From Ruminococcus sp. (GTDB taxonomy: Bacteria; Bacillota; Clostridia; Oscillospirales; Ruminococcaceae), in NCBI GenBank assembly GCA_045128995.1, contig JBGVIW010000050.1:1211-65210 (forward strand): DNA of 64,000 bases, written 5' to 3'. The notes below the pieces were generated by a model, which was not told the DNA's origin, did not search any database, and saw only the letters and a list, made by a program, of their open reading frames with translations. Of the stretch, positions 1 through 64,000 are shown in pieces (the first letter of the stretch is position 1; every line of letters starts with the position of its first letter). The position numbers and the translations under genes are program-made.

Positions 1-226
1 GCGTTTTATCGTCTATGATGTTCTGCATCACAGTAGAGAGCGTTATGGGAATATCGTCTGGTCTGTTATAACCCAGAGCCATCGTGAGATTTGCCTGTGC
101 ATCGGCATCAATCAGTAGGACTTTTTTACCCTGCTGCACCAGACTTACACCCAGATTAACCGCTGTGGTTGTTTTTCCGACACCGCCTTTCTGGTTAGTC
201 AGAGCAATCACTTTGCAATTTGACAT
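1..226 (-). CDS. parA: ParA/Soj-family ATPase, N-terminal part (truncated by window edge; not in the ORF track)
   Basis: Manual translation of the minus strand from ATG at 226: [48 protein letters not shown] (deviant Walker A KGGVGKT). RBS GAAAGGAGG upstream. Confidence 0.9.
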
Positions 227-352
227 AGATGCGTCCTCCTTTCGCATAGATTTAGCCACTTTGTCAAGGTGGCTATGTAAACAAGTACCAGAGAACGAAA
301 AAAAGCCGCCTACTCTTAAAATCAATAAGAATAAGCGGCTTCGTAATTTGCC

Positions 353-538
353 TTAGACATATTCAATTTTCATTCTCTTGGACGGTGCATTTATGACCTT
401 AAAAATAAGCTCGTCAATACAATCCGTATATCTGCCTTGCTGTATGAGCTGATTTTTTAACTCTACAAGGCTATGTATTAAAAGTTTTCTTTCGTGGCTA
501 TCCAAATACAGATGATTGGTTTTATCTTTCATTGTCAC
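353..538 (-). CDS. Small conserved-type hypothetical protein of Clostridiales ICEs, upstream of parA
   Basis: 61-aa ORF with RBS AAGGAGG; protein-like composition. Confidence 0.65.
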   Translation of the reverse strand: MTMKDKTNHLYLDSHERKLLIHSLVELKNQLIQQGRYTDCIDELIFKVINAPSKRMKIEYV

Positions 539-848
539 AACCTCCTTGTACCTATATTATATAGTAGAGTAGAGATAAGCTCCAATGTGTAATAGGCTTG
601 TCCTATGCTACATTGGGGGAATAGCAGCGTATATATTGATTGTTCACTCATTGCCACGCTGTACCATAGTTGGATGTTCGGAAAATTCTACTTGATTATT
701 CTCGCCATACCTTAACACCTTATCCGAGGTTTTTAAGTTATGTACCCAGAAACCCCTAAAACGTGGGATTCTAAGAGATTTTGTGTTTTGGAACATTTCC
801 GATGCTTCTCTGGGTCTTATTTTTTGAAAATGGCGCATTTCATACAGG

Positions 849-1427
849 TTAGTCAAATTCAAATTTTATATGTAAAATTCCATCTAACCCCTGAAATGCT
901 GTTTCTAATGATTTTGCAAACTGCTTGTCGGTAACAGTTTTTTCCTTTTTAGCTTTAATATGTCCCATAAATTGTCTTGCTGCATTATGTATATCTTCTG
1001 TTTCGGTATATTTATTTCGATAATGAAAAGTACATATCACGCCATTTATGTCATAAGCTTTTTTTAATTGCTTAACATGAACTTGTAATACCTTCAACAG
1101 TTTTTTATCAAGAGCGTTACAATACCCATTTGAAAAATCAATTCCTTTATACAATTCTGTAGAATCATCAGTTCTTACCAATAATTCAAATTTCTCCCAA
1201 TCAATTAAAAAGTGTATTTTGCCGTGAGAACCTTCGTTAGAATCTTGAAACGAAATAGTTATTTCTTCAATTATGTCTCTTTCAATTATGCCCTTTGACA
1301 AATCATCTTCAATATGAACGCCACAAATCTCTGTTAGTTCATATAAAACTCCAGCTAAAACCCTCAGACGAAGTTGTGTGTTAATATCAACTTTTAATTT
1401 AGGTGGCAGTATCTCAATATTTACCAT
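849..1427 (-). CDS. Hypothetical protein (192 aa), last gene of the defence operon
   Basis: Start reassigned to ATG 1427 (MVNIEILPP), with GGTGA RBS and lying 2 nt after the stop of the AAA+ gene. No recognisable motif. Confidence 0.75.
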   Translation of the reverse strand: MVNIEILPPKLKVDINTQLRLRVLAGVLYELTEICGVHIEDDLSKGIIERDIIEEITISFQDSNEGSHGKIHFLIDWEKFELLVRTDDSTELYKGIDFSNGYCNALDKKLLKVLQVHVKQLKKAYDINGVICTFHYRNKYTETEDIHNAARQFMGHIKAKKEKTVTDKQFAKSLETAFQGLDGILHIKFEFD

Positions 1428-1428
1428 T

Positions 1429-2343
1429 TTAATCACCCAACATATGCCTTTCTTTTGCAAATTGAATCAATAATTCATAGTCTATTTTTTCTTTCCGTGT
1501 TTCTACATATCTTGATATGTTATTGATAATAGCATCATCGATAATATCTATATTATCAAAACAACTTGATACCATAGATTTACGATAATCATTTATCAAC
1601 TGTGAAAAATCCGCAATACTTGCTTTTGAGCATCTGGCAAAAAAGCGTTCAAACTCAACAGAACTACACTTCAAATAATCTCGAAAAATATTTTCGACAA
1701 TATACTTTTTTTCATCATAATTAGGTGACCATTCAAAACGGTCTGCTCTTCCAGCCCTAATAAGAGGACTATATACTTGTGAAAAATCATTTCCTGTAAG
1801 GATTATAGGAATTTTTTCCTCATATTTGTTCTGAGTAAGATTCATTAAATAACCCGTCAACAAAGATGAATTTATAGTTCTCTTTACATTATCATCAACA
1901 GAGGCATTACTTAAGTGAAAATCATCAACTATAATTGCAACTTTATCCCCTTGACTTCTCATGTCTATAGATTTTTTATATACAGATTCCATCACATCAA
2001 TGGCATCATGTTCATGAGAACCAGAAAGTTGTGATGCAGATATATATATTACAGTAATTCCATGCTGAATACACGAGGCTATTGATTGAGAGGTTTTTCC
2101 TTCACCTGCAGTGCCTTCAACAACTAAGAAAAGAGGTGGTAAATATTTATCATTGTTTTGAAGATAGATAGAGATAACATGTGTCAATATCGTCTTCTTA
2201 AATCTTTTTAATACATTTAGCGTACTATAAAATGCATCCCCATATTTAAAAATTTGATATTTATTTCCCGTTGATATATCAAATGTTTTATAGGCCTCTC
2301 TTAATGATTCAATATCATTAAGATTTCTATCCATAAATCCCAT
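1429..2343 (-). CDS. AAA+ ATPase resembling Rubisco activase (Rca)
   Basis: Walker A GTAGEGKT, Walker B AIIVDD, then TINSSLLTGYLMNL and PIILTGNDFSQVYSPLIRAGRADRFEWSP, which parallel Rca TVNNQMVNATLMNI and PIIVTGNDFSTLYAPLIRDGRMEKFYWAP. Confidence 0.8.
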   Translation of the reverse strand: MGFMDRNLNDIESLREAYKTFDISTGNKYQIFKYGDAFYSTLNVLKRFKKTILTHVISIYLQNNDKYLPPLFLVVEGTAGEGKTSQSIASCIQHGITVIYISASQLSGSHEHDAIDVMESVYKKSIDMRSQGDKVAIIVDDFHLSNASVDDNVKRTINSSLLTGYLMNLTQNKYEEKIPIILTGNDFSQVYSPLIRAGRADRFEWSPNYDEKKYIVENIFRDYLKCSSVEFERFFARCSKASIADFSQLINDYRKSMVSSCFDNIDIIDDAIINNISRYVETRKEKIDYELLIQFAKERHMLGD

Positions 2344-2618
2344 TACTCTACCTCCTTATCAATTACATTAATATCCTCTGATGAACGATTAGAAGCTAGA
2401 TAAGTTGCTATTGTAGAAAGATAATTAGGGTCTTTAATATCGATATTTTCAATATCGGCATTAGAGGGGATAAAAGGATTATCCCTGCGTTCTTCAGAAG
2501 CATCATACTTTTGTGGAAGCTTTTGCGTTTTGCTGGATTTCTCTTTTTTAAATAAACCAATTATTGCAACAATTATATCTTTGAAAAAACCTATAATTGC
2601 GATCCATATATTTTCCAT
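2343..2618 (-). CDS. Small protein (91 aa) with N-terminal hydrophobic/amphipathic helix
   Basis: AAGGAG RBS before ATG 2618; NIWIAIIGFFKDIIVAIIGLF followed by a basic patch; TAATG overlap with the AAA+ start. Confidence 0.7.
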   Translation of the reverse strand: MENIWIAIIGFFKDIIVAIIGLFKKEKSSKTQKLPQKYDASEERRDNPFIPSNADIENIDIKDPNYLSTIATYLASNRSSEDINVIDKEVE

Positions 2619-2644
2619 AAACTTCTCCTTGTTTAAGAATTTAA

Positions 2645-4570
2645 TTATATTAGAGCTTGACCGTTTCTCCAATTGCAACGAACATATTCTTCGAACTCTT
2701 CTTTACACTCTAAATTGTTCCCATCTACGTGGTCAACAACAATTATTTGAGGTACTATTCCTGTATCTTTGCCAATTGAGTTGATTTCATCAAAAATTGT
2801 CTTATACATTTTATTGACAGCCATCAAATCAGCTTGAGTTATTTCATTTTTATCATCCCCTTGTGGGAAATACACCTGACTTGGTTGGTCAAAAAACATA
2901 ACCAAAGGCATCGGTGAATTGTCCTGGGTTGCAAAAAAACGCAGGAAACTTAAAAACAGAGCAATATGGCAGGAAACCCAATTTGCACCACTTCCCATCT
3001 CGTATAGATGGATATTCTCATTGCTTTTCTGGTGCTGATAAATGTCAAAGCTACCGTCCGTTAAACCAAAATTCAAGTCAATCGGTCTATACTCTTCTTC
3101 AAAATCAAGCGTTAAAGAAAGACGATTCATATTGTTTGATAAAAAGCTCTCAGCTTTTGACATCTTCTTATCAACATCAAATCCTTTGATTTTTTCTTCG
3201 AGTCTGGCTATTTTTTCTTTAAGTTCTTCAATATCTCCATCAACCGTTTCAAATATACCAGAGCTACTCATTTCAGCATATAAAGCGATTCTCGCTTTTG
3301 CGTAATTTACTTTTTCTCTCTTTGAAACAAGAGCTTTTGATAAAATGAATTTTTCCTCAATTGTCTTTATCTGTCTCCAAACATCTCGTATTTTTTCATC
3401 AATCTTTGAGTGAGCTTCCTTGAGTTTTCTAACATCTTCAGAAAAATCAGCAGTGTATTTTTCGGTAATTCTTAATTCGTTATCTAACCATTCTGTAGCC
3501 TCAATGAGCTTTGAATCATTCTCGGCAATTTCTTTACATTCGTGACCGCAAAGAGGACAGGAATATTCGTCAGTTTCAATTTCAGCTATGCTTGTTTGTT
3601 GTTTCAAATTCTTCAACATTTGAGTGAAAGAACTGCCTGTATCAAAAGCATTATCTATATTTTTAATTTTTAATAAGATTTCTCGTTCTTCATTTCTGAG
3701 ATTTTCTAATACGGCATTTAATTCACTGTAACGTTCAGTTATTTTATTTTCACCAAAAAGTTGTGTGTCATCGAACTCTGGTAAATTAGAAGCTATCTTA
3801 AGCATTTTCTGTACTGAAATTTTTCCGTCAAAATCCTGTTCAAGCAATGCAAAATAATCCGTTAATAACGGCGAAAGATTTTCTTTAATATATGCAGTGC
3901 TTTTTTCATTAGCTTTCTGTTTTTTGTATTTTTGTTTCAATTGAGCTTTTAATGTATTTAATTGAATTAAGTCGCTATAATACTCTTGACTAATCATACC
4001 TGCAAAAACAGGAAATTGGTCTATCACATCTTTTCTTTTATAAAAATCTGAGAACCGATAGAATAACGCAAACTTACTTGCCATTAAGTTTTGATGTTGA
4101 AACAAGTAAGAAACCATGTTTCTTAATGACGCTTTTTTCCCTTGTTGGTCAGCATCGGTAGCCATATTTGTCACAAATAAACCTAATGCACATTCAATCT
4201 CATTTTTTACATCTTTATGTGGCAAAGCCGGTTTTTCTACAAAATAGCTTAGCTCCAAATTTTCAGGTTCAAAGCCCTTTGCTTCTTTAGAAAAATGCAT
4301 TTTGCCGCCATCATCCCAATTATAACGAGCGATAACATAGGTATTATCACCTATAGCCATTACAAGAGTATAAAGATACGAAAAGTCGGTTATTTTGCCT
4401 TTTGGTATTGTACAACGAGTACTGCACAAGCAATAATCAATTATCTCAACTAATGCACTTTTACCTGTTTTGGATTCGCCAGTGATTATATTTACTCCTT
4501 GCTCAAGTGGAACTACTCTTTTTTCGCCATTTTTATTAAATATAATAATAGCTTTTATATAACTTTTCAT
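2645..4570 (-). CDS. lmuB: Lamassu LmuB / ABC-three-component SMC-like ATPase (DUF3732 type)
   Basis: Walker A GESKTGKS, coiled coils with central CPLCG zinc hook, signature MGSGAN, Walker B FFDQPSQVYF, H-loop VVDH. Confidence 0.85.
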   Translation of the reverse strand: MKSYIKAIIIFNKNGEKRVVPLEQGVNIITGESKTGKSALVEIIDYCLCSTRCTIPKGKITDFSYLYTLVMAIGDNTYVIARYNWDDGGKMHFSKEAKGFEPENLELSYFVEKPALPHKDVKNEIECALGLFVTNMATDADQQGKKASLRNMVSYLFQHQNLMASKFALFYRFSDFYKRKDVIDQFPVFAGMISQEYYSDLIQLNTLKAQLKQKYKKQKANEKSTAYIKENLSPLLTDYFALLEQDFDGKISVQKMLKIASNLPEFDDTQLFGENKITERYSELNAVLENLRNEEREILLKIKNIDNAFDTGSSFTQMLKNLKQQTSIAEIETDEYSCPLCGHECKEIAENDSKLIEATEWLDNELRITEKYTADFSEDVRKLKEAHSKIDEKIRDVWRQIKTIEEKFILSKALVSKREKVNYAKARIALYAEMSSSGIFETVDGDIEELKEKIARLEEKIKGFDVDKKMSKAESFLSNNMNRLSLTLDFEEEYRPIDLNFGLTDGSFDIYQHQKSNENIHLYEMGSGANWVSCHIALFLSFLRFFATQDNSPMPLVMFFDQPSQVYFPQGDDKNEITQADLMAVNKMYKTIFDEINSIGKDTGIVPQIIVVDHVDGNNLECKEEFEEYVRCNWRNGQALI

Positions 4571-5055
4571 TTTGTATCAACTCCTAAAAAGAAAGATAAA
4601 TGGTCTTCGGTGGTTTTTGAAAACACAACTCCAAGGTAAAATGCACATTTAATCCAATCTTTGATAGCTCCCTCAAAATCTTTGTAATCAATTTTCTTGA
4701 TAAGGACAATCTTGTGATTGTTAAAGGCTATTTTTCCTTCGGAAGATAAAATAATAATTGCTTCTTTACAATATGGTTTAAGTGAATTATATCTGTCAAC
4801 ATAGCCAGATAACCTTGTTTTACCAGAAATCTTACTTTCATCAATAATTTGAGGGGACTGAAACAAAGTATCTATTCGACTTCTTCTATTTGCATTTACT
4901 AATTTTTCACGTGATTCAGCGTACAGTAAAATTGGAATTGCCATAAACGGCAATTTTATCTCACAAGGTTTTTCGTAACCAGAAAGAAAACTCTGCATTA
5001 GTAAAGAATAAAAATGAGGATTCATTGAAAGCTTTTTGATGTTATTTATGCTCAT
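4567..5055 (-). CDS. lmuC: Lamassu LmuC / ABC-3C middle component
   Basis: ~160 aa between effector and SMC ATPase; NPHFYSLL..SFLSGY..LPFMAIPILL pattern; ATGA overlap with lmuB. Confidence 0.75.
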   Translation of the reverse strand: MSINNIKKLSMNPHFYSLLMQSFLSGYEKPCEIKLPFMAIPILLYAESREKLVNANRRSRIDTLFQSPQIIDESKISGKTRLSGYVDRYNSLKPYCKEAIIILSSEGKIAFNNHKIVLIKKIDYKDFEGAIKDWIKCAFYLGVVFSKTTEDHLSFFLGVDTK

Positions 5056-6196
5056 TCTTTTCTTCACCTACTTTCCATTTGAAATCTGTTTCATCCACTA
5101 TGTTATGTATAACCCCTCGCTGGAAGTATCCTTGATTACGAATAATAGAGCCAAAATCATTCGCATCCCAACTCATTACACCATTGTAAAGCTGCTTTGA
5201 AATTTTTATTTGTTCTTCCTCGGTTGCTCCTTCAGCATTCAAATCGCTATTCGCTTTACTATATTGCATCTTTGCAGACAAATCTTCCATATATGATTCA
5301 AGACTTTCTAAATACATAAGGTTGTCCCTAAAATATTTGGCAACGGTTAAATCCGCTTTCCAATAATCTGACATTGCATTTGGAATCATTTTGTCATACT
5401 TAATCTCACGAATAGACGCAACAAATTTTTTCTGTTCGAGTGTAGTAATTTTGTCTTTAGGAACAACAGCTTTTGCGTACTCATTTGGAAGTGGTGCAGT
5501 TCCTTTTGTTCCATATGCTGTTGATTGTATCTGTAGAATTTCATCAAATGCTGACTTGGTCACCTCCCATTTATGCGGGGGTTCCTTAACTTTTATTAGT
5601 ATTTCGCCAAGCAAAGCACCTATATATCCGTCTCTATTTTCGGAAGGAATGTGACCTACATATTTAGAAAATTCATTAGATATACCGTCTATTGAAGTTT
5701 TGGCAGCTTCAATCGTAAATTTATCTAATATTTTCAAAAGGCGACTTTCGTCATAAGAGTCACCGAAAATTCTATTATATTGATTCCTGAATGTTTCTTC
5801 AGTTTTCTTAGAGATAGCTCCTATGTCTTTTAAGCGTTTTAATTTCTCAGTCTTTTTTATATTATTCCAACTATGAAACGGAGAATCACTTTGAATTGTA
5901 GCTGTAGTACTGAGTATATAATTGGAAAAGTTTTTTACACGCTCATAGTCTACATACCAATTTGCAAGTGTCTTCCAAAAATCTATATCTCTGTCCGAAA
6001 TAGATGTATTTCCAAAATGATGTTTTACTTCTCTCTGAAAGCGACCACCCACATCATTTATAATGCTCACATCACCATTTGTCTCAATTTGCAGAGTATC
6101 GCTATCGTTCAATTCAAAGCAATCTCTTAAAGCTATTAGATACTGGTATATATCACCAGCTTTTTGCAATGTTGCATCATTAACTGCTCTTGTCAC
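5042..6196 (-). CDS. lmuA: Lamassu LmuA effector, probably Cap4-like dsDNA endonuclease plus ABC-3C C-terminal domain
   Basis: N-terminal AGDIYQY..IETNGDV..QREVKHH resembles the Cap4/PD-(D/E)xK nuclease pattern; C-terminal RGVIHNIVDE..FKW; sits directly upstream of lmuC-lmuB. Confidence 0.7.
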   Translation of the reverse strand: MTRAVNDATLQKAGDIYQYLIALRDCFELNDSDTLQIETNGDVSIINDVGGRFQREVKHHFGNTSISDRDIDFWKTLANWYVDYERVKNFSNYILSTTATIQSDSPFHSWNNIKKTEKLKRLKDIGAISKKTEETFRNQYNRIFGDSYDESRLLKILDKFTIEAAKTSIDGISNEFSKYVGHIPSENRDGYIGALLGEILIKVKEPPHKWEVTKSAFDEILQIQSTAYGTKGTAPLPNEYAKAVVPKDKITTLEQKKFVASIREIKYDKMIPNAMSDYWKADLTVAKYFRDNLMYLESLESYMEDLSAKMQYSKANSDLNAEGATEEEQIKISKQLYNGVMSWDANDFGSIIRNQGYFQRGVIHNIVDETDFKWKVGEEKNEHK

Positions 6197-7112
6197 GGTC
6201 AGTACCTCCCTTCAGATTTGACCATTTTCTCGCATTGCTTTTCCAGATATTTTGCCACTCATCTTCATTCATAATCGCATCAAACACAGGCTCAAGAAAA
6301 GTCTGGATTTCTGCAATGACGAATGGAAACTCAAGCGTGTTATCTTTTATGGTTTTCAAAAAGAATTTCCAACGTTTCTGCATATCTTCATCATCGGCAA
6401 GTGCAACAACACGCTTAAAACTATCTCTGTCATAGGGAGTACCACGCCGCTGTAAGGTTTCAAATATAGCTGCCTGCAATTTTGCACCCTCAAAATCGAA
6501 TGTCCTTGAAAGATAATAGATGTCATAAAAATCTTTCATTCTGCCTGTCAACTCAAAGCGTTGTAGTATGGCATCAAACTTCTCGGCAATGGTGCTTTCA
6601 AGGGAATAAGTTTTGATTACAGGTGCTTCAAAGTCTGGAAGCTGAGTATTGATTGTGCGTTCTTCGGCACGAGGGACTATAATATCGCCCACACCTATAT
6701 CAACATTGAACGGCACACGCACATTTTTTATTTGAGCAATAATCTGTGTGCTGATACCGTGATATTTTCTTTGAGGAGAAATTTCCTCAAAGCCTTTTGC
6801 TCGCATTTCTATATAATCGTTACCTGTCGGTGTGTCGATAATTTTACAAATCAACTCTTTTACATCATCTATTGAATTAGAGTATCCACGGAGCAGGAAA
6901 TCGACATCAATTGTTGCTCTACTTTCAAAATTAGTTAATGTATAAATGAACAATCCACCTTTGAGTATTAGCGTATCCTCACACCCAGATTTTGATAGCT
7001 TTCTCAAAAATTCTTCCTGCACAAAAAGCTGCAAACATTGCTGGTAGCTGATACCAGAAGCTTTTGCTTTATTTCTCAGCTTTGCTAGAACGGAAGCTGC
7101 AATATCTGCCAT
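6180..7112 (-). CDS. abiEii: AbiEii/AbiGii nucleotidyltransferase toxin (type IV TA)
   Basis: LILKGG, RATIDVDF and RMKDFYD motifs; ATG 7112 overlaps the abiEi stop (TAATG). Confidence 0.9.
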   Translation of the reverse strand: MADIAASVLAKLRNKAKASGISYQQCLQLFVQEEFLRKLSKSGCEDTLILKGGLFIYTLTNFESRATIDVDFLLRGYSNSIDDVKELICKIIDTPTGNDYIEMRAKGFEEISPQRKYHGISTQIIAQIKNVRVPFNVDIGVGDIIVPRAEERTINTQLPDFEAPVIKTYSLESTIAEKFDAILQRFELTGRMKDFYDIYYLSRTFDFEGAKLQAAIFETLQRRGTPYDRDSFKRVVALADDEDMQKRWKFFLKTIKDNTLEFPFVIAEIQTFLEPVFDAIMNEDEWQNIWKSNARKWSNLKGGTDRDKSS

Positions 7113-7720
7113 TACAACCACACTCCAATCAATTCTCTAACCTTTTTCTGCACACGCATTTTTTTTGCATACATCATAAGGTTTGGTATATTCTTTTTCG
7201 GGTCATTAACATACCCTTGTATTGCTTTATTGAAAATTTCTTTATCCATTTTACTCATATTTTTCAGAACATCACAAATTGTTCGGTCACGGTCATAAAT
7301 TCGCACTTTTGTAAAATCTATCTCACCTGTTGTTTCACCAAGCGTAACCAAATCTGACTCAAGGCGATATGCTTTAATGAAGGGGTACTCTATATTTGTT
7401 CGTAATTTTGAAACATTCCTGTCTATGGCAAAATTCCACTCAGCGGGGTTTCTATCGCTGTATTCATAATAGAATAGAGCAGTTTCCATACAAAGAACAG
7501 CATCGGGAAACAAACTATTAATGATAACTATTTCTTTGGTTTCGCAGTTTTCAATCCAGTGATAATAACCTCGTCTTATTCTTTCAATAAAACCCTCATC
7601 TAAAAGTTGTTTAATGTCTGCATAGTATAGCTTAGCTTCAAGAAGCTCGGCAGTAGTCATTACATAGTGATGCCGATTGAATAGCTTTCTCACATTTTTA
7701 ATATCGTTTTCACGAAGCAT
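7112..7720 (-). CDS. abiEi: AbiEi antitoxin / transcriptional regulator
   Basis: N-terminal wHTH (IERIRRGYY), LCMETALFYY and YDRDRTICDVL motifs; adjacent to abiEii. Confidence 0.9.
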   Translation of the reverse strand: MLRENDIKNVRKLFNRHHYVMTTAELLEAKLYYADIKQLLDEGFIERIRRGYYHWIENCETKEIVIINSLFPDAVLCMETALFYYEYSDRNPAEWNFAIDRNVSKLRTNIEYPFIKAYRLESDLVTLGETTGEIDFTKVRIYDRDRTICDVLKNMSKMDKEIFNKAIQGYVNDPKKNIPNLMMYAKKMRVQKKVRELIGVWL

Positions 7721-7776
7721 TTGTCCACCTCTATTTAATTGCCTCAAATTTGTTTATTGGTTGGGTACTTTACTAT

Positions 7777-7851
7777 ATTATATGCGATTTGTATATAGAA
7801 AGTCAATAGTAAACTGCCCACTTAAAAAGCAAACAGTGGTCAGTTTACTAT
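7777..7851 (-). promoter_or_regulatory. abiE operon promoter with adjacent inverted repeat (candidate AbiEi operator)
   Basis: TTGACT (7801-7806) N18 TATAAT (7777-7782) on the minus strand; perfect 11-bp inverted repeat ATAGTAAACTG (7806-7816) / CAGTTTACTAT (7841-7851). Confidence 0.6.
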
Positions 7852-7889
7852 AAGGGAAATAGGCAATATTTTTGTTGTTTCTTTGGGGA

Positions 7890-7929
7890 TAAAAAATAAG
7901 CGTACCACTATTTCTAATGATACGCTTAT
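7890..7929 (-). terminator. Intrinsic terminator downstream of ppdK, supplied by the element
   Basis: ATAAGCGTA/TACGCTTAT stem followed by a T run on the minus strand. Confidence 0.6.
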
Positions 7930-7941
7930 CATATTTAACTG

Positions 7942-8071
7942 TTAATCAAGGTCTATGAATACCCTTACAGTGGTATCTCTCCACTGATTTTTCCTTACAT
8001 ACTGTCCGTTAGCCTTTCGATAGGCTGCTGCCTGCTCGAAACTAAGCGGCAATTCAAAGGAAAGAGAACTC
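7942..8071 (-). pseudogene. Start-less ~42-codon coding remnant, possibly the C-terminus of a large serine recombinase split off at the att site
   Basis: SSLSFELPLSFEQAAAYRKANGQYVRKNQWRDTTVRVFIDLD* begins right after the ppdK stop with no RBS or start. Resemblance to recombinase C-termini is from memory only. Confidence 0.4.
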
Positions 8072-10699
8072 CTACCTATTTGCAATAGCAGCCTGTGCAG
8101 CAGCAAGTCTAGCGATCGGAACACGGAAAGGTGAGCAAGATACATAGTCAAGACCGATCTTGTGGCAGAACTCAACTGAAGTCGGGTCACCGCCGTGCTC
8201 GCCGCAGATACCAATGTGGAGGTTGGGATTTACGGGCTTACCAAGTGTGATAGCCATATCCATGAGCTTACCAACACCTGTCTGGTCAAGCTTAGCGAAC
8301 GGATCGTTCTCGAAGATCTTAGCGTCGTAGTAAGCATCGAGGAACTTACCAGCGTCGTCTCTTGAGAAGCCGTATGTCATCTGTGTAAGATCGTTTGTAC
8401 CGAAGCAGAAGAAGTCAGCATTTGCAGCAACCTCGTCAGCTGTGAGACAAGCTCTCGGGATCTCGATCATTGTACCAACTTCGTACTCAAGCTCTACGCC
8501 TGCAGCAGCGATTACAGCGTCAGCTGTCTCTACTACTACCTTCTTAACGTACTTAAGCTCCTTAACCTCGCCTACGAGCGGGATCATGATCTCAGGCTTA
8601 ACAGTCCAGTCAGGATGAGCCTTCTTTGTGTTGATTGCAGCCTTGATAACAGCCTTTGTCTGCATTGCAGCGATCTCAGGATATGTTACTGCAAGACGGC
8701 ATCCTCTGTGACCCATCATCGGGTTGAACTCGTGGAGACCTGTGATAATAGCCTTGATATCCTCAACGCTCTTGCCCTGTGTCTCAGCGAGAAGTGCGAT
8801 GTCAGCCTCAGTTGTAGGAACGAATTCGTGAAGCGGAGGATCGAGGAATCTGATGCAAACCGGTGCGCCCTCGAGTGCCTCATAAAGTGCCTCGAAGTCA
8901 GCCTGCTGCATAGGCTCGATCTTAGCGAGAGCTGCCTCTCTCTCCTCTACTGTATCGGAGCAGATCATCTCTCTGAATGCTGCGATTCTGTCAGCCTCGA
9001 AGAACATGTGCTCTGTACGGCAGAGACCGATACCCTCAGCGCCAAGCTCTCTAGCCTTCTTAGCGTCAGCAGGTGTATCTGCGTTTGTTCTTACCTTGAG
9101 TGTTCTGAACTTGTCAGCCCAGCCCATGATTCTGCCGAACTCGCCAGCGATCTGTGCGTCTACTGTAGGAATGATTCCGTCGTAGATGTTACCTGTAGAA
9201 CCGTCGATTGAGATGTAGTCACCCTCAACGAATGTCTTTCCGCCGAGCTCAAACTTCTTGTTAGCCTCGTCCATCTTGATATCGCCGCAGCCTGATACGC
9301 AGCATGTACCCATTCCACGAGCTACTACAGCAGCGTGTGATGTCATACCGCCACGAACTGTAAGGATACCCTGTGAAGCCTTCATACCTGTGATATCCTC
9401 AGGTGATGTCTCGAGACGTACGAGAACTACCTTCTCGCCTCTGTTGTTCCAAGCCTCTGCATCGTCAGCTGTGAATACAACCTTACCACAAGCAGCACCA
9501 GGTGAAGCACCGAGTCCCTTGCCCATAGGTGTTGCAGCCTTAAGTGCAGCAGCATCGAACTGCGGGTGGAGAAGTGTATCGAGGTTTCTGGGGTCGATCA
9601 TTGCTACAGCTTCCTGCTCTGTTCTCATTCCCTCGTCTACGAGGTCGCAAGCGATCTTAAGAGCAGCCTGTGCAGTTCTCTTACCGTTTCTTGTCTGGAG
9701 CATGTAGAGCTTTTCGTTCTCAACTGTGAACTCCATGTCCTGCATGTCTCTGTAGTGGTTCTCGAGCTTAGCGCATACGTCCTGGAACTGTGCGAAAGCT
9801 GCAGGGAACTTCTCTGCCATCTGAGCGATAGGCATAGGTGTTCTTACACCAGCTACTACGTCCTCGCCCTGTGCGTTTGTAAGGAACTCGCCCATGAGCT
9901 TCTTCTCGCCTGTAGCAGGGTCTCTTGTAAATGCAACACCTGTACCGCAGTCGTCACCCATGTTACCGAATGCCATCATCTGTACGTTAACAGCTGTTCC
10001 CCATGAATAAGGAATATCGTTGTCACGTCTGTATACGTTTGCTCTGGGGTTGTCCCATGAACGGAATACAGCCTGAACTGCTCCCATGAGCTGCTCCTTA
10101 GGATCAGTCGGGAAGTCCTTGCCGATCTTGTTCTTATACTCTGCCTTGAACTGTGAAGCGAGCTCCTTGAGGTCGTCAGCATCGAGGTCAACGTCCTGTG
10201 TTACGCCCTTCTTCTCCTTCATTGCGTCGATAAGCTCTTCAAAGTACTTCTTACCAACTTCCATAACAACATCAGAATACATCTGAATAAATCTTCTGTA
10301 GCAGTCCCAAGCCCATCTTGCGTTGCCGGACTTCTTTGCCATTACTTCAACTACTGTCTCGTTAAGACCGAGGTTGAGGATAGTATCCATCATACCGGGC
10401 ATGGAAGCACGAGCGCCTGAACGTACAGATACGAGAAGCGGATTCTCAGCATCGCCGAACTTCTTGCCTGTGATTTCTTCCATCTTTACGATGTACTCGT
10501 TAATCTGAGCCTGAATCTCATCGTTGATCTTTCTGCCGTCCTCATAGTACTGAGTACAAGCCTCTGTTGTGATTGTGAAACCCTGAGGAACAGGGAGACC
10601 GAGTTTTGTCATTTCAGCGAGGTTAGCGCCCTTACCGCCGAGAAGCTCTCTCATTGAAGCGTCGCCCTCTGAAAACAAATAAACCCATTTTGTGCTCAT
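8072..10699 (-). CDS. ppdK: Pyruvate, phosphate dikinase
   Basis: LLGGKGANLAEM, PLLVSVRSGARASMPGMMDT, GGMTSHAAVVAR, GICGEHGGDP; 875 aa. Confidence 0.98.
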   Translation of the reverse strand: MSTKWVYLFSEGDASMRELLGGKGANLAEMTKLGLPVPQGFTITTEACTQYYEDGRKINDEIQAQINEYIVKMEEITGKKFGDAENPLLVSVRSGARASMPGMMDTILNLGLNETVVEVMAKKSGNARWAWDCYRRFIQMYSDVVMEVGKKYFEELIDAMKEKKGVTQDVDLDADDLKELASQFKAEYKNKIGKDFPTDPKEQLMGAVQAVFRSWDNPRANVYRRDNDIPYSWGTAVNVQMMAFGNMGDDCGTGVAFTRDPATGEKKLMGEFLTNAQGEDVVAGVRTPMPIAQMAEKFPAAFAQFQDVCAKLENHYRDMQDMEFTVENEKLYMLQTRNGKRTAQAALKIACDLVDEGMRTEQEAVAMIDPRNLDTLLHPQFDAAALKAATPMGKGLGASPGAACGKVVFTADDAEAWNNRGEKVVLVRLETSPEDITGMKASQGILTVRGGMTSHAAVVARGMGTCCVSGCGDIKMDEANKKFELGGKTFVEGDYISIDGSTGNIYDGIIPTVDAQIAGEFGRIMGWADKFRTLKVRTNADTPADAKKARELGAEGIGLCRTEHMFFEADRIAAFREMICSDTVEEREAALAKIEPMQQADFEALYEALEGAPVCIRFLDPPLHEFVPTTEADIALLAETQGKSVEDIKAIITGLHEFNPMMGHRGCRLAVTYPEIAAMQTKAVIKAAINTKKAHPDWTVKPEIMIPLVGEVKELKYVKKVVVETADAVIAAAGVELEYEVGTMIEIPRACLTADEVAANADFFCFGTNDLTQMTYGFSRDDAGKFLDAYYDAKIFENDPFAKLDQTGVGKLMDMAITLGKPVNPNLHIGICGEHGGDPTSVEFCHKIGLDYVSCSPFRVPIARLAAAQAAIANR

Positions 10700-10980
10700 T
10701 GGTGTATACCTCCAGTTAATTACTCTCCGGAAATTCCGCAGATCTTACCCACAGATTTCCGGACTTACATACATTATAACATATTTTCATTCAAATTACC
10801 ATATAAATTCTGAAAAAAATTCCGTCACCATTTTGTAGCACTTTACACAAAAATATGCCCCGGATTAAAAAATCCGGCGAAAACTATTGCATTTATTGTT
10901 AAAGTTTGTAATAATGTAAAGTAGAGCCTGCTGGCTTTTATCGATATATTTTTTGATTTATTTTTACGGAGGCAATAATT

Positions 10981-12357
10981 ATGAATAAAGTTATTATCCT
11001 CGCCGGAGGACAGGGCAAGAGAATGAAGGCTGATATGCCTAAGCCCCTCTTTAAGGTTCTCGGCGAGCCTATGCTCGAATGGGTTATCTCTGCCTGTGAG
11101 CAGTCCGGTCTCTCGGATATCTGCATCGTCAAGGGATTTATGGGTGAGATGATCGACGAGTACCTCGGCGGAAGATATCAGACTGTGCTTCAGGCTGAAC
11201 GTCTCGGTACTGGCCACGCTGTTATGCAGGCTGTTCCCTTCCTCGAAAAGGATACTGAAGGCCATACGCTTGTTCTTTGCGGCGATGCGCCTTTTATCGA
11301 CCCTGCCGCTATTTCTGAGGCTCTCGTGATCCACAAGCAGCAGAATAACGCTGTAACTGTCATCACTGCTGAGCTGGACGACCCTTCCGGTTATGGCAGA
11401 ATTATCCGCACTCCTTCCGGTATCAGCGGCATCGTTGAACAGAAGGATGCTTCCGCTGAGCAGAGAAAAATCCGTGAGGTGAATTCCGGTGCTTACTGGT
11501 TCAGAACTGCTGACCTTATCCAGCTCCTCGGCAAGCTTGAGTGCAATAACGCTCAGAAGGAGTATTATCTCACCGATACTATCGCTATCGCTATCACTGA
11601 GGGTAAGAATGCCGGAGCTTATAAGTCGGAGAATCCCGATATCATCAAGGGCGCTAACGATCGTAAGGATCTCCTCGAGCTGAACACCTATGCACGCATG
11701 GCTGTTATAAATAAACACCTCGAAAACGGCGTTGAGTTCACTTGCCTTGACGGCATTACTATCGAGAGAAGTGTTGAGATCGGTGTGGGAACTGAGATCC
11801 TCGCTGGTACTATCCTCAGAAAAAACACCGTTATCGGTAAGGGCTGCGTTATCGGGCCAAATTCAATCATCGAGGGCTGTACTCTCGGCGATGAGGTCAA
11901 GCTCAATACTGTTCAGGCTTATGATTCAAAGATCGACGCCGGTGTTAAAATAGGCCCGTGGGTTCACATCCGTCCGGGCAGCCATATCAAGAGCGGCGTT
12001 AAGATCGGTGACTTCGTTGAGATCAAGAACTCCACTATCGGTGAGCAGACTGCTGTTGCTCATCTTACCTATGTCGGAGACAGCGATGTCGGCAGAAAGG
12101 TAAACTTCGGCTGCGGTACTGTTACTGTAAACTACGACGGAATAACTAAGAGCCGCTGCGTTATCGGTGATAACTGCTTCATCGGCTGCAATACTAACCT
12201 TGTCGCTCCGGTCAAGCTCGGCAAGGCAGTTTATACTGCTGCCGGAACTACTGTTACCCGTGACGTTCCGGATTATGCTCTCGCTATCGACAGAGGCGTG
12301 CTTAAAGTAAACGAGGGATACTCTCTCAGAAAGCTTAAGTCCAAGCTCGATAAGTAA
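10981..12357 (+). CDS. glmU: Bifunctional UDP-GlcNAc pyrophosphorylase / glucosamine-1-phosphate acetyltransferase
   Basis: LAGGQGKRMK..PKPL, ERLGTGHAV, EYYLTD, hexapeptide repeats, HLTYVGD. Confidence 0.97.
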   Translation: MNKVIILAGGQGKRMKADMPKPLFKVLGEPMLEWVISACEQSGLSDICIVKGFMGEMIDEYLGGRYQTVLQAERLGTGHAVMQAVPFLEKDTEGHTLVLCGDAPFIDPAAISEALVIHKQQNNAVTVITAELDDPSGYGRIIRTPSGISGIVEQKDASAEQRKIREVNSGAYWFRTADLIQLLGKLECNNAQKEYYLTDTIAIAITEGKNAGAYKSENPDIIKGANDRKDLLELNTYARMAVINKHLENGVEFTCLDGITIERSVEIGVGTEILAGTILRKNTVIGKGCVIGPNSIIEGCTLGDEVKLNTVQAYDSKIDAGVKIGPWVHIRPGSHIKSGVKIGDFVEIKNSTIGEQTAVAHLTYVGDSDVGRKVNFGCGTVTVNYDGITKSRCVIGDNCFIGCNTNLVAPVKLGKAVYTAAGTTVTRDVPDYALAIDRGVLKVNEGYSLRKLKSKLDK

Positions 12358-12389
12358 TACTATATAAATATCAGAATATAAATCAACTT

Positions 12390-12430
12390 CCCTTCCGTCA
12401 GGAGCACAGGCTCCAGCGGAAGGGTTTTTT
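12390..12430 (+). terminator. Intrinsic terminator after glmU
   Basis: CCCTTCCG/CGGAAGGG stem followed by TTTTTT. Confidence 0.75.
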
Positions 12431-12590
12431 GTCGTATTTGTACAAACCAGTATTGTTGAATCTGTGCAGATATACAAACCTTAAAATTATTTTTTCCTTA
12501 TTCAACGGTTTTCCATTGAATCGACCCCTTTTCCAGCCCTATTATGAACGGTGCTTTTCGCAAAGACAGAAAGGAGAGGATTTTTTATTT

Positions 12591-13085
12591 ATGCCCAATT
12601 CAAGTTCAGAGCTTAAACAGAAAAGGAAATCGTTCTGCTGTAATTATGTGCTGCTCGGTAATGTTGCTGAGGCAGCGGTGAGGGCTGGCTTCGACAGGGA
12701 AAACGCTCTGCTCGACGGAGTTGCCTGTCTCGAGTCGGCTGAGTGCAAGAGGCTCATCTCAAGACTCAGGGATGTTCTTTCAGACAGCGGCAATGTTGCT
12801 GCGGGACTGAAACGGCTTGCGTTCGGAAGCTGTAATGATGCTGTATACCTCGTCTTCGCCGACGAGCTCCCGCCTTCGGATGTTATCTCCGGACTCGATC
12901 TGTTCAATGTTTCGGAAATCAAACGTGTGAAGGGCGGCGGAGTTGAGGTAAAGCTCTTTGACAGACAGAAGGCGCTCGAAAAGCTGTTCGAGTTCGAGAA
13001 TACCTGTTCTGACAGGGGAAATGCTGCAAGTCTTATCGAAGCCCTGACTAAGCCTCCTGAGGAGGTCGGATGCCTTGAAAATTAG
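12591..13085 (+). CDS. Terminase small subunit-like protein (164 aa)
   Basis: Start moved to ATG 12591 after AGAAAGGAGA. KRKSFCCNYVLLGNVAEAAVRAGF HTH pattern, LKRLAF, EVKLFDRQKALEKL. Confidence 0.75.
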   Translation: MPNSSSELKQKRKSFCCNYVLLGNVAEAAVRAGFDRENALLDGVACLESAECKRLISRLRDVLSDSGNVAAGLKRLAFGSCNDAVYLVFADELPPSDVISGLDLFNVSEIKRVKGGGVEVKLFDRQKALEKLFEFENTCSDRGNAASLIEALTKPPEEVGCLEN

Positions 13086-14325
13086 TTCCTTCTCTCCAAA
13101 GCAGAAGCTCACTCTCAACTGGTGGAGCCGACCGGATTATTCCGGCTATGACGCTATTATCTGCGACGGCGCTGTCAGAAGCGGCAAGACGCTTTCTATG
13201 TCGCTTGGATTTGTCTTCTGGGCATCTAGCTCTTTCAGCGGCGGTACGTTCGCTATGTGCGGAAAGACTGTCACTTCCCTCAGAAGAAATGTCGTTACTC
13301 CGCTTCTTGCTACGCTGAGAGAGATCGGCTTCGTGTGCAGCGAAAAGCTGAGCAGGAACTATGTCGATATCACGCTCCTCGGCAAAACCAACAGGTTCTA
13401 CCTATTCGGCGGCAAGGACGAAGGCTCTGCTTCGCTGATTCAGGGTATCACGCTCTCGGGAGTTTTCCTCGATGAGGTCGCTCTCATGCCCCGCTCCTTC
13501 GTTGAGCAGGCTCTTGCAAGATGCTCTGTATGCGGCTCGAAAATGTGGTTCAACTGCAACCCCGATAACCCTTCTCACTGGTTCTATACCGAGTGGATCA
13601 AGAAGGCTGACGAAAAGCGTGCGCTTTATCTCCACTTCACGATGGATGATAACCCCTCGCTCTCCGAAAAGCTGAAAAACCGCTACAGAAGGCTCTATTC
13701 CGGCGCTTTCTATGACAGGTTCGTGCTCGGAAAATGGACTGCTTCTGAGGGGGTTGTCTATCCGATGTTCAGCAGGGATAAACACGTCTACTCCGGTGAT
13801 GCCGGATGCACGAGATATGTGATCTCCTGCGACTATGGCACGGTCAATCCGGCTTCGTTCGGACTCTGGGGTCTCGGCGAGGACGGCATCTGGAGACGTG
13901 TCAGAGAGTACTACTATGCTTCCAAAACTGAGGGTATCTCCCGTACTGATGAGGAGCATTATCAGGCTCTTGAGGAGCTTGCCGGTACTCTTTCCGTCGA
14001 GAAGGTCATCGTTGATCCCTCGGCGGCAAGCTTCATCGAATGCATCCGCCGCCACAAGCGCTTCAGGGTCGTCAAGGCTGACAATGATGTCATCACCGGC
14101 ATAAGACGTGTCAGCGCCGCTCTCAAGCAGAACAAGCTCCTTTTCCATGAATCCTGCCGGGATATTATCCGGGAGTTTTCGCTTTATCGCTGGAACGAAA
14201 AATCTGCCGGCGATTTTCCTATCAAGGAAAATGACCACGCTATGGACGATATGCGATACTTCGTGTCGGATATTCTCACCGAAAAGGGCGGGGATGATTT
14301 CTTCGCTCTTTCAGTTTCACGCTGA
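13075..14325 (+). CDS. PBSX-family terminase large subunit
   Basis: Walker A GAVRSGKT, Walker B VFLDE, CNPDNPSHW, nuclease motifs SCDYG and DHAMDDMRY all intact. Confidence 0.93.
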   Translation: MKISSFSPKQKLTLNWWSRPDYSGYDAIICDGAVRSGKTLSMSLGFVFWASSSFSGGTFAMCGKTVTSLRRNVVTPLLATLREIGFVCSEKLSRNYVDITLLGKTNRFYLFGGKDEGSASLIQGITLSGVFLDEVALMPRSFVEQALARCSVCGSKMWFNCNPDNPSHWFYTEWIKKADEKRALYLHFTMDDNPSLSEKLKNRYRRLYSGAFYDRFVLGKWTASEGVVYPMFSRDKHVYSGDAGCTRYVISCDYGTVNPASFGLWGLGEDGIWRRVREYYYASKTEGISRTDEEHYQALEELAGTLSVEKVIVDPSAASFIECIRRHKRFRVVKADNDVITGIRRVSAALKQNKLLFHESCRDIIREFSLYRWNEKSAGDFPIKENDHAMDDMRYFVSDILTEKGGDDFFALSVSR

Positions 14326-14373
14326 TATTCATTCACCTGCACCGTTCATCTATTACATCTGTAAGGAGGAAAA

Positions 14374-15522
14374 ATGAAGCTATTCAGAAACAAGAAGCGC
14401 ATCAGCGCTCCTGCAAATGCTCCGGAGCTTTATGCTGCACAGCGATGCTCCGACGGAAGCTTTTCGCTTCCGCAGGCTATGGAGCCGTTTGAAAAGGAGC
14501 TTTATGACAGGCTCCGCTTTGCCGTTCCGGTCATCGATGCCGCTCTTATGAAAATCGTCAGGCTCACCGGCGGATTCAATGTGATCTGCTCGGACGAGAG
14601 CCTTCAGGAGGAGCTTGACTTCTTCCTCAAAAACGTTCCGGTAGGTCTTACCGGAGTATCCATAAGCACCTTTATCGACAACTACCTCGACAGCCTTCTT
14701 ACATATGGTTCTGCTGTCGGCGAGATTGTTGTTGACTCCGAAAGAGGCTGTGTTGCCGGACTCTATAACGGCGATGTTTCACTCGTCAGGGTAACTCCCG
14801 GATCGAGTATGCTCGACAGAAAATATCTCCTCCGCTGTGAGGACGGTAAAACTGAGAGTATTGCTCATCCTGAGAGAATTTTCTATTCCGAGCTTACCGG
14901 CGGTCACTCCCTGCTCAGAGGACTCCCTTCTATCAGCGGCATTCTCCTGCGCATCTATCAGTGTATCGGTCAGAACTTTGACCGTGCCGGAAATGTCCGC
15001 TATGCCGTTACTTATAAGCCCTCTCAGGACAGCGGTGAGCTTGCTTATTCCCGTGAGCGTGCTATGCAGATCGCTTCAGAATGGGCTGACGGAATGAACT
15101 CCGCCAAGTACGGTCAGGTCAAGGATTTTATCGCTGTCGGTGATGTGGATATCAAGGTCATCGGCGCTGATAATCAGCTCTTTGATACTAATGTCCCTGT
15201 CCGTCAGCTCCTCGAGCAGCTTGTAGCTAAGCTTTCTATCCCACCGTTCCTGCTCGGACTGAACTGGTCCTCGACTGAGAGAATGTCCTCTCAGCAGTCC
15301 GATATTCTCACCTCTGAGCTGGAATATTACCGCCGCATCCTCACTCCTGTGATCAGCGGCATTGCCAATTCTTATCTCTGCTCGATCGGTTCGGACGCCG
15401 TCTGCCGTGTCGAATGGGATAACATCAATCTTCAGGACGAATCTGCTCTTGCGGAGGCTCGTCTTAAAAACGCTCAGGCGAGGGAAATTGAGCTTCGCCT
15501 TGAATCACTTAATAATAATTAA
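14374..15522 (+). CDS. Phage portal protein
   Basis: Follows TerL; 382 aa; LLTYGSAVGEIV, LSIPPFLLG, VEWDNINL patterns typical of portals. Confidence 0.8.
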   Translation: MKLFRNKKRISAPANAPELYAAQRCSDGSFSLPQAMEPFEKELYDRLRFAVPVIDAALMKIVRLTGGFNVICSDESLQEELDFFLKNVPVGLTGVSISTFIDNYLDSLLTYGSAVGEIVVDSERGCVAGLYNGDVSLVRVTPGSSMLDRKYLLRCEDGKTESIAHPERIFYSELTGGHSLLRGLPSISGILLRIYQCIGQNFDRAGNVRYAVTYKPSQDSGELAYSRERAMQIASEWADGMNSAKYGQVKDFIAVGDVDIKVIGADNQLFDTNVPVRQLLEQLVAKLSIPPFLLGLNWSSTERMSSQQSDILTSELEYYRRILTPVISGIANSYLCSIGSDAVCRVEWDNINLQDESALAEARLKNAQAREIELRLESLNNN

Positions 15523-15543
15523 TTTTTCTGGAGGTATTTATTT

Positions 15544-16503
15544 ATGTATAACGATATCAAGCTTGAAAAGGGTCTCTATAATCTCAGCGGAAAGAACTTC
15601 ACTTCAGCTCTCGAGGAGCTTGACCCGTCTGCTAATTACTGCGGAACTTCACTCGAAAATCTTGACGCTTATGAGCGTCAGCTCAAGCGATTCAATATCA
15701 AGGTTGCCGGTTCTGAATGCGACCGTGTGGAGAAGTTCTTCACATCTACTGAATCAGCAGTCCTCTTCCCGGAGTTCGTTGCAAGATGCATCAAGAAGGG
15801 CTTTGATGAGACTATCCTCACTTCTGTCTGCGCTGCAAAAACTATCTGCGGCTGCGGACAGTATCTCGGATGTGTACTTGACGATACTGCTGAGTATACA
15901 ACCTCTGCCGAGGCGGCAGCTCTCCCGTCGGCGACTGTCAGAGAGAGCGACACAGCTACTGTTCTTGCTAAGTACGGCAGACTTATCAGCGCTTCCTATG
16001 AGGCTATCCGCCAGCAGAGACTTGATGTGTTCAGCGTTATGCTCAGAAGCATCGGCGTGAAGCTTGCTGCATCCGTTACTAAAAAGGCTGTTGAGGTTCT
16101 TGCTGATAATGCCGAGGGAGTTACTTCTGCGGCACTTACTTATGCTGATCTTGCTAATCTCTACGGCGAGTTTGACTGCTTCAACATGAATGCACTCATC
16201 GTATCCCCTGAGATCGCATCCAAGATCGTTGCTATGGAGGAGCTTTCGGATATTTCTGCCGATGAGACTGGAAAGATCGTGCTTCCGTTCGGTGCAGAGC
16301 TTATCAAGACCTCTGCGGCTGATGACGGCAAGATCATCGGTATCGACAAGGACTTTGCGCTTGAATTCATTACAAGCTCTGATCTTGTGATGGAGACTGA
16401 CAAGCTCATCGACAGACAGCTCGACCAGATCACTGTTTCCATCAACTGCGGCTTCAGAAAGATCACTCCCGACGCTGTTAAGGTGCTCACCATTACAGCT
16501 TAA
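15544..16503 (+). CDS. Major capsid protein (HK97 fold likely)
   Basis: 319 aa, strong RBS GGAGGT; SAVLFPEFV, KYGRLISASYEAIR, ALIVSPE and C-terminal DAVKVLTI patterns. Confidence 0.75.
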   Translation: MYNDIKLEKGLYNLSGKNFTSALEELDPSANYCGTSLENLDAYERQLKRFNIKVAGSECDRVEKFFTSTESAVLFPEFVARCIKKGFDETILTSVCAAKTICGCGQYLGCVLDDTAEYTTSAEAAALPSATVRESDTATVLAKYGRLISASYEAIRQQRLDVFSVMLRSIGVKLAASVTKKAVEVLADNAEGVTSAALTYADLANLYGEFDCFNMNALIVSPEIASKIVAMEELSDISADETGKIVLPFGAELIKTSAADDGKIIGIDKDFALEFITSSDLVMETDKLIDRQLDQITVSINCGFRKITPDAVKVLTITA

Positions 16504-16523
16504 AGAATAATCCAAGGCGCAAA

Positions 16524-16713
16524 CAGGGCAAAAGTTTTCGGTCCAGCCTTTTTCAAAAGGCTGGCAGGGTTCTCAGGGACAGCATCCCTGAGTCGCTCTC
16601 CGCAGAGAGCGAAACTCTCCTGCCCTGAAAGGCGCTCTGCAAGGGGTGAATTTCAAAACAGTCCGGTGGACTGTTTTGAAAGAGGGGACGCTCTGCAAGA
16701 GAGAGCGTCCCCA
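16524..16713. repeat. Multi-hairpin REP-like element between the capsid and protease-like genes
   Basis: Tandem palindromes: CCAGCCTTTT/AAAAGGCTGG, CTCAGGG/CCCTGAG, TCGCTCTC/GAGAGCGA, TTTCAAAACAGTCC/GGACTGTTTTGAAA, GGGGACGCTCT/AGAGCGTCCCC. Confidence 0.8.
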
Positions 16714-16744
16714 AATCACTTCTGACATTACTACGGAGGTAACT

Positions 16745-17620
16745 ATGACTAAAGAACAGCTCGAAAAAATTAATCGCTTTACCCGCCGTGAACTCGGCGA
16801 AAATGAAATCTATTCCTTCAGCGTTATCCTCTGCGATAACGATATCGACCGTGACGGCGAATGCTTCTCAGATGACGCTCTCGCTCAGCTCCAGATGCTC
16901 TTTGTCGGCAAAACCGGTATCTTTGACCATAACGCTCGTTCCGCTAATCAGAACGCCCGCATCTTCGATACTGAGATAATCTCAGACCCTTCCCGCAAAA
17001 CTAAAACCGGAGAGATCTATAAATTCCTCAAAGCTTCTGTCTATATGGTCAGAACCGATGAAAACCGCTCTCTTATCGCTGAGATCGACGGCGGCATCAA
17101 AAAGGAAGTAAGTATCTCATGCACCGCTTCCCAGAGAATTTGCTCCGTCTGCGGATGCGACAGGGCAAAAAGCTCCTGCGCTCATATAAAGGGCAAAACC
17201 TACGCTGGTAAGCTCTGCTATACGATACTCAGCGGCATCACTGATGCATATGAATGGAGCTTTGTTGCAATTCCTGCTCAGGTGAACGCTGGCGTTACTA
17301 AAAAATTTTCCGACTGCGAAAATGTAGTCTCCGCCCCTGTTTCCGGCGACGCCGAGGCTGCCGCTCAGGAGCTTCGCAGAGATATCCGCAGATTTGCATT
17401 CTTCGCCGGCGGCAGACCTGCCTATGAAGCAGCGGCGGCTCTTGCTGAGGAAATGAACATGGATCAGCTCATCCGCACCAGAAAAAGTTTCGAGAAAAAG
17501 GCTTTTCCCGGAAAGCTCGGTGTAAACGTTCAGCTTATCCCTCAGCAGAATAAAACTGACGCTGACGGCGATCAGTTCCGCATCAGTAAGGAGGTTTGTC
17601 ATGAATATAGAATCGGTTAA
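16745..17620 (+). CDS. Prohead protease-like protein with a CxxC..C.H insert (291 aa)
   Basis: Start at ATG 16745 after GGAGGT. DNDIDRDGECF, GIFDH, KEVSISC, EWSFVAIPAQ protease-type motifs; ICSVCG..CAH. Confidence 0.6.
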   Translation: MTKEQLEKINRFTRRELGENEIYSFSVILCDNDIDRDGECFSDDALAQLQMLFVGKTGIFDHNARSANQNARIFDTEIISDPSRKTKTGEIYKFLKASVYMVRTDENRSLIAEIDGGIKKEVSISCTASQRICSVCGCDRAKSSCAHIKGKTYAGKLCYTILSGITDAYEWSFVAIPAQVNAGVTKKFSDCENVVSAPVSGDAEAAAQELRRDIRRFAFFAGGRPAYEAAAALAEEMNMDQLIRTRKSFEKKAFPGKLGVNVQLIPQQNKTDADGDQFRISKEVCHEYRIG

Positions 17621-17987
17621 AACTCTCTTCCAGCTCTTTTCCGGCGAGGCGGATATTGATAAATATCTGCCCCTTATTGAGCTTTCCGTTTCTGAGACCG
17701 AAAAAATGCTTCTCAGCGGTGCTGACAGCTCAGACTCAAGACTCGATTTCCTTACTGCGGCGGCAGCTAATCTCCGCTGTCAGCAGCTCATTGCGGCTCA
17801 GAATCACTCGGAATCAACCTACGCCGGAAAGCTCCTCTCGGCAGACTCAGGCTGTGCTGGCACTGTCAAATATGCCGAGAAGCTGCTTTCAGATTACATC
17901 AGCATTTGCAGTGATCTTATCAAGCCGAAAAGCTTCGTTTTCATGAGCTTCGGCTCTCAGGAGGAGGTGGCGGCTGAAAATGCTTAA
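17601..17987 (+). CDS. Putative head-tail connector / head completion protein
   Basis: 128-aa helical-type protein in the position typical of adaptors; overlaps its neighbours. Confidence 0.45.
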   Translation: MNIESVKTLFQLFSGEADIDKYLPLIELSVSETEKMLLSGADSSDSRLDFLTAAAANLRCQQLIAAQNHSESTYAGKLLSADSGCAGTVKYAEKLLSDYISICSDLIKPKSFVFMSFGSQEEVAAENA

Positions 17988-26277: not shown

Positions 26278-27612
26278 ATGATCGGGCAGATTGTTCTGCA
26301 AATTGTTCTTATTGCTCTCAACGCTGTTTTTGCCTGTGCGGAGATCGCTGTTATTTCCATTAACGATGCACGGCTTGATAAGCTTGCCGCAAGCGGCGAC
26401 AAGCGTGCTATACGCCTGAAAAAGCTCACTGACGATCCGTCACGCTTTCTTGCTACGATCCAGGTCGCTATCACTCTCGCCGGCTTCATCGGTTCAGCTT
26501 TTGCTGCCGGAAACTTTGCCGGATATCTCGTTGCACTCCTCTCAAAGACCGGTATTCCAGTCTCTGCGGATGTGCTTCATTCCGTTTCTGTTATCATAAT
26601 CACTCTCATTCTTTCTTACTTCACTCTCGTATTCGGTGAGCTTGTTCCGAAACGTCTTGCCATGAAAAATCCTGAGAAAACGGCACTTGGGATGTCAGGG
26701 CTTATCTATTATATATCTAAGATATTCGCTCCGCTGGTATGGCTGCTCAACGGCTCTACTAACGGCATCCTCAGACTCCTCGGAGTCGATCCCGACAGCG
26801 AGGAGGATACAGTCACCGAAGAGGAGATCCTGATAATGTCCGACGCTGGTGCTGAAAAGGGTACTATCGACGAAAACGAAAACAGGATCATCAAGAATGT
26901 CTTTGCTTTTGACGATCTTACCGCTGAACAGGTCTGCACTCATCGTACTGATGTTTCCGTACTCTGGGATGAGGACAGCCCTGAGGTCTGGGAGGAAACT
27001 ATCCACCGCACTCGTCACTCGGTATTCCCTATCTGCGGCGAAAGCGTTGATAACATCATCGGTATCCTCAAGGCTAAGGACTTCTTCCGCCTCGAGGACA
27101 GATCAAAGGAAAATATCATGAACTCTATCGTCCGTGAGCCTTACTTCGTTCACGAGAATATGAAGGCTGACAGACTTTTTGCCCAGATGAAACGCAATGA
27201 CGCTGATCACTTTGCTGTTGTGGTCGACGAATACGGCGGAATGAGCGGTATCATTACGGTGACCGATCTAGTTGAACAGCTCGTCGGCGAGTTCGCTGAC
27301 GATGAGGAGGATATGCCCTCTGCTAAGTTTGAACAGCTCGGAGATAATCTCTGGCAGATCCCGGGAATCACTCCGCTTACTGATGTTGCTGAGGAGCTTG
27401 AGACTATCCTTCCGGCTGATAAGTATGAAACCTTCGGCGGCTATCTTATCGCTATGCTCGGAGAGATACCTAAGGACGGCTCTCAGGTGCATATCGAATG
27501 CGGCGGGCTTAACGTCGATATCCTAGAGGTCGAGCATCACCGTATCGAGGTGTGCCGTGTGTCAAAAATTATCCCCGAAAACAATACTGACGACAGCCCC
27601 GCAGAGGATTGA
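26278..27612 (+). CDS. HlyC/CorC-family (CNNM, CBS pair, CorC_HlyC) transporter
   Basis: LNAVFACAEIA, FGELVPKRLA, CBS pair, VVVDEYGG. Confidence 0.93.
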   Translation: MIGQIVLQIVLIALNAVFACAEIAVISINDARLDKLAASGDKRAIRLKKLTDDPSRFLATIQVAITLAGFIGSAFAAGNFAGYLVALLSKTGIPVSADVLHSVSVIIITLILSYFTLVFGELVPKRLAMKNPEKTALGMSGLIYYISKIFAPLVWLLNGSTNGILRLLGVDPDSEEDTVTEEEILIMSDAGAEKGTIDENENRIIKNVFAFDDLTAEQVCTHRTDVSVLWDEDSPEVWEETIHRTRHSVFPICGESVDNIIGILKAKDFFRLEDRSKENIMNSIVREPYFVHENMKADRLFAQMKRNDADHFAVVVDEYGGMSGIITVTDLVEQLVGEFADDEEDMPSAKFEQLGDNLWQIPGITPLTDVAEELETILPADKYETFGGYLIAMLGEIPKDGSQVHIECGGLNVDILEVEHHRIEVCRVSKIIPENNTDDSPAED

Positions 27613-27633
27613 TCCTCTGCGAAAGGAGATTTT

Positions 27634-28800
27634 ATGACAAAGCTTCTCATCAGGCTCTTTATTAAAGAGCCTGAAAATATTTCCAGCCCACGCACTCGAG
27701 CGGCTTACGGCACGCTCAGCAGTATTACCGGTATTCTCTGCAACTTTCTGCTGTTTGCACTGAAGTATATCGTGGGTACGCTCTCAAATTCTATCGCTGT
27801 TATTTCTGACGCTTTCAATAACCTTTCTGACGGCGCAGGCTGCGTGGTTACGCTTCTCGGCTGCAAGATGGCGTCTAAGCCTGCCGATAAGGATCATCCC
27901 TTCGGTCACGGCAGAATGGAATATCTCGTTTCTCTCGTTATCTCTGCTCTCATCCTGTTTATGGGATTTGAACTGCTGAAAAGCTCCGTCGGGAAGATAT
28001 ATTCACCTGAAGAGGTAGCCTTCAGCGCTGCTGCGCTTATATCACTTATCGCTTCGATCGGCGTGAAGCTGTGGATGTCAGTTTTCAATACCTTCCTCGG
28101 GGAAAAAATCAACTCGCCTATGATGCTTGCCTCCGCCAAGGACAGCAGGAATGATGTTATTGCTACTGCGGCTGCGGCGATCGCTCTGGTATGCTCGCTG
28201 TTTACTGACCTGCCGATAGACGGTATCACGGGCGTTATCGTTTCGATATTCATCCTGCGTGCGGGACTTGAGATAATCCGTGATACGGTCGATGAGCTTC
28301 TCGGAAAGCCTGCACCGCCTGAGATCACCGATAAGCTCCGCAGTATCATTTGCAGCGACAGCCGTATCGTCGGAGTGCATGATATGATCATCCATGACTA
28401 CGGCCCGGGAAATATGATCGGAAGCTGTCATGCCGAGGTGAAAAGCACTGAGGATGTCGTTTCTGTACACGACCTCATCGACCGCATAGAGCGGCAGATC
28501 CACAGCGAAATGAAGATCCTTATGACCATCCACATGGATCCTATCGAGGTCGATAATGAGCAGGTCAAGTTCTGCCGCTGTCTTATCGAGGATATTATCA
28601 GCAAGATCAGCTCCGGTATGAGTGTTCACGACTTCAGGATAGTGACCGGTGAGACTCATGTCAACCTGATCTTTGACCTTGTTGTTCCGTACAGCCTGAA
28701 GCTCGGCAATGACGAGATCAAGGATATGATCGACTCCTCCCTCTCCGGCAGAGAGGTGCAATACTATACCGTTATCACCTTCGACAGGGAATATGTCTGA
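27634..28800 (+). CDS. Cation diffusion facilitator family transporter
   Basis: SDAFNNLSD, HPFGHGRMEY, VHDMIIHDYGP. Confidence 0.93.
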   Translation: MTKLLIRLFIKEPENISSPRTRAAYGTLSSITGILCNFLLFALKYIVGTLSNSIAVISDAFNNLSDGAGCVVTLLGCKMASKPADKDHPFGHGRMEYLVSLVISALILFMGFELLKSSVGKIYSPEEVAFSAAALISLIASIGVKLWMSVFNTFLGEKINSPMMLASAKDSRNDVIATAAAAIALVCSLFTDLPIDGITGVIVSIFILRAGLEIIRDTVDELLGKPAPPEITDKLRSIICSDSRIVGVHDMIIHDYGPGNMIGSCHAEVKSTEDVVSVHDLIDRIERQIHSEMKILMTIHMDPIEVDNEQVKFCRCLIEDIISKISSGMSVHDFRIVTGETHVNLIFDLVVPYSLKLGNDEIKDMIDSSLSGREVQYYTVITFDREYV

Positions 28801-28845
28801 AAATACTGAAGCCGCCTCCGGTGTAATTTCCGGAGACGGCTTTTT

Positions 28846-29361
28846 TTATGTATTTGACAGTGCATACTCGGCGAAGATCCTCGCTGCGATGCCCACAAGC
28901 TCCTTGCAGGGACGCTTTTTGTAATATTCAGCCGTCCGCTTCTCCGGCACAGGGTCGCTTGCTCCCTTCTGATCCAAGCCAAGAAGCTCACGGCAGATTA
29001 TGCTTCCGTTCTGCTCACGGAATGATGCGGCAAGCTGCTGGATGCGCTTGTAATGCTCGGTTTTTTCAGCATGACCTTTCGGGTCGCTGTAACCGAAGTA
29101 TAGTCCAGCCGCCATGAACATTCCGCTCACTGCTCCGCATACCTCTCGAAGCCTTCCCATTCCGCCTCCGAAGGAGGACGAGATGCGGGCTGCCATTTCA
29201 GCCGGAATGCCTTTTTCCTGCGCAAACACCATGTAAACCGACTGCGCACAGTTATAGCCCTCACCAAACAGCTCTTCTGCCTTTTTAGCATAGTAATCAG
29301 GCGTTTTTGACAGCAATTTCTCTTTTTCCAGCATAATTCTCATCCTTTCAGTTTTTTTCAT
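28846..29361 (-). CDS. C-GCAxxG-C-C family (putative redox-active) protein
   Basis: GYNCAQSV, EVCGAVSG, CRELLG, RPC motifs. Confidence 0.9.
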   Translation of the reverse strand: MKKTERMRIMLEKEKLLSKTPDYYAKKAEELFGEGYNCAQSVYMVFAQEKGIPAEMAARISSSFGGGMGRLREVCGAVSGMFMAAGLYFGYSDPKGHAEKTEHYKRIQQLAASFREQNGSIICRELLGLDQKGASDPVPEKRTAEYYKKRPCKELVGIAARIFAEYALSNT

Positions 29362-29570
29362 TATACCACCTTTTCCTCCCAAAGTCAACGCTGCTGCACT
29401 TTTTGTCAGATAATGCTACGGCTGAATACAGGGGGTTTTTATGCTGTTATTTGTATAACATGGCATAATTTATGCAGCATTTATTGTACAATTCGCCGGA
29501 ATTAGCGTTTTTTCAGAAAAAATTGTGATTTTCTCTTGACTAAAATCGAAAAATCCATTATAATATCTAT

Positions 29571-29692
29571 AGTGTTAAATACTATTTATGTTATTAACAC
29601 TCGTTTTGTTGTCTCCTTTCTTTTGTTCTACACATATTTATTTTTTGACTTCATTTCCCTACGGCAGAGCTTTTGGCTCTGCCAATTTTTTT
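29571..29692 (+). ncRNA. Candidate small RNA with anti-Shine-Dalgarno seed
   Basis: TTGACT N17 TATAAT (29536-29564); 5' hairpin AGTGTTAA/TTAACACT; U-rich TCTCCTTTCT at 29612-29621; terminator GGCAGAGC/GCTCTGCC plus T7. Confidence 0.6.
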
Positions 29693-29747
29693 GCCCTGCG
29701 GATATTTCGGCCGGAATGTGTTACCATAACCTCAGGGAGGTGACTTC

Positions 29748-30191
29748 ATGAATATTACACCTGAGGTCTATGGCGAAATGAGCAAAAAGGCTTCGCCTGG
29801 TTCGAATTCCAAGGTAAATATTCCTGTGGCTTTTGCCGTCGGTGGTGCGATATGCGTTATCGGAGAGATCCTCCGGCAGTTTTTTGAAAAGCTCGGTCTG
29901 GATGAAACCGCTGCCGGTACGTGGACTTCTGTCATTCTCGTCGGCATCAGCGCTGTGCTGACTGGTCTGGGATGGTACGAAAAACTCGCCAAGCACGCTG
30001 GCGCTGGTACTCTTGTGCCTATTACAGGCTTCTCAAACGGCATCAGCTCTTCGGCTATCGAGGCGAAATCTGAGGGATTTATCCTCGGCGTCGGCGCTAA
30101 GATATTCACTATCGCTGGCCCGGTCATTCTTTATGGATGCTCCGCTTCGGTCGTATATGGGCTTGTTTACTGGATCTTTAATTCTATGTGA
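29748..30191 (+). CDS. spoVAC: Stage V sporulation protein AC (SpoVAC/AE family)
   Basis: AFAVGGAICVIG, AGAGTLVPITGFSN, IFTIAGPVILYG. Confidence 0.9.
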   Translation: MNITPEVYGEMSKKASPGSNSKVNIPVAFAVGGAICVIGEILRQFFEKLGLDETAAGTWTSVILVGISAVLTGLGWYEKLAKHAGAGTLVPITGFSNGISSSAIEAKSEGFILGVGAKIFTIAGPVILYGCSASVVYGLVYWIFNSM

Positions 30192-30293
30192 AAAGGGACT
30201 GCTCCGATGGGCAGTCCCTTTTTTTGATTATCAGATCATTCTGCTTCAGCAAAAGCTGTCGCATTACGCAAATATTCCTTCGTCCGTGCGTCA

Positions 30294-31385
30294 TTAATTA
30301 CTAATCACAACGCAATAAAATCCGTCGCTGTCGGGTTCAAGTTCTCTGACGAGGTAGCCGCCGACGGTATCAGTCTGCGGCCCGCAGAAGTAGCTGCGCT
30401 CACCCAAATCCGGGAGCCACGAATATGCTATCAGGCTGCTTTCGCCGTCCTCAGGGAGATTTCTGCGGTCGAAGTACACCCACACGCTGTCGTCTGTTCG
30501 GGATATTGCATACGCTCCGGAGCATATCTCTCCTCCGACTGAGCCATGACCGTCCCATTCTGATGCCGAGTCGGCGTGAGTTTCTGATACCATTACCGGT
30601 GCACCTTCGCTCATATAGTACATCTCGCCGCACTGGCTTACATCGGGCGCAAAACGACAATATCCATCATCCTCGGTCAGGCTTACAGTCTCGCTGAGGT
30701 ACATTGCATATTTATACCCGAACTGATTGTAAGCAATATCAGTGAGAAGTGAGCCAAGCTCGCTGAACTGTCCGTCATCCCTGCCATTTCCGGTAAAGAT
30801 CGTGCCGTTGTTTCCGCAGAAAATATCCTCCATTGCGCCTTCGCTCAGAGCCGAAAGCTCTGTATCGTCCTCCAGCCGGACTACGCAGTCAAAACATTCC
30901 TCCTCGGCAAGCTCGTCGAAATTACTGCCGTCATAGTATGTTTCATACATCAGCAGATTTTCCCACTCATCAGTATTACCATCGGAGAAATTATGGTTGC
31001 TTATAAAGATATCCTTGATCCTGCAATCAGCCGCTGACTCGATGGCGTCCTCCAGATCAGAGACAATCTCCCTCGACTGGTAGTCGTCGATGCCATCGGT
31101 AGTATTCTCTCTTCCGTCGATGTAAACGGTGAAATTCCTCCCGCTGTGCTTCATACTGACATAAACATAGCCATTGAATTCCGGCCCGAAAAGTCCGGCA
31201 TATCTGTCTACCTCAGAGCGTATCACCTCTGCCTTGAAGCCGTACTTTTCCTCGATATAACGCACGGCATTTACCTCTGCCGTCATAAGATTCTGAGCAT
31301 TTTCCTTTTTCTGCTCCTTGCTTACGCAGCCGCTCATCGCAAGCAGTGCCGCAAGGGCTGCCGGCAAGATCCTTCTCAATTTCAT
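30294..31385 (-). CDS. Acidic lipoprotein of unknown function
   Basis: MKLRRILPAALAALLAMSGC lipobox; 363 aa. Confidence 0.75.
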   Translation of the reverse strand: MKLRRILPAALAALLAMSGCVSKEQKKENAQNLMTAEVNAVRYIEEKYGFKAEVIRSEVDRYAGLFGPEFNGYVYVSMKHSGRNFTVYIDGRENTTDGIDDYQSREIVSDLEDAIESAADCRIKDIFISNHNFSDGNTDEWENLLMYETYYDGSNFDELAEEECFDCVVRLEDDTELSALSEGAMEDIFCGNNGTIFTGNGRDDGQFSELGSLLTDIAYNQFGYKYAMYLSETVSLTEDDGYCRFAPDVSQCGEMYYMSEGAPVMVSETHADSASEWDGHGSVGGEICSGAYAISRTDDSVWVYFDRRNLPEDGESSLIAYSWLPDLGERSYFCGPQTDTVGGYLVRELEPDSDGFYCVVISN

Positions 31386-31400
31386 TCAAAGCCTCCCCGA

Positions 31401-32588
31401 TCAGTTCGCATATACTGAATCGATTCCGAGGTATTCCTCAAGGGTAAGTCCGCTGTTATAGACCTTTGTTGCGGTATCTATGCCAAGATAGCGGATGTGC
31501 CATGGTTCGTATTTATAGCCGGTAATGTCCTGCTTTCCCTTAGGATAGCGGATAATAAAGCCGTACTCATGAGCATGATTCTCAAGCCAGATCGCCTCGG
31601 GAGTTCCTGCAAAGGAGTCGTCGATACTGTTTACGTCGATCGCAAGTCCTGTCTGATGCTCGGAATGTCCGGGACGTGCCGAGAATGTATCCGCTGTAGC
31701 GGAGCCGTAGATATTTGAATAGTTGCTGTAGATCTGGCTCTGATACTCGTATGAGCGGAAGCCGGAGGAATTGTAGATATTAAGTCCTTCCGCTGCGGCT
31801 GCCTGAGAGAGTTTGTCAAAGGCTGATGATGCTTCGGGAAGCAGTCCGCCGGGGTTGTATGATGAGGGAAGTCCGTAGCTCTTGTTTGCGATGAGGATTC
31901 CATCCACGTAGGTTATTCCATCTATAACCTCAACAGCAGCATCCCCGCTTAATGCGGGAGATGCTGCTGTTGTAGTTCCTGTAGCAGAGGCTGTCTGCTG
32001 GAGACCGCCTGAAAGATCTGTAGTTGTATTTGTAGGTGTGCCGACTGCGTTAGGATCTGTAACAACGACCTTTACCTCAGCATATACTACCGGGTTATTC
32101 TTTGAGGTTACTGTTACATAGCATTCGCCGGCGCTCACGCCTGTGATATTTCCGATATGGTCAACTGTAGCTACAGCTTCATTTGAACTTGTCCAAAGCT
32201 CGCCCTTTTCAGGTGAAGCCTCAGGGAACATTGTTACCCACGGCATATCGGACTCGCCGACTTCGACAAATACCTCATATTTATCAAGCTCAATGGAAGT
32301 GATCGTATTCGGATCGTTCGGGTCACCAGTTACCGGAGGTGCAGTTGTAGTCACCACAGGTGTTGTAATAACAGGCATAGTTGTTGTCACCTGAGTAGTT
32401 ACAACGGGCGCCGGAGTTTTTCCCGAATTATCGTCAGAAGAGCATGAAGAGCACGCACTGATTATAAGGATCAGTCCGATGATCAGGATACCCACAATGA
32501 CTGCAAGAGCGATCATTCTTCTGCGCTGAGCCACTTTTTTGCTTGGTCTTTTTCTTTTTCTGTTTGGTCTTGAATAATTGTTGTCCAT
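31401..32588 (-). CDS. D-Ala-D-Ala carboxypeptidase (M15B/VanY-like) with membrane anchor, Thr/Pro linker and Ig-like (Big_2) domain
   Basis: SGFRSY, SARPGHSEHQTGLAID, EPWHIRYLG; WTSSNEAVATVD Ig motif. Confidence 0.92.
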   Translation of the reverse strand: MDNNYSRPNRKRKRPSKKVAQRRRMIALAVIVGILIIGLILIISACSSCSSDDNSGKTPAPVVTTQVTTTMPVITTPVVTTTAPPVTGDPNDPNTITSIELDKYEVFVEVGESDMPWVTMFPEASPEKGELWTSSNEAVATVDHIGNITGVSAGECYVTVTSKNNPVVYAEVKVVVTDPNAVGTPTNTTTDLSGGLQQTASATGTTTAASPALSGDAAVEVIDGITYVDGILIANKSYGLPSSYNPGGLLPEASSAFDKLSQAAAAEGLNIYNSSGFRSYEYQSQIYSNYSNIYGSATADTFSARPGHSEHQTGLAIDVNSIDDSFAGTPEAIWLENHAHEYGFIIRYPKGKQDITGYKYEPWHIRYLGIDTATKVYNSGLTLEEYLGIDSVYAN

Positions 32589-32800
32589 TGAAATCCCTCT
32601 CTTTAAAAAACTCTTATTGAGACAAAAATCTCTGTATAATCCTATTATATCACAGTCTCTTTCAAATGTCACGTGCTTTTACAAAGTTTTTGCAATATGA
32701 CATAATATGCCCCCTCTTTTTGGTGATATTGTATAAACTGTGAATTCCTATTTAAGAAAAATAAAAACAGACAGCCACTGGGTGGTTGTCTGTTTTGATC

Positions 32801-33118
32801 TCATCTGATATACAGAAGCCAGTCGAGAGTACAGGCTGCAAAGAATAGAACCTGGCGCATAATGGCGTCAGTTATCAATCCGTTTGTTGGGACGGATGCA
32901 TTATTTTTTCTTGCCGTCACGATCGTCCACACAGCTGTGGCGATTCCTGCGGCGGCAATTATCTCGCATCCCAGAGCGATCCAGCTCAGGAGTTCGATAT
33001 TTTTCCAGCAAAAGCCAGTGAACGAATCTATCAGCATTATAATTGAAATCACTGCTGCCGGAAGCCATAATATTCTCGAAACGAGCTTCATTCTGATAAG
33101 CTTTTGTTTTATGTCCAT
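32801..33118 (-). CDS. Small membrane protein
   Basis: Three hydrophobic segments; GGAGG RBS before ATG 33118. Confidence 0.6.
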   Translation of the reverse strand: MDIKQKLIRMKLVSRILWLPAAVISIIMLIDSFTGFCWKNIELLSWIALGCEIIAAAGIATAVWTIVTARKNNASVPTNGLITDAIMRQVLFFAACTLDWLLYIR

Positions 33119-33172
33119 ACAAACCTCTAGGCATCCGCACACGGCGGATCTTAATCCGCCGCATACTGTGTT

Positions 33173-35608
33173 TTACGAATGGTTAATCCGGGATTGGCCT
33201 AAAACAACCTTGATGTCGTTAGTTTCGGCAAGCTTGTCTGCCGGGATATAGCAGCCCTCAAGCTTCTCGCCGTTGAGGATAAGCTCCTTTACGCCGCTTT
33301 CTGCGTGAGCTGAGTTATCGACATTGATAACGAGCTTCTTTCCTCTGAAGTTCTTGGTGATCTTAAAGCCGTCCCACTCAGAAGGAATTGAAGGTGATAC
33401 AGTAAGTCCGTCGGCGTCGGGACGCATTCCGCAGATACCCTCTACGCAGCCTACCATTACTGTTGAAGCTGTACCTGTGAGCCAGTGAACGTGTGAACGT
33501 CCCTCATAGGGTGAAGCCTTGGACTCAGTGAACTGACCGTGAACGTACGGCTCGAGGACACGGATCTCAGCCTTGTCGTTCATTGCAGCAGGTGAGCTTT
33601 CCATGAAGTACTCGAATGCACGGTTTCCGTTGCCGAGGAGAGCCTCAGCGAGGATGAGCCAGCCCTGTGACTGTGAGAAGATACCGCCGTTTTCCTTTGT
33701 ATCAGCATTGAAGATGTGCATGAGCGCACCGTTGAAGTAATTCTCCTTGTAAGGCGGCTCGAGGAGCTTTGCACCGTAAGGAGTATTGAGGATATCGTGA
33801 ACGCTGTTCATAGCCTTTTCAGCCTGTTCAGCGGATGCAAACTTAGAGATTACGCTCCATGACTGAGGATTGAGCCACATATTAGCCTCGGGATCCTTCT
33901 TTGCGCCTACGACTACGCCGTCCTCACGGATACCACGGATAAATCTGTCCTCATCCCAGCACTTCTCGAGGGTTTCAGCAAGCTTAGCCTGTACCTCGTC
34001 GATGTATGCGATGTAGTCTGTATCGTTCTTGGACTGTGCCATATCTCTGATAACGCTCATAGCGTAGTAGAGCTGGAATGCTACGAATGTAGACTCGCCC
34101 TTAGCTCCGAGACGGAGGCAGTCGTTCCAGTCAGCGTGGAGACCTGCGGGCATATCGTGGCCGCCGAGACGCTCCATTGAGAAGCGGATAGCGTTCTTGA
34201 GATGCTCATAAACAGTAGCCTCTCCGCCGCCTTCCTCAGCGTATGTGATTACCTCATCAAGGAAGCCCTTGTTTCCGCTTTCGCCGATATACTTAACGAT
34301 CGTCGGGAAGAGCCAGAGTGCGTCGTCCGCACGGTATGAGGGGTGACCTGTTTCCTTAGCGTAAACGCTGTTCTCGTCGTTCTCGTCGGGACAAGTCTCA
34401 TGACCTGCGTTGTGGCTGAACTTAACGAGCGGAAGTCCTCCGCCGTTGCTTACCTGAGCAGAGAGCATGAAGCGGATCTTCTCAGCAGCCATTTCAGGAT
34501 CAAGGTGGATGATACCCTGAATATCCTGAACTGTATCACGGTAGCCGTAGCCATTTCTGAGTCCGCAGTATACGAATGAAGCAGCTCTTGACCAGATGAA
34601 GGTGATGAAGCACTGGTAAGCGTTCCATACGTTGATCATGTTGTTGAATTCCTCTGAGGGAGTTTCAACCTGGAAATTGGAGAGCTGGTTATGCCAGTAG
34701 TTCTTGAGCTGAGCGATCTCAGCGTCGACCTTTCCTGCCTCCTTGTACTCGTTGAGGATAGCAGAAGCCTGAGCGTTGTCCTTCTGACCGAGAATGTAGA
34801 TAAGCTCAGCAGTCTCGCCGGGCTTGAGTACGATATCGGACTGGAGCGCTCCGCAGGCATTGCTGTTGAAGTTCATTACGTTATCGCACTTTCCACGCTC
34901 AACAGCGATGGGGTTGGAATATGTTCTGTAAGGGCCGATGAAGCTGGAGAGGCTTCCGTTATATGCAGAGATCGGAGCGCCTACCATACCGAAGAAACGC
35001 TCTCTGTGGTTAGAGCCTGTCTCATCCTTGCCGCTGTTCTCGTTGATATGCTGAAGGATCTTGTTCTCCTCGAAGCTTGTACGTGTGATGAAGAGTGTGT
35101 ACTGGAGATTTACCTGATCCTGCTCATAGTTATTGTCATTAGTGAACTCAACGAAACCAAAGAGGGAGAGGTTTCTGTCCTTGTCACTGTTGTTTGTAAC
35201 CTTGGCACGCCATACCTCGTATGTCTTGCCGTAGGGAACGTAATATGTAGTCTCAGACTTGATGTCAGCGTACTCAGCGGAGATCACTGTATAAGCAGTA
35301 CCATGGCGGCACTCGCTCTTATATGTATCGAGCGGCTTGCCAACGGGCTGCCATGAAGCTGACCAGTAGTCGTTAGCGTCGTTATCTCTGATGTAGATAT
35401 ATCTTCCGGGAAGAGCCATATCAGAATTGAAGCGGAAACGTGAGATACGTCCGTTTGCGCCTGATTTTACGAAGCTGTAGCCAGCAGCGTTATTTGAGAT
35501 CATAGCGCCGTACTCGGGATCGCCGAGGTAGTTTGCCCATGGAGCGGGGGTATCGGGATTTGTGATAACATACTCCTTGTTTTCAAGGTCGAAATATCCG
35601 TATTTCAT
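33173..35608 (-). CDS. GH94 glycoside phosphorylase, cellodextrin-phosphorylase-like
   Basis: MKYGYFD..EYVIT.PDTPAPWANYLG, GYRDTVQD, ADWNDCL, WLTGTA. Substrate is inferred. Confidence 0.85.
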   Translation of the reverse strand: MKYGYFDLENKEYVITNPDTPAPWANYLGDPEYGAMISNNAAGYSFVKSGANGRISRFRFNSDMALPGRYIYIRDNDANDYWSASWQPVGKPLDTYKSECRHGTAYTVISAEYADIKSETTYYVPYGKTYEVWRAKVTNNSDKDRNLSLFGFVEFTNDNNYEQDQVNLQYTLFITRTSFEENKILQHINENSGKDETGSNHRERFFGMVGAPISAYNGSLSSFIGPYRTYSNPIAVERGKCDNVMNFNSNACGALQSDIVLKPGETAELIYILGQKDNAQASAILNEYKEAGKVDAEIAQLKNYWHNQLSNFQVETPSEEFNNMINVWNAYQCFITFIWSRAASFVYCGLRNGYGYRDTVQDIQGIIHLDPEMAAEKIRFMLSAQVSNGGGLPLVKFSHNAGHETCPDENDENSVYAKETGHPSYRADDALWLFPTIVKYIGESGNKGFLDEVITYAEEGGGEATVYEHLKNAIRFSMERLGGHDMPAGLHADWNDCLRLGAKGESTFVAFQLYYAMSVIRDMAQSKNDTDYIAYIDEVQAKLAETLEKCWDEDRFIRGIREDGVVVGAKKDPEANMWLNPQSWSVISKFASAEQAEKAMNSVHDILNTPYGAKLLEPPYKENYFNGALMHIFNADTKENGGIFSQSQGWLILAEALLGNGNRAFEYFMESSPAAMNDKAEIRVLEPYVHGQFTESKASPYEGRSHVHWLTGTASTVMVGCVEGICGMRPDADGLTVSPSIPSEWDGFKITKNFRGKKLVINVDNSAHAESGVKELILNGEKLEGCYIPADKLAETNDIKVVLGQSRINHS

Positions 35609-35678
35609 TTTTAATTCTCCTTTTTAACGGTTAAATTTTACACCGGACTGCCTATAATGATCCGGTGTTGTAACTTTG

Positions 35679-35742
35679 TGCAGATTTATGCACATACAGC
35701 TAATGTGATTATAACATCTTTCTCAAAGCATTGCAAGAGGGT
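35679..35742. repeat. 64-bp exact direct repeat, copy 1 (contains the sigmaA promoter of the GH94 gene)
   Basis: Identical to 36642-36705; contains minus-strand TTGCAA N17 TATAAT. Confidence 0.9.
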
Positions 35743-35950
35743 TTGTGATGTTTTGCAGAATTTTCAAAGATTTTACCTTAATTTAGCAATCGGCAAATAT
35801 AAGAATGCAAATTTTTGTGGCTTCAGTAATCAGTACAACGCCCCTCAATTGGTTAAAATAAAAATATATGTATAGCACGCTTGACAGCAAATGTAAAGTG
35901 TGCTATACTCAAAATGTAAAGTGCACTAGACAATTTTAGGAGGCGATAAC

Positions 35951-36157
35951 TTGCAGACAAAAATTCAGGAGCTTCGCAAAGAGCGAAAAATCTCTCAGCA
36001 GGAGCTTGCAGACGCACTCGGTGTCACACGCCAGACCATTATTTCCCTTGAAAGCGGAAAATATAAGGCTTCGCTTGTGCTTGCCCACAAAGCGGCTCAG
36101 TTTTTCGGCATGACTATCGAGGATGTATTTATTTTTGAGGAGGACGAAAATTTATGA
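35951..36157 (+). CDS. XRE/Cro-family HTH regulator
   Basis: SQQELADALGVTRQTIISLESGKY; 68 aa. Confidence 0.9.
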   Translation: MQTKIQELRKERKISQQELADALGVTRQTIISLESGKYKASLVLAHKAAQFFGMTIEDVFIFEEDENL

Positions 36158-36585
36158 AAGAATTCAGAAAAAAACTCGAAAAAAAGGTGAAGATCTGTTC
36201 ACTCTTTGCAAGCAGCAGCATACTTATCTTCATAGGCAGCAATCTTCTTTTTGACGGAGCAAGCGATTTCGCAAACGGATTGATAACTGGATTTTTCAGT
36301 GGTTTAATGGTGGTTATTATCTTCAATCTTGTCCGTATGACAGCAGCTCTCCAAAATGAGAAAAAGCTCAGGGAAATGTATGTAGCCGAAACTGATGAAC
36401 GTAATATTGCTATCGGCAAGGAAACATCTAATACAGCAGTGACTATTTCAACAATGTGTCTCGCTCTTGCCGTTATCGTTGCAGGATTTATAAATGTAAC
36501 CGTATGTATCACTCTTGCTGCCGCACTCCTTTTTTCGGCAATAGTTACTATATCTGTCAGAGCCTACTACAATAAGAAAATGTAA
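36154..36585 (+). CDS. Membrane protein paired with the XRE regulator
   Basis: Four hydrophobic segments, DERN motif, ATGA overlap with the HTH gene. Confidence 0.8.
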   Translation: MKEFRKKLEKKVKICSLFASSSILIFIGSNLLFDGASDFANGLITGFFSGLMVVIIFNLVRMTAALQNEKKLREMYVAETDERNIAIGKETSNTAVTISTMCLALAVIVAGFINVTVCITLAAALLFSAIVTISVRAYYNKKM

Positions 36586-36641
36586 TCAGATCTTCTCGCT
36601 GACCGACATAACAAATCCCCAGTTTCTAAGGGCATACTGCT

Positions 36642-36705
36642 TGCAGATTTATGCACATACAGCTAATGTGATTATAACATCTTTCTCAAAGCATTGCAAG
36701 AGGGT
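36642..36705. repeat. 64-bp exact direct repeat, copy 2
   Basis: Identical to 35679-35742. Confidence 0.9.
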
Positions 36706-36757
36706 GACGGCTTTTTTATGTATATATTTTTTATTTAACCTTCACCCTGAAAATGGC

Positions 36758-37154
36758 AAAAAAATACCGGTCTTAATTGATCCCCTCTCAAAAAATCAAT
36801 AAAGACCGGTATTCACGATACGGACTGTGCACCCTCTATACACAGTACGTCAGCGGCAGCAGCACTATTTCCGTTGTGCATTGTAACATTTCAGCCTGAG
36901 AAAGATTCGTCAGGATCGGTTAAAGCGTTTAAAGCTGCTTTAGGCAGTCAGGCATATTATAGGCATTAATGCATGACAGCAGCTGTATGCTCAGTTTAGT
37001 AGAAAGACGATTGGTGCATCTATGCCGACGGAGTTTTAGATCGGCGAGGGCTGAACCAGGTTACAATCTGCCTTGATTTGCAGGACACATAAAAATGTAT
37101 CAAAAAAATGTTGAGGCCGGGCTATCGTTATTTTCACGATTTTTCTCAGCCAAC
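36758..37154 (-). ncRNA. Candidate large structured ncRNA (~400 nt), class not recognised
   Basis: TTGATT N17 TATAAT (37161-37189); no ORF of meaningful size; many nested helices; strong terminator AATACCGGTCTT/AAGACCGGTATT plus U run. Confidence 0.55.
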
Positions 37155-37701
37155 GATTGTATTATACCGTAAAGAACCGACAGAATCAACAGACAATATT
37201 GCCTATTTTTAGCACTTTGTTGCTTTGTTTTGTTATAAAATAATCGTTATCTTTATGTTAACAGAGATATATTTATAACCAATACATTTTCAGAACAAAT
37301 TGCGTCAGATTAACTCTTTGTGAATTAGTTTGTTTTAGATAAATAATCGTTTTTTCCCTGTTTTGCGTTGTTTTCAGTGTTTTCCAAATAACGCCCTGCT
37401 CTTCCTGACAACTTCATCCGCACTTCGGCAGTACAGCCTGATTCCTATTGGTTTCTTTTGTTATTTATTTTATTTTTCTTCCATCTCGCTCGGAGCCTCA
37501 AAAAAATAATTATTTTTTTATTTTAACTACTCCATCTCGCTTCCTCAACGTACTTTTTTGCCCTCAGATCGTGCCAATTGTGGATATGCACAAATATTGC
37601 ACGCTTTTTTCTACATCCGCCTTCGACCTTTTTTAAGCTTATTTCAAGATTTTATGTTATAATGTTGTTATAGATAAAAAAGCCCCGAGGAGGATTTGGA
37701 T

Positions 37702-38370
37702 ATGAGATTATTAGTCGTCGAGGATGAGGTTCAGCTCGCTGATGTTCTGACCGAGATCCTGAAAAGAAATAAATACGCTGTTGATACGGTTTATGACGGT
37801 ATCGATGGACTTGACTGCGCCCTGAGCGGCGTTTATGACTGCATTATTCTCGATATTCAGCTGCCCGGTATGAACGGTATCGAGATCCTGCGCAATATCC
37901 GCAGCGAAAAACTCTCCACACCTGTTCTTCTCCTCACCGCCAGAAGTGAGGTCGAGGATAAGATAAACGGTCTTGACTGCGGCGCTGATGATTACCTCAC
38001 CAAGCCGTTCGTTACCGGCGAGCTTCTTGCACGCATCCGTGCCCTCACAAGACGAAAGGGCGATCTCGTCGACGAGAATAACCTCTCGTTCAATTCCCTC
38101 GTCATCAATAAAGGCTCCTGCTCTATGAACTTCGGCGGCAGCGATGTTAAGCTCAGCCTTAAGGAGTTCCAGATCATGGAGCTGCTCATCGCCAACCCTA
38201 AGCAGATCCTCCCGAAGGAACGCATTATCGAGAAAATATGGGGCTATGAAAGCGATGTCGAGTACAATAACATCGAGGTCTACATATCCTTCCTAAGAAA
38301 AAAACTAAGCGCTATCGGCACTGACGTCCAGATCAAAACTGCCCGTGGTATCGGGTATTTCCTTGAATAA
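37702..38370 (+). CDS. OmpR-family response regulator
   Basis: LLVVEDE, IILDIQLPG, GADDYLTKPF, winged-helix output domain. Confidence 0.95.
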   Translation: MRLLVVEDEVQLADVLTEILKRNKYAVDTVYDGIDGLDCALSGVYDCIILDIQLPGMNGIEILRNIRSEKLSTPVLLLTARSEVEDKINGLDCGADDYLTKPFVTGELLARIRALTRRKGDLVDENNLSFNSLVINKGSCSMNFGGSDVKLSLKEFQIMELLIANPKQILPKERIIEKIWGYESDVEYNNIEVYISFLRKKLSAIGTDVQIKTARGIGYFLE

Positions 38371-38390
38371 CCGGAGGTGAAAGCTCTTAT

Positions 38391-40286
38391 ATGTTCCGAA
38401 AGCTTCAGCTTAAATTCTTTGCGTTCACTACTTCTGTGATCCTTGCACTCTTCGTTGCTATGCTCGTTGCCATTAATGTCATCATGGATGTCGTTATGCA
38501 GCAGGAATCCAAAGTCGTTCTGAAACAGATCGCCTCAAGCATCGAATATGATGAGGAGACTTCTACTTTTACTTACTTTGAACTGAGAAATCCTCCGCCG
38601 GATATCCCCGATCAGCCGCCTAAGGGCACTCCGCCGACAGAACCAAATAATGGTACAACATCCGGCACTGATGCTCCGACCGATCCTTCAACCGATGTTC
38701 CCGGTTCGTCTCAGGGATATTCCCCGACTGATCCCGTGGAAACTCTTCCGCCGCAGACTTCTGTGCCCTATACTCAGGGCGATACTACTCAGACCGCTCC
38801 GCAGACTTCTGCTCCAAGGCAGACTACAACTCAGCCCGCAAAGCCTACTGCTCCAAATATCCAGACAGGCATCCCTCAGGAGCCTGCTACCTCGTTCGAG
38901 GAGCCGCCGCAGGAACATCCTACTGAGCCTTATCCGCCTTTTGAAGAGCAGCCTCCAACTCGTCCGCCAAGAGAGGATCCGCCTTATGACGACCCTCATT
39001 ACAATGAGAATTACAACAATGATAACAACGATGATCGTCATGATAACGATTATCACCAGTACCCTGAGCCGATCGATCCTAATTTCCGGCAGTATTATGA
39101 GGCTCTGCCCTATGAGTCAGATGAGCCGACTGCTCCTGCTGTGACGACGGAAGCTGAGACTGCTCCGCTTTCATTCAGCACAGTTACCGACCAGTTGATC
39201 CCGCTCTCGGCAAGCATCGGTGTGCCTTTCAGCAATATTTCCCCTGCGGCTGTCGAAAACCAGAGATGGGAAGAGGCTCCTGTTCCAAAATCGCTTGGCT
39301 CTATTGAGTTCTTCGTGCTTATGGCTGACCAGAACGGAAATTATCTCGCTTCGCTCAATAATGACGACCTCACAAGCGATGTCGCTCAGAGCTACGTTAC
39401 TTCCGTTCTCGGAAAAAACGGCTCAGAGGGTATGCTCGATCAGCTTCAGTACTGCACCCTCGCAAAGCCTAACGGCACTATCATGGTCTTTACCGACAGA
39501 AGCGCTTCCTTCGATATGCTCGATCAGCTCACGCATACTACGATAATCATCGGTATCATCGCTTTCCTCTTTATCACTCTGCTGACATTCTTCCTCTCAA
39601 AAAAGAGCATCCAGCCTGTTAAAACTGCTTTTGAAAAGCAGAAACAGTTCATCTCCGATGCAAGCCATGAGCTTAAAACTCCGCTCACTATTATTTCTGC
39701 CAATACCGACGTTCTCGCTGACGAGATAGGCGATAACAAGTGGCTGGAATACATCCGCTCGCAGACCGACAGAATGAACATCCTTGTTAATGATCTGCTC
39801 AACCTGACCCGTCTGGAAAATAATACTGCTGCGGTGATTTTTACTGATTTCAACCTCAGCAAGGCGATAGAAAATACTGCTCTCCCGTTTGAGTGTCAGG
39901 CGTTCGAGATGAACCGAACTCTCGAGATCGACATTCAGGACAACATCGTCATTAATGGCAGCGAACAGCATATCAAGCAGATGGCTGCTATCTTTATCGA
40001 CAATGCTCTGAAGTATTCAAACGAGGGCGGTAAGGTTAGAGTTTCGCTTAAAACTCAGAACGATAAGCCCGTTCTTTCTGTTTACAACACCGGTATGGGT
40101 ATCAATGAATCCGAAAAGGATAAGATCTTCGAGCGTTTCTACCGCATCGATGACTCCCGTGCCAGAACTACCGGCGGTTACGGTCTCGGACTCGCTATCG
40201 CTAAGACTATCATCGACAAGCACAAGTTCAAGGTATCTATTGACAATACCGAGGGCGTTAGCGTATGCTTCAATATCTTTATGTAA
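38391..40286 (+). CDS. Sensor histidine kinase with a long Pro/Thr-rich extracytoplasmic region
   Basis: H box SHELKTPL, N box IDNALKY, G boxes IFERFYR and GGYGLGLAI; two TM segments. Confidence 0.92.
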   Translation: MFRKLQLKFFAFTTSVILALFVAMLVAINVIMDVVMQQESKVVLKQIASSIEYDEETSTFTYFELRNPPPDIPDQPPKGTPPTEPNNGTTSGTDAPTDPSTDVPGSSQGYSPTDPVETLPPQTSVPYTQGDTTQTAPQTSAPRQTTTQPAKPTAPNIQTGIPQEPATSFEEPPQEHPTEPYPPFEEQPPTRPPREDPPYDDPHYNENYNNDNNDDRHDNDYHQYPEPIDPNFRQYYEALPYESDEPTAPAVTTEAETAPLSFSTVTDQLIPLSASIGVPFSNISPAAVENQRWEEAPVPKSLGSIEFFVLMADQNGNYLASLNNDDLTSDVAQSYVTSVLGKNGSEGMLDQLQYCTLAKPNGTIMVFTDRSASFDMLDQLTHTTIIIGIIAFLFITLLTFFLSKKSIQPVKTAFEKQKQFISDASHELKTPLTIISANTDVLADEIGDNKWLEYIRSQTDRMNILVNDLLNLTRLENNTAAVIFTDFNLSKAIENTALPFECQAFEMNRTLEIDIQDNIVINGSEQHIKQMAAIFIDNALKYSNEGGKVRVSLKTQNDKPVLSVYNTGMGINESEKDKIFERFYRIDDSRARTTGGYGLGLAIAKTIIDKHKFKVSIDNTEGVSVCFNIFM

Positions 40287-40353
40287 ACTACATTATACTC
40301 TCTTTAAAACAGACTGCCGCATATTTTTACTGCGGCAGTCTGTTTTTTATATT

Positions 40354-41475
40354 TTACATATCGAAAATTATCTCTCTTGCAAGCTTTTCCTCGATTTTTG
40401 CAGCAAATACTCCATCCTCAAATTCCACTACATCTCCGATGCCCTTCTGGATAACGAATCTGAGCTGACCGTTTCTGACCTTTTTATCGGTGTAGAGCTT
40501 CTTCACAAGAGCCTCTCTGTCGATGTATTCGGGGATAGCTGTCGGGAGAGATGCCTTCTGAAGCAGTTCGATCACCCTGTCTCGCTGCTCCGCAGTAACA
40601 TATCCAAGCTTATACGCAAGCTTTACCTCTGCGGTGAGTCCGATCGCTACGGCTTCACCGTGTAGAAGCTGGTAACCGCTTACTGTTTCTATTGCTCGTC
40701 CGACTGTATGTCCGAGGTTGAGTATTTCCCTGAGTCCGCTTTCTCGCTCATCCTTCATTACGACCTCGTACTTGATACGGCAATTTTCGTTCGCTATATG
40801 CTCACAGGCAGTCTTGTCTATGCTCATTATCTCGTCCATGTGTTCGTCAAGATAATCAAACAGTTCACCGCTTGCGATGCAGGCATGCTTGATCGTTTCT
40901 GCCATTCCGCTGCGCACCTGTCTCTCAGGGAGACTTTTCCATGCGGCAATGTCGATATATACCTTTTCGGGCTGATTGAATAATCCAATCAGATTCGTTG
41001 CAAGCGGAGTATCAACGGCTGTTTTTCCGCCGACAGAGGCATCCGCTGCTGCAAGAAGTGTTGTTGCATAGTTGATGAACGGAACTCCTCTTCCGTAGGT
41101 ACCTGCAACAAAACCAGCAAGATCTGTTACAACGCCTCCGCCTACTGCTATGATACAGCAGTCTCTGCGGTAGCCCTTCTCAAGCATTGCGTCCTCTATA
41201 AGTTCCTTGGTCTGCCTTGTTTTGCTTGTCTCTCCAGCCTCGAAAACAAACAGGTCAGCACGATAAGCCTCGCCCCTCAGCTTTTCAAGTATCCTGTCGG
41301 CATACAGCTCCTTAACGTTACTGTCAGTGATAACGGCAAATTTATTGACTGCACCGACAAGTCCATTTTTTATATCAGCCATAAGCTTTTCCTCTAAGCC
41401 AAAGCCTATTTCGATCTCATAGCTGTCATCAACGACTCTTCTCAGCTCAACGTTAAAAATTCCCATAGCATTCAT
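40354..41475 (-). CDS. aroB: 3-dehydroquinate synthase
   Basis: AVGGGVVTDLAGF, DASVGGKTAV, LNLGHTVG, DKK. Confidence 0.93.
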   Translation of the reverse strand: MNAMGIFNVELRRVVDDSYEIEIGFGLEEKLMADIKNGLVGAVNKFAVITDSNVKELYADRILEKLRGEAYRADLFVFEAGETSKTRQTKELIEDAMLEKGYRRDCCIIAVGGGVVTDLAGFVAGTYGRGVPFINYATTLLAAADASVGGKTAVDTPLATNLIGLFNQPEKVYIDIAAWKSLPERQVRSGMAETIKHACIASGELFDYLDEHMDEIMSIDKTACEHIANENCRIKYEVVMKDERESGLREILNLGHTVGRAIETVSGYQLLHGEAVAIGLTAEVKLAYKLGYVTAEQRDRVIELLQKASLPTAIPEYIDREALVKKLYTDKKVRNGQLRFVIQKGIGDVVEFEDGVFAAKIEEKLAREIIFDM

Positions 41476-41632
41476 CGTTCCTTTATTTATAGTATAAGCT
41501 CACGCATTTTAAATTAAGTATACCACACTGCTCCTCAGAAGTCAATGCTGCATTAACACATATACAAAAGGCTGCTTCTGAAAAAATTCCAGAGGCAGCC
41601 TTGAAGCTGTATTCGATTTTATAACAGGATGG

Positions 41633-42163
41633 CTAAATTCTCTTTTTGAATCCGATCTTGTCAAGCGCTGCTCCTGCGGCGATATAGAGTATTGCACTTG
41701 CACCGACCTGTACTAAATATGACGGAGTCTGCGTGAAAGCTGCTATTATCGCTCCTGCCGAGAGGCTTCCTGTGATAACAATGCCCTCATAGAGGCTGTA
41801 GCCTGCTATGCACAAAATGAGAGATGGGATTATTGCTATAAGATTTCTGCGCACGAGGATCTTATCGCCTTTGCTGGTGAAAAACATCGCTGTCACGGCT
41901 TTTATGATGAGCGTCGCCGGCATCCATACTGCAAAACCAGTTAGTCCGTCAGAAAGTGCTCCGCCGATAGCTCCGGCTGCTGCGGCATACGGCATCGGCA
42001 GCAGACTCGCCGCAAGGTATATCAGTCCGTCTCCGGCGTGAGTATATCCCGCTCCGGTCGGTATGTGAAGGTAGGCTGTGAATACGAATATCAGCGCCGA
42101 GAAAAATCCAGTAAGAACCATCCTTCGGATCTTCACCGTGCTGGTTGTTTTTGCTGTCGGCAT
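41633..42163 (-). CDS. ECF transporter S component (TIGR04002-like)
   Basis: GYTHAGDGLIY, AIGGALSD; multi-TM. Confidence 0.85.
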   Translation of the reverse strand: MPTAKTTSTVKIRRMVLTGFFSALIFVFTAYLHIPTGAGYTHAGDGLIYLAASLLPMPYAAAAGAIGGALSDGLTGFAVWMPATLIIKAVTAMFFTSKGDKILVRRNLIAIIPSLILCIAGYSLYEGIVITGSLSAGAIIAAFTQTPSYLVQVGASAILYIAAGAALDKIGFKKRI

Positions 42164-42310
42164 ATTATCCACCTCTGATTTTAAATTTTTCTTAATTATA
42201 TCACCCGATCCCCTCTTTTTCAAGAGGTATTTTCAACAATATCTCCTAACTTCTGCCGCCATTTTAAGCTCTTTTTACATAACTGAGTTCAGTGGCGTGA
42301 CGTCACAACC

Positions 42311-42579
42311 TATTGAGGGAGACCCTTTTGAAAAAGGGTCCTCCTAACAGGAGCGAGTCCCCTCTGTCACTGCGTGACATCTCCCCACACTGTGGGGAGT
42401 CACCCTCAAACTCCCTCCCTAAAACTTTCGTATTAAATTTCAGCCTGACAGGGCACACTGTGAGAAATAAAAAAATTCTCATTTACTGAATTAAGTGTGC
42501 CCTGTCAGGCTGAAATTTGTATAAAAGTCTTTGGAAAGGGGTCTGGGGAAGAACCTTTCCTCAGAAAGGTTTTCCCCAG
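42311..42579 (+). repeat. REPIN-like palindromic element, copy B, with a second repeat inserted in the left arm
   Basis: Same flanks as copy A; central 24-bp arms AAATTTCAGCCTGACAGGGCACAC and its reverse complement; insert ~42345-42403 (TGTCACTGCGTGACA, CTCCCCACACTGTGGGGAG). Confidence 0.85.
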
Positions 42580-42677
42580 TAGGCGGTGAAAATCCCGTCA
42601 CTGAACTCAGGTATTACGAATTGCAAAAAGGACTGATTCCGGAGAATCAGTCCTTTAGTTTTTATCTTATTCAGGGA

Positions 42678-45134
42678 TTAGCCCATGATTACCTCAACAG
42701 TATGAACTCCGCCGTCCATTGCAGGGATTACGTTACCCTCAACAGCGTTACCGTCTACTGTCATGCTCTTTACGCCCTTGCATACGTGGTCAGGGTTCTT
42801 AACTGTGATCTCGTATGTTGCGCCACGGAACTTTCTTGTAGCTGTGAAGCCGTCCCACTCGTGCGGAATTGAAGGATCTACCTTAAGTCCATCCCAATCA
42901 GCAGCGATACCGAGGATGTACTGAGAAATAGCAACCATGTTCCATGCAGCAGTACCTGTAAGCCATGAGTTCTTTCCTTCACCAAATCTGCTTGCGTCCT
43001 TACCTGCGATCATCTGACCGTATACATAAGGCTCTGTCTTGTGAAGGTCAGAAATGTCCTCGTTGAATGCAGGAGCGATCTTGCTGTAGTACTCGAACGC
43101 CTTGTCACCTCTGCCGGCATAAGCCTCTGCGCAGATGATCCATGCGTTGTTGTGTGTGAAGATACCTGCGTTCTCCTTGTAACCGCCGGGATATGTAGAG
43201 ATCTCACCGTACTGGATGTAGTACTTGGAGAATGCGGGGTTATTAAGAACAAGACCATACTTTGTATTGAGGTACTTGTCGATAGATTCGAGAGTCTTGA
43301 TGTCAGCTCCCTCGTCCTTACCGATCTCGGACATTACAGCAAAGCCCTGAGGCTCGATGAAGATCTTACCTTCCTCGCACTCCTTGGAGCCCATCTTTGC
43401 GCCTGTAGAGTCATAAGCACGGAGGAACCAGTCGCCGTCGAAGGCATGCTTCATAACGTTGTCCTTCATCTTATCGATCTCTGCCTGTGCAGCAGCTGCC
43501 TCGTCGTCCTTGCCGAGGTGCTTGAGAATAGCAACATAGTTAGGACCTGCATATGTGAAGAGTGTTGCAACCATTACTGACTCAGCGATCTTGGAGTAGC
43601 CGCCCTCAGCTGCAAACTTGGGATTTGTATATGTCTGGAAGCTCTCGCCGGGAGTATCAGAGTAGCATGAGAGGTTGATACAGTCGTTCCAGTCAGCTCT
43701 CATTGCAAGCGGGAGTCCGTGAGGTCCGAGGTTGTTTACGATCTTATAGAAGGAAACCTTGAGGTGGTCGAGCATCGGCTTAGCCTTAGCCATATCGTTG
43801 TCATAGGGAACCATCTCATCAAGGAGTGACCAGTCGCCTGTTTCTCTGATGTATGCGGAAACAGAGAGGATCATCCACAGCGGATCGTCTGAGAAGTCGC
43901 CGCCGATATCGGAGTTACCCTTCTTTGTAAGAGGCTGATACTGGTGATAGCATCCGCCGTCCTCGAGCTGTGTTGAAGCGATATCGATGATACGCTCTCT
44001 TGCTCTGTCGGGAATCTGGTGAACGAAACCGAGGATATCCTGGTTAGAATCACGGAAGCCCATTCCTCTTCCGATTCCGCTCTCGAAGTAAGAAGCTGAA
44101 CGTGAGAGGTTGAATGTAACCATACACTGATACTGGTTCCAGATATTAACCATACGGTTTACCTTATCGTCTGATGTATTTACATTGAGAATTCCGAGAA
44201 GCTCGTCCCATGTTGCCTTAAGCTCTGCAAGACCAGCTGCTACCTTTTCAGGAGTATTGTACTGATCGATCATAGCAAGAGCCTTTTCCTTATTGATAGT
44301 TACGCCGTCAGCCTCGAACTTCTTGTCAACGGGCATCTCTACGTAACCGAGGATAAAGATGAGAGTCTTTGACTCGCCGGGAGCGAGAGTGATCTTCTTG
44401 AAGTGTGAAGCGATAGGTGACCAGCCGTCTGCAAATGAATTGTTAGCTTCGCCAGCCATTACTGCCTGAGGATCGTTGAATCCGTTGTAGAGTCCGATAA
44501 AGGAATCACGGTCTGTATCGTAGCCGTCGATAGCATCGTTTACTGTATAGAATGCGTAGTGATCACGTCTGTCTCTGTACTCTGTCTTGTGGTAGATAGT
44601 TGAGTCTACTACCTCAACACGGCCTGTTGAGAAGTTTCTCTGGAAGTTTGTGCAGTCGTCCTGTGCATCCCAGAGACACCACTCTGCAAATGAGAAAAGT
44701 GAGAAGCTCTTAGCCTCTGTGCCCTCATTTGTGAGCACTACCTGCTGAACCTCACCGTTGTAGTTCTGAGGAACGAAGAAAGTAACCTGTGCCTTGAGGT
44801 CATTCTTCTTACCTGTGATAACTGTATAGCCCATACCGTGACGGCACTCGTAGCTGTCAAGCTCTGTCTTTACAGGTGACCAGCCGGGATTCCATACAGT
44901 GCCGTTATCGTTGATATAGAAATAACGTCCGCCCATATCGATCGGTACGTTGTTGTAGCGATAACGTGTGATACGTCTGAGACGTGCATCCTTATAGAAG
45001 CTGTAGCCTCCTGCTGTGTTTGATATCAGCGAAAAGAAAGCCTGTGTTCCGAGGTAGTTGATCCACGGATACGGGGTTTTCGGGGAATTGATAACATATT
45101 CCTTATTAGCGTCGTCAAAAAATCCGAACTTCAT
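42678..45134 (-). CDS. cbp: Cellobiose phosphorylase (GH94)
   Basis: [66 protein letters not shown]. Confidence 0.92.
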
Positions 45135-45307
45135 AATCATACTCCTTTTAATTCATATATGAGCTTATAAAAGCGGATAGCACCGCATTTACAAACATTA
45201 TACCATATTTTCTGTTTTATTACAATAGATTAGCGAAAAATTGCAGTGTATTATTTTCGGGTGGTATTTTGTGCAATTTCACCTAATCCAGCGATTTTAA
45301 AATAAAC

Positions 45308-46315
45308 CTAGAGTTTTGTGAAGAAATGCTGGCTGGTAGTGTATGTATCACCGGGCTTTACCTCGCAGTAGCCTGTGACGTCTGCCGGAAGTGAGAGGTT
45401 GGGGGCGTCGATCATTGCAGTCATTGGCTCGGGGCAGAAATATCCGTTGAAGCCTCTGTCGTTCCAGATGATCCAGAATTTGTACTCGTCGGATACCTCA
45501 TAGCAGATCTTCTTGCCGGATTCGATATCCTCTGCGATAACGCCGTGGAACTTCTCGTGGTCGAGGTAGGTGCATTCGCCAAAGTACATATCATTGGAGA
45601 TATCCTGAAGCACAGGGCACTTGTTTCCGGTCTTGTACTCGAGATCGTACATAGTGAGCGACTTAAGGCGCTCTGTCGGGAGGCATCTTTCGTTAAGCTC
45701 GCACTTCTTGCCGATCGGCACGGTAAGGCGGATATCGCCTTCTTTTCCGCCGTCGACGAACGGAGAATTGATAGTCGTATGCGAAGCAAGCGACATCGGC
45801 AGCATCTTTGTATCACAGTTGGTGAAGCTGATCGTCTGCTCAAGTCCGTACTGAGAGAGTGTGAAGGTGTACTCTGCAATGAACTTCACAGGAAGATACT
45901 GGAAGAACTCGTCTCTTGCATCGTAGACGTAGCGTGTCTTTACCCATGCGCAGTTGTTGTCGGAGTTATGCTCCACCACCTCGTGGACTCTCTTGTGAAG
46001 AAAGCCGTGAATGTGGTTGTTGTAGGGAGCTTTCTCATTCACGGGAAGCTGATATACTGCATCCGACGTCTTGAGCACTCCGTCCGCAAAGCGGTTCGGC
46101 AGATAAAGTGTAGGAAGTCCCCATACCTCGGCTGACTGCTTTATTGTATCGGCAGAGGTGTTGTCTTTGAAGCGGAAAAACTCAATTCCGTTGTTGTTGT
46201 CACGCAGACGGATAACGTTCGAGCCGATCTCATATGCAACGAGTGCCTCATATCCGCCCGCTGACAGCTTTACGCAAGTCGTTCCGTTGAAGTTGATAAG
46301 CTGGGTGGTATTCAT
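45308..46315 (-). CDS. Aldose 1-epimerase family protein
   Basis: PNRFADG, IHGFLH, HTT, FCPEP. Confidence 0.88.
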   Translation of the reverse strand: MNTTQLINFNGTTCVKLSAGGYEALVAYEIGSNVIRLRDNNNGIEFFRFKDNTSADTIKQSAEVWGLPTLYLPNRFADGVLKTSDAVYQLPVNEKAPYNNHIHGFLHKRVHEVVEHNSDNNCAWVKTRYVYDARDEFFQYLPVKFIAEYTFTLSQYGLEQTISFTNCDTKMLPMSLASHTTINSPFVDGGKEGDIRLTVPIGKKCELNERCLPTERLKSLTMYDLEYKTGNKCPVLQDISNDMYFGECTYLDHEKFHGVIAEDIESGKKICYEVSDEYKFWIIWNDRGFNGYFCPEPMTAMIDAPNLSLPADVTGYCEVKPGDTYTTSQHFFTKL

Positions 46316-46365
46316 TTTTATATCATTCCTTTCGGATTTTTAATTCAAAACTGTGATGATTATGC

Positions 46366-47736
46366 TCAGTCGATCCTGTTCTCCATGTCTGTATACGCTC
46401 TCATGGGAGAAACTGCCTTGTAGGCGGGTCTGATGATCTTATTGGAGTTGATAAGCTCCTCGATCCTGTGGGCTGACCAGCCGGCGATTCTTGAGGTTGC
46501 GAAAAGCGGAGTGAACAGCTCATCCGGAATTCCGAGCATTCTGTATACAAAGCCGCTGTAGAAATCTACGTTTGCGCATACGCCCTTATAAATGCGGCGC
46601 TCTGCTGCGATAACTTCGGGAGCGAGTCTCTCCACGAGTGAATAGAGTGCAAACTCGTCCTCTCTGCCCTTTTCTGCGGAGAGCTTCTCTACGAAGGACT
46701 TGAACACCTTTGCTCTCGGGTCGGAGATGGAGTATACTGCGTGTCCCATTCCGTAGATGAGTCCGGCGTTGTCGAATGCTTCCTTTCGCAGGAGCTTGCC
46801 GAGATATGCTCTTACCTCGTCCTCGTCCTTCCAGTCCTTTACCTGCTTCTTCATGTCGTCAAACATGAGTGCTACCTTGATATTTGCTCCGCCGTGCTTG
46901 GGCCCTTTGAGTGAACCGAGTGCTGCGGCGATCGCTGAATATGTATCAGTTCCTGAGGAGGATACTACGTGAACTGTGAAGGTTGAGTTATTTCCGCCGC
47001 CGTGCTCTGCGTGAAGCACCAGTGCAAGGTCGAGGATGCGTGCCTCAAGCTCGGTATATTTGCTGTCAGCACGAAGCATATAGAGCAGGTTCTCTGCTAT
47101 AGAAAGCTCCGGCTGGGGCTTGTGGATGAAGAGACTTTCGCCGTTTTTGGAGTAGTTGTATGCCTGATATCCGTAAACCGCAAGCATCGGGAAGAGTGTG
47201 ATAAGCTCGATGCTCTGGCGGAGGACGTTCGGGATGGAGATATCATTTGCGTTGTCATCGTATGAATAAAGCGCAAGCACGCTCTTTGCGAGGGTGTTCA
47301 TCATGTTGTCGCTCGGCGATTTCATTATGATATCTCTTGTGAACGAGGATGGAAGTGTTCTGAAGTCAGCGAGAAGCTTCCTGAACGACGCAAGCTCCTC
47401 GGATGACGGCATATTGCCGAAAAGAAGAAGATATATCGTCTCCTCAAAGCCATAGCGCTTCTCCTTGACGAAGCCGGCTACGATATCCTCTACGTCGATT
47501 CCTCTGTAGTAGAGCTTTCCTTCTCCACGGTTGAGGATGTGGTCGTCGTCTTCGATAACCTTGATCGTACTGATATTAGTCAGTCCTGCTACAACTCCGC
47601 TGCCGTTAATATCACGGAGTCCTCTCTTTACATCAAATATGGTATAAAGCTCCGGGTCGATCCTGTAGCCCTCAAGCGATTTATCAGCGAGGCGCTGTAC
47701 CTCCGGAGTAATTTTGGAAAAACCGTAGTCTGCCAT
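46366..47736 (-). CDS. gltA: Citrate synthase
   Basis: LHAEHGGGNNSTF, GPKHGGAN, GMGHAVY, NVDFYSG, SRIAGWSAH. Confidence 0.95.
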   Translation of the reverse strand: MADYGFSKITPEVQRLADKSLEGYRIDPELYTIFDVKRGLRDINGSGVVAGLTNISTIKVIEDDDHILNRGEGKLYYRGIDVEDIVAGFVKEKRYGFEETIYLLLFGNMPSSEELASFRKLLADFRTLPSSFTRDIIMKSPSDNMMNTLAKSVLALYSYDDNANDISIPNVLRQSIELITLFPMLAVYGYQAYNYSKNGESLFIHKPQPELSIAENLLYMLRADSKYTELEARILDLALVLHAEHGGGNNSTFTVHVVSSSGTDTYSAIAAALGSLKGPKHGGANIKVALMFDDMKKQVKDWKDEDEVRAYLGKLLRKEAFDNAGLIYGMGHAVYSISDPRAKVFKSFVEKLSAEKGREDEFALYSLVERLAPEVIAAERRIYKGVCANVDFYSGFVYRMLGIPDELFTPLFATSRIAGWSAHRIEELINSNKIIRPAYKAVSPMRAYTDMENRID

Positions 47737-47995
47737 TTTTCATCTTCCTTTCTTTTTATAATGCTATATAACTTTTATTATAATCTATTTCACCAAACTT
47801 GTCAAGCATACCACGTCCTGTCCATGGCAAAGAGAACAAAAATTTATAGGATATTTTTTTATATTGTAAATTGCTCTTGCAAAATAGTCTGGAATGTGTT
47901 ATCATTATTATGTATTATCCTCTCGGTTTATCCGGCAGGTTTTGCATTATTTTATCGAATAAACAACAACAACATATTTAACGGAGGTTATCAAT

Positions 47996-49306
47996 ATGGG
48001 TTTAATTAAAGCTGCTGCCGGCGCTATCGGCGGCGTTCTCGCAGATTCATGGCTCGATTTTATCGAGGCTGACGAAATGGGGCCTACTACCGCTATGGTA
48101 AGAGGCGTTCAGGTCAATAACAAAAGAAGCAGCAATACTAAAAGTACTGCTGATTACGTTTCAAACGGCTCTAGGATCGTTGTCGGTCAGAACCAGATGA
48201 TGATCCTTGTAGACGGCGGAAGAATCGCTGACTACTGCGCTGAGCCGGGCTATTATGAGGTTTTCTTCTCCTCTGCTCCGTCTCTCTTTAACGGCGAGTT
48301 CAAGGATACTCTCAAGGATACATGGAACCGCTTTAAGTTCGGCGGTCAGCCCTCATCTAAGCAGGAGATCTACTTCATCAACCTTCAGGAGCTTAAGGGT
48401 ATCCGCTTCGGTACCAGAAACGCTCTCAACTACTTCGATAATTTCTATAATGCTGAGCTTAATGTCCGCTGCCATGGTACTTATTCCGTTAAGATCACCG
48501 ATCCGCTTAAGTTCTATCAGGAGGCTTGCCCCAGAAATGCAAGCAGGGTAGACCTCAACAGCTGCGGCGATCAGTACCTTATGGAATTCACTCAGGCACT
48601 CCAGACTTCTATCTCTCAGATGTCCGTCGACGGAAAGAGAATCTCTCACCTCAATGCTGAGACTATGGCGCTCTCTAAATATCTCGCTGACGCTCTCGAT
48701 GACCAGTGGAAGGGTCTGCGTGGTATGGAGATCTGCTCTGTGGCTCTCGCTACCATCTCCTACGACGAGGAAAGCCAGAAGCTTATCAATATGCGCAACC
48801 AGGGCGCTATGCTCGGCGATCCTACTGTTCGTGAGGGATATATGCAGGGCGCTATCGCTAGAGGTCTTGAGGCTGCCGGCTCAAACAGCGCTGGCGCTGC
48901 TCAGGCTTTCATGGGCATGGGTATGGGTATGCAGGGCGCAGGCGGCTTTATGCAGAGCGCTTCCGCTGCTAATATGCAGCAGATGCAGATGCAGCAGCAG
49001 GCTCAGCAGGCAGCTCAGGCTCAGGCTCAGGCGGCTCAGCAGGCTAACTCTCAGGCTGGCGGCTGGAGCTGTTCCTGCGGCAAGTCCGGAAACACAGGCA
49101 ATTTCTGCGAAAACTGCGGTTCAAAGAAGCCTGCTCCTCAGGCTCCTGCCGGCGCTTGGAACTGCTCATGCGGTCAGACTGGCAATAAGGGTAATTTCTG
49201 CCAGGGATGCGGCGCTAAAAAGCCTTCCGCTGACTGGAAATGCTCATGCGGCAGTGTGAATAAGGGCAAGTTCTGCGAAAACTGCGGTTCAAAAAGACCC
49301 GAATAA
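47996..49306 (+). CDS. SPFH-domain (YdjI / virion-core-like) protein with C-terminal zinc ribbons
   Basis: SNGSRIVV, FNRFKFGG, GIRFGT; Q/A-rich linker; three WxCxCG..FCxxCG repeats. Confidence 0.88.
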   Translation: MGLIKAAAGAIGGVLADSWLDFIEADEMGPTTAMVRGVQVNNKRSSNTKSTADYVSNGSRIVVGQNQMMILVDGGRIADYCAEPGYYEVFFSSAPSLFNGEFKDTLKDTWNRFKFGGQPSSKQEIYFINLQELKGIRFGTRNALNYFDNFYNAELNVRCHGTYSVKITDPLKFYQEACPRNASRVDLNSCGDQYLMEFTQALQTSISQMSVDGKRISHLNAETMALSKYLADALDDQWKGLRGMEICSVALATISYDEESQKLINMRNQGAMLGDPTVREGYMQGAIARGLEAAGSNSAGAAQAFMGMGMGMQGAGGFMQSASAANMQQMQMQQQAQQAAQAQAQAAQQANSQAGGWSCSCGKSGNTGNFCENCGSKKPAPQAPAGAWNCSCGQTGNKGNFCQGCGAKKPSADWKCSCGSVNKGKFCENCGSKRPE

Positions 49307-49431
49307 TTACTGATGCAAAGCGTGCAGCGAGACACCTCATCCGCCGCACGCTTTAAGGCAATACCGCACAAAGCTTGTGCGGTATTGCCTTAACATGATA
49401 TATCGATATTTACGATTGGAGTGATATATAA

Positions 49432-50490
49432 TTGGAAGCTGTACAGTATAAATGCCCCAATTGCGGCGGCGAGCTTCAGTTTAAACCCGAGAACCAGAAC
49501 TTCGGCTGCGATTACTGCTTAAGCTCCTTTACTGAGGAGGAGATAAAGGCTGTCTGCGCTAAGGCGGAGAACAGCATCCCTGCTGATGACGGCAGAGCTG
49601 AGGTCGAGAAGGAGTTTTCTGAACATACCAATATCTACCACTGCGGAAGCTGCGGCGCTGAGATAATGTGCGACGAAAACAGAACTGCTGATTTCTGCTA
49701 CTACTGCCATGAGCCGGTTATCCTCTCAGGTAAAATGTCCGGAGATTTTACTCCGAATAAAGTCATCGGATTTAAACTTACCCGTGATGACGCTGTCAAC
49801 CTCTTCAAAAAATGGTGCGGTAAAAGATGGTTCGTCCCAAGCGGCTTCAAGTCTAATAAACAGCTCGAAAAACTCACCGGACTCTATGTTCCGTTCTGGG
49901 TGGCTGACTGCGGCATGAAGGTGGATTATTCCGCTTCTGCTCAGAAGAGACGCTCTTGGACATCCGGCGGATACCGCTATACGGAGATCAAGGAGTACGA
50001 GATCATACGTAAGGCGGATATCTCTGCTGAGGGTATCCCTGCCGACGGCGAAAGCAAGATCGATGACCTCCTTATGGAATCTATCGAACCGTTCGACTAC
50101 TCCCAGGCTAAGGACTTCTCGATGTCCTACCTCAGCGGCTTCTATGCTGATAAATATGACGTCGACAAGGCTGCTGTTTTCCCGAGGATCAAAAACCGTG
50201 CCGCTGATGCTGCAAGAAATGTCATCAATCAGAGCATAAGCGGCTATACCACCGTTGTTCCTCGCTATGAGGACTACAAGATCCTGAACACCGACTGGCA
50301 GTATATGCTCCTTCCGGTATGGTTCATGACTTACAAGTATAACGGTCAGATCTATTCCTTCGCTGTCAACGGTCAGACCGGAAAGCTCGCCGGTACGCCT
50401 CCGCTCGATAAGTTCAAGCTCCTGCTCGCCAGCCTTGGCGCTGGTCTGCTGACTGCGCTTATCGTATTCCTGATCATGGGGGTGCTGTAA
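49432..50490 (+). CDS. Zinc-ribbon membrane protein (YdjG-like)
   Basis: YKCPNCG, CDYC, CGSCGA, CYYC, LYVPFW, LLPVW, VNGQTGK. Confidence 0.82.
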   Translation: MEAVQYKCPNCGGELQFKPENQNFGCDYCLSSFTEEEIKAVCAKAENSIPADDGRAEVEKEFSEHTNIYHCGSCGAEIMCDENRTADFCYYCHEPVILSGKMSGDFTPNKVIGFKLTRDDAVNLFKKWCGKRWFVPSGFKSNKQLEKLTGLYVPFWVADCGMKVDYSASAQKRRSWTSGGYRYTEIKEYEIIRKADISAEGIPADGESKIDDLLMESIEPFDYSQAKDFSMSYLSGFYADKYDVDKAAVFPRIKNRAADAARNVINQSISGYTTVVPRYEDYKILNTDWQYMLLPVWFMTYKYNGQIYSFAVNGQTGKLAGTPPLDKFKLLLASLGAGLLTALIVFLIMGVL

Positions 50491-50491
50491 T

Positions 50492-51391
50492 ATGAAGAAT
50501 ATCTTAAAATCTATATTCTCCGCCGTTTCATGCGCTCTTGTCATGGGATGCAGTACGATCGGAGCTTTTGCCGCAGTGGATAATTCTGCTGCCGGATTCG
50601 ACGGCGATACCTCAAACTGCGGAGTTTATGACCACAAGGGTCTCTTCGATCCCGATGAGCTTGAGACTCTCGACCAAAAGGTTCGTGAGGTTTCTGATGA
50701 GCTTGATATGTATATCGCCATCTACCTCAGCGATGACGCTATGAGCGAGTATCAGACCGAGGTTTTCGCTGATGAAGAATATGAATACCTCTTCGGCGAG
50801 GATACCGACGGCGTTTTATACTATATGGATCTCTCCGAACAGTACAGCGCCTATGACTACATATCTACCAGCGGCAAGGCTATCGTTCTTTATCAGGATT
50901 CTATCGATGATATGCTCGAGGAGATATTTGATTATCTTCCCGCTTCGGGCGAGACGATCTATTCAAGCGATATCGAAAGAGGCATCGAGGAGATCCTCAG
51001 CGTGCTTCAGGACTACGGCGACGCTGAGCCGGGTATGTTTGACTATTACTACGATGAGAACACTGACAAGTATATCTACTACGATAACGGTCAGGTCGTC
51101 GTTTCTCCATCAAAACCGCTTGGCGCATGGCTCAAGGGTCTGCTTTTCGCTATTCCGATAGGTTTTATCGTTTTCCTGCTTGTTTACTTCATCACAAAAA
51201 GTCACTACAAGTTCAAAAACAGCTGCAATCCTTCTGTTTATATCCAGCACGAGGATACCGTTTTCTCCCAGCGTGAGGACAGATACATCCGTACCCGCAC
51301 AACAAGAACTAAGATCCAGTCCAGCAGCGGCGGTGGCGGTGGCGGAAGAAGCGGCGGCGGTTCCCATGGCGGCGGCGGCGGCCATAGATAA
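50492..51391 (+). CDS. TPM-domain protein (YdjH-like) with Gly-rich tail
   Basis: VYDHKGLFD, DGVLYYMD, TM segment, SSSGGGGGG..HGGGGGHR. Confidence 0.88.
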   Translation: MKNILKSIFSAVSCALVMGCSTIGAFAAVDNSAAGFDGDTSNCGVYDHKGLFDPDELETLDQKVREVSDELDMYIAIYLSDDAMSEYQTEVFADEEYEYLFGEDTDGVLYYMDLSEQYSAYDYISTSGKAIVLYQDSIDDMLEEIFDYLPASGETIYSSDIERGIEEILSVLQDYGDAEPGMFDYYYDENTDKYIYYDNGQVVVSPSKPLGAWLKGLLFAIPIGFIVFLLVYFITKSHYKFKNSCNPSVYIQHEDTVFSQREDRYIRTRTTRTKIQSSSGGGGGGRSGGGSHGGGGGHR

Positions 51392-51445
51392 GCTCTGCTG
51401 CACACTCTGCCCTATCTTTATCAAAAATCAATCGGAGATGATTTT

Positions 51446-52042
51446 ATGAAATTTTGTCCTTCCTGCGGAAAACAGCTTAATGATGAGGTTCGTTTCTGCA
51501 ATTCCTGCGGGGCACCGCAGCAAAATAAACCTTCTCCTCAGAATCAGCCGTTTCCACTTAACAATTCCCAGCATGGTTTCGCTTCATTCAGTTATAATAC
51601 TGCCGCTTTCGCAATGCAGCTCGTCAGCATCGGTATTTTGATAGCATTCATTTTTATAACCTACTTTCTTGGTACCGAGGTAGCTGAAAATGAAGTGCGC
51701 AGTCAAGGTTTTTATTACGACCGTAAATCAATGGATTATTACGAGAATATCATTACTGCCATTTGCGTTATGATGGCTCTCGCCGTTGTTATTGTTATCA
51801 TCACTACCATCGCTATCGCTCGCAACAAGCTTACACTTACTGATACCGGAATCTCCGGCGAATCGTATGTCTATATGTGGAATAAAAAGTTCGATATCCC
51901 TTATAATGACATCTTAAGCGTTAAGCACCGCGCTACTCGCCTTATTATCAAAACTAATCAGGGCACCTGCCGATGCTATATCAATAATATCAATCAGGCT
52001 AAAACTATGATCGAAACCCGTATTGGTAACGGAATATATTAA
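51446..52042 (+). CDS. Zinc-ribbon membrane protein
   Basis: MKFCPSCG..FCNSCG; two TM segments. Confidence 0.8.
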   Translation: MKFCPSCGKQLNDEVRFCNSCGAPQQNKPSPQNQPFPLNNSQHGFASFSYNTAAFAMQLVSIGILIAFIFITYFLGTEVAENEVRSQGFYYDRKSMDYYENIITAICVMMALAVVIVIITTIAIARNKLTLTDTGISGESYVYMWNKKFDIPYNDILSVKHRATRLIIKTNQGTCRCYINNINQAKTMIETRIGNGIY

Positions 52043-52049
52043 AATAACA

Positions 52050-52356
52050 AACCTCCCGATTAAGGGGAGATATTCTTATTGGAACTTTATACGTATTTAT
52101 CGGGGGAAACCTTTCTGAGGAAAGGTTCTCCCCCGAACCCCTTTCCAAAGACTTTTATACAAATTTCAGCCTGACAGGGCACACTGAATTCAGTGAATGA
52201 GAAATCTTTATTATTTCTCAGTGTGCCCTGTCAGGCTGAAATTTAATACGAAAGTTTTAGGAAAGGAGTTTGAGGAAGAACCCTTTTTCAAAAGGGTTTT
52301 CCTCAATAATACACGTAAAAACTCCTATAAGAATATCTCCTCTTAATTGGGAGGTT
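52050..52356 (-). repeat. REPIN-like copy C (52101-52308, inverted relative to B) nested inside an outer ~50-bp imperfect inverted repeat
   Basis: Inner part is the reverse complement of copy B with the same 24-bp central arms; outer arms AACCTCCCGATTAAGGGGAGATATTCTTAT / ATAAGAATATCTCCTCTTAATTGGGAGGTT. Confidence 0.85.
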
Positions 52357-52370
52357 ATATATTAATGCGA

Positions 52371-52904
52371 TCAGCTGTTCATTCCAAGCTCGATTGCTTT
52401 GAAGTTATTAGCGATGAGCTGAGCCTTTGCAGGCGGAACTACCTTTTCGATAGCCTTCTTCATTGTGTCGAGTGTAAAGATTCCGGACTCCTTGAGAAGC
52501 TTTCCGAGGAGGATGATATTTGAGCCGCCCTTGAGCTGATTGTCGTCAGCAAGCTGTGAGGACGGGATCGTGAAGAGCTTGATATCATCTCTTTTGCACT
52601 CAGATGTGTCGATGAGTGTGCTGTCGGCAAGGATCATTCCGCCGGGCTTTACTGCATCAACGAACTTGTCAAATGAGGGCTGGTTCATTGCGATGAGGAT
52701 ATCTGGTGCAAGTACAAGCGGTGAGCCGATGGGCTGGTCGGAGATACATACGGAGCAGTTTGCTGTACCGCCTCTCATCTCCGGGCCGTAGGAAGGAAGC
52801 CATGAAAGCTCCTTTGAATCCATCAGTCCGCAGTATGCGAGAATTTTTCCGGCGAAGAGGACTCCCTGTCCTCCGAAGCCTGCAAGAAGAATTTCAGTAG
52901 TCAT
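52371..52904 (-). CDS. 2-oxoacid:ferredoxin oxidoreductase gamma subunit
   Basis: AGFGGQG, SYGPEMRGGTA. Confidence 0.93.
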   Translation of the reverse strand: MTTEILLAGFGGQGVLFAGKILAYCGLMDSKELSWLPSYGPEMRGGTANCSVCISDQPIGSPLVLAPDILIAMNQPSFDKFVDAVKPGGMILADSTLIDTSECKRDDIKLFTIPSSQLADDNQLKGGSNIILLGKLLKESGIFTLDTMKKAIEKVVPPAKAQLIANNFKAIELGMNS

Positions 52905-52905
52905 A

Positions 52906-53664
52906 TTACTTGCTTACCTCCTCATCTGCTGTTGTGTCCTTATAGATTCCAAGCGGATAGTAGGGGATCATCTCGTCCTGAAGTCGCTTGATAGCCTCAA
53001 CCGGTGTAAGTCCCCAGTTTGTAGGACAGGTTGAGAGTACTTCTACGATTGAGAAGCCCTTTCCAGCCTTCTGTGTCTCGAAAGCCTTGCGGATAGCCTT
53101 CTTTGCCTCACGGATATGGGGCACGCTGTCTACTGCTACACGGTGAGCGTATGCTGTTCCGGTGAGCGTTGAGAGCATCTCGCACACACGCACGGGATAG
53201 CCTGCAAGCTTTGGATCACGTCCGAACGGTGTTGTCTGGGTTACCTGTCCGGGAAGTGTTGTCGGAGCCATCTGTCCGCCTGTCATTCCGTAGATCGTGT
53301 TGTTGATGAAGATAACAACGATATTCTCGCCTCTTGTTGCGCTGTGAACTGTCTCACAGGTTCCGATTGCAGCGAGGTCGCCGTCGCCCTGATATGTGAA
53401 CACGAACTTGTCGGGATTTGTTCTTTTTACACCTGTTGCAACTGCCGGTGCTCTTCCGTGGGGAGCCTCGATCATATCGCAGCCGAAGTAATCATATGCC
53501 ATTACTGAGCAGCCTACGGGGCATACGCCTACTGCATCGCCGGCGATGTCCATCTCATCGAGAACCTCGCAGAGAATTCTGTGAACGATTCCGTGAGTGC
53601 ATCCGGGACAGTAATGTGTATTTACGTCCAGCAGGGACTTGGGTCTTTCAAAAACTACTGCCAT
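52906..53664 (-). CDS. 2-oxoacid:ferredoxin oxidoreductase beta (TPP-binding) subunit
   Basis: YCPGCTHG, HGRAPAVATG, QGDGD, NN.IYGMTGGQ; start reassigned to ATG 53664. Confidence 0.93.
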   Translation of the reverse strand: MAVVFERPKSLLDVNTHYCPGCTHGIVHRILCEVLDEMDIAGDAVGVCPVGCSVMAYDYFGCDMIEAPHGRAPAVATGVKRTNPDKFVFTYQGDGDLAAIGTCETVHSATRGENIVVIFINNTIYGMTGGQMAPTTLPGQVTQTTPFGRDPKLAGYPVRVCEMLSTLTGTAYAHRVAVDSVPHIREAKKAIRKAFETQKAGKGFSIVEVLSTCPTNWGLTPVEAIKRLQDEMIPYYPLGIYKDTTADEEVSK

Positions 53665-54728
53665 TACTGAGCACCTCCTAATTTCTTGATCTCCTCGAGC
53701 ACCTCTGCGGGTGTAGGAATCACGCCGCCTGTTCTTCCGAAGAATTCGACAGGCTTTGAGCAGTTGGTCGCAAGCTTTACGTCGTCGATCATCTGTCCCA
53801 TTGACATCTCTACGTCGAGGATGACTGATGCTGTCTTGCAAGCCTCGTTGAGTTCCTTTACTGGGAACGGCCAGAGTGTCTTAGGACGGAAGAGTCCTGC
53901 CTTTATTCCAAGCTCTCTTGCGGAGTTTACTGCTGATTTTACGACTCTTGCTGTTGCGCCGTATGCGCAGAGAAGGATATCGCAGTCCTCTGTGAGGTAA
54001 AGCTCTGCATCTGTTTCCTCTTCCTCGATCTTCTTATATCTCTCATAGCGCTCCTTAACTGACTTCTCAAGCTGGTCAGGCTGGAGGTAGAGTGAGTTGA
54101 TAACGTGATGCTCACGCTTGTTCTTGTGGCCGTCTGCTGCCCATGAGCTTTTATCGTACGCATTTGCGCTGATCTCGGGGAAGCTTACAGGCTCCATCAT
54201 CTGTCCGAGAAGTCCGTCTGCGAGGATCATTGCAGGCATTCTGTACTTATCTGCACTGTCGAAAGCCTTTGATACCATGTCCACCATTTCCTGTACGGAT
54301 GCCGGTGCAAATACGAGAAGTCTGAAGTCACCGTGACCTACTGACTTTGTTGCCTGCCAGTAGTCAGCCTGTGAGGGCTGGATTCCTCCGAGTCCGGGGC
54401 CTCCTCTCTGTACATTGATGATTACAGCCGGAAGATCTGATCCTGCTATGTATGAGATTCCCTCTGCCTTGAGTGAGATTCCGGGCGAGGAGGATGATGT
54501 CATTGCACGTACGCCTGTTGATGCAGCTCCAAGTACCATATTGATCGCTGCGATCTCTGACTCAGCCTGGAGGAACACGCCTCCTGCCTTATGCATTCTC
54601 TTTGCCATATATGCGGCAAGCTCTGTCTGGGGTGTGATAGGATATCCGAAGAAGCACTTGCAGCCTGCACGGATCGCAGCCTCGGCGAGAGCCTCGTTAC
54701 CCTTCATAAGATTTCTTTCCAAAGCCAT
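53664..54728 (-). CDS. vorB: 2-oxoacid:ferredoxin oxidoreductase alpha subunit (VorB-like)
   Basis: MKGNEALA, GYPITPQTE, QAESE, RGGPGLG. Confidence 0.92.
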   Translation of the reverse strand: MALERNLMKGNEALAEAAIRAGCKCFFGYPITPQTELAAYMAKRMHKAGGVFLQAESEIAAINMVLGAASTGVRAMTSSSSPGISLKAEGISYIAGSDLPAVIINVQRGGPGLGGIQPSQADYWQATKSVGHGDFRLLVFAPASVQEMVDMVSKAFDSADKYRMPAMILADGLLGQMMEPVSFPEISANAYDKSSWAADGHKNKREHHVINSLYLQPDQLEKSVKERYERYKKIEEEETDAELYLTEDCDILLCAYGATARVVKSAVNSARELGIKAGLFRPKTLWPFPVKELNEACKTASVILDVEMSMGQMIDDVKLATNCSKPVEFFGRTGGVIPTPAEVLEEIKKLGGAQ

Positions 54729-54752
54729 ACAGCTCCTTTCAAATTAAGCTTA

Positions 54753-54959
54753 TTATTTCTCGATGATAATTGCGCAGTCAGGACACATCATTGCGCACAT
54801 TGCGCAGCTGATGCATGACGCTTCGTCTGTACAGACTGCATAGAAATAGCCTTTCTTGTTACGCTTTTCCTTCTGGAGGGAAACGATCTTCTTCGGACAG
54901 GCTGTCGTACAGAGTCCGCATCCCTTGCAGCGTTCGGTGATAACTGTCATCTTTGCCAT
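54753..54959 (-). CDS. 2[4Fe-4S] ferredoxin (delta subunit)
   Basis: CKGCGLCTTACP and CISCAMCAMMCP. Confidence 0.93.
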   Translation of the reverse strand: MAKMTVITERCKGCGLCTTACPKKIVSLQKEKRNKKGYFYAVCTDEASCISCAMCAMMCPDCAIIIEK

Positions 54960-55088
54960 CTGGATTTCTCTCCTTTCCGTATGATCAATATGTGCAATTG
55001 CAGGGGCAAACGGCATTCGTCCGAATAGAGCTTATCGTTTTGAGCAACCGGGCGAATACTGTTCACCCCTGCATAAGTTTAATGTGAT

Positions 55089-55748
55089 TTACTGCTCCCA
55101 CAAGGGCTTTACGTAAACCTTCACGGGATAGATGTCTTTTGCTTCAACTGTGCCGCAAAGTTCCTCCGGACAGGTCGTGCACATAAGCGGAAGTCCTGTC
55201 TTTTCAGCAATCTCATTGGCGAAGCTCTCGGACTGCTTGATGATCTCAGCTGTCGTCTCGCTTCCGAGGTTCGTGTTGTTCACGATCGCAGTATGCTTCA
55301 TTCTTGCTGCTGTCTCGATCTCATACATCAGCTCGAGTGCCTCGTCCGCAGCTTTTGTCAGATAGCGACGCTGGTTTATCACATACAGCATATCAAGCTC
55401 AGCTTCATGCGCAGAGAGTGCCTCTGCAAAACGCCCAAGGGCGAATGCTCCGGCATCATCGCCGCCGACGTCGATTATCAGACTATCCTCCGATGCCGCA
55501 AGCTGCTCAAGGTCAAACTGGAGCGACGGGATATCGAGGTTGCTGTTGGCGTAATCCGGCGCAATGAGCTTTATCCCATTTTCCTCAAAAAGCTGACGGA
55601 AGTCGGCTGTTCTGAAGTACGGGTTAACAATATCGAGGTCGACTACTGTAACTTTTTTTCCATCCTTTGCCGCATTTACCGCAAGGTTCACGGAAAAATT
55701 TGTCTTTCCGCAGCCATAGTGACCAGTGATTATGGTTATTTTTTTCAT
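55089..55748 (-). CDS. P-loop NTPase (MinD/ParA/CobQ-like) upstream of the oxidoreductase operon
   Basis: GHYGCGKT, VDLDIVNPYFR, IDVGGD. Confidence 0.82.
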   Translation of the reverse strand: MKKITIITGHYGCGKTNFSVNLAVNAAKDGKKVTVVDLDIVNPYFRTADFRQLFEENGIKLIAPDYANSNLDIPSLQFDLEQLAASEDSLIIDVGGDDAGAFALGRFAEALSAHEAELDMLYVINQRRYLTKAADEALELMYEIETAARMKHTAIVNNTNLGSETTAEIIKQSESFANEIAEKTGLPLMCTTCPEELCGTVEAKDIYPVKVYVKPLWEQ

Positions 55749-55916
55749 AAAATGTTCCTTTTCAGGTGATATCTTCGATGCACCACTCGCTATTTTACAG
55801 TGCATCTATTTTATTATACCACATTCACAGAAAATTGCAAGAAAAATTTATTTTTACTTCATCAGGGGAGTCAAAAAGAAAAACCTGCCCGAGGGCAGGT
55901 TTTGTTACAGGCGCAA

Positions 55917-56153
55917 TTATTCAGCGTCTGTGTTCTTCTCGATGTAATTAGCGATATCGCCAACAGTCTTGATTTCCTCAACAGCCTCATCGGGGATAGA
56001 GAGATCAAACTCGTCCTCGATTGTTGTGATGAGATCAACGATATCAAGTGAATCAGCGCCGAGATCTTCCTGGATATTAGCTTCCATTGTTACAGCGTCA
56101 GCCTCAACTCCAAGCTGATCTACGATGATATCCTTAAGCTTTTCAAAAATCAT
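55917..56153 (-). CDS. acpP: Acyl carrier protein
   Basis: DLGADSLD phosphopantetheine site. Confidence 0.95.
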
Positions 56154-56191
56154 CAGATTATCCTCCATTTAAAATTTTATTGATAACGGCA

Positions 56192-57022
56192 TTAGCCGAT
56201 ATTCACATTTTCGGATGGTTCTGTGAACTCACCGATTTTTCTAAATTTAGTATAACGTTCTTTTAGCAAAACGTCAATATCTTTTTGTAATTTTTCTGGT
56301 ATTTTTTGTGACAAATATTCCTTGATATTTTCGGATATTTTGTCTAAATCGTTATGTGCACCTCCGAGAGGCTCTTCGATTATCGCTTCTGCGACGCCCA
56401 GACGCACGAGATCCTCGGCTGTTATCTTCATGATATCGCAGGCTTCCTGCTCACGGGATGCGTCCTTCCAGAGGATACTTGCGAAGCCTCGGGGCGAGAT
56501 CACGGAGTATATCGCATTCTCAAGCATTGCAAGCTCATCGCATACTCCAAGCGCAAGTGCTCCGCCGCTTCCGCCTTCGCCGAGTACTACCGATATTACC
56601 GGTGTGCGCAGCGTCATGAATTCGGCGATATTTCGTGCGATCGCCTCTCCCTGTCCTCGCTCTTCGGCTGCGATTCCGCAGAATGCTCCGGGAGTATCTA
56701 TAAAGCAGATCACCGGTCTGTGGAACTTTTCAGCCTGTCTTGCAAGACGGAGTGCCTTTCTATAGCCTTCGGGATGGGGCATTGCGAAGTTGCACTTCTT
56801 ATTTTCGTTGATATCCCTGCCCTTGACCTCGGCGATAATTGTTACCGGCATCCCGTCGAGTCGGGCTACTCCGCCGATTATTGCTCCGTCGTCTCCGCAG
56901 AGCCTGTCGCCGTGCATCTCGTAGAAATCCGTGAAGATAAGCGGGATATAGTCCATTATCGTGGGACGGTTCTTATGGCGGATAAGACCCAGCCGCTCAA
57001 ATGCAGTTTTTGTATTTTCCAT
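56192..57022 (-). CDS. accA: Acetyl-CoA carboxylase carboxyltransferase alpha
   Basis: PEGYRKALR, FIDTPGA, GEGGSGGALA. Confidence 0.96.
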   Translation of the reverse strand: MENTKTAFERLGLIRHKNRPTIMDYIPLIFTDFYEMHGDRLCGDDGAIIGGVARLDGMPVTIIAEVKGRDINENKKCNFAMPHPEGYRKALRLARQAEKFHRPVICFIDTPGAFCGIAAEERGQGEAIARNIAEFMTLRTPVISVVLGEGGSGGALALGVCDELAMLENAIYSVISPRGFASILWKDASREQEACDIMKITAEDLVRLGVAEAIIEEPLGGAHNDLDKISENIKEYLSQKIPEKLQKDIDVLLKERYTKFRKIGEFTEPSENVNIG

Positions 57023-57037
57023 AAGCCTTCCGCCTCC

Positions 57038-57880
57038 TTATTCAGTATATCCGTGCAGCTTCAGAAGGTGCGAGAGTGTACTTCTCATTTTTCTGCGCTC
57101 CACGATCATATCCACAAAGCCTTTTTCCTGCATGAATTCTGCAAGCTGGAAGTCATCGGGAAGTCTCTGACGGATCGTTCCCTCGATCACTCGCCTTCCG
57201 GCAAAGCCTACCAGCACCTTTGGCTCAGCTATGATTATATCGCCGAGTGATGCAAAGCTTGCTGTTACGCCGCCTGTCGTAGGATCTGTGAGTACTGTTA
57301 TATATAGTCCTCCGCTGTCGCTGTGGAGCTTTACTGCTCCGGAGGTTTTTGCCATCTGCATAAGGGAAACTATTCCCTCCTGCATTCTTGCTCCGCCTGA
57401 GGCGGTAAACATGATGACAGGGAGCTTATGCTCCATTGCATATTCAAACGCCTTTGCGATCTTTTCGCCTACGACGCTTCCCATTGAAGCCATCATATAG
57501 CGTGAGTCCATGACTCCGATCACGACGGACGAGCCTTTTATCTTTGCTGTTCCGGTTACGATAGCATCGCTGAGTCCGGTCTTTTCACGAAGCTCAGACT
57601 GCTTTTCCTCGTAGTCGGGGTAATCAATCGGGTTGCAGCTCATCATGTCTGCGTCAAACTCGGTGAAGCTGCCCTTGTCGACGGTAATGACTATACGTGA
57701 CCTTGCAGTGATCCTTCCGTGATAGTTGCACTCCGGACACACGCAGTTAAGCTCCTCGTATCGCTCAAGCGGAACGGATTCCTGACATCTGGGGCATTTA
57801 AACATCGGCTTCTCAGGAGCCTGCTTATCCTCATCGTCGTTAAAGCGTTTTTTTACTACATTAAAAAAATCTTCAAGCAT
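57038..57880 (-). CDS. accD: Acetyl-CoA carboxylase carboxyltransferase beta
   Basis: KCPRC..CPEC zinc finger, SMGSVVGEK, SGGARMQEG, PTTGGVTASF. Confidence 0.96.
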   Translation of the reverse strand: MLEDFFNVVKKRFNDDEDKQAPEKPMFKCPRCQESVPLERYEELNCVCPECNYHGRITARSRIVITVDKGSFTEFDADMMSCNPIDYPDYEEKQSELREKTGLSDAIVTGTAKIKGSSVVIGVMDSRYMMASMGSVVGEKIAKAFEYAMEHKLPVIMFTASGGARMQEGIVSLMQMAKTSGAVKLHSDSGGLYITVLTDPTTGGVTASFASLGDIIIAEPKVLVGFAGRRVIEGTIRQRLPDDFQLAEFMQEKGFVDMIVERRKMRSTLSHLLKLHGYTE

Positions 57881-57899
57881 TTTTATCTGTCACCGCCGT

Positions 57900-59255
57900 T
57901 CATTTTTTCTTTCGTTTTTTCATGTATCTGTTGAGGTAGCCGTTATCATAGCAGCCATTCCGGAACTCGGGACGCTTGATAAGCTCGAGCTGGAAGTCGA
58001 TGTTCGTATCGACGCCCTCTACGATAAATTCTGACAGCGCCCATTTCATCTTCATGATCGCCTCCTCACGGGTTGCACCGTGGGCGATGAGCTTTGCTAT
58101 CATTGAGTCGTAGTACGGAGTTATTGTGTAGCCCTGATATACTGCGCTGTCGATGCGGATTCCGGGGCCTCCGGGGATATAGAGCGACTCTATCGTTCCT
58201 GGTGACGGACGAAAATCAAGCTCGGGGTTTTCTGCATTGATTCGGCACTCGATCGCATGGCCTGTAAGGCGGATATCCTCCTGCTTTACGCCAAGCTCCT
58301 CGCCTGCGGCTACTCTTATCTGTGCCTTTACAAGGTCAAATCCGGTGATCTCCTCTGTGATGGGATGCTCGACCTGAATTCGGGTGTTCATCTCCATGAA
58401 GTAGAAGTTCCTGTCGTCGTCAACGAGAAACTCGATCGTTCCGGCGTTATAGTAGCCGGCTTGTCTTGCTGCCGCAACGGCTGCCTCGCCCATTTTTGCA
58501 CGAAGCTCCTCGTTCACTACAGGACTGGGGCACTCCTCAAGAACCTTCTGGTTGCGGCGCTGCATTGAGCAGTCACGCTCGCCGAGGTAGATAGTATTCC
58601 CCTTATTATCGGCAATTATCTGGATCTCGACGTGATGCGGATTTATGAGGAATTTCTCGATATATACTGAATCGTCGCCGAAGAAGTTTTTTGCCTCCTG
58701 CTGGGCAGCGATGATCTGAGCCTCAAGCTCTTCGGCTGAGTCAACTCGTCTGATTCCACGTCCGCCGCCGCCGGCTGATGCCTTCACGAGGATGGGATAG
58801 CCTGCCTTTTCGGCGATCTCTCTTGCCTCCTCGACGGACTTAACTGCGCCCTTTGAGCCGGGAATTACGGGGACTCCTGCTGCTGCCATAGTTTCCTTTG
58901 CGGCAGCCTTGTCGCCGAGCATCTCGATCGACTTGTATGACGGGCCGATGAAGGTTATGTTATTCTCCTCGCAGAGCTTTGCGAATTCTGCGTTTTCTGA
59001 AAGAAATCCGAATCCGGGATGGATAGCCTCGGCATTAGCATTGATTGCCGCCTGAATTATTGCGTTCATATTGAGGTAGCTGTCCTTTGTTGCCGGCGGG
59101 CCTATGCATACTGCCTCGTCGGCGATCTGGGCATGGAGCGCATTGCGGTCAGCGGTGGAATATACTGCCACGCATCTTATTCCAAGCTCTCTGCACGCTC
59201 TTATGATACGGACAGCGATCTCTCCTCTGTTAGCGATCAGAACTTTTCTAAACAT
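57900..59255 (-). CDS. accC: Biotin carboxylase
   Basis: LIANRGEIA, GGGGRG, MNTRIQVEHP, YYDSMIAK. Confidence 0.97.
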   Translation of the reverse strand: MFRKVLIANRGEIAVRIIRACRELGIRCVAVYSTADRNALHAQIADEAVCIGPPATKDSYLNMNAIIQAAINANAEAIHPGFGFLSENAEFAKLCEENNITFIGPSYKSIEMLGDKAAAKETMAAAGVPVIPGSKGAVKSVEEAREIAEKAGYPILVKASAGGGGRGIRRVDSAEELEAQIIAAQQEAKNFFGDDSVYIEKFLINPHHVEIQIIADNKGNTIYLGERDCSMQRRNQKVLEECPSPVVNEELRAKMGEAAVAAARQAGYYNAGTIEFLVDDDRNFYFMEMNTRIQVEHPITEEITGFDLVKAQIRVAAGEELGVKQEDIRLTGHAIECRINAENPELDFRPSPGTIESLYIPGGPGIRIDSAVYQGYTITPYYDSMIAKLIAHGATREEAIMKMKWALSEFIVEGVDTNIDFQLELIKRPEFRNGCYDNGYLNRYMKKRKKK

Positions 59256-59258
59256 CGC

Positions 59259-59711
59259 TTATTCATCCTTACTGCCGTCTGCTACGACAAATGTGATCTC
59301 GCAGGAAACTGCCTTTTCGCCGCCTACTGAAGCGATCGCCTTTCCTGTTCCGACGGGACCTCTCTGCTTGATGATCTCGACCTCGAGGTCAAGAACGTCG
59401 CCCGGTACTACCTGACGGCGGAACTTTGCCTTATCGATTCCACCGAAGAGTCCGATCTTGCCCTTGAATTCGGGCTTTGAGAGCATACATACTGCTCCTG
59501 CCTGTGCAAGCATCTCTACCATGAGAACACCCGGTGTTACGGGATATCCCGGGAAGTGACCCTTGAACCAGAAGTCATCCTCCTTGATATATTTTCTTGC
59601 TTTTATCTTAACGCCGACCTCCATCTCGAGGATCTCGTCGATGAGGAGGAAGGGATCTCTGTGAGGGATGACTTCCATTATCTGCTCTTTATTCATAAGT
59701 ATTTCTGACAT
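59259..59711 (-). CDS. fabZ: 3-hydroxyacyl-ACP dehydratase
   Basis: IPHRDPFLLID, FKGHFPG.PVTPGVL; start reassigned to ATG 59711. Confidence 0.95.
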   Translation of the reverse strand: MSEILMNKEQIMEVIPHRDPFLLIDEILEMEVGVKIKARKYIKEDDFWFKGHFPGYPVTPGVLMVEMLAQAGAVCMLSKPEFKGKIGLFGGIDKAKFRRQVVPGDVLDLEVEIIKQRGPVGTGKAIASVGGEKAVSCEITFVVADGSKDE

Positions 59712-59731
59712 TTTTCTGCCTCCGTTTCTTC

Positions 59732-59812
59732 GTGGGACGCTGTCCCACACCCTGCCAGAGGCTGTCTGCCTCTGGACTCCGACCAAAGGGCAGACCCGCC
59801 CTTTGGAATCCC
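59732..59812. repeat. Three-hairpin REP-like element between accB and fabZ
   Basis: GTGGGA/TCCCAC, CCAGAGGC/GCCTCTGG, CCAAAGGGC/GCCCTTTGG. Confidence 0.7.
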
Positions 59813-59873
59813 GATCTGCACGCTGCCGGTCAGATAACCCTTAACCAAAACACGGCGCGCTTTACGTATGATT

Positions 59874-60371
59874 TTACTTTATAACCATGATAGGCTGGTC
59901 GAACTCGACTGCCTGTGCGTTCTCGACGAGGATCTCTGCTACTACGCCGTCATATTCTGACTGGATCTCGTTCATAAGCTTCATTGACTCGATTATCATG
60001 ATAACGTCGCCCTTCTTTACGCTGTCGCCTACCTTTACAAAGGGTGCCTTATCCGGTGAGGGTGCGCAGTAGTAAGTTCCGACGATGGGTGATTTTACGA
60101 TATTTCCGCTCATCTCAGGCTTTGCTTCAGCTGCGGGTGCTGCCGCTGGTGCAGGAGCTGCGCTTACTGCGGAAACTGCCTGTACGGGCATTCCCATAGG
60201 CGGCATTGGCGGATTCTGCGGAGTCTGGCACTTTCTTTTTGCCTCAAGCACGATCTCGCAGTCTCCGTTCTTGATCTTGATCCTTTCAAGTCCGGTGCTC
60301 TTCAGAGTCTCGGCAAGTGTTCCGATCTCCTCAAGTGTAAGGTTGCAGGCAACCATTCTGTTGTCAGCCAT
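59874..60371 (-). CDS. accB: Biotin carboxyl carrier protein
   Basis: SPIVGTYY, ESMKLMN. Confidence 0.95.
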   Translation of the reverse strand: MADNRMVACNLTLEEIGTLAETLKSTGLERIKIKNGDCEIVLEAKRKCQTPQNPPMPPMGMPVQAVSAVSAAPAPAAAPAAEAKPEMSGNIVKSPIVGTYYCAPSPDKAPFVKVGDSVKKGDVIMIIESMKLMNEIQSEYDGVVAEILVENAQAVEFDQPIMVIK

Positions 60372-60390
60372 TGTCTGTTTCCTCCTAATT

Positions 60391-61647
60391 TTATTCAGTT
60401 ACCTTCTTCAGGCAGATCGTTGCATTGTGTCCGCCGAAGCCAAGTGAGTTGGAAAGTGCAGCTCTTACCTCCTGCTGGACGTTTCCGTCTACGCAGTAGT
60501 TCAGATCACACTCCTCGTCAGGCACCTTGTAGCCTACTGTTTTATGGATGAGTCCCTCTTCGATCGACTTTGCAGTTACGATTGCCTCAACTGCTCCGGC
60601 TGCGCCGAGAAGATGTCCTGTCATTGACTTTGTGGAATTGATCTTTACGTCGTATGCCTTGTCGCCGAATGCATTCTTTATCGCTCTTGTCTCGTACTTG
60701 TCGTTAAGACCTGTAGATGTTCCGTGAGCGTTGATGTAGTCGATATCGCCCGGCTCGAGTCCTGCCTCCTGCATTGCAAGGGTCATTCCCATTCCGGCAG
60801 CGTCGCCCTCGGGTGAAGGTGATGTCATATGATATGCGTCGCAGGTTGCGCCATAGCCGGCGATCTCACAGTAGATCTTTGCACCTCTTGCCTTTGCGTG
60901 CTCATACTCCTCGAGGACGATAACTCCGCTTCCTTCGCTGAGGACAAAGCCGCTTCTCTCCTTATCAAACGGGATAGAAGCTCTCTCGAGGTCGTCTGAC
61001 TTTGTGAGTGCCTTCATGTTTGCAAATCCGCCGTAGGTGAACTCTACGTTTGTGCTTTCTGTACCGCCTGCAAGGCATACATCGAGGTAGCCGTCCTTGA
61101 TCTTGCGGAATGCCTCGCCGATCGCATGGGTTGCGGATGCGCAGGCTGTTGATACGTCAAAGTTTGCACCCTTGAAGCCGGTCTTCATTGAGATCGTTCC
61201 TGCTGCCATGTTTGAGATCATCATTGGGATGTAGAATACGCTGATTCTTCCGGGACCTTTGTTGAGGTACTTTTCGTACTCAGAAAGTGTAAGGTCGATT
61301 CCGCCGATTCCGCAGCCTACGATTACTCCTGCCTTATAGGGATCAACGTCGCTGAAGTCGCTTCCTGCATCCTCCATAGCCTCGTGCGCTGCTACTACGG
61401 CATACTTTGTGAACATATCCATTCTCTTGGATTCCTTCTTGTCAAAGCATCCCTTCACATCGTAATACTCTTCCTCGTTGAAGTCTCTTACGATTCCGGC
61501 AATTTTTACTCCGGTGCGCTCTGTTTCAAATTTATCTATATAAGAGAAGCCGATCTTATTCTCCTTGATGCCGTTCCAGAACTTTTCTACGCCTGTTCCG
61601 AGAGGAGTGACAGCTCCCAGACCTGTGATTACAACTCTTCTGCTCAT
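60391..61647 (-). CDS. fabF: 3-oxoacyl-ACP synthase II
   Basis: RRVVITGLG, TACAS, YINAHGTST, GHLLGAAG, NSLGFGGHN. Confidence 0.96.
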   Translation of the reverse strand: MSRRVVITGLGAVTPLGTGVEKFWNGIKENKIGFSYIDKFETERTGVKIAGIVRDFNEEEYYDVKGCFDKKESKRMDMFTKYAVVAAHEAMEDAGSDFSDVDPYKAGVIVGCGIGGIDLTLSEYEKYLNKGPGRISVFYIPMMISNMAAGTISMKTGFKGANFDVSTACASATHAIGEAFRKIKDGYLDVCLAGGTESTNVEFTYGGFANMKALTKSDDLERASIPFDKERSGFVLSEGSGVIVLEEYEHAKARGAKIYCEIAGYGATCDAYHMTSPSPEGDAAGMGMTLAMQEAGLEPGDIDYINAHGTSTGLNDKYETRAIKNAFGDKAYDVKINSTKSMTGHLLGAAGAVEAIVTAKSIEEGLIHKTVGYKVPDEECDLNYCVDGNVQQEVRAALSNSLGFGGHNATICLKKVTE

Positions 61648-61772
61648 AATTATCCTTTCTTATCTTTGCTTGGAGTGACGGATATTATCCGCCAATGTAT
61701 ATCAGTGTAATTTCCGGGCGGATAATATCTGCCCATACTACACGGGTTTGTTCATATTTTTCCGCTCTTCGG

Positions 61773-62513
61773 TTACATTGAAAGTCCGCCGGAGATCTCG
61801 ATCACCTGTCCTGTTACGTATGAAGCATCGTCTGATGCGAGGAAGGATACTACTGATGCGATCTCTTCAGGCTCACCGTATCTCTTGAGAGCCACCTGCT
61901 CGAGCATCTTTGCCTTAAGCTCGTCGGAGAGTACGTCCGTCATAGGTGTATGGATAAATCCCGGTGCAACTGCATTGCAGGTGATATTTCTTGAGCCGAA
62001 CTCCTTTGCGGCTGTCTTTGTCATACCGATGATCGCAGCCTTTGTTGCGGAGTAGTTGAACTGTCCGGGATTTCCGTAGAGTCCTGCTACTGAGGATACG
62101 TTGATGACTCTTCCGCTTCTCTGCTTCATCATTACTGAGCATACGGGCTTCATCATGTTATAAACGCTCTTCTGGTTTACTGCGATAACTGCGTCATAGC
62201 TTTCCTCGCTCATTCTTGCAAGAAGTCCATCCTTTGTGATGCCTGCGTTGTTTACGAGGACATCGATTGTTCCGAACTCAGCCTTTACTGCCTTTACCAT
62301 TGCTTCGCACTGGTCATATTTTGAAACGTCAGCAGCAAAGCAGACTGCCTTTACTCCGAGTGACTCGCACTCCTTTGCAACCTCTGCTGCCTTTGCAGCG
62401 TCGCCCTCGCTCGGGTAGTGGTTTACTGCGATATCAAAGCCGTCCTTAGCGAGTCTCTTTGCGATGCACGCACCGATTCCCTGTGACGCTCCTGTTATGA
62501 TTGCTGTTGCCAT
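61773..62513 (-). CDS. fabG: 3-oxoacyl-ACP reductase
   Basis: TGASQGIG, NNAGITKD, YSATK, NAVAPG. Confidence 0.95.
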   Translation of the reverse strand: MATAIITGASQGIGACIAKRLAKDGFDIAVNHYPSEGDAAKAAEVAKECESLGVKAVCFAADVSKYDQCEAMVKAVKAEFGTIDVLVNNAGITKDGLLARMSEESYDAVIAVNQKSVYNMMKPVCSVMMKQRSGRVINVSSVAGLYGNPGQFNYSATKAAIIGMTKTAAKEFGSRNITCNAVAPGFIHTPMTDVLSDELKAKMLEQVALKRYGEPEEIASVVSFLASDDASYVTGQVIEISGGLSM

Positions 62514-62561
62514 TTTATTTACCTCCGAATATGTATTCTATCTGATGAAGCATCCTCTGTA

Positions 62562-63176
62562 TCAGTTTACCAGACCTTCGAGGATATCGCCAAGCTCCTG
62601 ATAGTCCCTGATGCTTCTTAATATAGTTACCGCTCTGCCGTTTTCGAGGCGGAGCTTTATTGATCTTTCAGTTTTTCTTATTTCCGGTATCCGTTCCACG
62701 CAGTATATGCTGATAAAGGGTGGGATCTCTCCGCTGTCGAGTATCTGCCTGAGCGAATACTCGTCATTCAGAAATCTGAGATTATTCTCCTGTGACTTTA
62801 TGGCACGGCTTACTGCTCTGTTGGATGAACCGGAATGCGGTGCTGCAAAGGCGGCTGATACTATGTAAAGCCTGCCCTTATAGCGTACCCAGCTGGTAAA
62901 GCAGCGTCTGTTGCGTGAGGATTCACGCACTCCGACTATTGCCATGTATATGATGCTGAGCAGAAACACTCCGCATACGCCGAGAAGTGCGGCTTCTGTT
63001 TCTTTGGATGTGACCTTGCGGACTGCATCCCTGTTCTGCTCTGAATCCTGCATCATGAAGTAAAACAGCGGGATCATTGAGATAAGCAATACCAGCACTG
63101 CCGGAAGCATCTTCCGAAATATCCTTTTTCCTCTTTCCGCTGCGGATTCAGCTGGATATGAATATATCTTCAGCAT
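62562..63176 (-). CDS. Hypothetical membrane protein inside the fab operon
   Basis: Two hydrophobic segments; 204 aa; no FabD motifs. Confidence 0.65.
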   Translation of the reverse strand: MLKIYSYPAESAAERGKRIFRKMLPAVLVLLISMIPLFYFMMQDSEQNRDAVRKVTSKETEAALLGVCGVFLLSIIYMAIVGVRESSRNRRCFTSWVRYKGRLYIVSAAFAAPHSGSSNRAVSRAIKSQENNLRFLNDEYSLRQILDSGEIPPFISIYCVERIPEIRKTERSIKLRLENGRAVTILRSIRDYQELGDILEGLVN

Positions 63177-63201
63177 TTTTACCGTCTTATCAGGCTCTCT
63201 A

Positions 63202-64000
63202 TTAAAGCTTGAGAAGCTTCTTTGCCTCTGTCATCATTTCTTCAACGATCTCCTTGCAGGGCTTTACATCGTTGATCATGCCTGCGATAAGTCCGCAGAG
63301 GAAGGAGCCTTCGTCAACATTTCCGTCAACGACTGCCTTTCTCAGTGAGCCGAGTGTTACCTCCTCGAACTGGTCGGGAGTGAGTGTTCCGTCCTTTTCG
63401 CCGCTTGCAAGCATCTTTGAGAACTTTGTCTTGATGCCTCTGCACGGGTGACCTGTATAGCGTCCTGTTACTAAGTTGTCGGTATCCTTTGCCTTTACAA
63501 CAAGCTCCTTGAAGGTCGGGTGGATCTGGCACTCCTCTGATGCGAGGAAGCGTGTTCCGATCTGTACGCCCTCTGCTCCGAGCATGAAGGATGCAGCAAC
63601 ACCTCTGCCGTCTGCGATACCGCCGGCTGCGATTACGGGGATAGAGAGTGCGTCAACTACCTGCGGTACGAGACACATTGTTGTATTCTCGCCGATATGT
63701 CCGCCGGATTCTGTTCCCTCGGCTACTACTGCGTCAGCTCCTGCTTTTTCCATTCTCTTTGCGAGAGCTACTGACGGGATAACGGGGATTACCTTGATTC
63801 CGGCTTCTTTCCATGCAGGAATGAACTTTCCGGGATTTCCGGCACCTGTTGTTACTACTGCGACCTTTTCGTCGATACAGAGCTGAGCGAGATCCTCTGC
63901 ATTCGGGCTCATGAGCATGATGTTCACGCCGAACGGCTTATCTGTTGCCTCCTTGCAGGCACGGATCTGATCTCTGAGATAATCTATAGGAGCGCTGCCG
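63202..64000 (-). CDS. fabK: Enoyl-ACP reductase II (5' end outside the window)
   Basis: PFGVNIMLM, VAEGTESGGHIG, PVIAAGGIADG, GVQIGTRF. Confidence 0.93.
   Translation of the reverse strand, partial: GSAPIDYLRDQIRACKEATDKPFGVNIMLMSPNAEDLAQLCIDEKVAVVTTGAGNPGKFIPAWKEAGIKVIPVIPSVALAKRMEKAGADAVVAEGTESGGHIGENTTMCLVPQVVDALSIPVIAAGGIADGRGVAASFMLGAEGVQIGTRFLASEECQIHPTFKELVVKAKDTDNLVTGRYTGHPCRGIKTKFSKMLASGEKDGTLTPDQFEEVTLGSLRKAVVDGNVDEGSFLCGLIAGMINDVKPCKEIVEEMMTEAKKLLKL

Follow-up and report, generated by a model that had tools for sequence, protein, structure and literature searches.

A bacterial three-gene cassette joining an ATPase of the Rubisco activase clade to a predicted HORMA-fold protein appears to be a new type of HORMA/AAA+ switch

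A cassette of three genes, carried by a 64,000-nucleotide stretch of Ruminococcus sp. DNA (the window), was found to combine an AAA+ ATPase of the Rubisco activase (Rca) clade with a protein predicted to adopt the HORMA fold and a small protein with a hydrophobic N-terminal helix. This ATPase/HORMA cassette appears to represent a HORMA/AAA+ switch of a new kind, and the analysis marks out its ATPase family as the nearest relatives of Rca. In eukaryotes, HORMA proteins and a dedicated AAA+ resetting motor act in the spindle checkpoint, meiosis and translesion synthesis, while to our knowledge the only known bacterial HORMA/AAA+ pairing is the Trip13/HORMA pair of type III CBASS. The three co-directional, translationally coupled minus-strand genes, encoding proteins of 91, 304 and 192 aa, lie directly 3′ of lmuB (Table 1). 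The ATG of gene 1, preceded by its ribosome-binding site, is 26 nt from the lmuB stop codon, the stop of gene 1 overlaps the start of the ATPase gene in the sequence TAATG, and a 1-nt gap separates the ATPase stop from the ATG of gene 3. These ORFs and distances agree with the original prediction, and the ATPase motifs quoted there were also recovered, namely the Walker A GTAGEGKT, the Glu-less Walker B IIVDD, TINSSLLTGYLMNL and PIILTGNDFSQVYSPLIRAGRADRFEWSP. A second copy of the same island from another sample (L101) served as the reference for identity, dS and dN/dS, and compared with it all three genes proved to be under purifying selection (dN/dS 0.12–0.15; 0.116 for gene 1 and 0.148 for gene 3).

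Table 1. Features of the cassette and its defence neighbours in the window
Feature	Position	Strand	Basis
Gene 1, 91-aa small protein	2343..2618	(-)	ORF with AAGGAG ribosome-binding site
Candidate membrane helix, residues 4-23 (IWIAIIGFFKDIIVAIIGLF), then KKEKSSK	2550..2609	(-)	Hydropathy
Conserved C-terminal region of the small protein, residues 47-86	2361..2480	(-)	Alignment of 7 family members
Gene 2, 304-aa AAA+ ATPase, Rubisco activase clade	1429..2343	(-)	PDB phmmer, Foldseek, Pfam AAA, tree
Walker A, residues 77-84, GTAGEGKT	2092..2115	(-)	Read from sequence
Walker B, residues 136-141, AIIVDD, Asp-Asp without Glu	1921..1938	(-)	Read from sequence
Arginine-finger region, R196-A-G-R199 within PLIRAGRADRF	1747..1758	(-)	Alignment with Rca PLIRDGRMEKF
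Gene 3, 192-aa protein, predicted HORMA fold	849..1427	(-)	AF2 and Foldseek
Tail MVNIEILPPKLKVD at the N-terminus of the HORMA-like protein, before helix A; candidate for being gripped by the ATPase pore	1386..1427	(-)	
Lamassu, outside the module	2645..6196	(-)	lmuA 6196-5042, lmuC 5067-4567, lmuB 4570-2645
AbiE, outside the module	6180..7747	(-)	AbiEi 7747-7112 (PADLOC 8.7e-70), AbiEii 7121-6180 (PADLOC 2e-89)

When all PDB sequences were searched with the ATPase by phmmer, the matches were Rca of Nostoc (6z1d, E=5.5e-24), Arabidopsis (4w5w, 1.4e-19) and tobacco (3t15, 7.5e-19), and the next one after Rca was a proteasome Rpt subunit at E=0.18; judged by these sequence scores, the resemblance to Rca is far above chance. 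Pfam AAA matched the protein at E=2.8e-9. An AlphaFold2 (AF2) model of the ATPase (pLDDT 81.5, the N-terminal 45 residues being the low-confidence part) retrieved Rca chains by Foldseek at ranks 1–7 and 9 with TM-scores of 0.56–0.77, and TRIP13 was absent from the 50 top matches. In the tree, the ATPase family and Rca formed a 98%-supported clade separate from FtsH and Trip13, and two CBASS Trip13 sequences (L097 and L098) fell with FtsH, outside the ATPase family. The PDB search, the structural comparison and the tree thus group the protein with Rca and not with another AAA+ clade, as had been proposed. The alignment of 24 homologues showed invariant residues in Walker A (G77, G80, E81, G82, K83 and T84), in Walker B (D140 and D141, in a stretch aligning to ...FINDLD of Rca) and in the arginine-finger region (R196, G198 and R199), and the sensor-1 Asn position was likewise invariant. 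By sequence, the ATPase site is intact.

Rca is a hexameric remodeller of Rubisco. The absence of Rubisco genes, pointed out earlier for the window, extends to the 90.8%-complete genome, in which the large subunit (PF00016) was not found while control genomes responded. Since no RbcL was found in this 90.8%-complete genome, a Rubisco-related function was ruled out. The AAA+ core is homologous to that of green-type Rca (6z1d/6z1f of Nostoc PCC 7120, 4w5w of Arabidopsis and 3t15 of tobacco), with 24–28% identity over approximately 210–280 residues, and the Rca blocks cited in the original prediction are common to both proteins. Nevertheless, by sequence clustering the window ATPase is not an ortholog of Rca: identities to the Rca fragments of Nostoc or Arabidopsis fall into two groups (≥65% for 58 cyanobacterial/plant-type sequences vs. 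≤49% for all others), and the window protein, which is about 26% identical to Rca, belongs to a different, 95%-supported subclade. Rca may carry Rubisco-targeting extensions, the N-domain in plants and SSUL in cyanobacteria; the 304 aa of the window protein appear to leave no room for a C-terminal SSUL, the alignment beginning at residue 5 of Nostoc Rca, and its N-terminal 45 residues are those modelled at low confidence. The helical lid of Rca (PF21228) gave no match at E≤0.1 in the window ATPase, and its Pfam threshold was passed by the distant HORMA-linked relatives L096 (57.7 bits) and L036 (33.3 bits). Moreover, Rca acts on Rubisco, whereas the conserved partner of the window ATPase is the HORMA-like protein. 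An AU test (53-row LG+G4) did not reject the topology in which Rca is sister to all others (p-AU 0.68), and on these trees we place Rca as nested in or sister to the HORMA-linked family, and claim nothing narrower. The family as a whole counts 635 representatives. L096, which is among the closest relatives of Rca, also carries the ATPase/HORMA-like gene pair. The earlier suggestion that this ATPase family bears on the origin of Rca is supported by the tree. Rca thereby gains a concrete set of relatives outside photosynthesis, for which an ancestral substrate can plausibly be named, and it becomes testable how its mechanism of tail pulling arose.

The 192-aa product of gene 3 had been described as an unknown; the HORMA identity now predicted from its structural model had been missed. 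The AF2 model, computed from an alignment of 16 sequences, reached a pLDDT of 85.6 and a pTM of 0.85. All of its best 50 Foldseek matches in the PDB were HORMA proteins (Rev7, Mad2 and the CBASS HORMA proteins 6u7b and 6p8u), Rev7 being the first (E=1.4e-4, probability 1.0), with TM-scores of 0.35–0.50 across these 50. In an independent library (BFVD), the best viral match was the HORMA domain of Atg13. Sequence searches were negative throughout: none of 21 diverse family members matched a Pfam HORMA family, bacHORMA_1 and bacHORMA_2 included, at E≤1; a PDB profile search with the family gave no match, and hhalign against two bacHORMA_1 sequences gave a non-significant probability of 0.4%. Because the Pfam, PDB profile and hhalign searches all failed, the assignment was kept at the level of the fold, that is, the protein is predicted to have a HORMA core on the basis of one predicted model with modest TM-scores. 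The negative searches, the low TM-scores and the shallow alignment are what would be expected if the resemblance were a false structural analogy, the 192-aa protein being an adaptor of another fold and the ATPase acting on the small protein or on an unlinked host protein. We regard this as quite improbable, since the best 50 matches came from a single fold family with probabilities near 1.0, the independent library also led to a HORMA protein, the pTM is high and the N-terminal tail shows a pattern in common with bacHORMA_1. If the HORMA prediction holds, the protein therefore likely supplies the substrate of the ATPase and ties the module to the TRIP13/HORMA paradigm.

The tail in question precedes helix A; in the model it is a segment of reduced confidence to which no secondary structure is assigned. 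The close family conserves its residues L7, P8 and P9, and in distant members this position is occupied by a T-x-T-x-T ladder; the Thr ladder and an ‘AR’ before helix A are common to these distant members and the CBASS bacHORMA_1 consensus. The ATPase may engage the HORMA-like protein by this tail.

The small protein encoded by gene 1 begins with a hydrophobic helix, which is followed by a stretch rich in Lys, an acidic linker and, in the C-terminal part, a conserved motif. The mean Kyte–Doolittle hydropathy of its best 19-residue window is 2.32, and 7/7 family members have such a helix by hydropathy (values of 1.5–2.6), followed by 3–6 Lys/Arg within the next 12 residues, which conforms to the membrane-anchored type originally assigned to it. 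As the helix bears 2–4 charged residues in some members, some of these helices may be amphipathic instead of membrane-spanning. The C-terminal pattern of the seven members reads NPF.P ... Y-L-x-x-I-A-T-Y-L-x-x-x-R-S-x-x-D-I-x-V, and the conserved region could be a candidate site for binding the HORMA protein, as a closure motif, or the ATPase. Every close trio locus has a homologue of gene 1 at the corresponding position (hmmsearch E-values of 1e-24 to 1e-35); these homologues vary in length and sequence among loci, and a hydrophobic helix is nearly always found at the start.

As a unit, the three genes recur in 13 non-redundant Clostridia loci. ATPase/HORMA-like pairs were further found in Sulfitobacter, two Anaerolineae and ten actinomycete loci, as well as in L096, so that the pair occurs in Bacillota, Actinomycetota, Chloroflexota and Pseudomonadota. 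Wherever both genes turned up outside the cyanobacteria, they were neighbours, with the ATPase gene first and the HORMA-like gene immediately downstream; the upstream proteins of distant loci gave no informative Pfam match. No HORMA-like gene was seen near the ATPase relatives L043, L083, L087, L001-3 and L105. Among these, the close relatives L001-3 are located beside spoIIID and L105 beside GGGtGRT and TM2 genes. The HORMA-like gene was detected in 1/301 genomes of the same family and in 0/3 of the same genus, and a metagenome scan with the HORMA-like alignment yielded two loci, both copies of the island of the window.

The module appears in none of the catalogues consulted, as had been supposed: the PADLOC, Pfam, NCBIfam and PHROG collections contain no model matching the 91-aa or the 192-aa protein, the ATPase matches the generic AAA model alone, and none of the three proteins has a match in PADLOC-DB v2.0.0 at E≤0.1. 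As far as the retrieved portions of the articles extend, full-text literature searches nowhere linked HORMA to an Rca-like ATPase, and neither these texts nor the protein-family libraries describe a system of the same architecture. The accessible part of a 2026 review gives HORMA under type III CBASS alone. The pair in question, Cap7 (HORMA) and Cap6 (Trip13/Pch2-like AAA+), is exemplified by E. coli MS115-1 and P. aeruginosa (Ye et al., 2020; bioRxiv 10.1101/694695). The cassette resembles type III CBASS in that a HORMA-fold gene, by prediction in our case, adjoins the gene of a dedicated AAA+ ATPase of roughly 300 aa, the operon being compact and located in accessory DNA, in the Thr-rich N-terminal tail before helix A, and in the logic to be expected, where closure-motif binding would be undone by an unfoldase. 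In contrast to CBASS, however, the ATPase is of the Rca clade rather than Trip13 and has no PADLOC match, the HORMA-like protein is outside both bacHORMA Pfam families, a small protein with a membrane helix makes up the third component, and neither operon nor genome has a CD-NTase or cyclic-nucleotide effector. No CD-NTase was found in the operon and SMODS (PF18144) is absent from the genome of the window; a CBASS acting in trans was thus ruled out. The eukaryotic TRIP13/Pch2 systems with Mad2, Rev7, HORMADs and p31comet, which supply the closest structural matches to the 192-aa protein, differ from the cassette in the clade of the ATPase, and the cassette has no evident adaptor and resides in bacterial accessory DNA.

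In the paradigm set by TRIP13/Pch2 (eLife 2015;4:e07367), the AAA+ motor opens closed HORMA by pulling its N-terminus. In our reading, the three genes would form an autonomous, horizontally moving cassette consisting of a HORMA-type switch and its dedicated resetting motor. The 304-aa protein would be a hexameric Rca-clade unfoldase that grips the N-terminal tail of the HORMA-like protein, in the manner in which TRIP13 threads the tails of Mad2 and bacterial HORMA proteins and Rca threads the N-terminus of RbcL, and pulling on the tail would convert the HORMA protein from the ‘closed’, partner-bound state to the ‘open’ one. The 91-aa protein would be the output, with its N-terminal helix in the membrane and a cytoplasmic C-terminal motif likely to be the HORMA-binding (closure-motif) element. 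In uninfected cells, the ATPase would continually dismantle the HORMA complex, while a trigger, such as a phage peptide, would stabilize closed HORMA, which would assemble or activate the membrane protein and cause membrane damage, leading to abortive infection. In this model, the binding partners, the way the switch turns, what sets it off and its role against phages are our inferences. Taken in its general form, this is the reading we favour with a little more than even confidence: a HORMA switch that works autonomously and is reset by an unfoldase of the Rca clade, has the small membrane protein as output and probably serves conflict or anti-phage functions. A bolder version, which we put forward tentatively as possible, is that the cassette represents an undescribed, CD-NTase-independent HORMA immune or conflict system, in which the unfoldase resets the HORMA sensor of a small membrane-disrupting effector, and that cyanobacterial and plant Rca descended from HORMA-remodelling ATPases by exchanging the HORMA tail for the RbcL tail. 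The switch we favour would mean that a second, unrelated AAA+ lineage was recruited to a HORMA-like partner without a nucleotide-signalling enzyme, widening the range of processes under HORMA control; if it is a defence system, it would be a compact three-gene type with a simple membrane effector that current catalogues lack.

The genomic context is consistent with such a role. In the window, the trio lies behind AbiEi/AbiEii and LmuA/LmuC/LmuB, so its placement among anti-phage genes stands; the Lamassu genes were identified by PADLOC (LmuA 2.2e-44, LmuC 1.4e-12 and LmuB 8.7e-104) and by Pfam (CTD7, MC3 and DUF3732). Bona fide defence genes were found at a distance of ≤6 kb at 5/13 non-redundant loci (Lamassu and AbiE in the window, an LmuA-like gene in L004, Gabija in L009, PDC-S35 TIR in L018 and a TIR protein in L104). 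The trio thus often has defence genes nearby, an adjacency that is suggestive but below decisive. Mobile-element neighbours comprise ParA/ParB in the window, IS66, prophage recombinases, and IS21 with a MobA relaxase, and the GC content of the island is 0.30–0.38 vs. 0.46 for the genome. The cassette is rare, mobile and horizontally acquired, and it occurs in a defence-rich context.

Some neighbourhoods would also suit a non-defence cellular switch that acts through the small membrane protein on a membrane or envelope process or on development, such as sporulation or hyphal differentiation. The paired loci of Actinomycetota, Chloroflexota (Anaerolineae) and Sulfitobacter have ordinary housekeeping genes as neighbours, two Clostridia trio loci each sit where a polysaccharide or glycosyltransferase cluster ends, and a HORMA-less relative adjoins spoIIID. 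In addition, tblastn did not find the cassette family in INPHARED (50,697 phage records) or PLSDB (72,556 plasmid records), nor did a pattern scan find it in IMG/VR, and its lack in phage and plasmid collections fits a cellular role. Such a role seems rather unlikely to us, however, given the extremely patchy distribution in the family, the foreign GC content, the mobile-element and defence genes flanking the Clostridia loci, and the fact that no conserved functional partner was seen across the trio and pair neighbourhoods. The location on or beside mobile elements, the tight coupling of the genes and a first product of the small, membrane-active type could alternatively point to a toxin–antitoxin-like addiction module that stabilizes mobile elements, with the small protein as a toxin sequestered by the HORMA protein and the ATPase controlling turnover. 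We consider this improbable: not a single PLSDB plasmid carries the cassette, and three components, one of them a remodeller driven by ATP, would be atypical of a simple addiction module. The addiction reading overlaps abortive-infection defence, and the two are poorly separated by sequence alone.

The physical link to Lamassu in the window is close. The trio follows lmuB at the short distance given above, on the same strand and with no terminator-like site between, hence the trio and Lamassu are probably on one transcript, and in a second trio locus (L004) an LmuA-like gene (8e-71) was detected 5.4 kb away. The trio also has a promoter-like site of its own at 2671-2644. The short distance, the lack of a terminator-like site and the L004 locus are what would be expected if the trio were a Lamassu accessory that is co-transcribed with lmuACB and tunes or extends this system, an option raised in the original prediction. 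We hold it to be highly unlikely, as Lamassu (an ABC-3C system) shares no component with the trio and was found close to only 2/13 non-redundant trio loci, the other 11 having none nearby, and an 87%-identical trio (L102) sits after an unrelated gene. While the kinship with Rca, the co-travelling of the three genes and the lack of a catalogued counterpart were borne out, the accessory option was therefore not. The comparison with L101 also argues against it. The DNA identity of the two islands is 95–96.5% in the trio but 84–86% in AbiE, LmuA, LmuC and LmuB, indicating that the trio and the AbiE/Lamassu block have separate histories; dS is 0.12–0.16 for the trio and 0.74–0.86 for lmuA/lmuC, with a step at the lmuB/trio border. 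Finally, lmuB of L101 is interrupted by an in-frame stop codon, whereas its trio is intact.

Comparison of the 304-aa ATPase with every PDB sequence returned significant matches to Rubisco activases (Rca) alone (Nostoc 6z1d, E = 5.5e-24; Arabidopsis 4w5w, 1.4e-19; tobacco 3t15, 7.5e-19), the first non-Rca match being a proteasome subunit at E = 0.18. When the AF2 model (pLDDT 81.5) was searched with Foldseek, Rca chains occupied ranks 1–7 and 9 (E 2e-16 to 2e-11, TM 0.56–0.77), followed by proteasome, p97, and FIGL1, and TRIP13 was not among the 50 best matches. The Walker A motif G-x-x-GEGKT, a Walker B DD lacking Glu, the sensor-1 Asn, and the Arg pair within PLIRAGRADRF were invariant in 24 homologues. 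None of the PADLOC models matched the ATPase, and NCBIfam and PHROG gave just weak matches to generic AAA+ families, far below threshold. The Rubisco large subunit was not found in the window's genome (90.8% complete).

The 50 best Foldseek matches in the PDB to the AF2 model of the 192-aa protein (pLDDT 85.6, pTM 0.85; alignment of 16 sequences) were all HORMA proteins, including Rev7/MAD2L2 (best E 1.4e-4, probability 1.0), Mad2, and the bacterial CBASS proteins 6u7b and 6p8u, and the best match in a viral structure library was the HORMA protein Atg13 (E 0.028). The TM-scores against HORMA matches were modest (0.35–0.50), which may be explained by a mismatch between native HORMA states; multiple native states of Mad2 and Rev7 are documented (PDB 1s2h; PMC10082759). 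Pfam HORMA and bacHORMA matched none of 21 diverse members of the family, a PDB profile search with the family gave no match, and hhalign against two bacHORMA_1 proteins was not significant. Judging from the predicted model, the 192-aa protein quite probably has a HORMA fold, a call made at the fold level. In actinomycetes, Anaerolineae, and L096, the HORMA-like proteins open with a T-x-T-x-T ladder followed by 'AR' and helix A, the same start as in the bacHORMA_1 consensus (SSYTYTESTTFTITHARHIAAK); the N-terminal tail in the window's subfamily is MVNIEILPPKLKVD, with L-P-P conserved. Alternating Thr residues, for example ARTATYTATYAR, were seen at the start of the HORMA-like proteins of L085, L088, L089, L093, L044, L056, L036, L038, and L096, and bona fide CBASS bacHORMA_1 proteins (L097:1483–2007) likewise start with them (SSYTYTESTTFTITHAR). 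This start, common to both groups, may serve as a handle for the AAA+ pore.

Close homologues of the ATPase formed just 32 clusters among 5.8 billion proteins, and a full HMMER scan collected 635 representatives of the family at E ≤ 1e-3, mostly of 270–310 aa. The order small protein (90–111 aa), ATPase, and 190–196-aa protein recurred in 13 non-redundant Clostridia loci (the window together with L101, the second copy of its island; L102, L004, L006, L007, L009, L014, L017, L018, L021, L024, L025, and L104), thus the three genes, originally proposed as one module, do travel together in other genomes. In an iterated search covering 76 loci from named genomes, the gene immediately following the ATPase was the HORMA-like one in Sulfitobacter, two Anaerolineae, Microtetraspora, Micromonospora, Streptomyces, Thermoactinospora, Nonomuraea, and Actinomadura; all cyanobacterial loci lacked it. 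The conserved cassette has the ATPase/HORMA-like pair as its core. A few ATPase relatives have no HORMA partner (L001–L003, L105, L083, and L043). The lone genes of L001–L003 (L001:3340–4242) and L105 (2742–3656), encoding proteins of about 50% identity, are accompanied by neither the small protein nor the HORMA-like gene; the former lies between ddl/murF and spoIIID, and the latter adjoins GGGtGRT and TM2 genes. Within the same taxonomic family, one of 301 genomes carried the HORMA-like gene, and none of the three other species of the genus did, a rarity that counts in favour of a defence role.

Trees were built with FastTree (200 sequences) and IQ-TREE (LG+C20+F+G4, 97 sequences, rooted on FtsH and two CBASS Trip13 proteins). 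In each tree, the family as a whole formed one clade (98% in IQ-TREE) and Rca a tight clade (98%); with the PDB matches and Foldseek ranks, this bears out the claim of an Rca-like ATPase, and a new module around an Rca-clade ATPase holds. A group with 97% support in IQ-TREE united Rca with P0147/L096 and with the ATPases that adjoin HORMA-like genes in actinomycetes and Anaerolineae, while the window's ATPase fell into a separate Clostridia subclade (95%). The L096 ATPase is both HORMA-adjacent and above the Pfam threshold for the Rca lid (PF21228, 57.7 bits). All cyanobacterial matches were true Rca, with identities of at least 65% to Nostoc or Arabidopsis Rca, and every other family member reached at most 49%. 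Rca as sister to all others was not rejected in an AU test of 53 sequences (p = 0.68), and the root is insecure. By sequence phylogeny, the closest Rca relatives found here are the HORMA-linked ATPases, with Rca nested within or sister to them.

In the window itself, the original prediction was confirmed as a whole in its observations, namely three ORFs, an Rca-like ATPase, no Rubisco gene, and the junctions, which are exact: an ATG preceded by AAGGAG lies 26 nt after the lmuB stop, genes 1 and 2 overlap at TAATG, and a 1-nt gap separates genes 2 and 3. The eight co-directional minus-strand genes from AbiEi to the trio (849–7747) have overlapping (e.g., 7121/7112, 6196/6180, 5067/5042, and 4570/4567) or nearly abutting ends. 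Their sole strong promoter-like site (7806–7777, 11/12 matches) is upstream of AbiEi, and no terminator-like site was found in the lmuB–trio gap; a weak promoter-like site occurs at 2671–2644, but such sites are not commoner here than in shuffled sequence. The eight genes may form a single long transcript.

Genes of the island in the window, with DNA identity to L101, its second copy from another sample
Feature	Position	Strand	Annotation	Identity to L101
AbiEi	7747–7112	minus	PADLOC E 8.7e-70; Pfam AbiEi_4	84–86% (range of the AbiE and Lmu genes)
AbiEii	7121–6180	minus	PADLOC E 2e-89; Pfam AbiEii	84–86% (same range)
LmuA	6196–5042	minus	PADLOC E 2.2e-44; Pfam CTD7	84–86% (same range)
LmuC	5067–4567	minus	PADLOC E 1.4e-12; Pfam MC3	84–86% (same range)
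LmuB	4570–2645	minus	PADLOC E 8.7e-104; Pfam DUF3732	84–86% (same range)
Gene 1, 91-aa small protein	2618–2343	minus	first of trio	95.3%
Gene 2, 304-aa ATPase	2343–1429	minus	second of trio	96.5%
Gene 3, 192-aa HORMA-like protein	1427–849	minus	third of trio	95.2%
61-aa ORF				78%
ParA				87%

GC content is 0.30–0.38 at about 500–8000 of the window and about 0.50 beyond, where a pyruvate phosphate dikinase gene lies (genome mean 0.46). Homology to L101 ends at 7823, where GC rises from about 0.33 to 0.50, and the L101 flank (L101:1–3602) is different DNA with a GC of 0.55; position 7823 marks an insertion boundary. Left of the trio are parA, parB fragments, and the 61-aa ORF, and because the island runs on into the parA and parB fragments on this side, it may be the cargo of an integrative element. 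On contig C50 (1–860), immediately before the window starts, two near-duplicate ParB-like N-terminal fragments (KIELTAYDDL.QTDESREEAKLSKIRDIPIS) adjoin parA, which suggests that the partition genes at the contig end are rearranged.

It had also been proposed that the module is an accessory of Lamassu. Among the 13 trio loci, Lamassu is nearby only in the window and in L004, where an LmuA-like gene (E 8e-71) lies 5.4 kb away, and in L102, with an ATPase 87% identical to that of the window, the trio is preceded by a gene unrelated to lmuB. L101 aligns with the window from 7823 to 5, after which the flanks diverge. Between these two copies, synonymous divergence is 0.12–0.16 in the trio versus 0.74–0.86 in lmuA/lmuC, and the dN/dS of the trio is 0.12–0.15, which marks the trio as a cassette that is exchanged separately and evolves under purifying selection. 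The accessory role therefore does not hold, the divergence contrast being the best evidence, and the original interpretation is supported in part. In L101, an in-frame stop divides lmuB (L101:6858–8783) into two ORFs (302 and 324 aa) next to an intact trio; Lamassu decay or a sequencing error may account for the stop.

Recognised defence genes occur within 6 kb in five of the 13 loci: Lamassu and AbiE in the window, the LmuA-like gene in L004, Gabija in L009 (GajA 6.5e-194, GajB 3.2e-129), adjoining a prophage lysis and recombinase block, a PDC-S35 TIR in L018 (3.6e-80), and a TIR protein in L104. Mobile-element genes (ParA/ParB, IS66, serine recombinases, IS21 with a MobA relaxase) often adjoin the trio. 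Counting against defence, in the other phyla ordinary housekeeping genes surround the cassette and no partner recurs, and the cassette was not found in phage, plasmid, and IMG/VR collections. We consider the chances of a conflict or defence role to be even or marginally better. Two trio loci (L013:1–9693 and L102:2–781) are at the ends of cell-surface polysaccharide clusters with glycosyltransferases and an epimerase-like gene.

TRIP13/HORMA and Rca/RbcL, which both act by pulling on an N-terminal tail, are the analogues from which we infer every interaction step of a possible mechanism. The ATPase hexamer would take hold of the HORMA-like protein by its conserved N-terminal tail and open it, the closure-motif ligand could be the cytoplasmic C-terminal motif of the small protein or a foreign peptide, and the small protein's membrane helix would be the output. 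No paper connecting HORMA with an Rca-like ATPase was found in the literature searched. In Tromer et al. 2019 (PMC6601020) and Kaur et al. 2020 (PMC7159879), bacterial HORMA appears solely with Trip13 and nucleotide signalling, and a 2026 review places HORMA under type III CBASS alone. The cassette is a new form of predicted HORMA-plus-AAA+ switch, of which this literature yielded no description.

In the close family of gene 1, the helix has a mean hydropathy of 1.5–2.6 and precedes a Lys-rich stretch, and the C-terminus is conserved (NPF.P ... Y-L-x-x-I-A-T-Y-L-x-x-x-R-S-x-x-D-I-x-V). Across the family, the gene upstream of the ATPase encodes 90 to about 290 aa, usually starting with a hydrophobic helix, and has no Pfam family. 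The first gene of L025 from Lachnospiraceae (574–1419, 282 aa; weak DUF6941 match, E 1.5e-4) carries the same N-terminal helix and, after it, an Ig-like segment in two copies, so the first-gene slot is variable. In L096 (170–862), a locus among those nearest to Rca, a 230-aa protein without a Pfam match precedes the ATPase and contains VVVLHIDLARHSDW ... WAGDGGFFA, recalling the palm of nucleotide cyclases or minimal polymerases; if real, this likeness would point to a CBASS-like, nucleotide-signalling form of the cassette.
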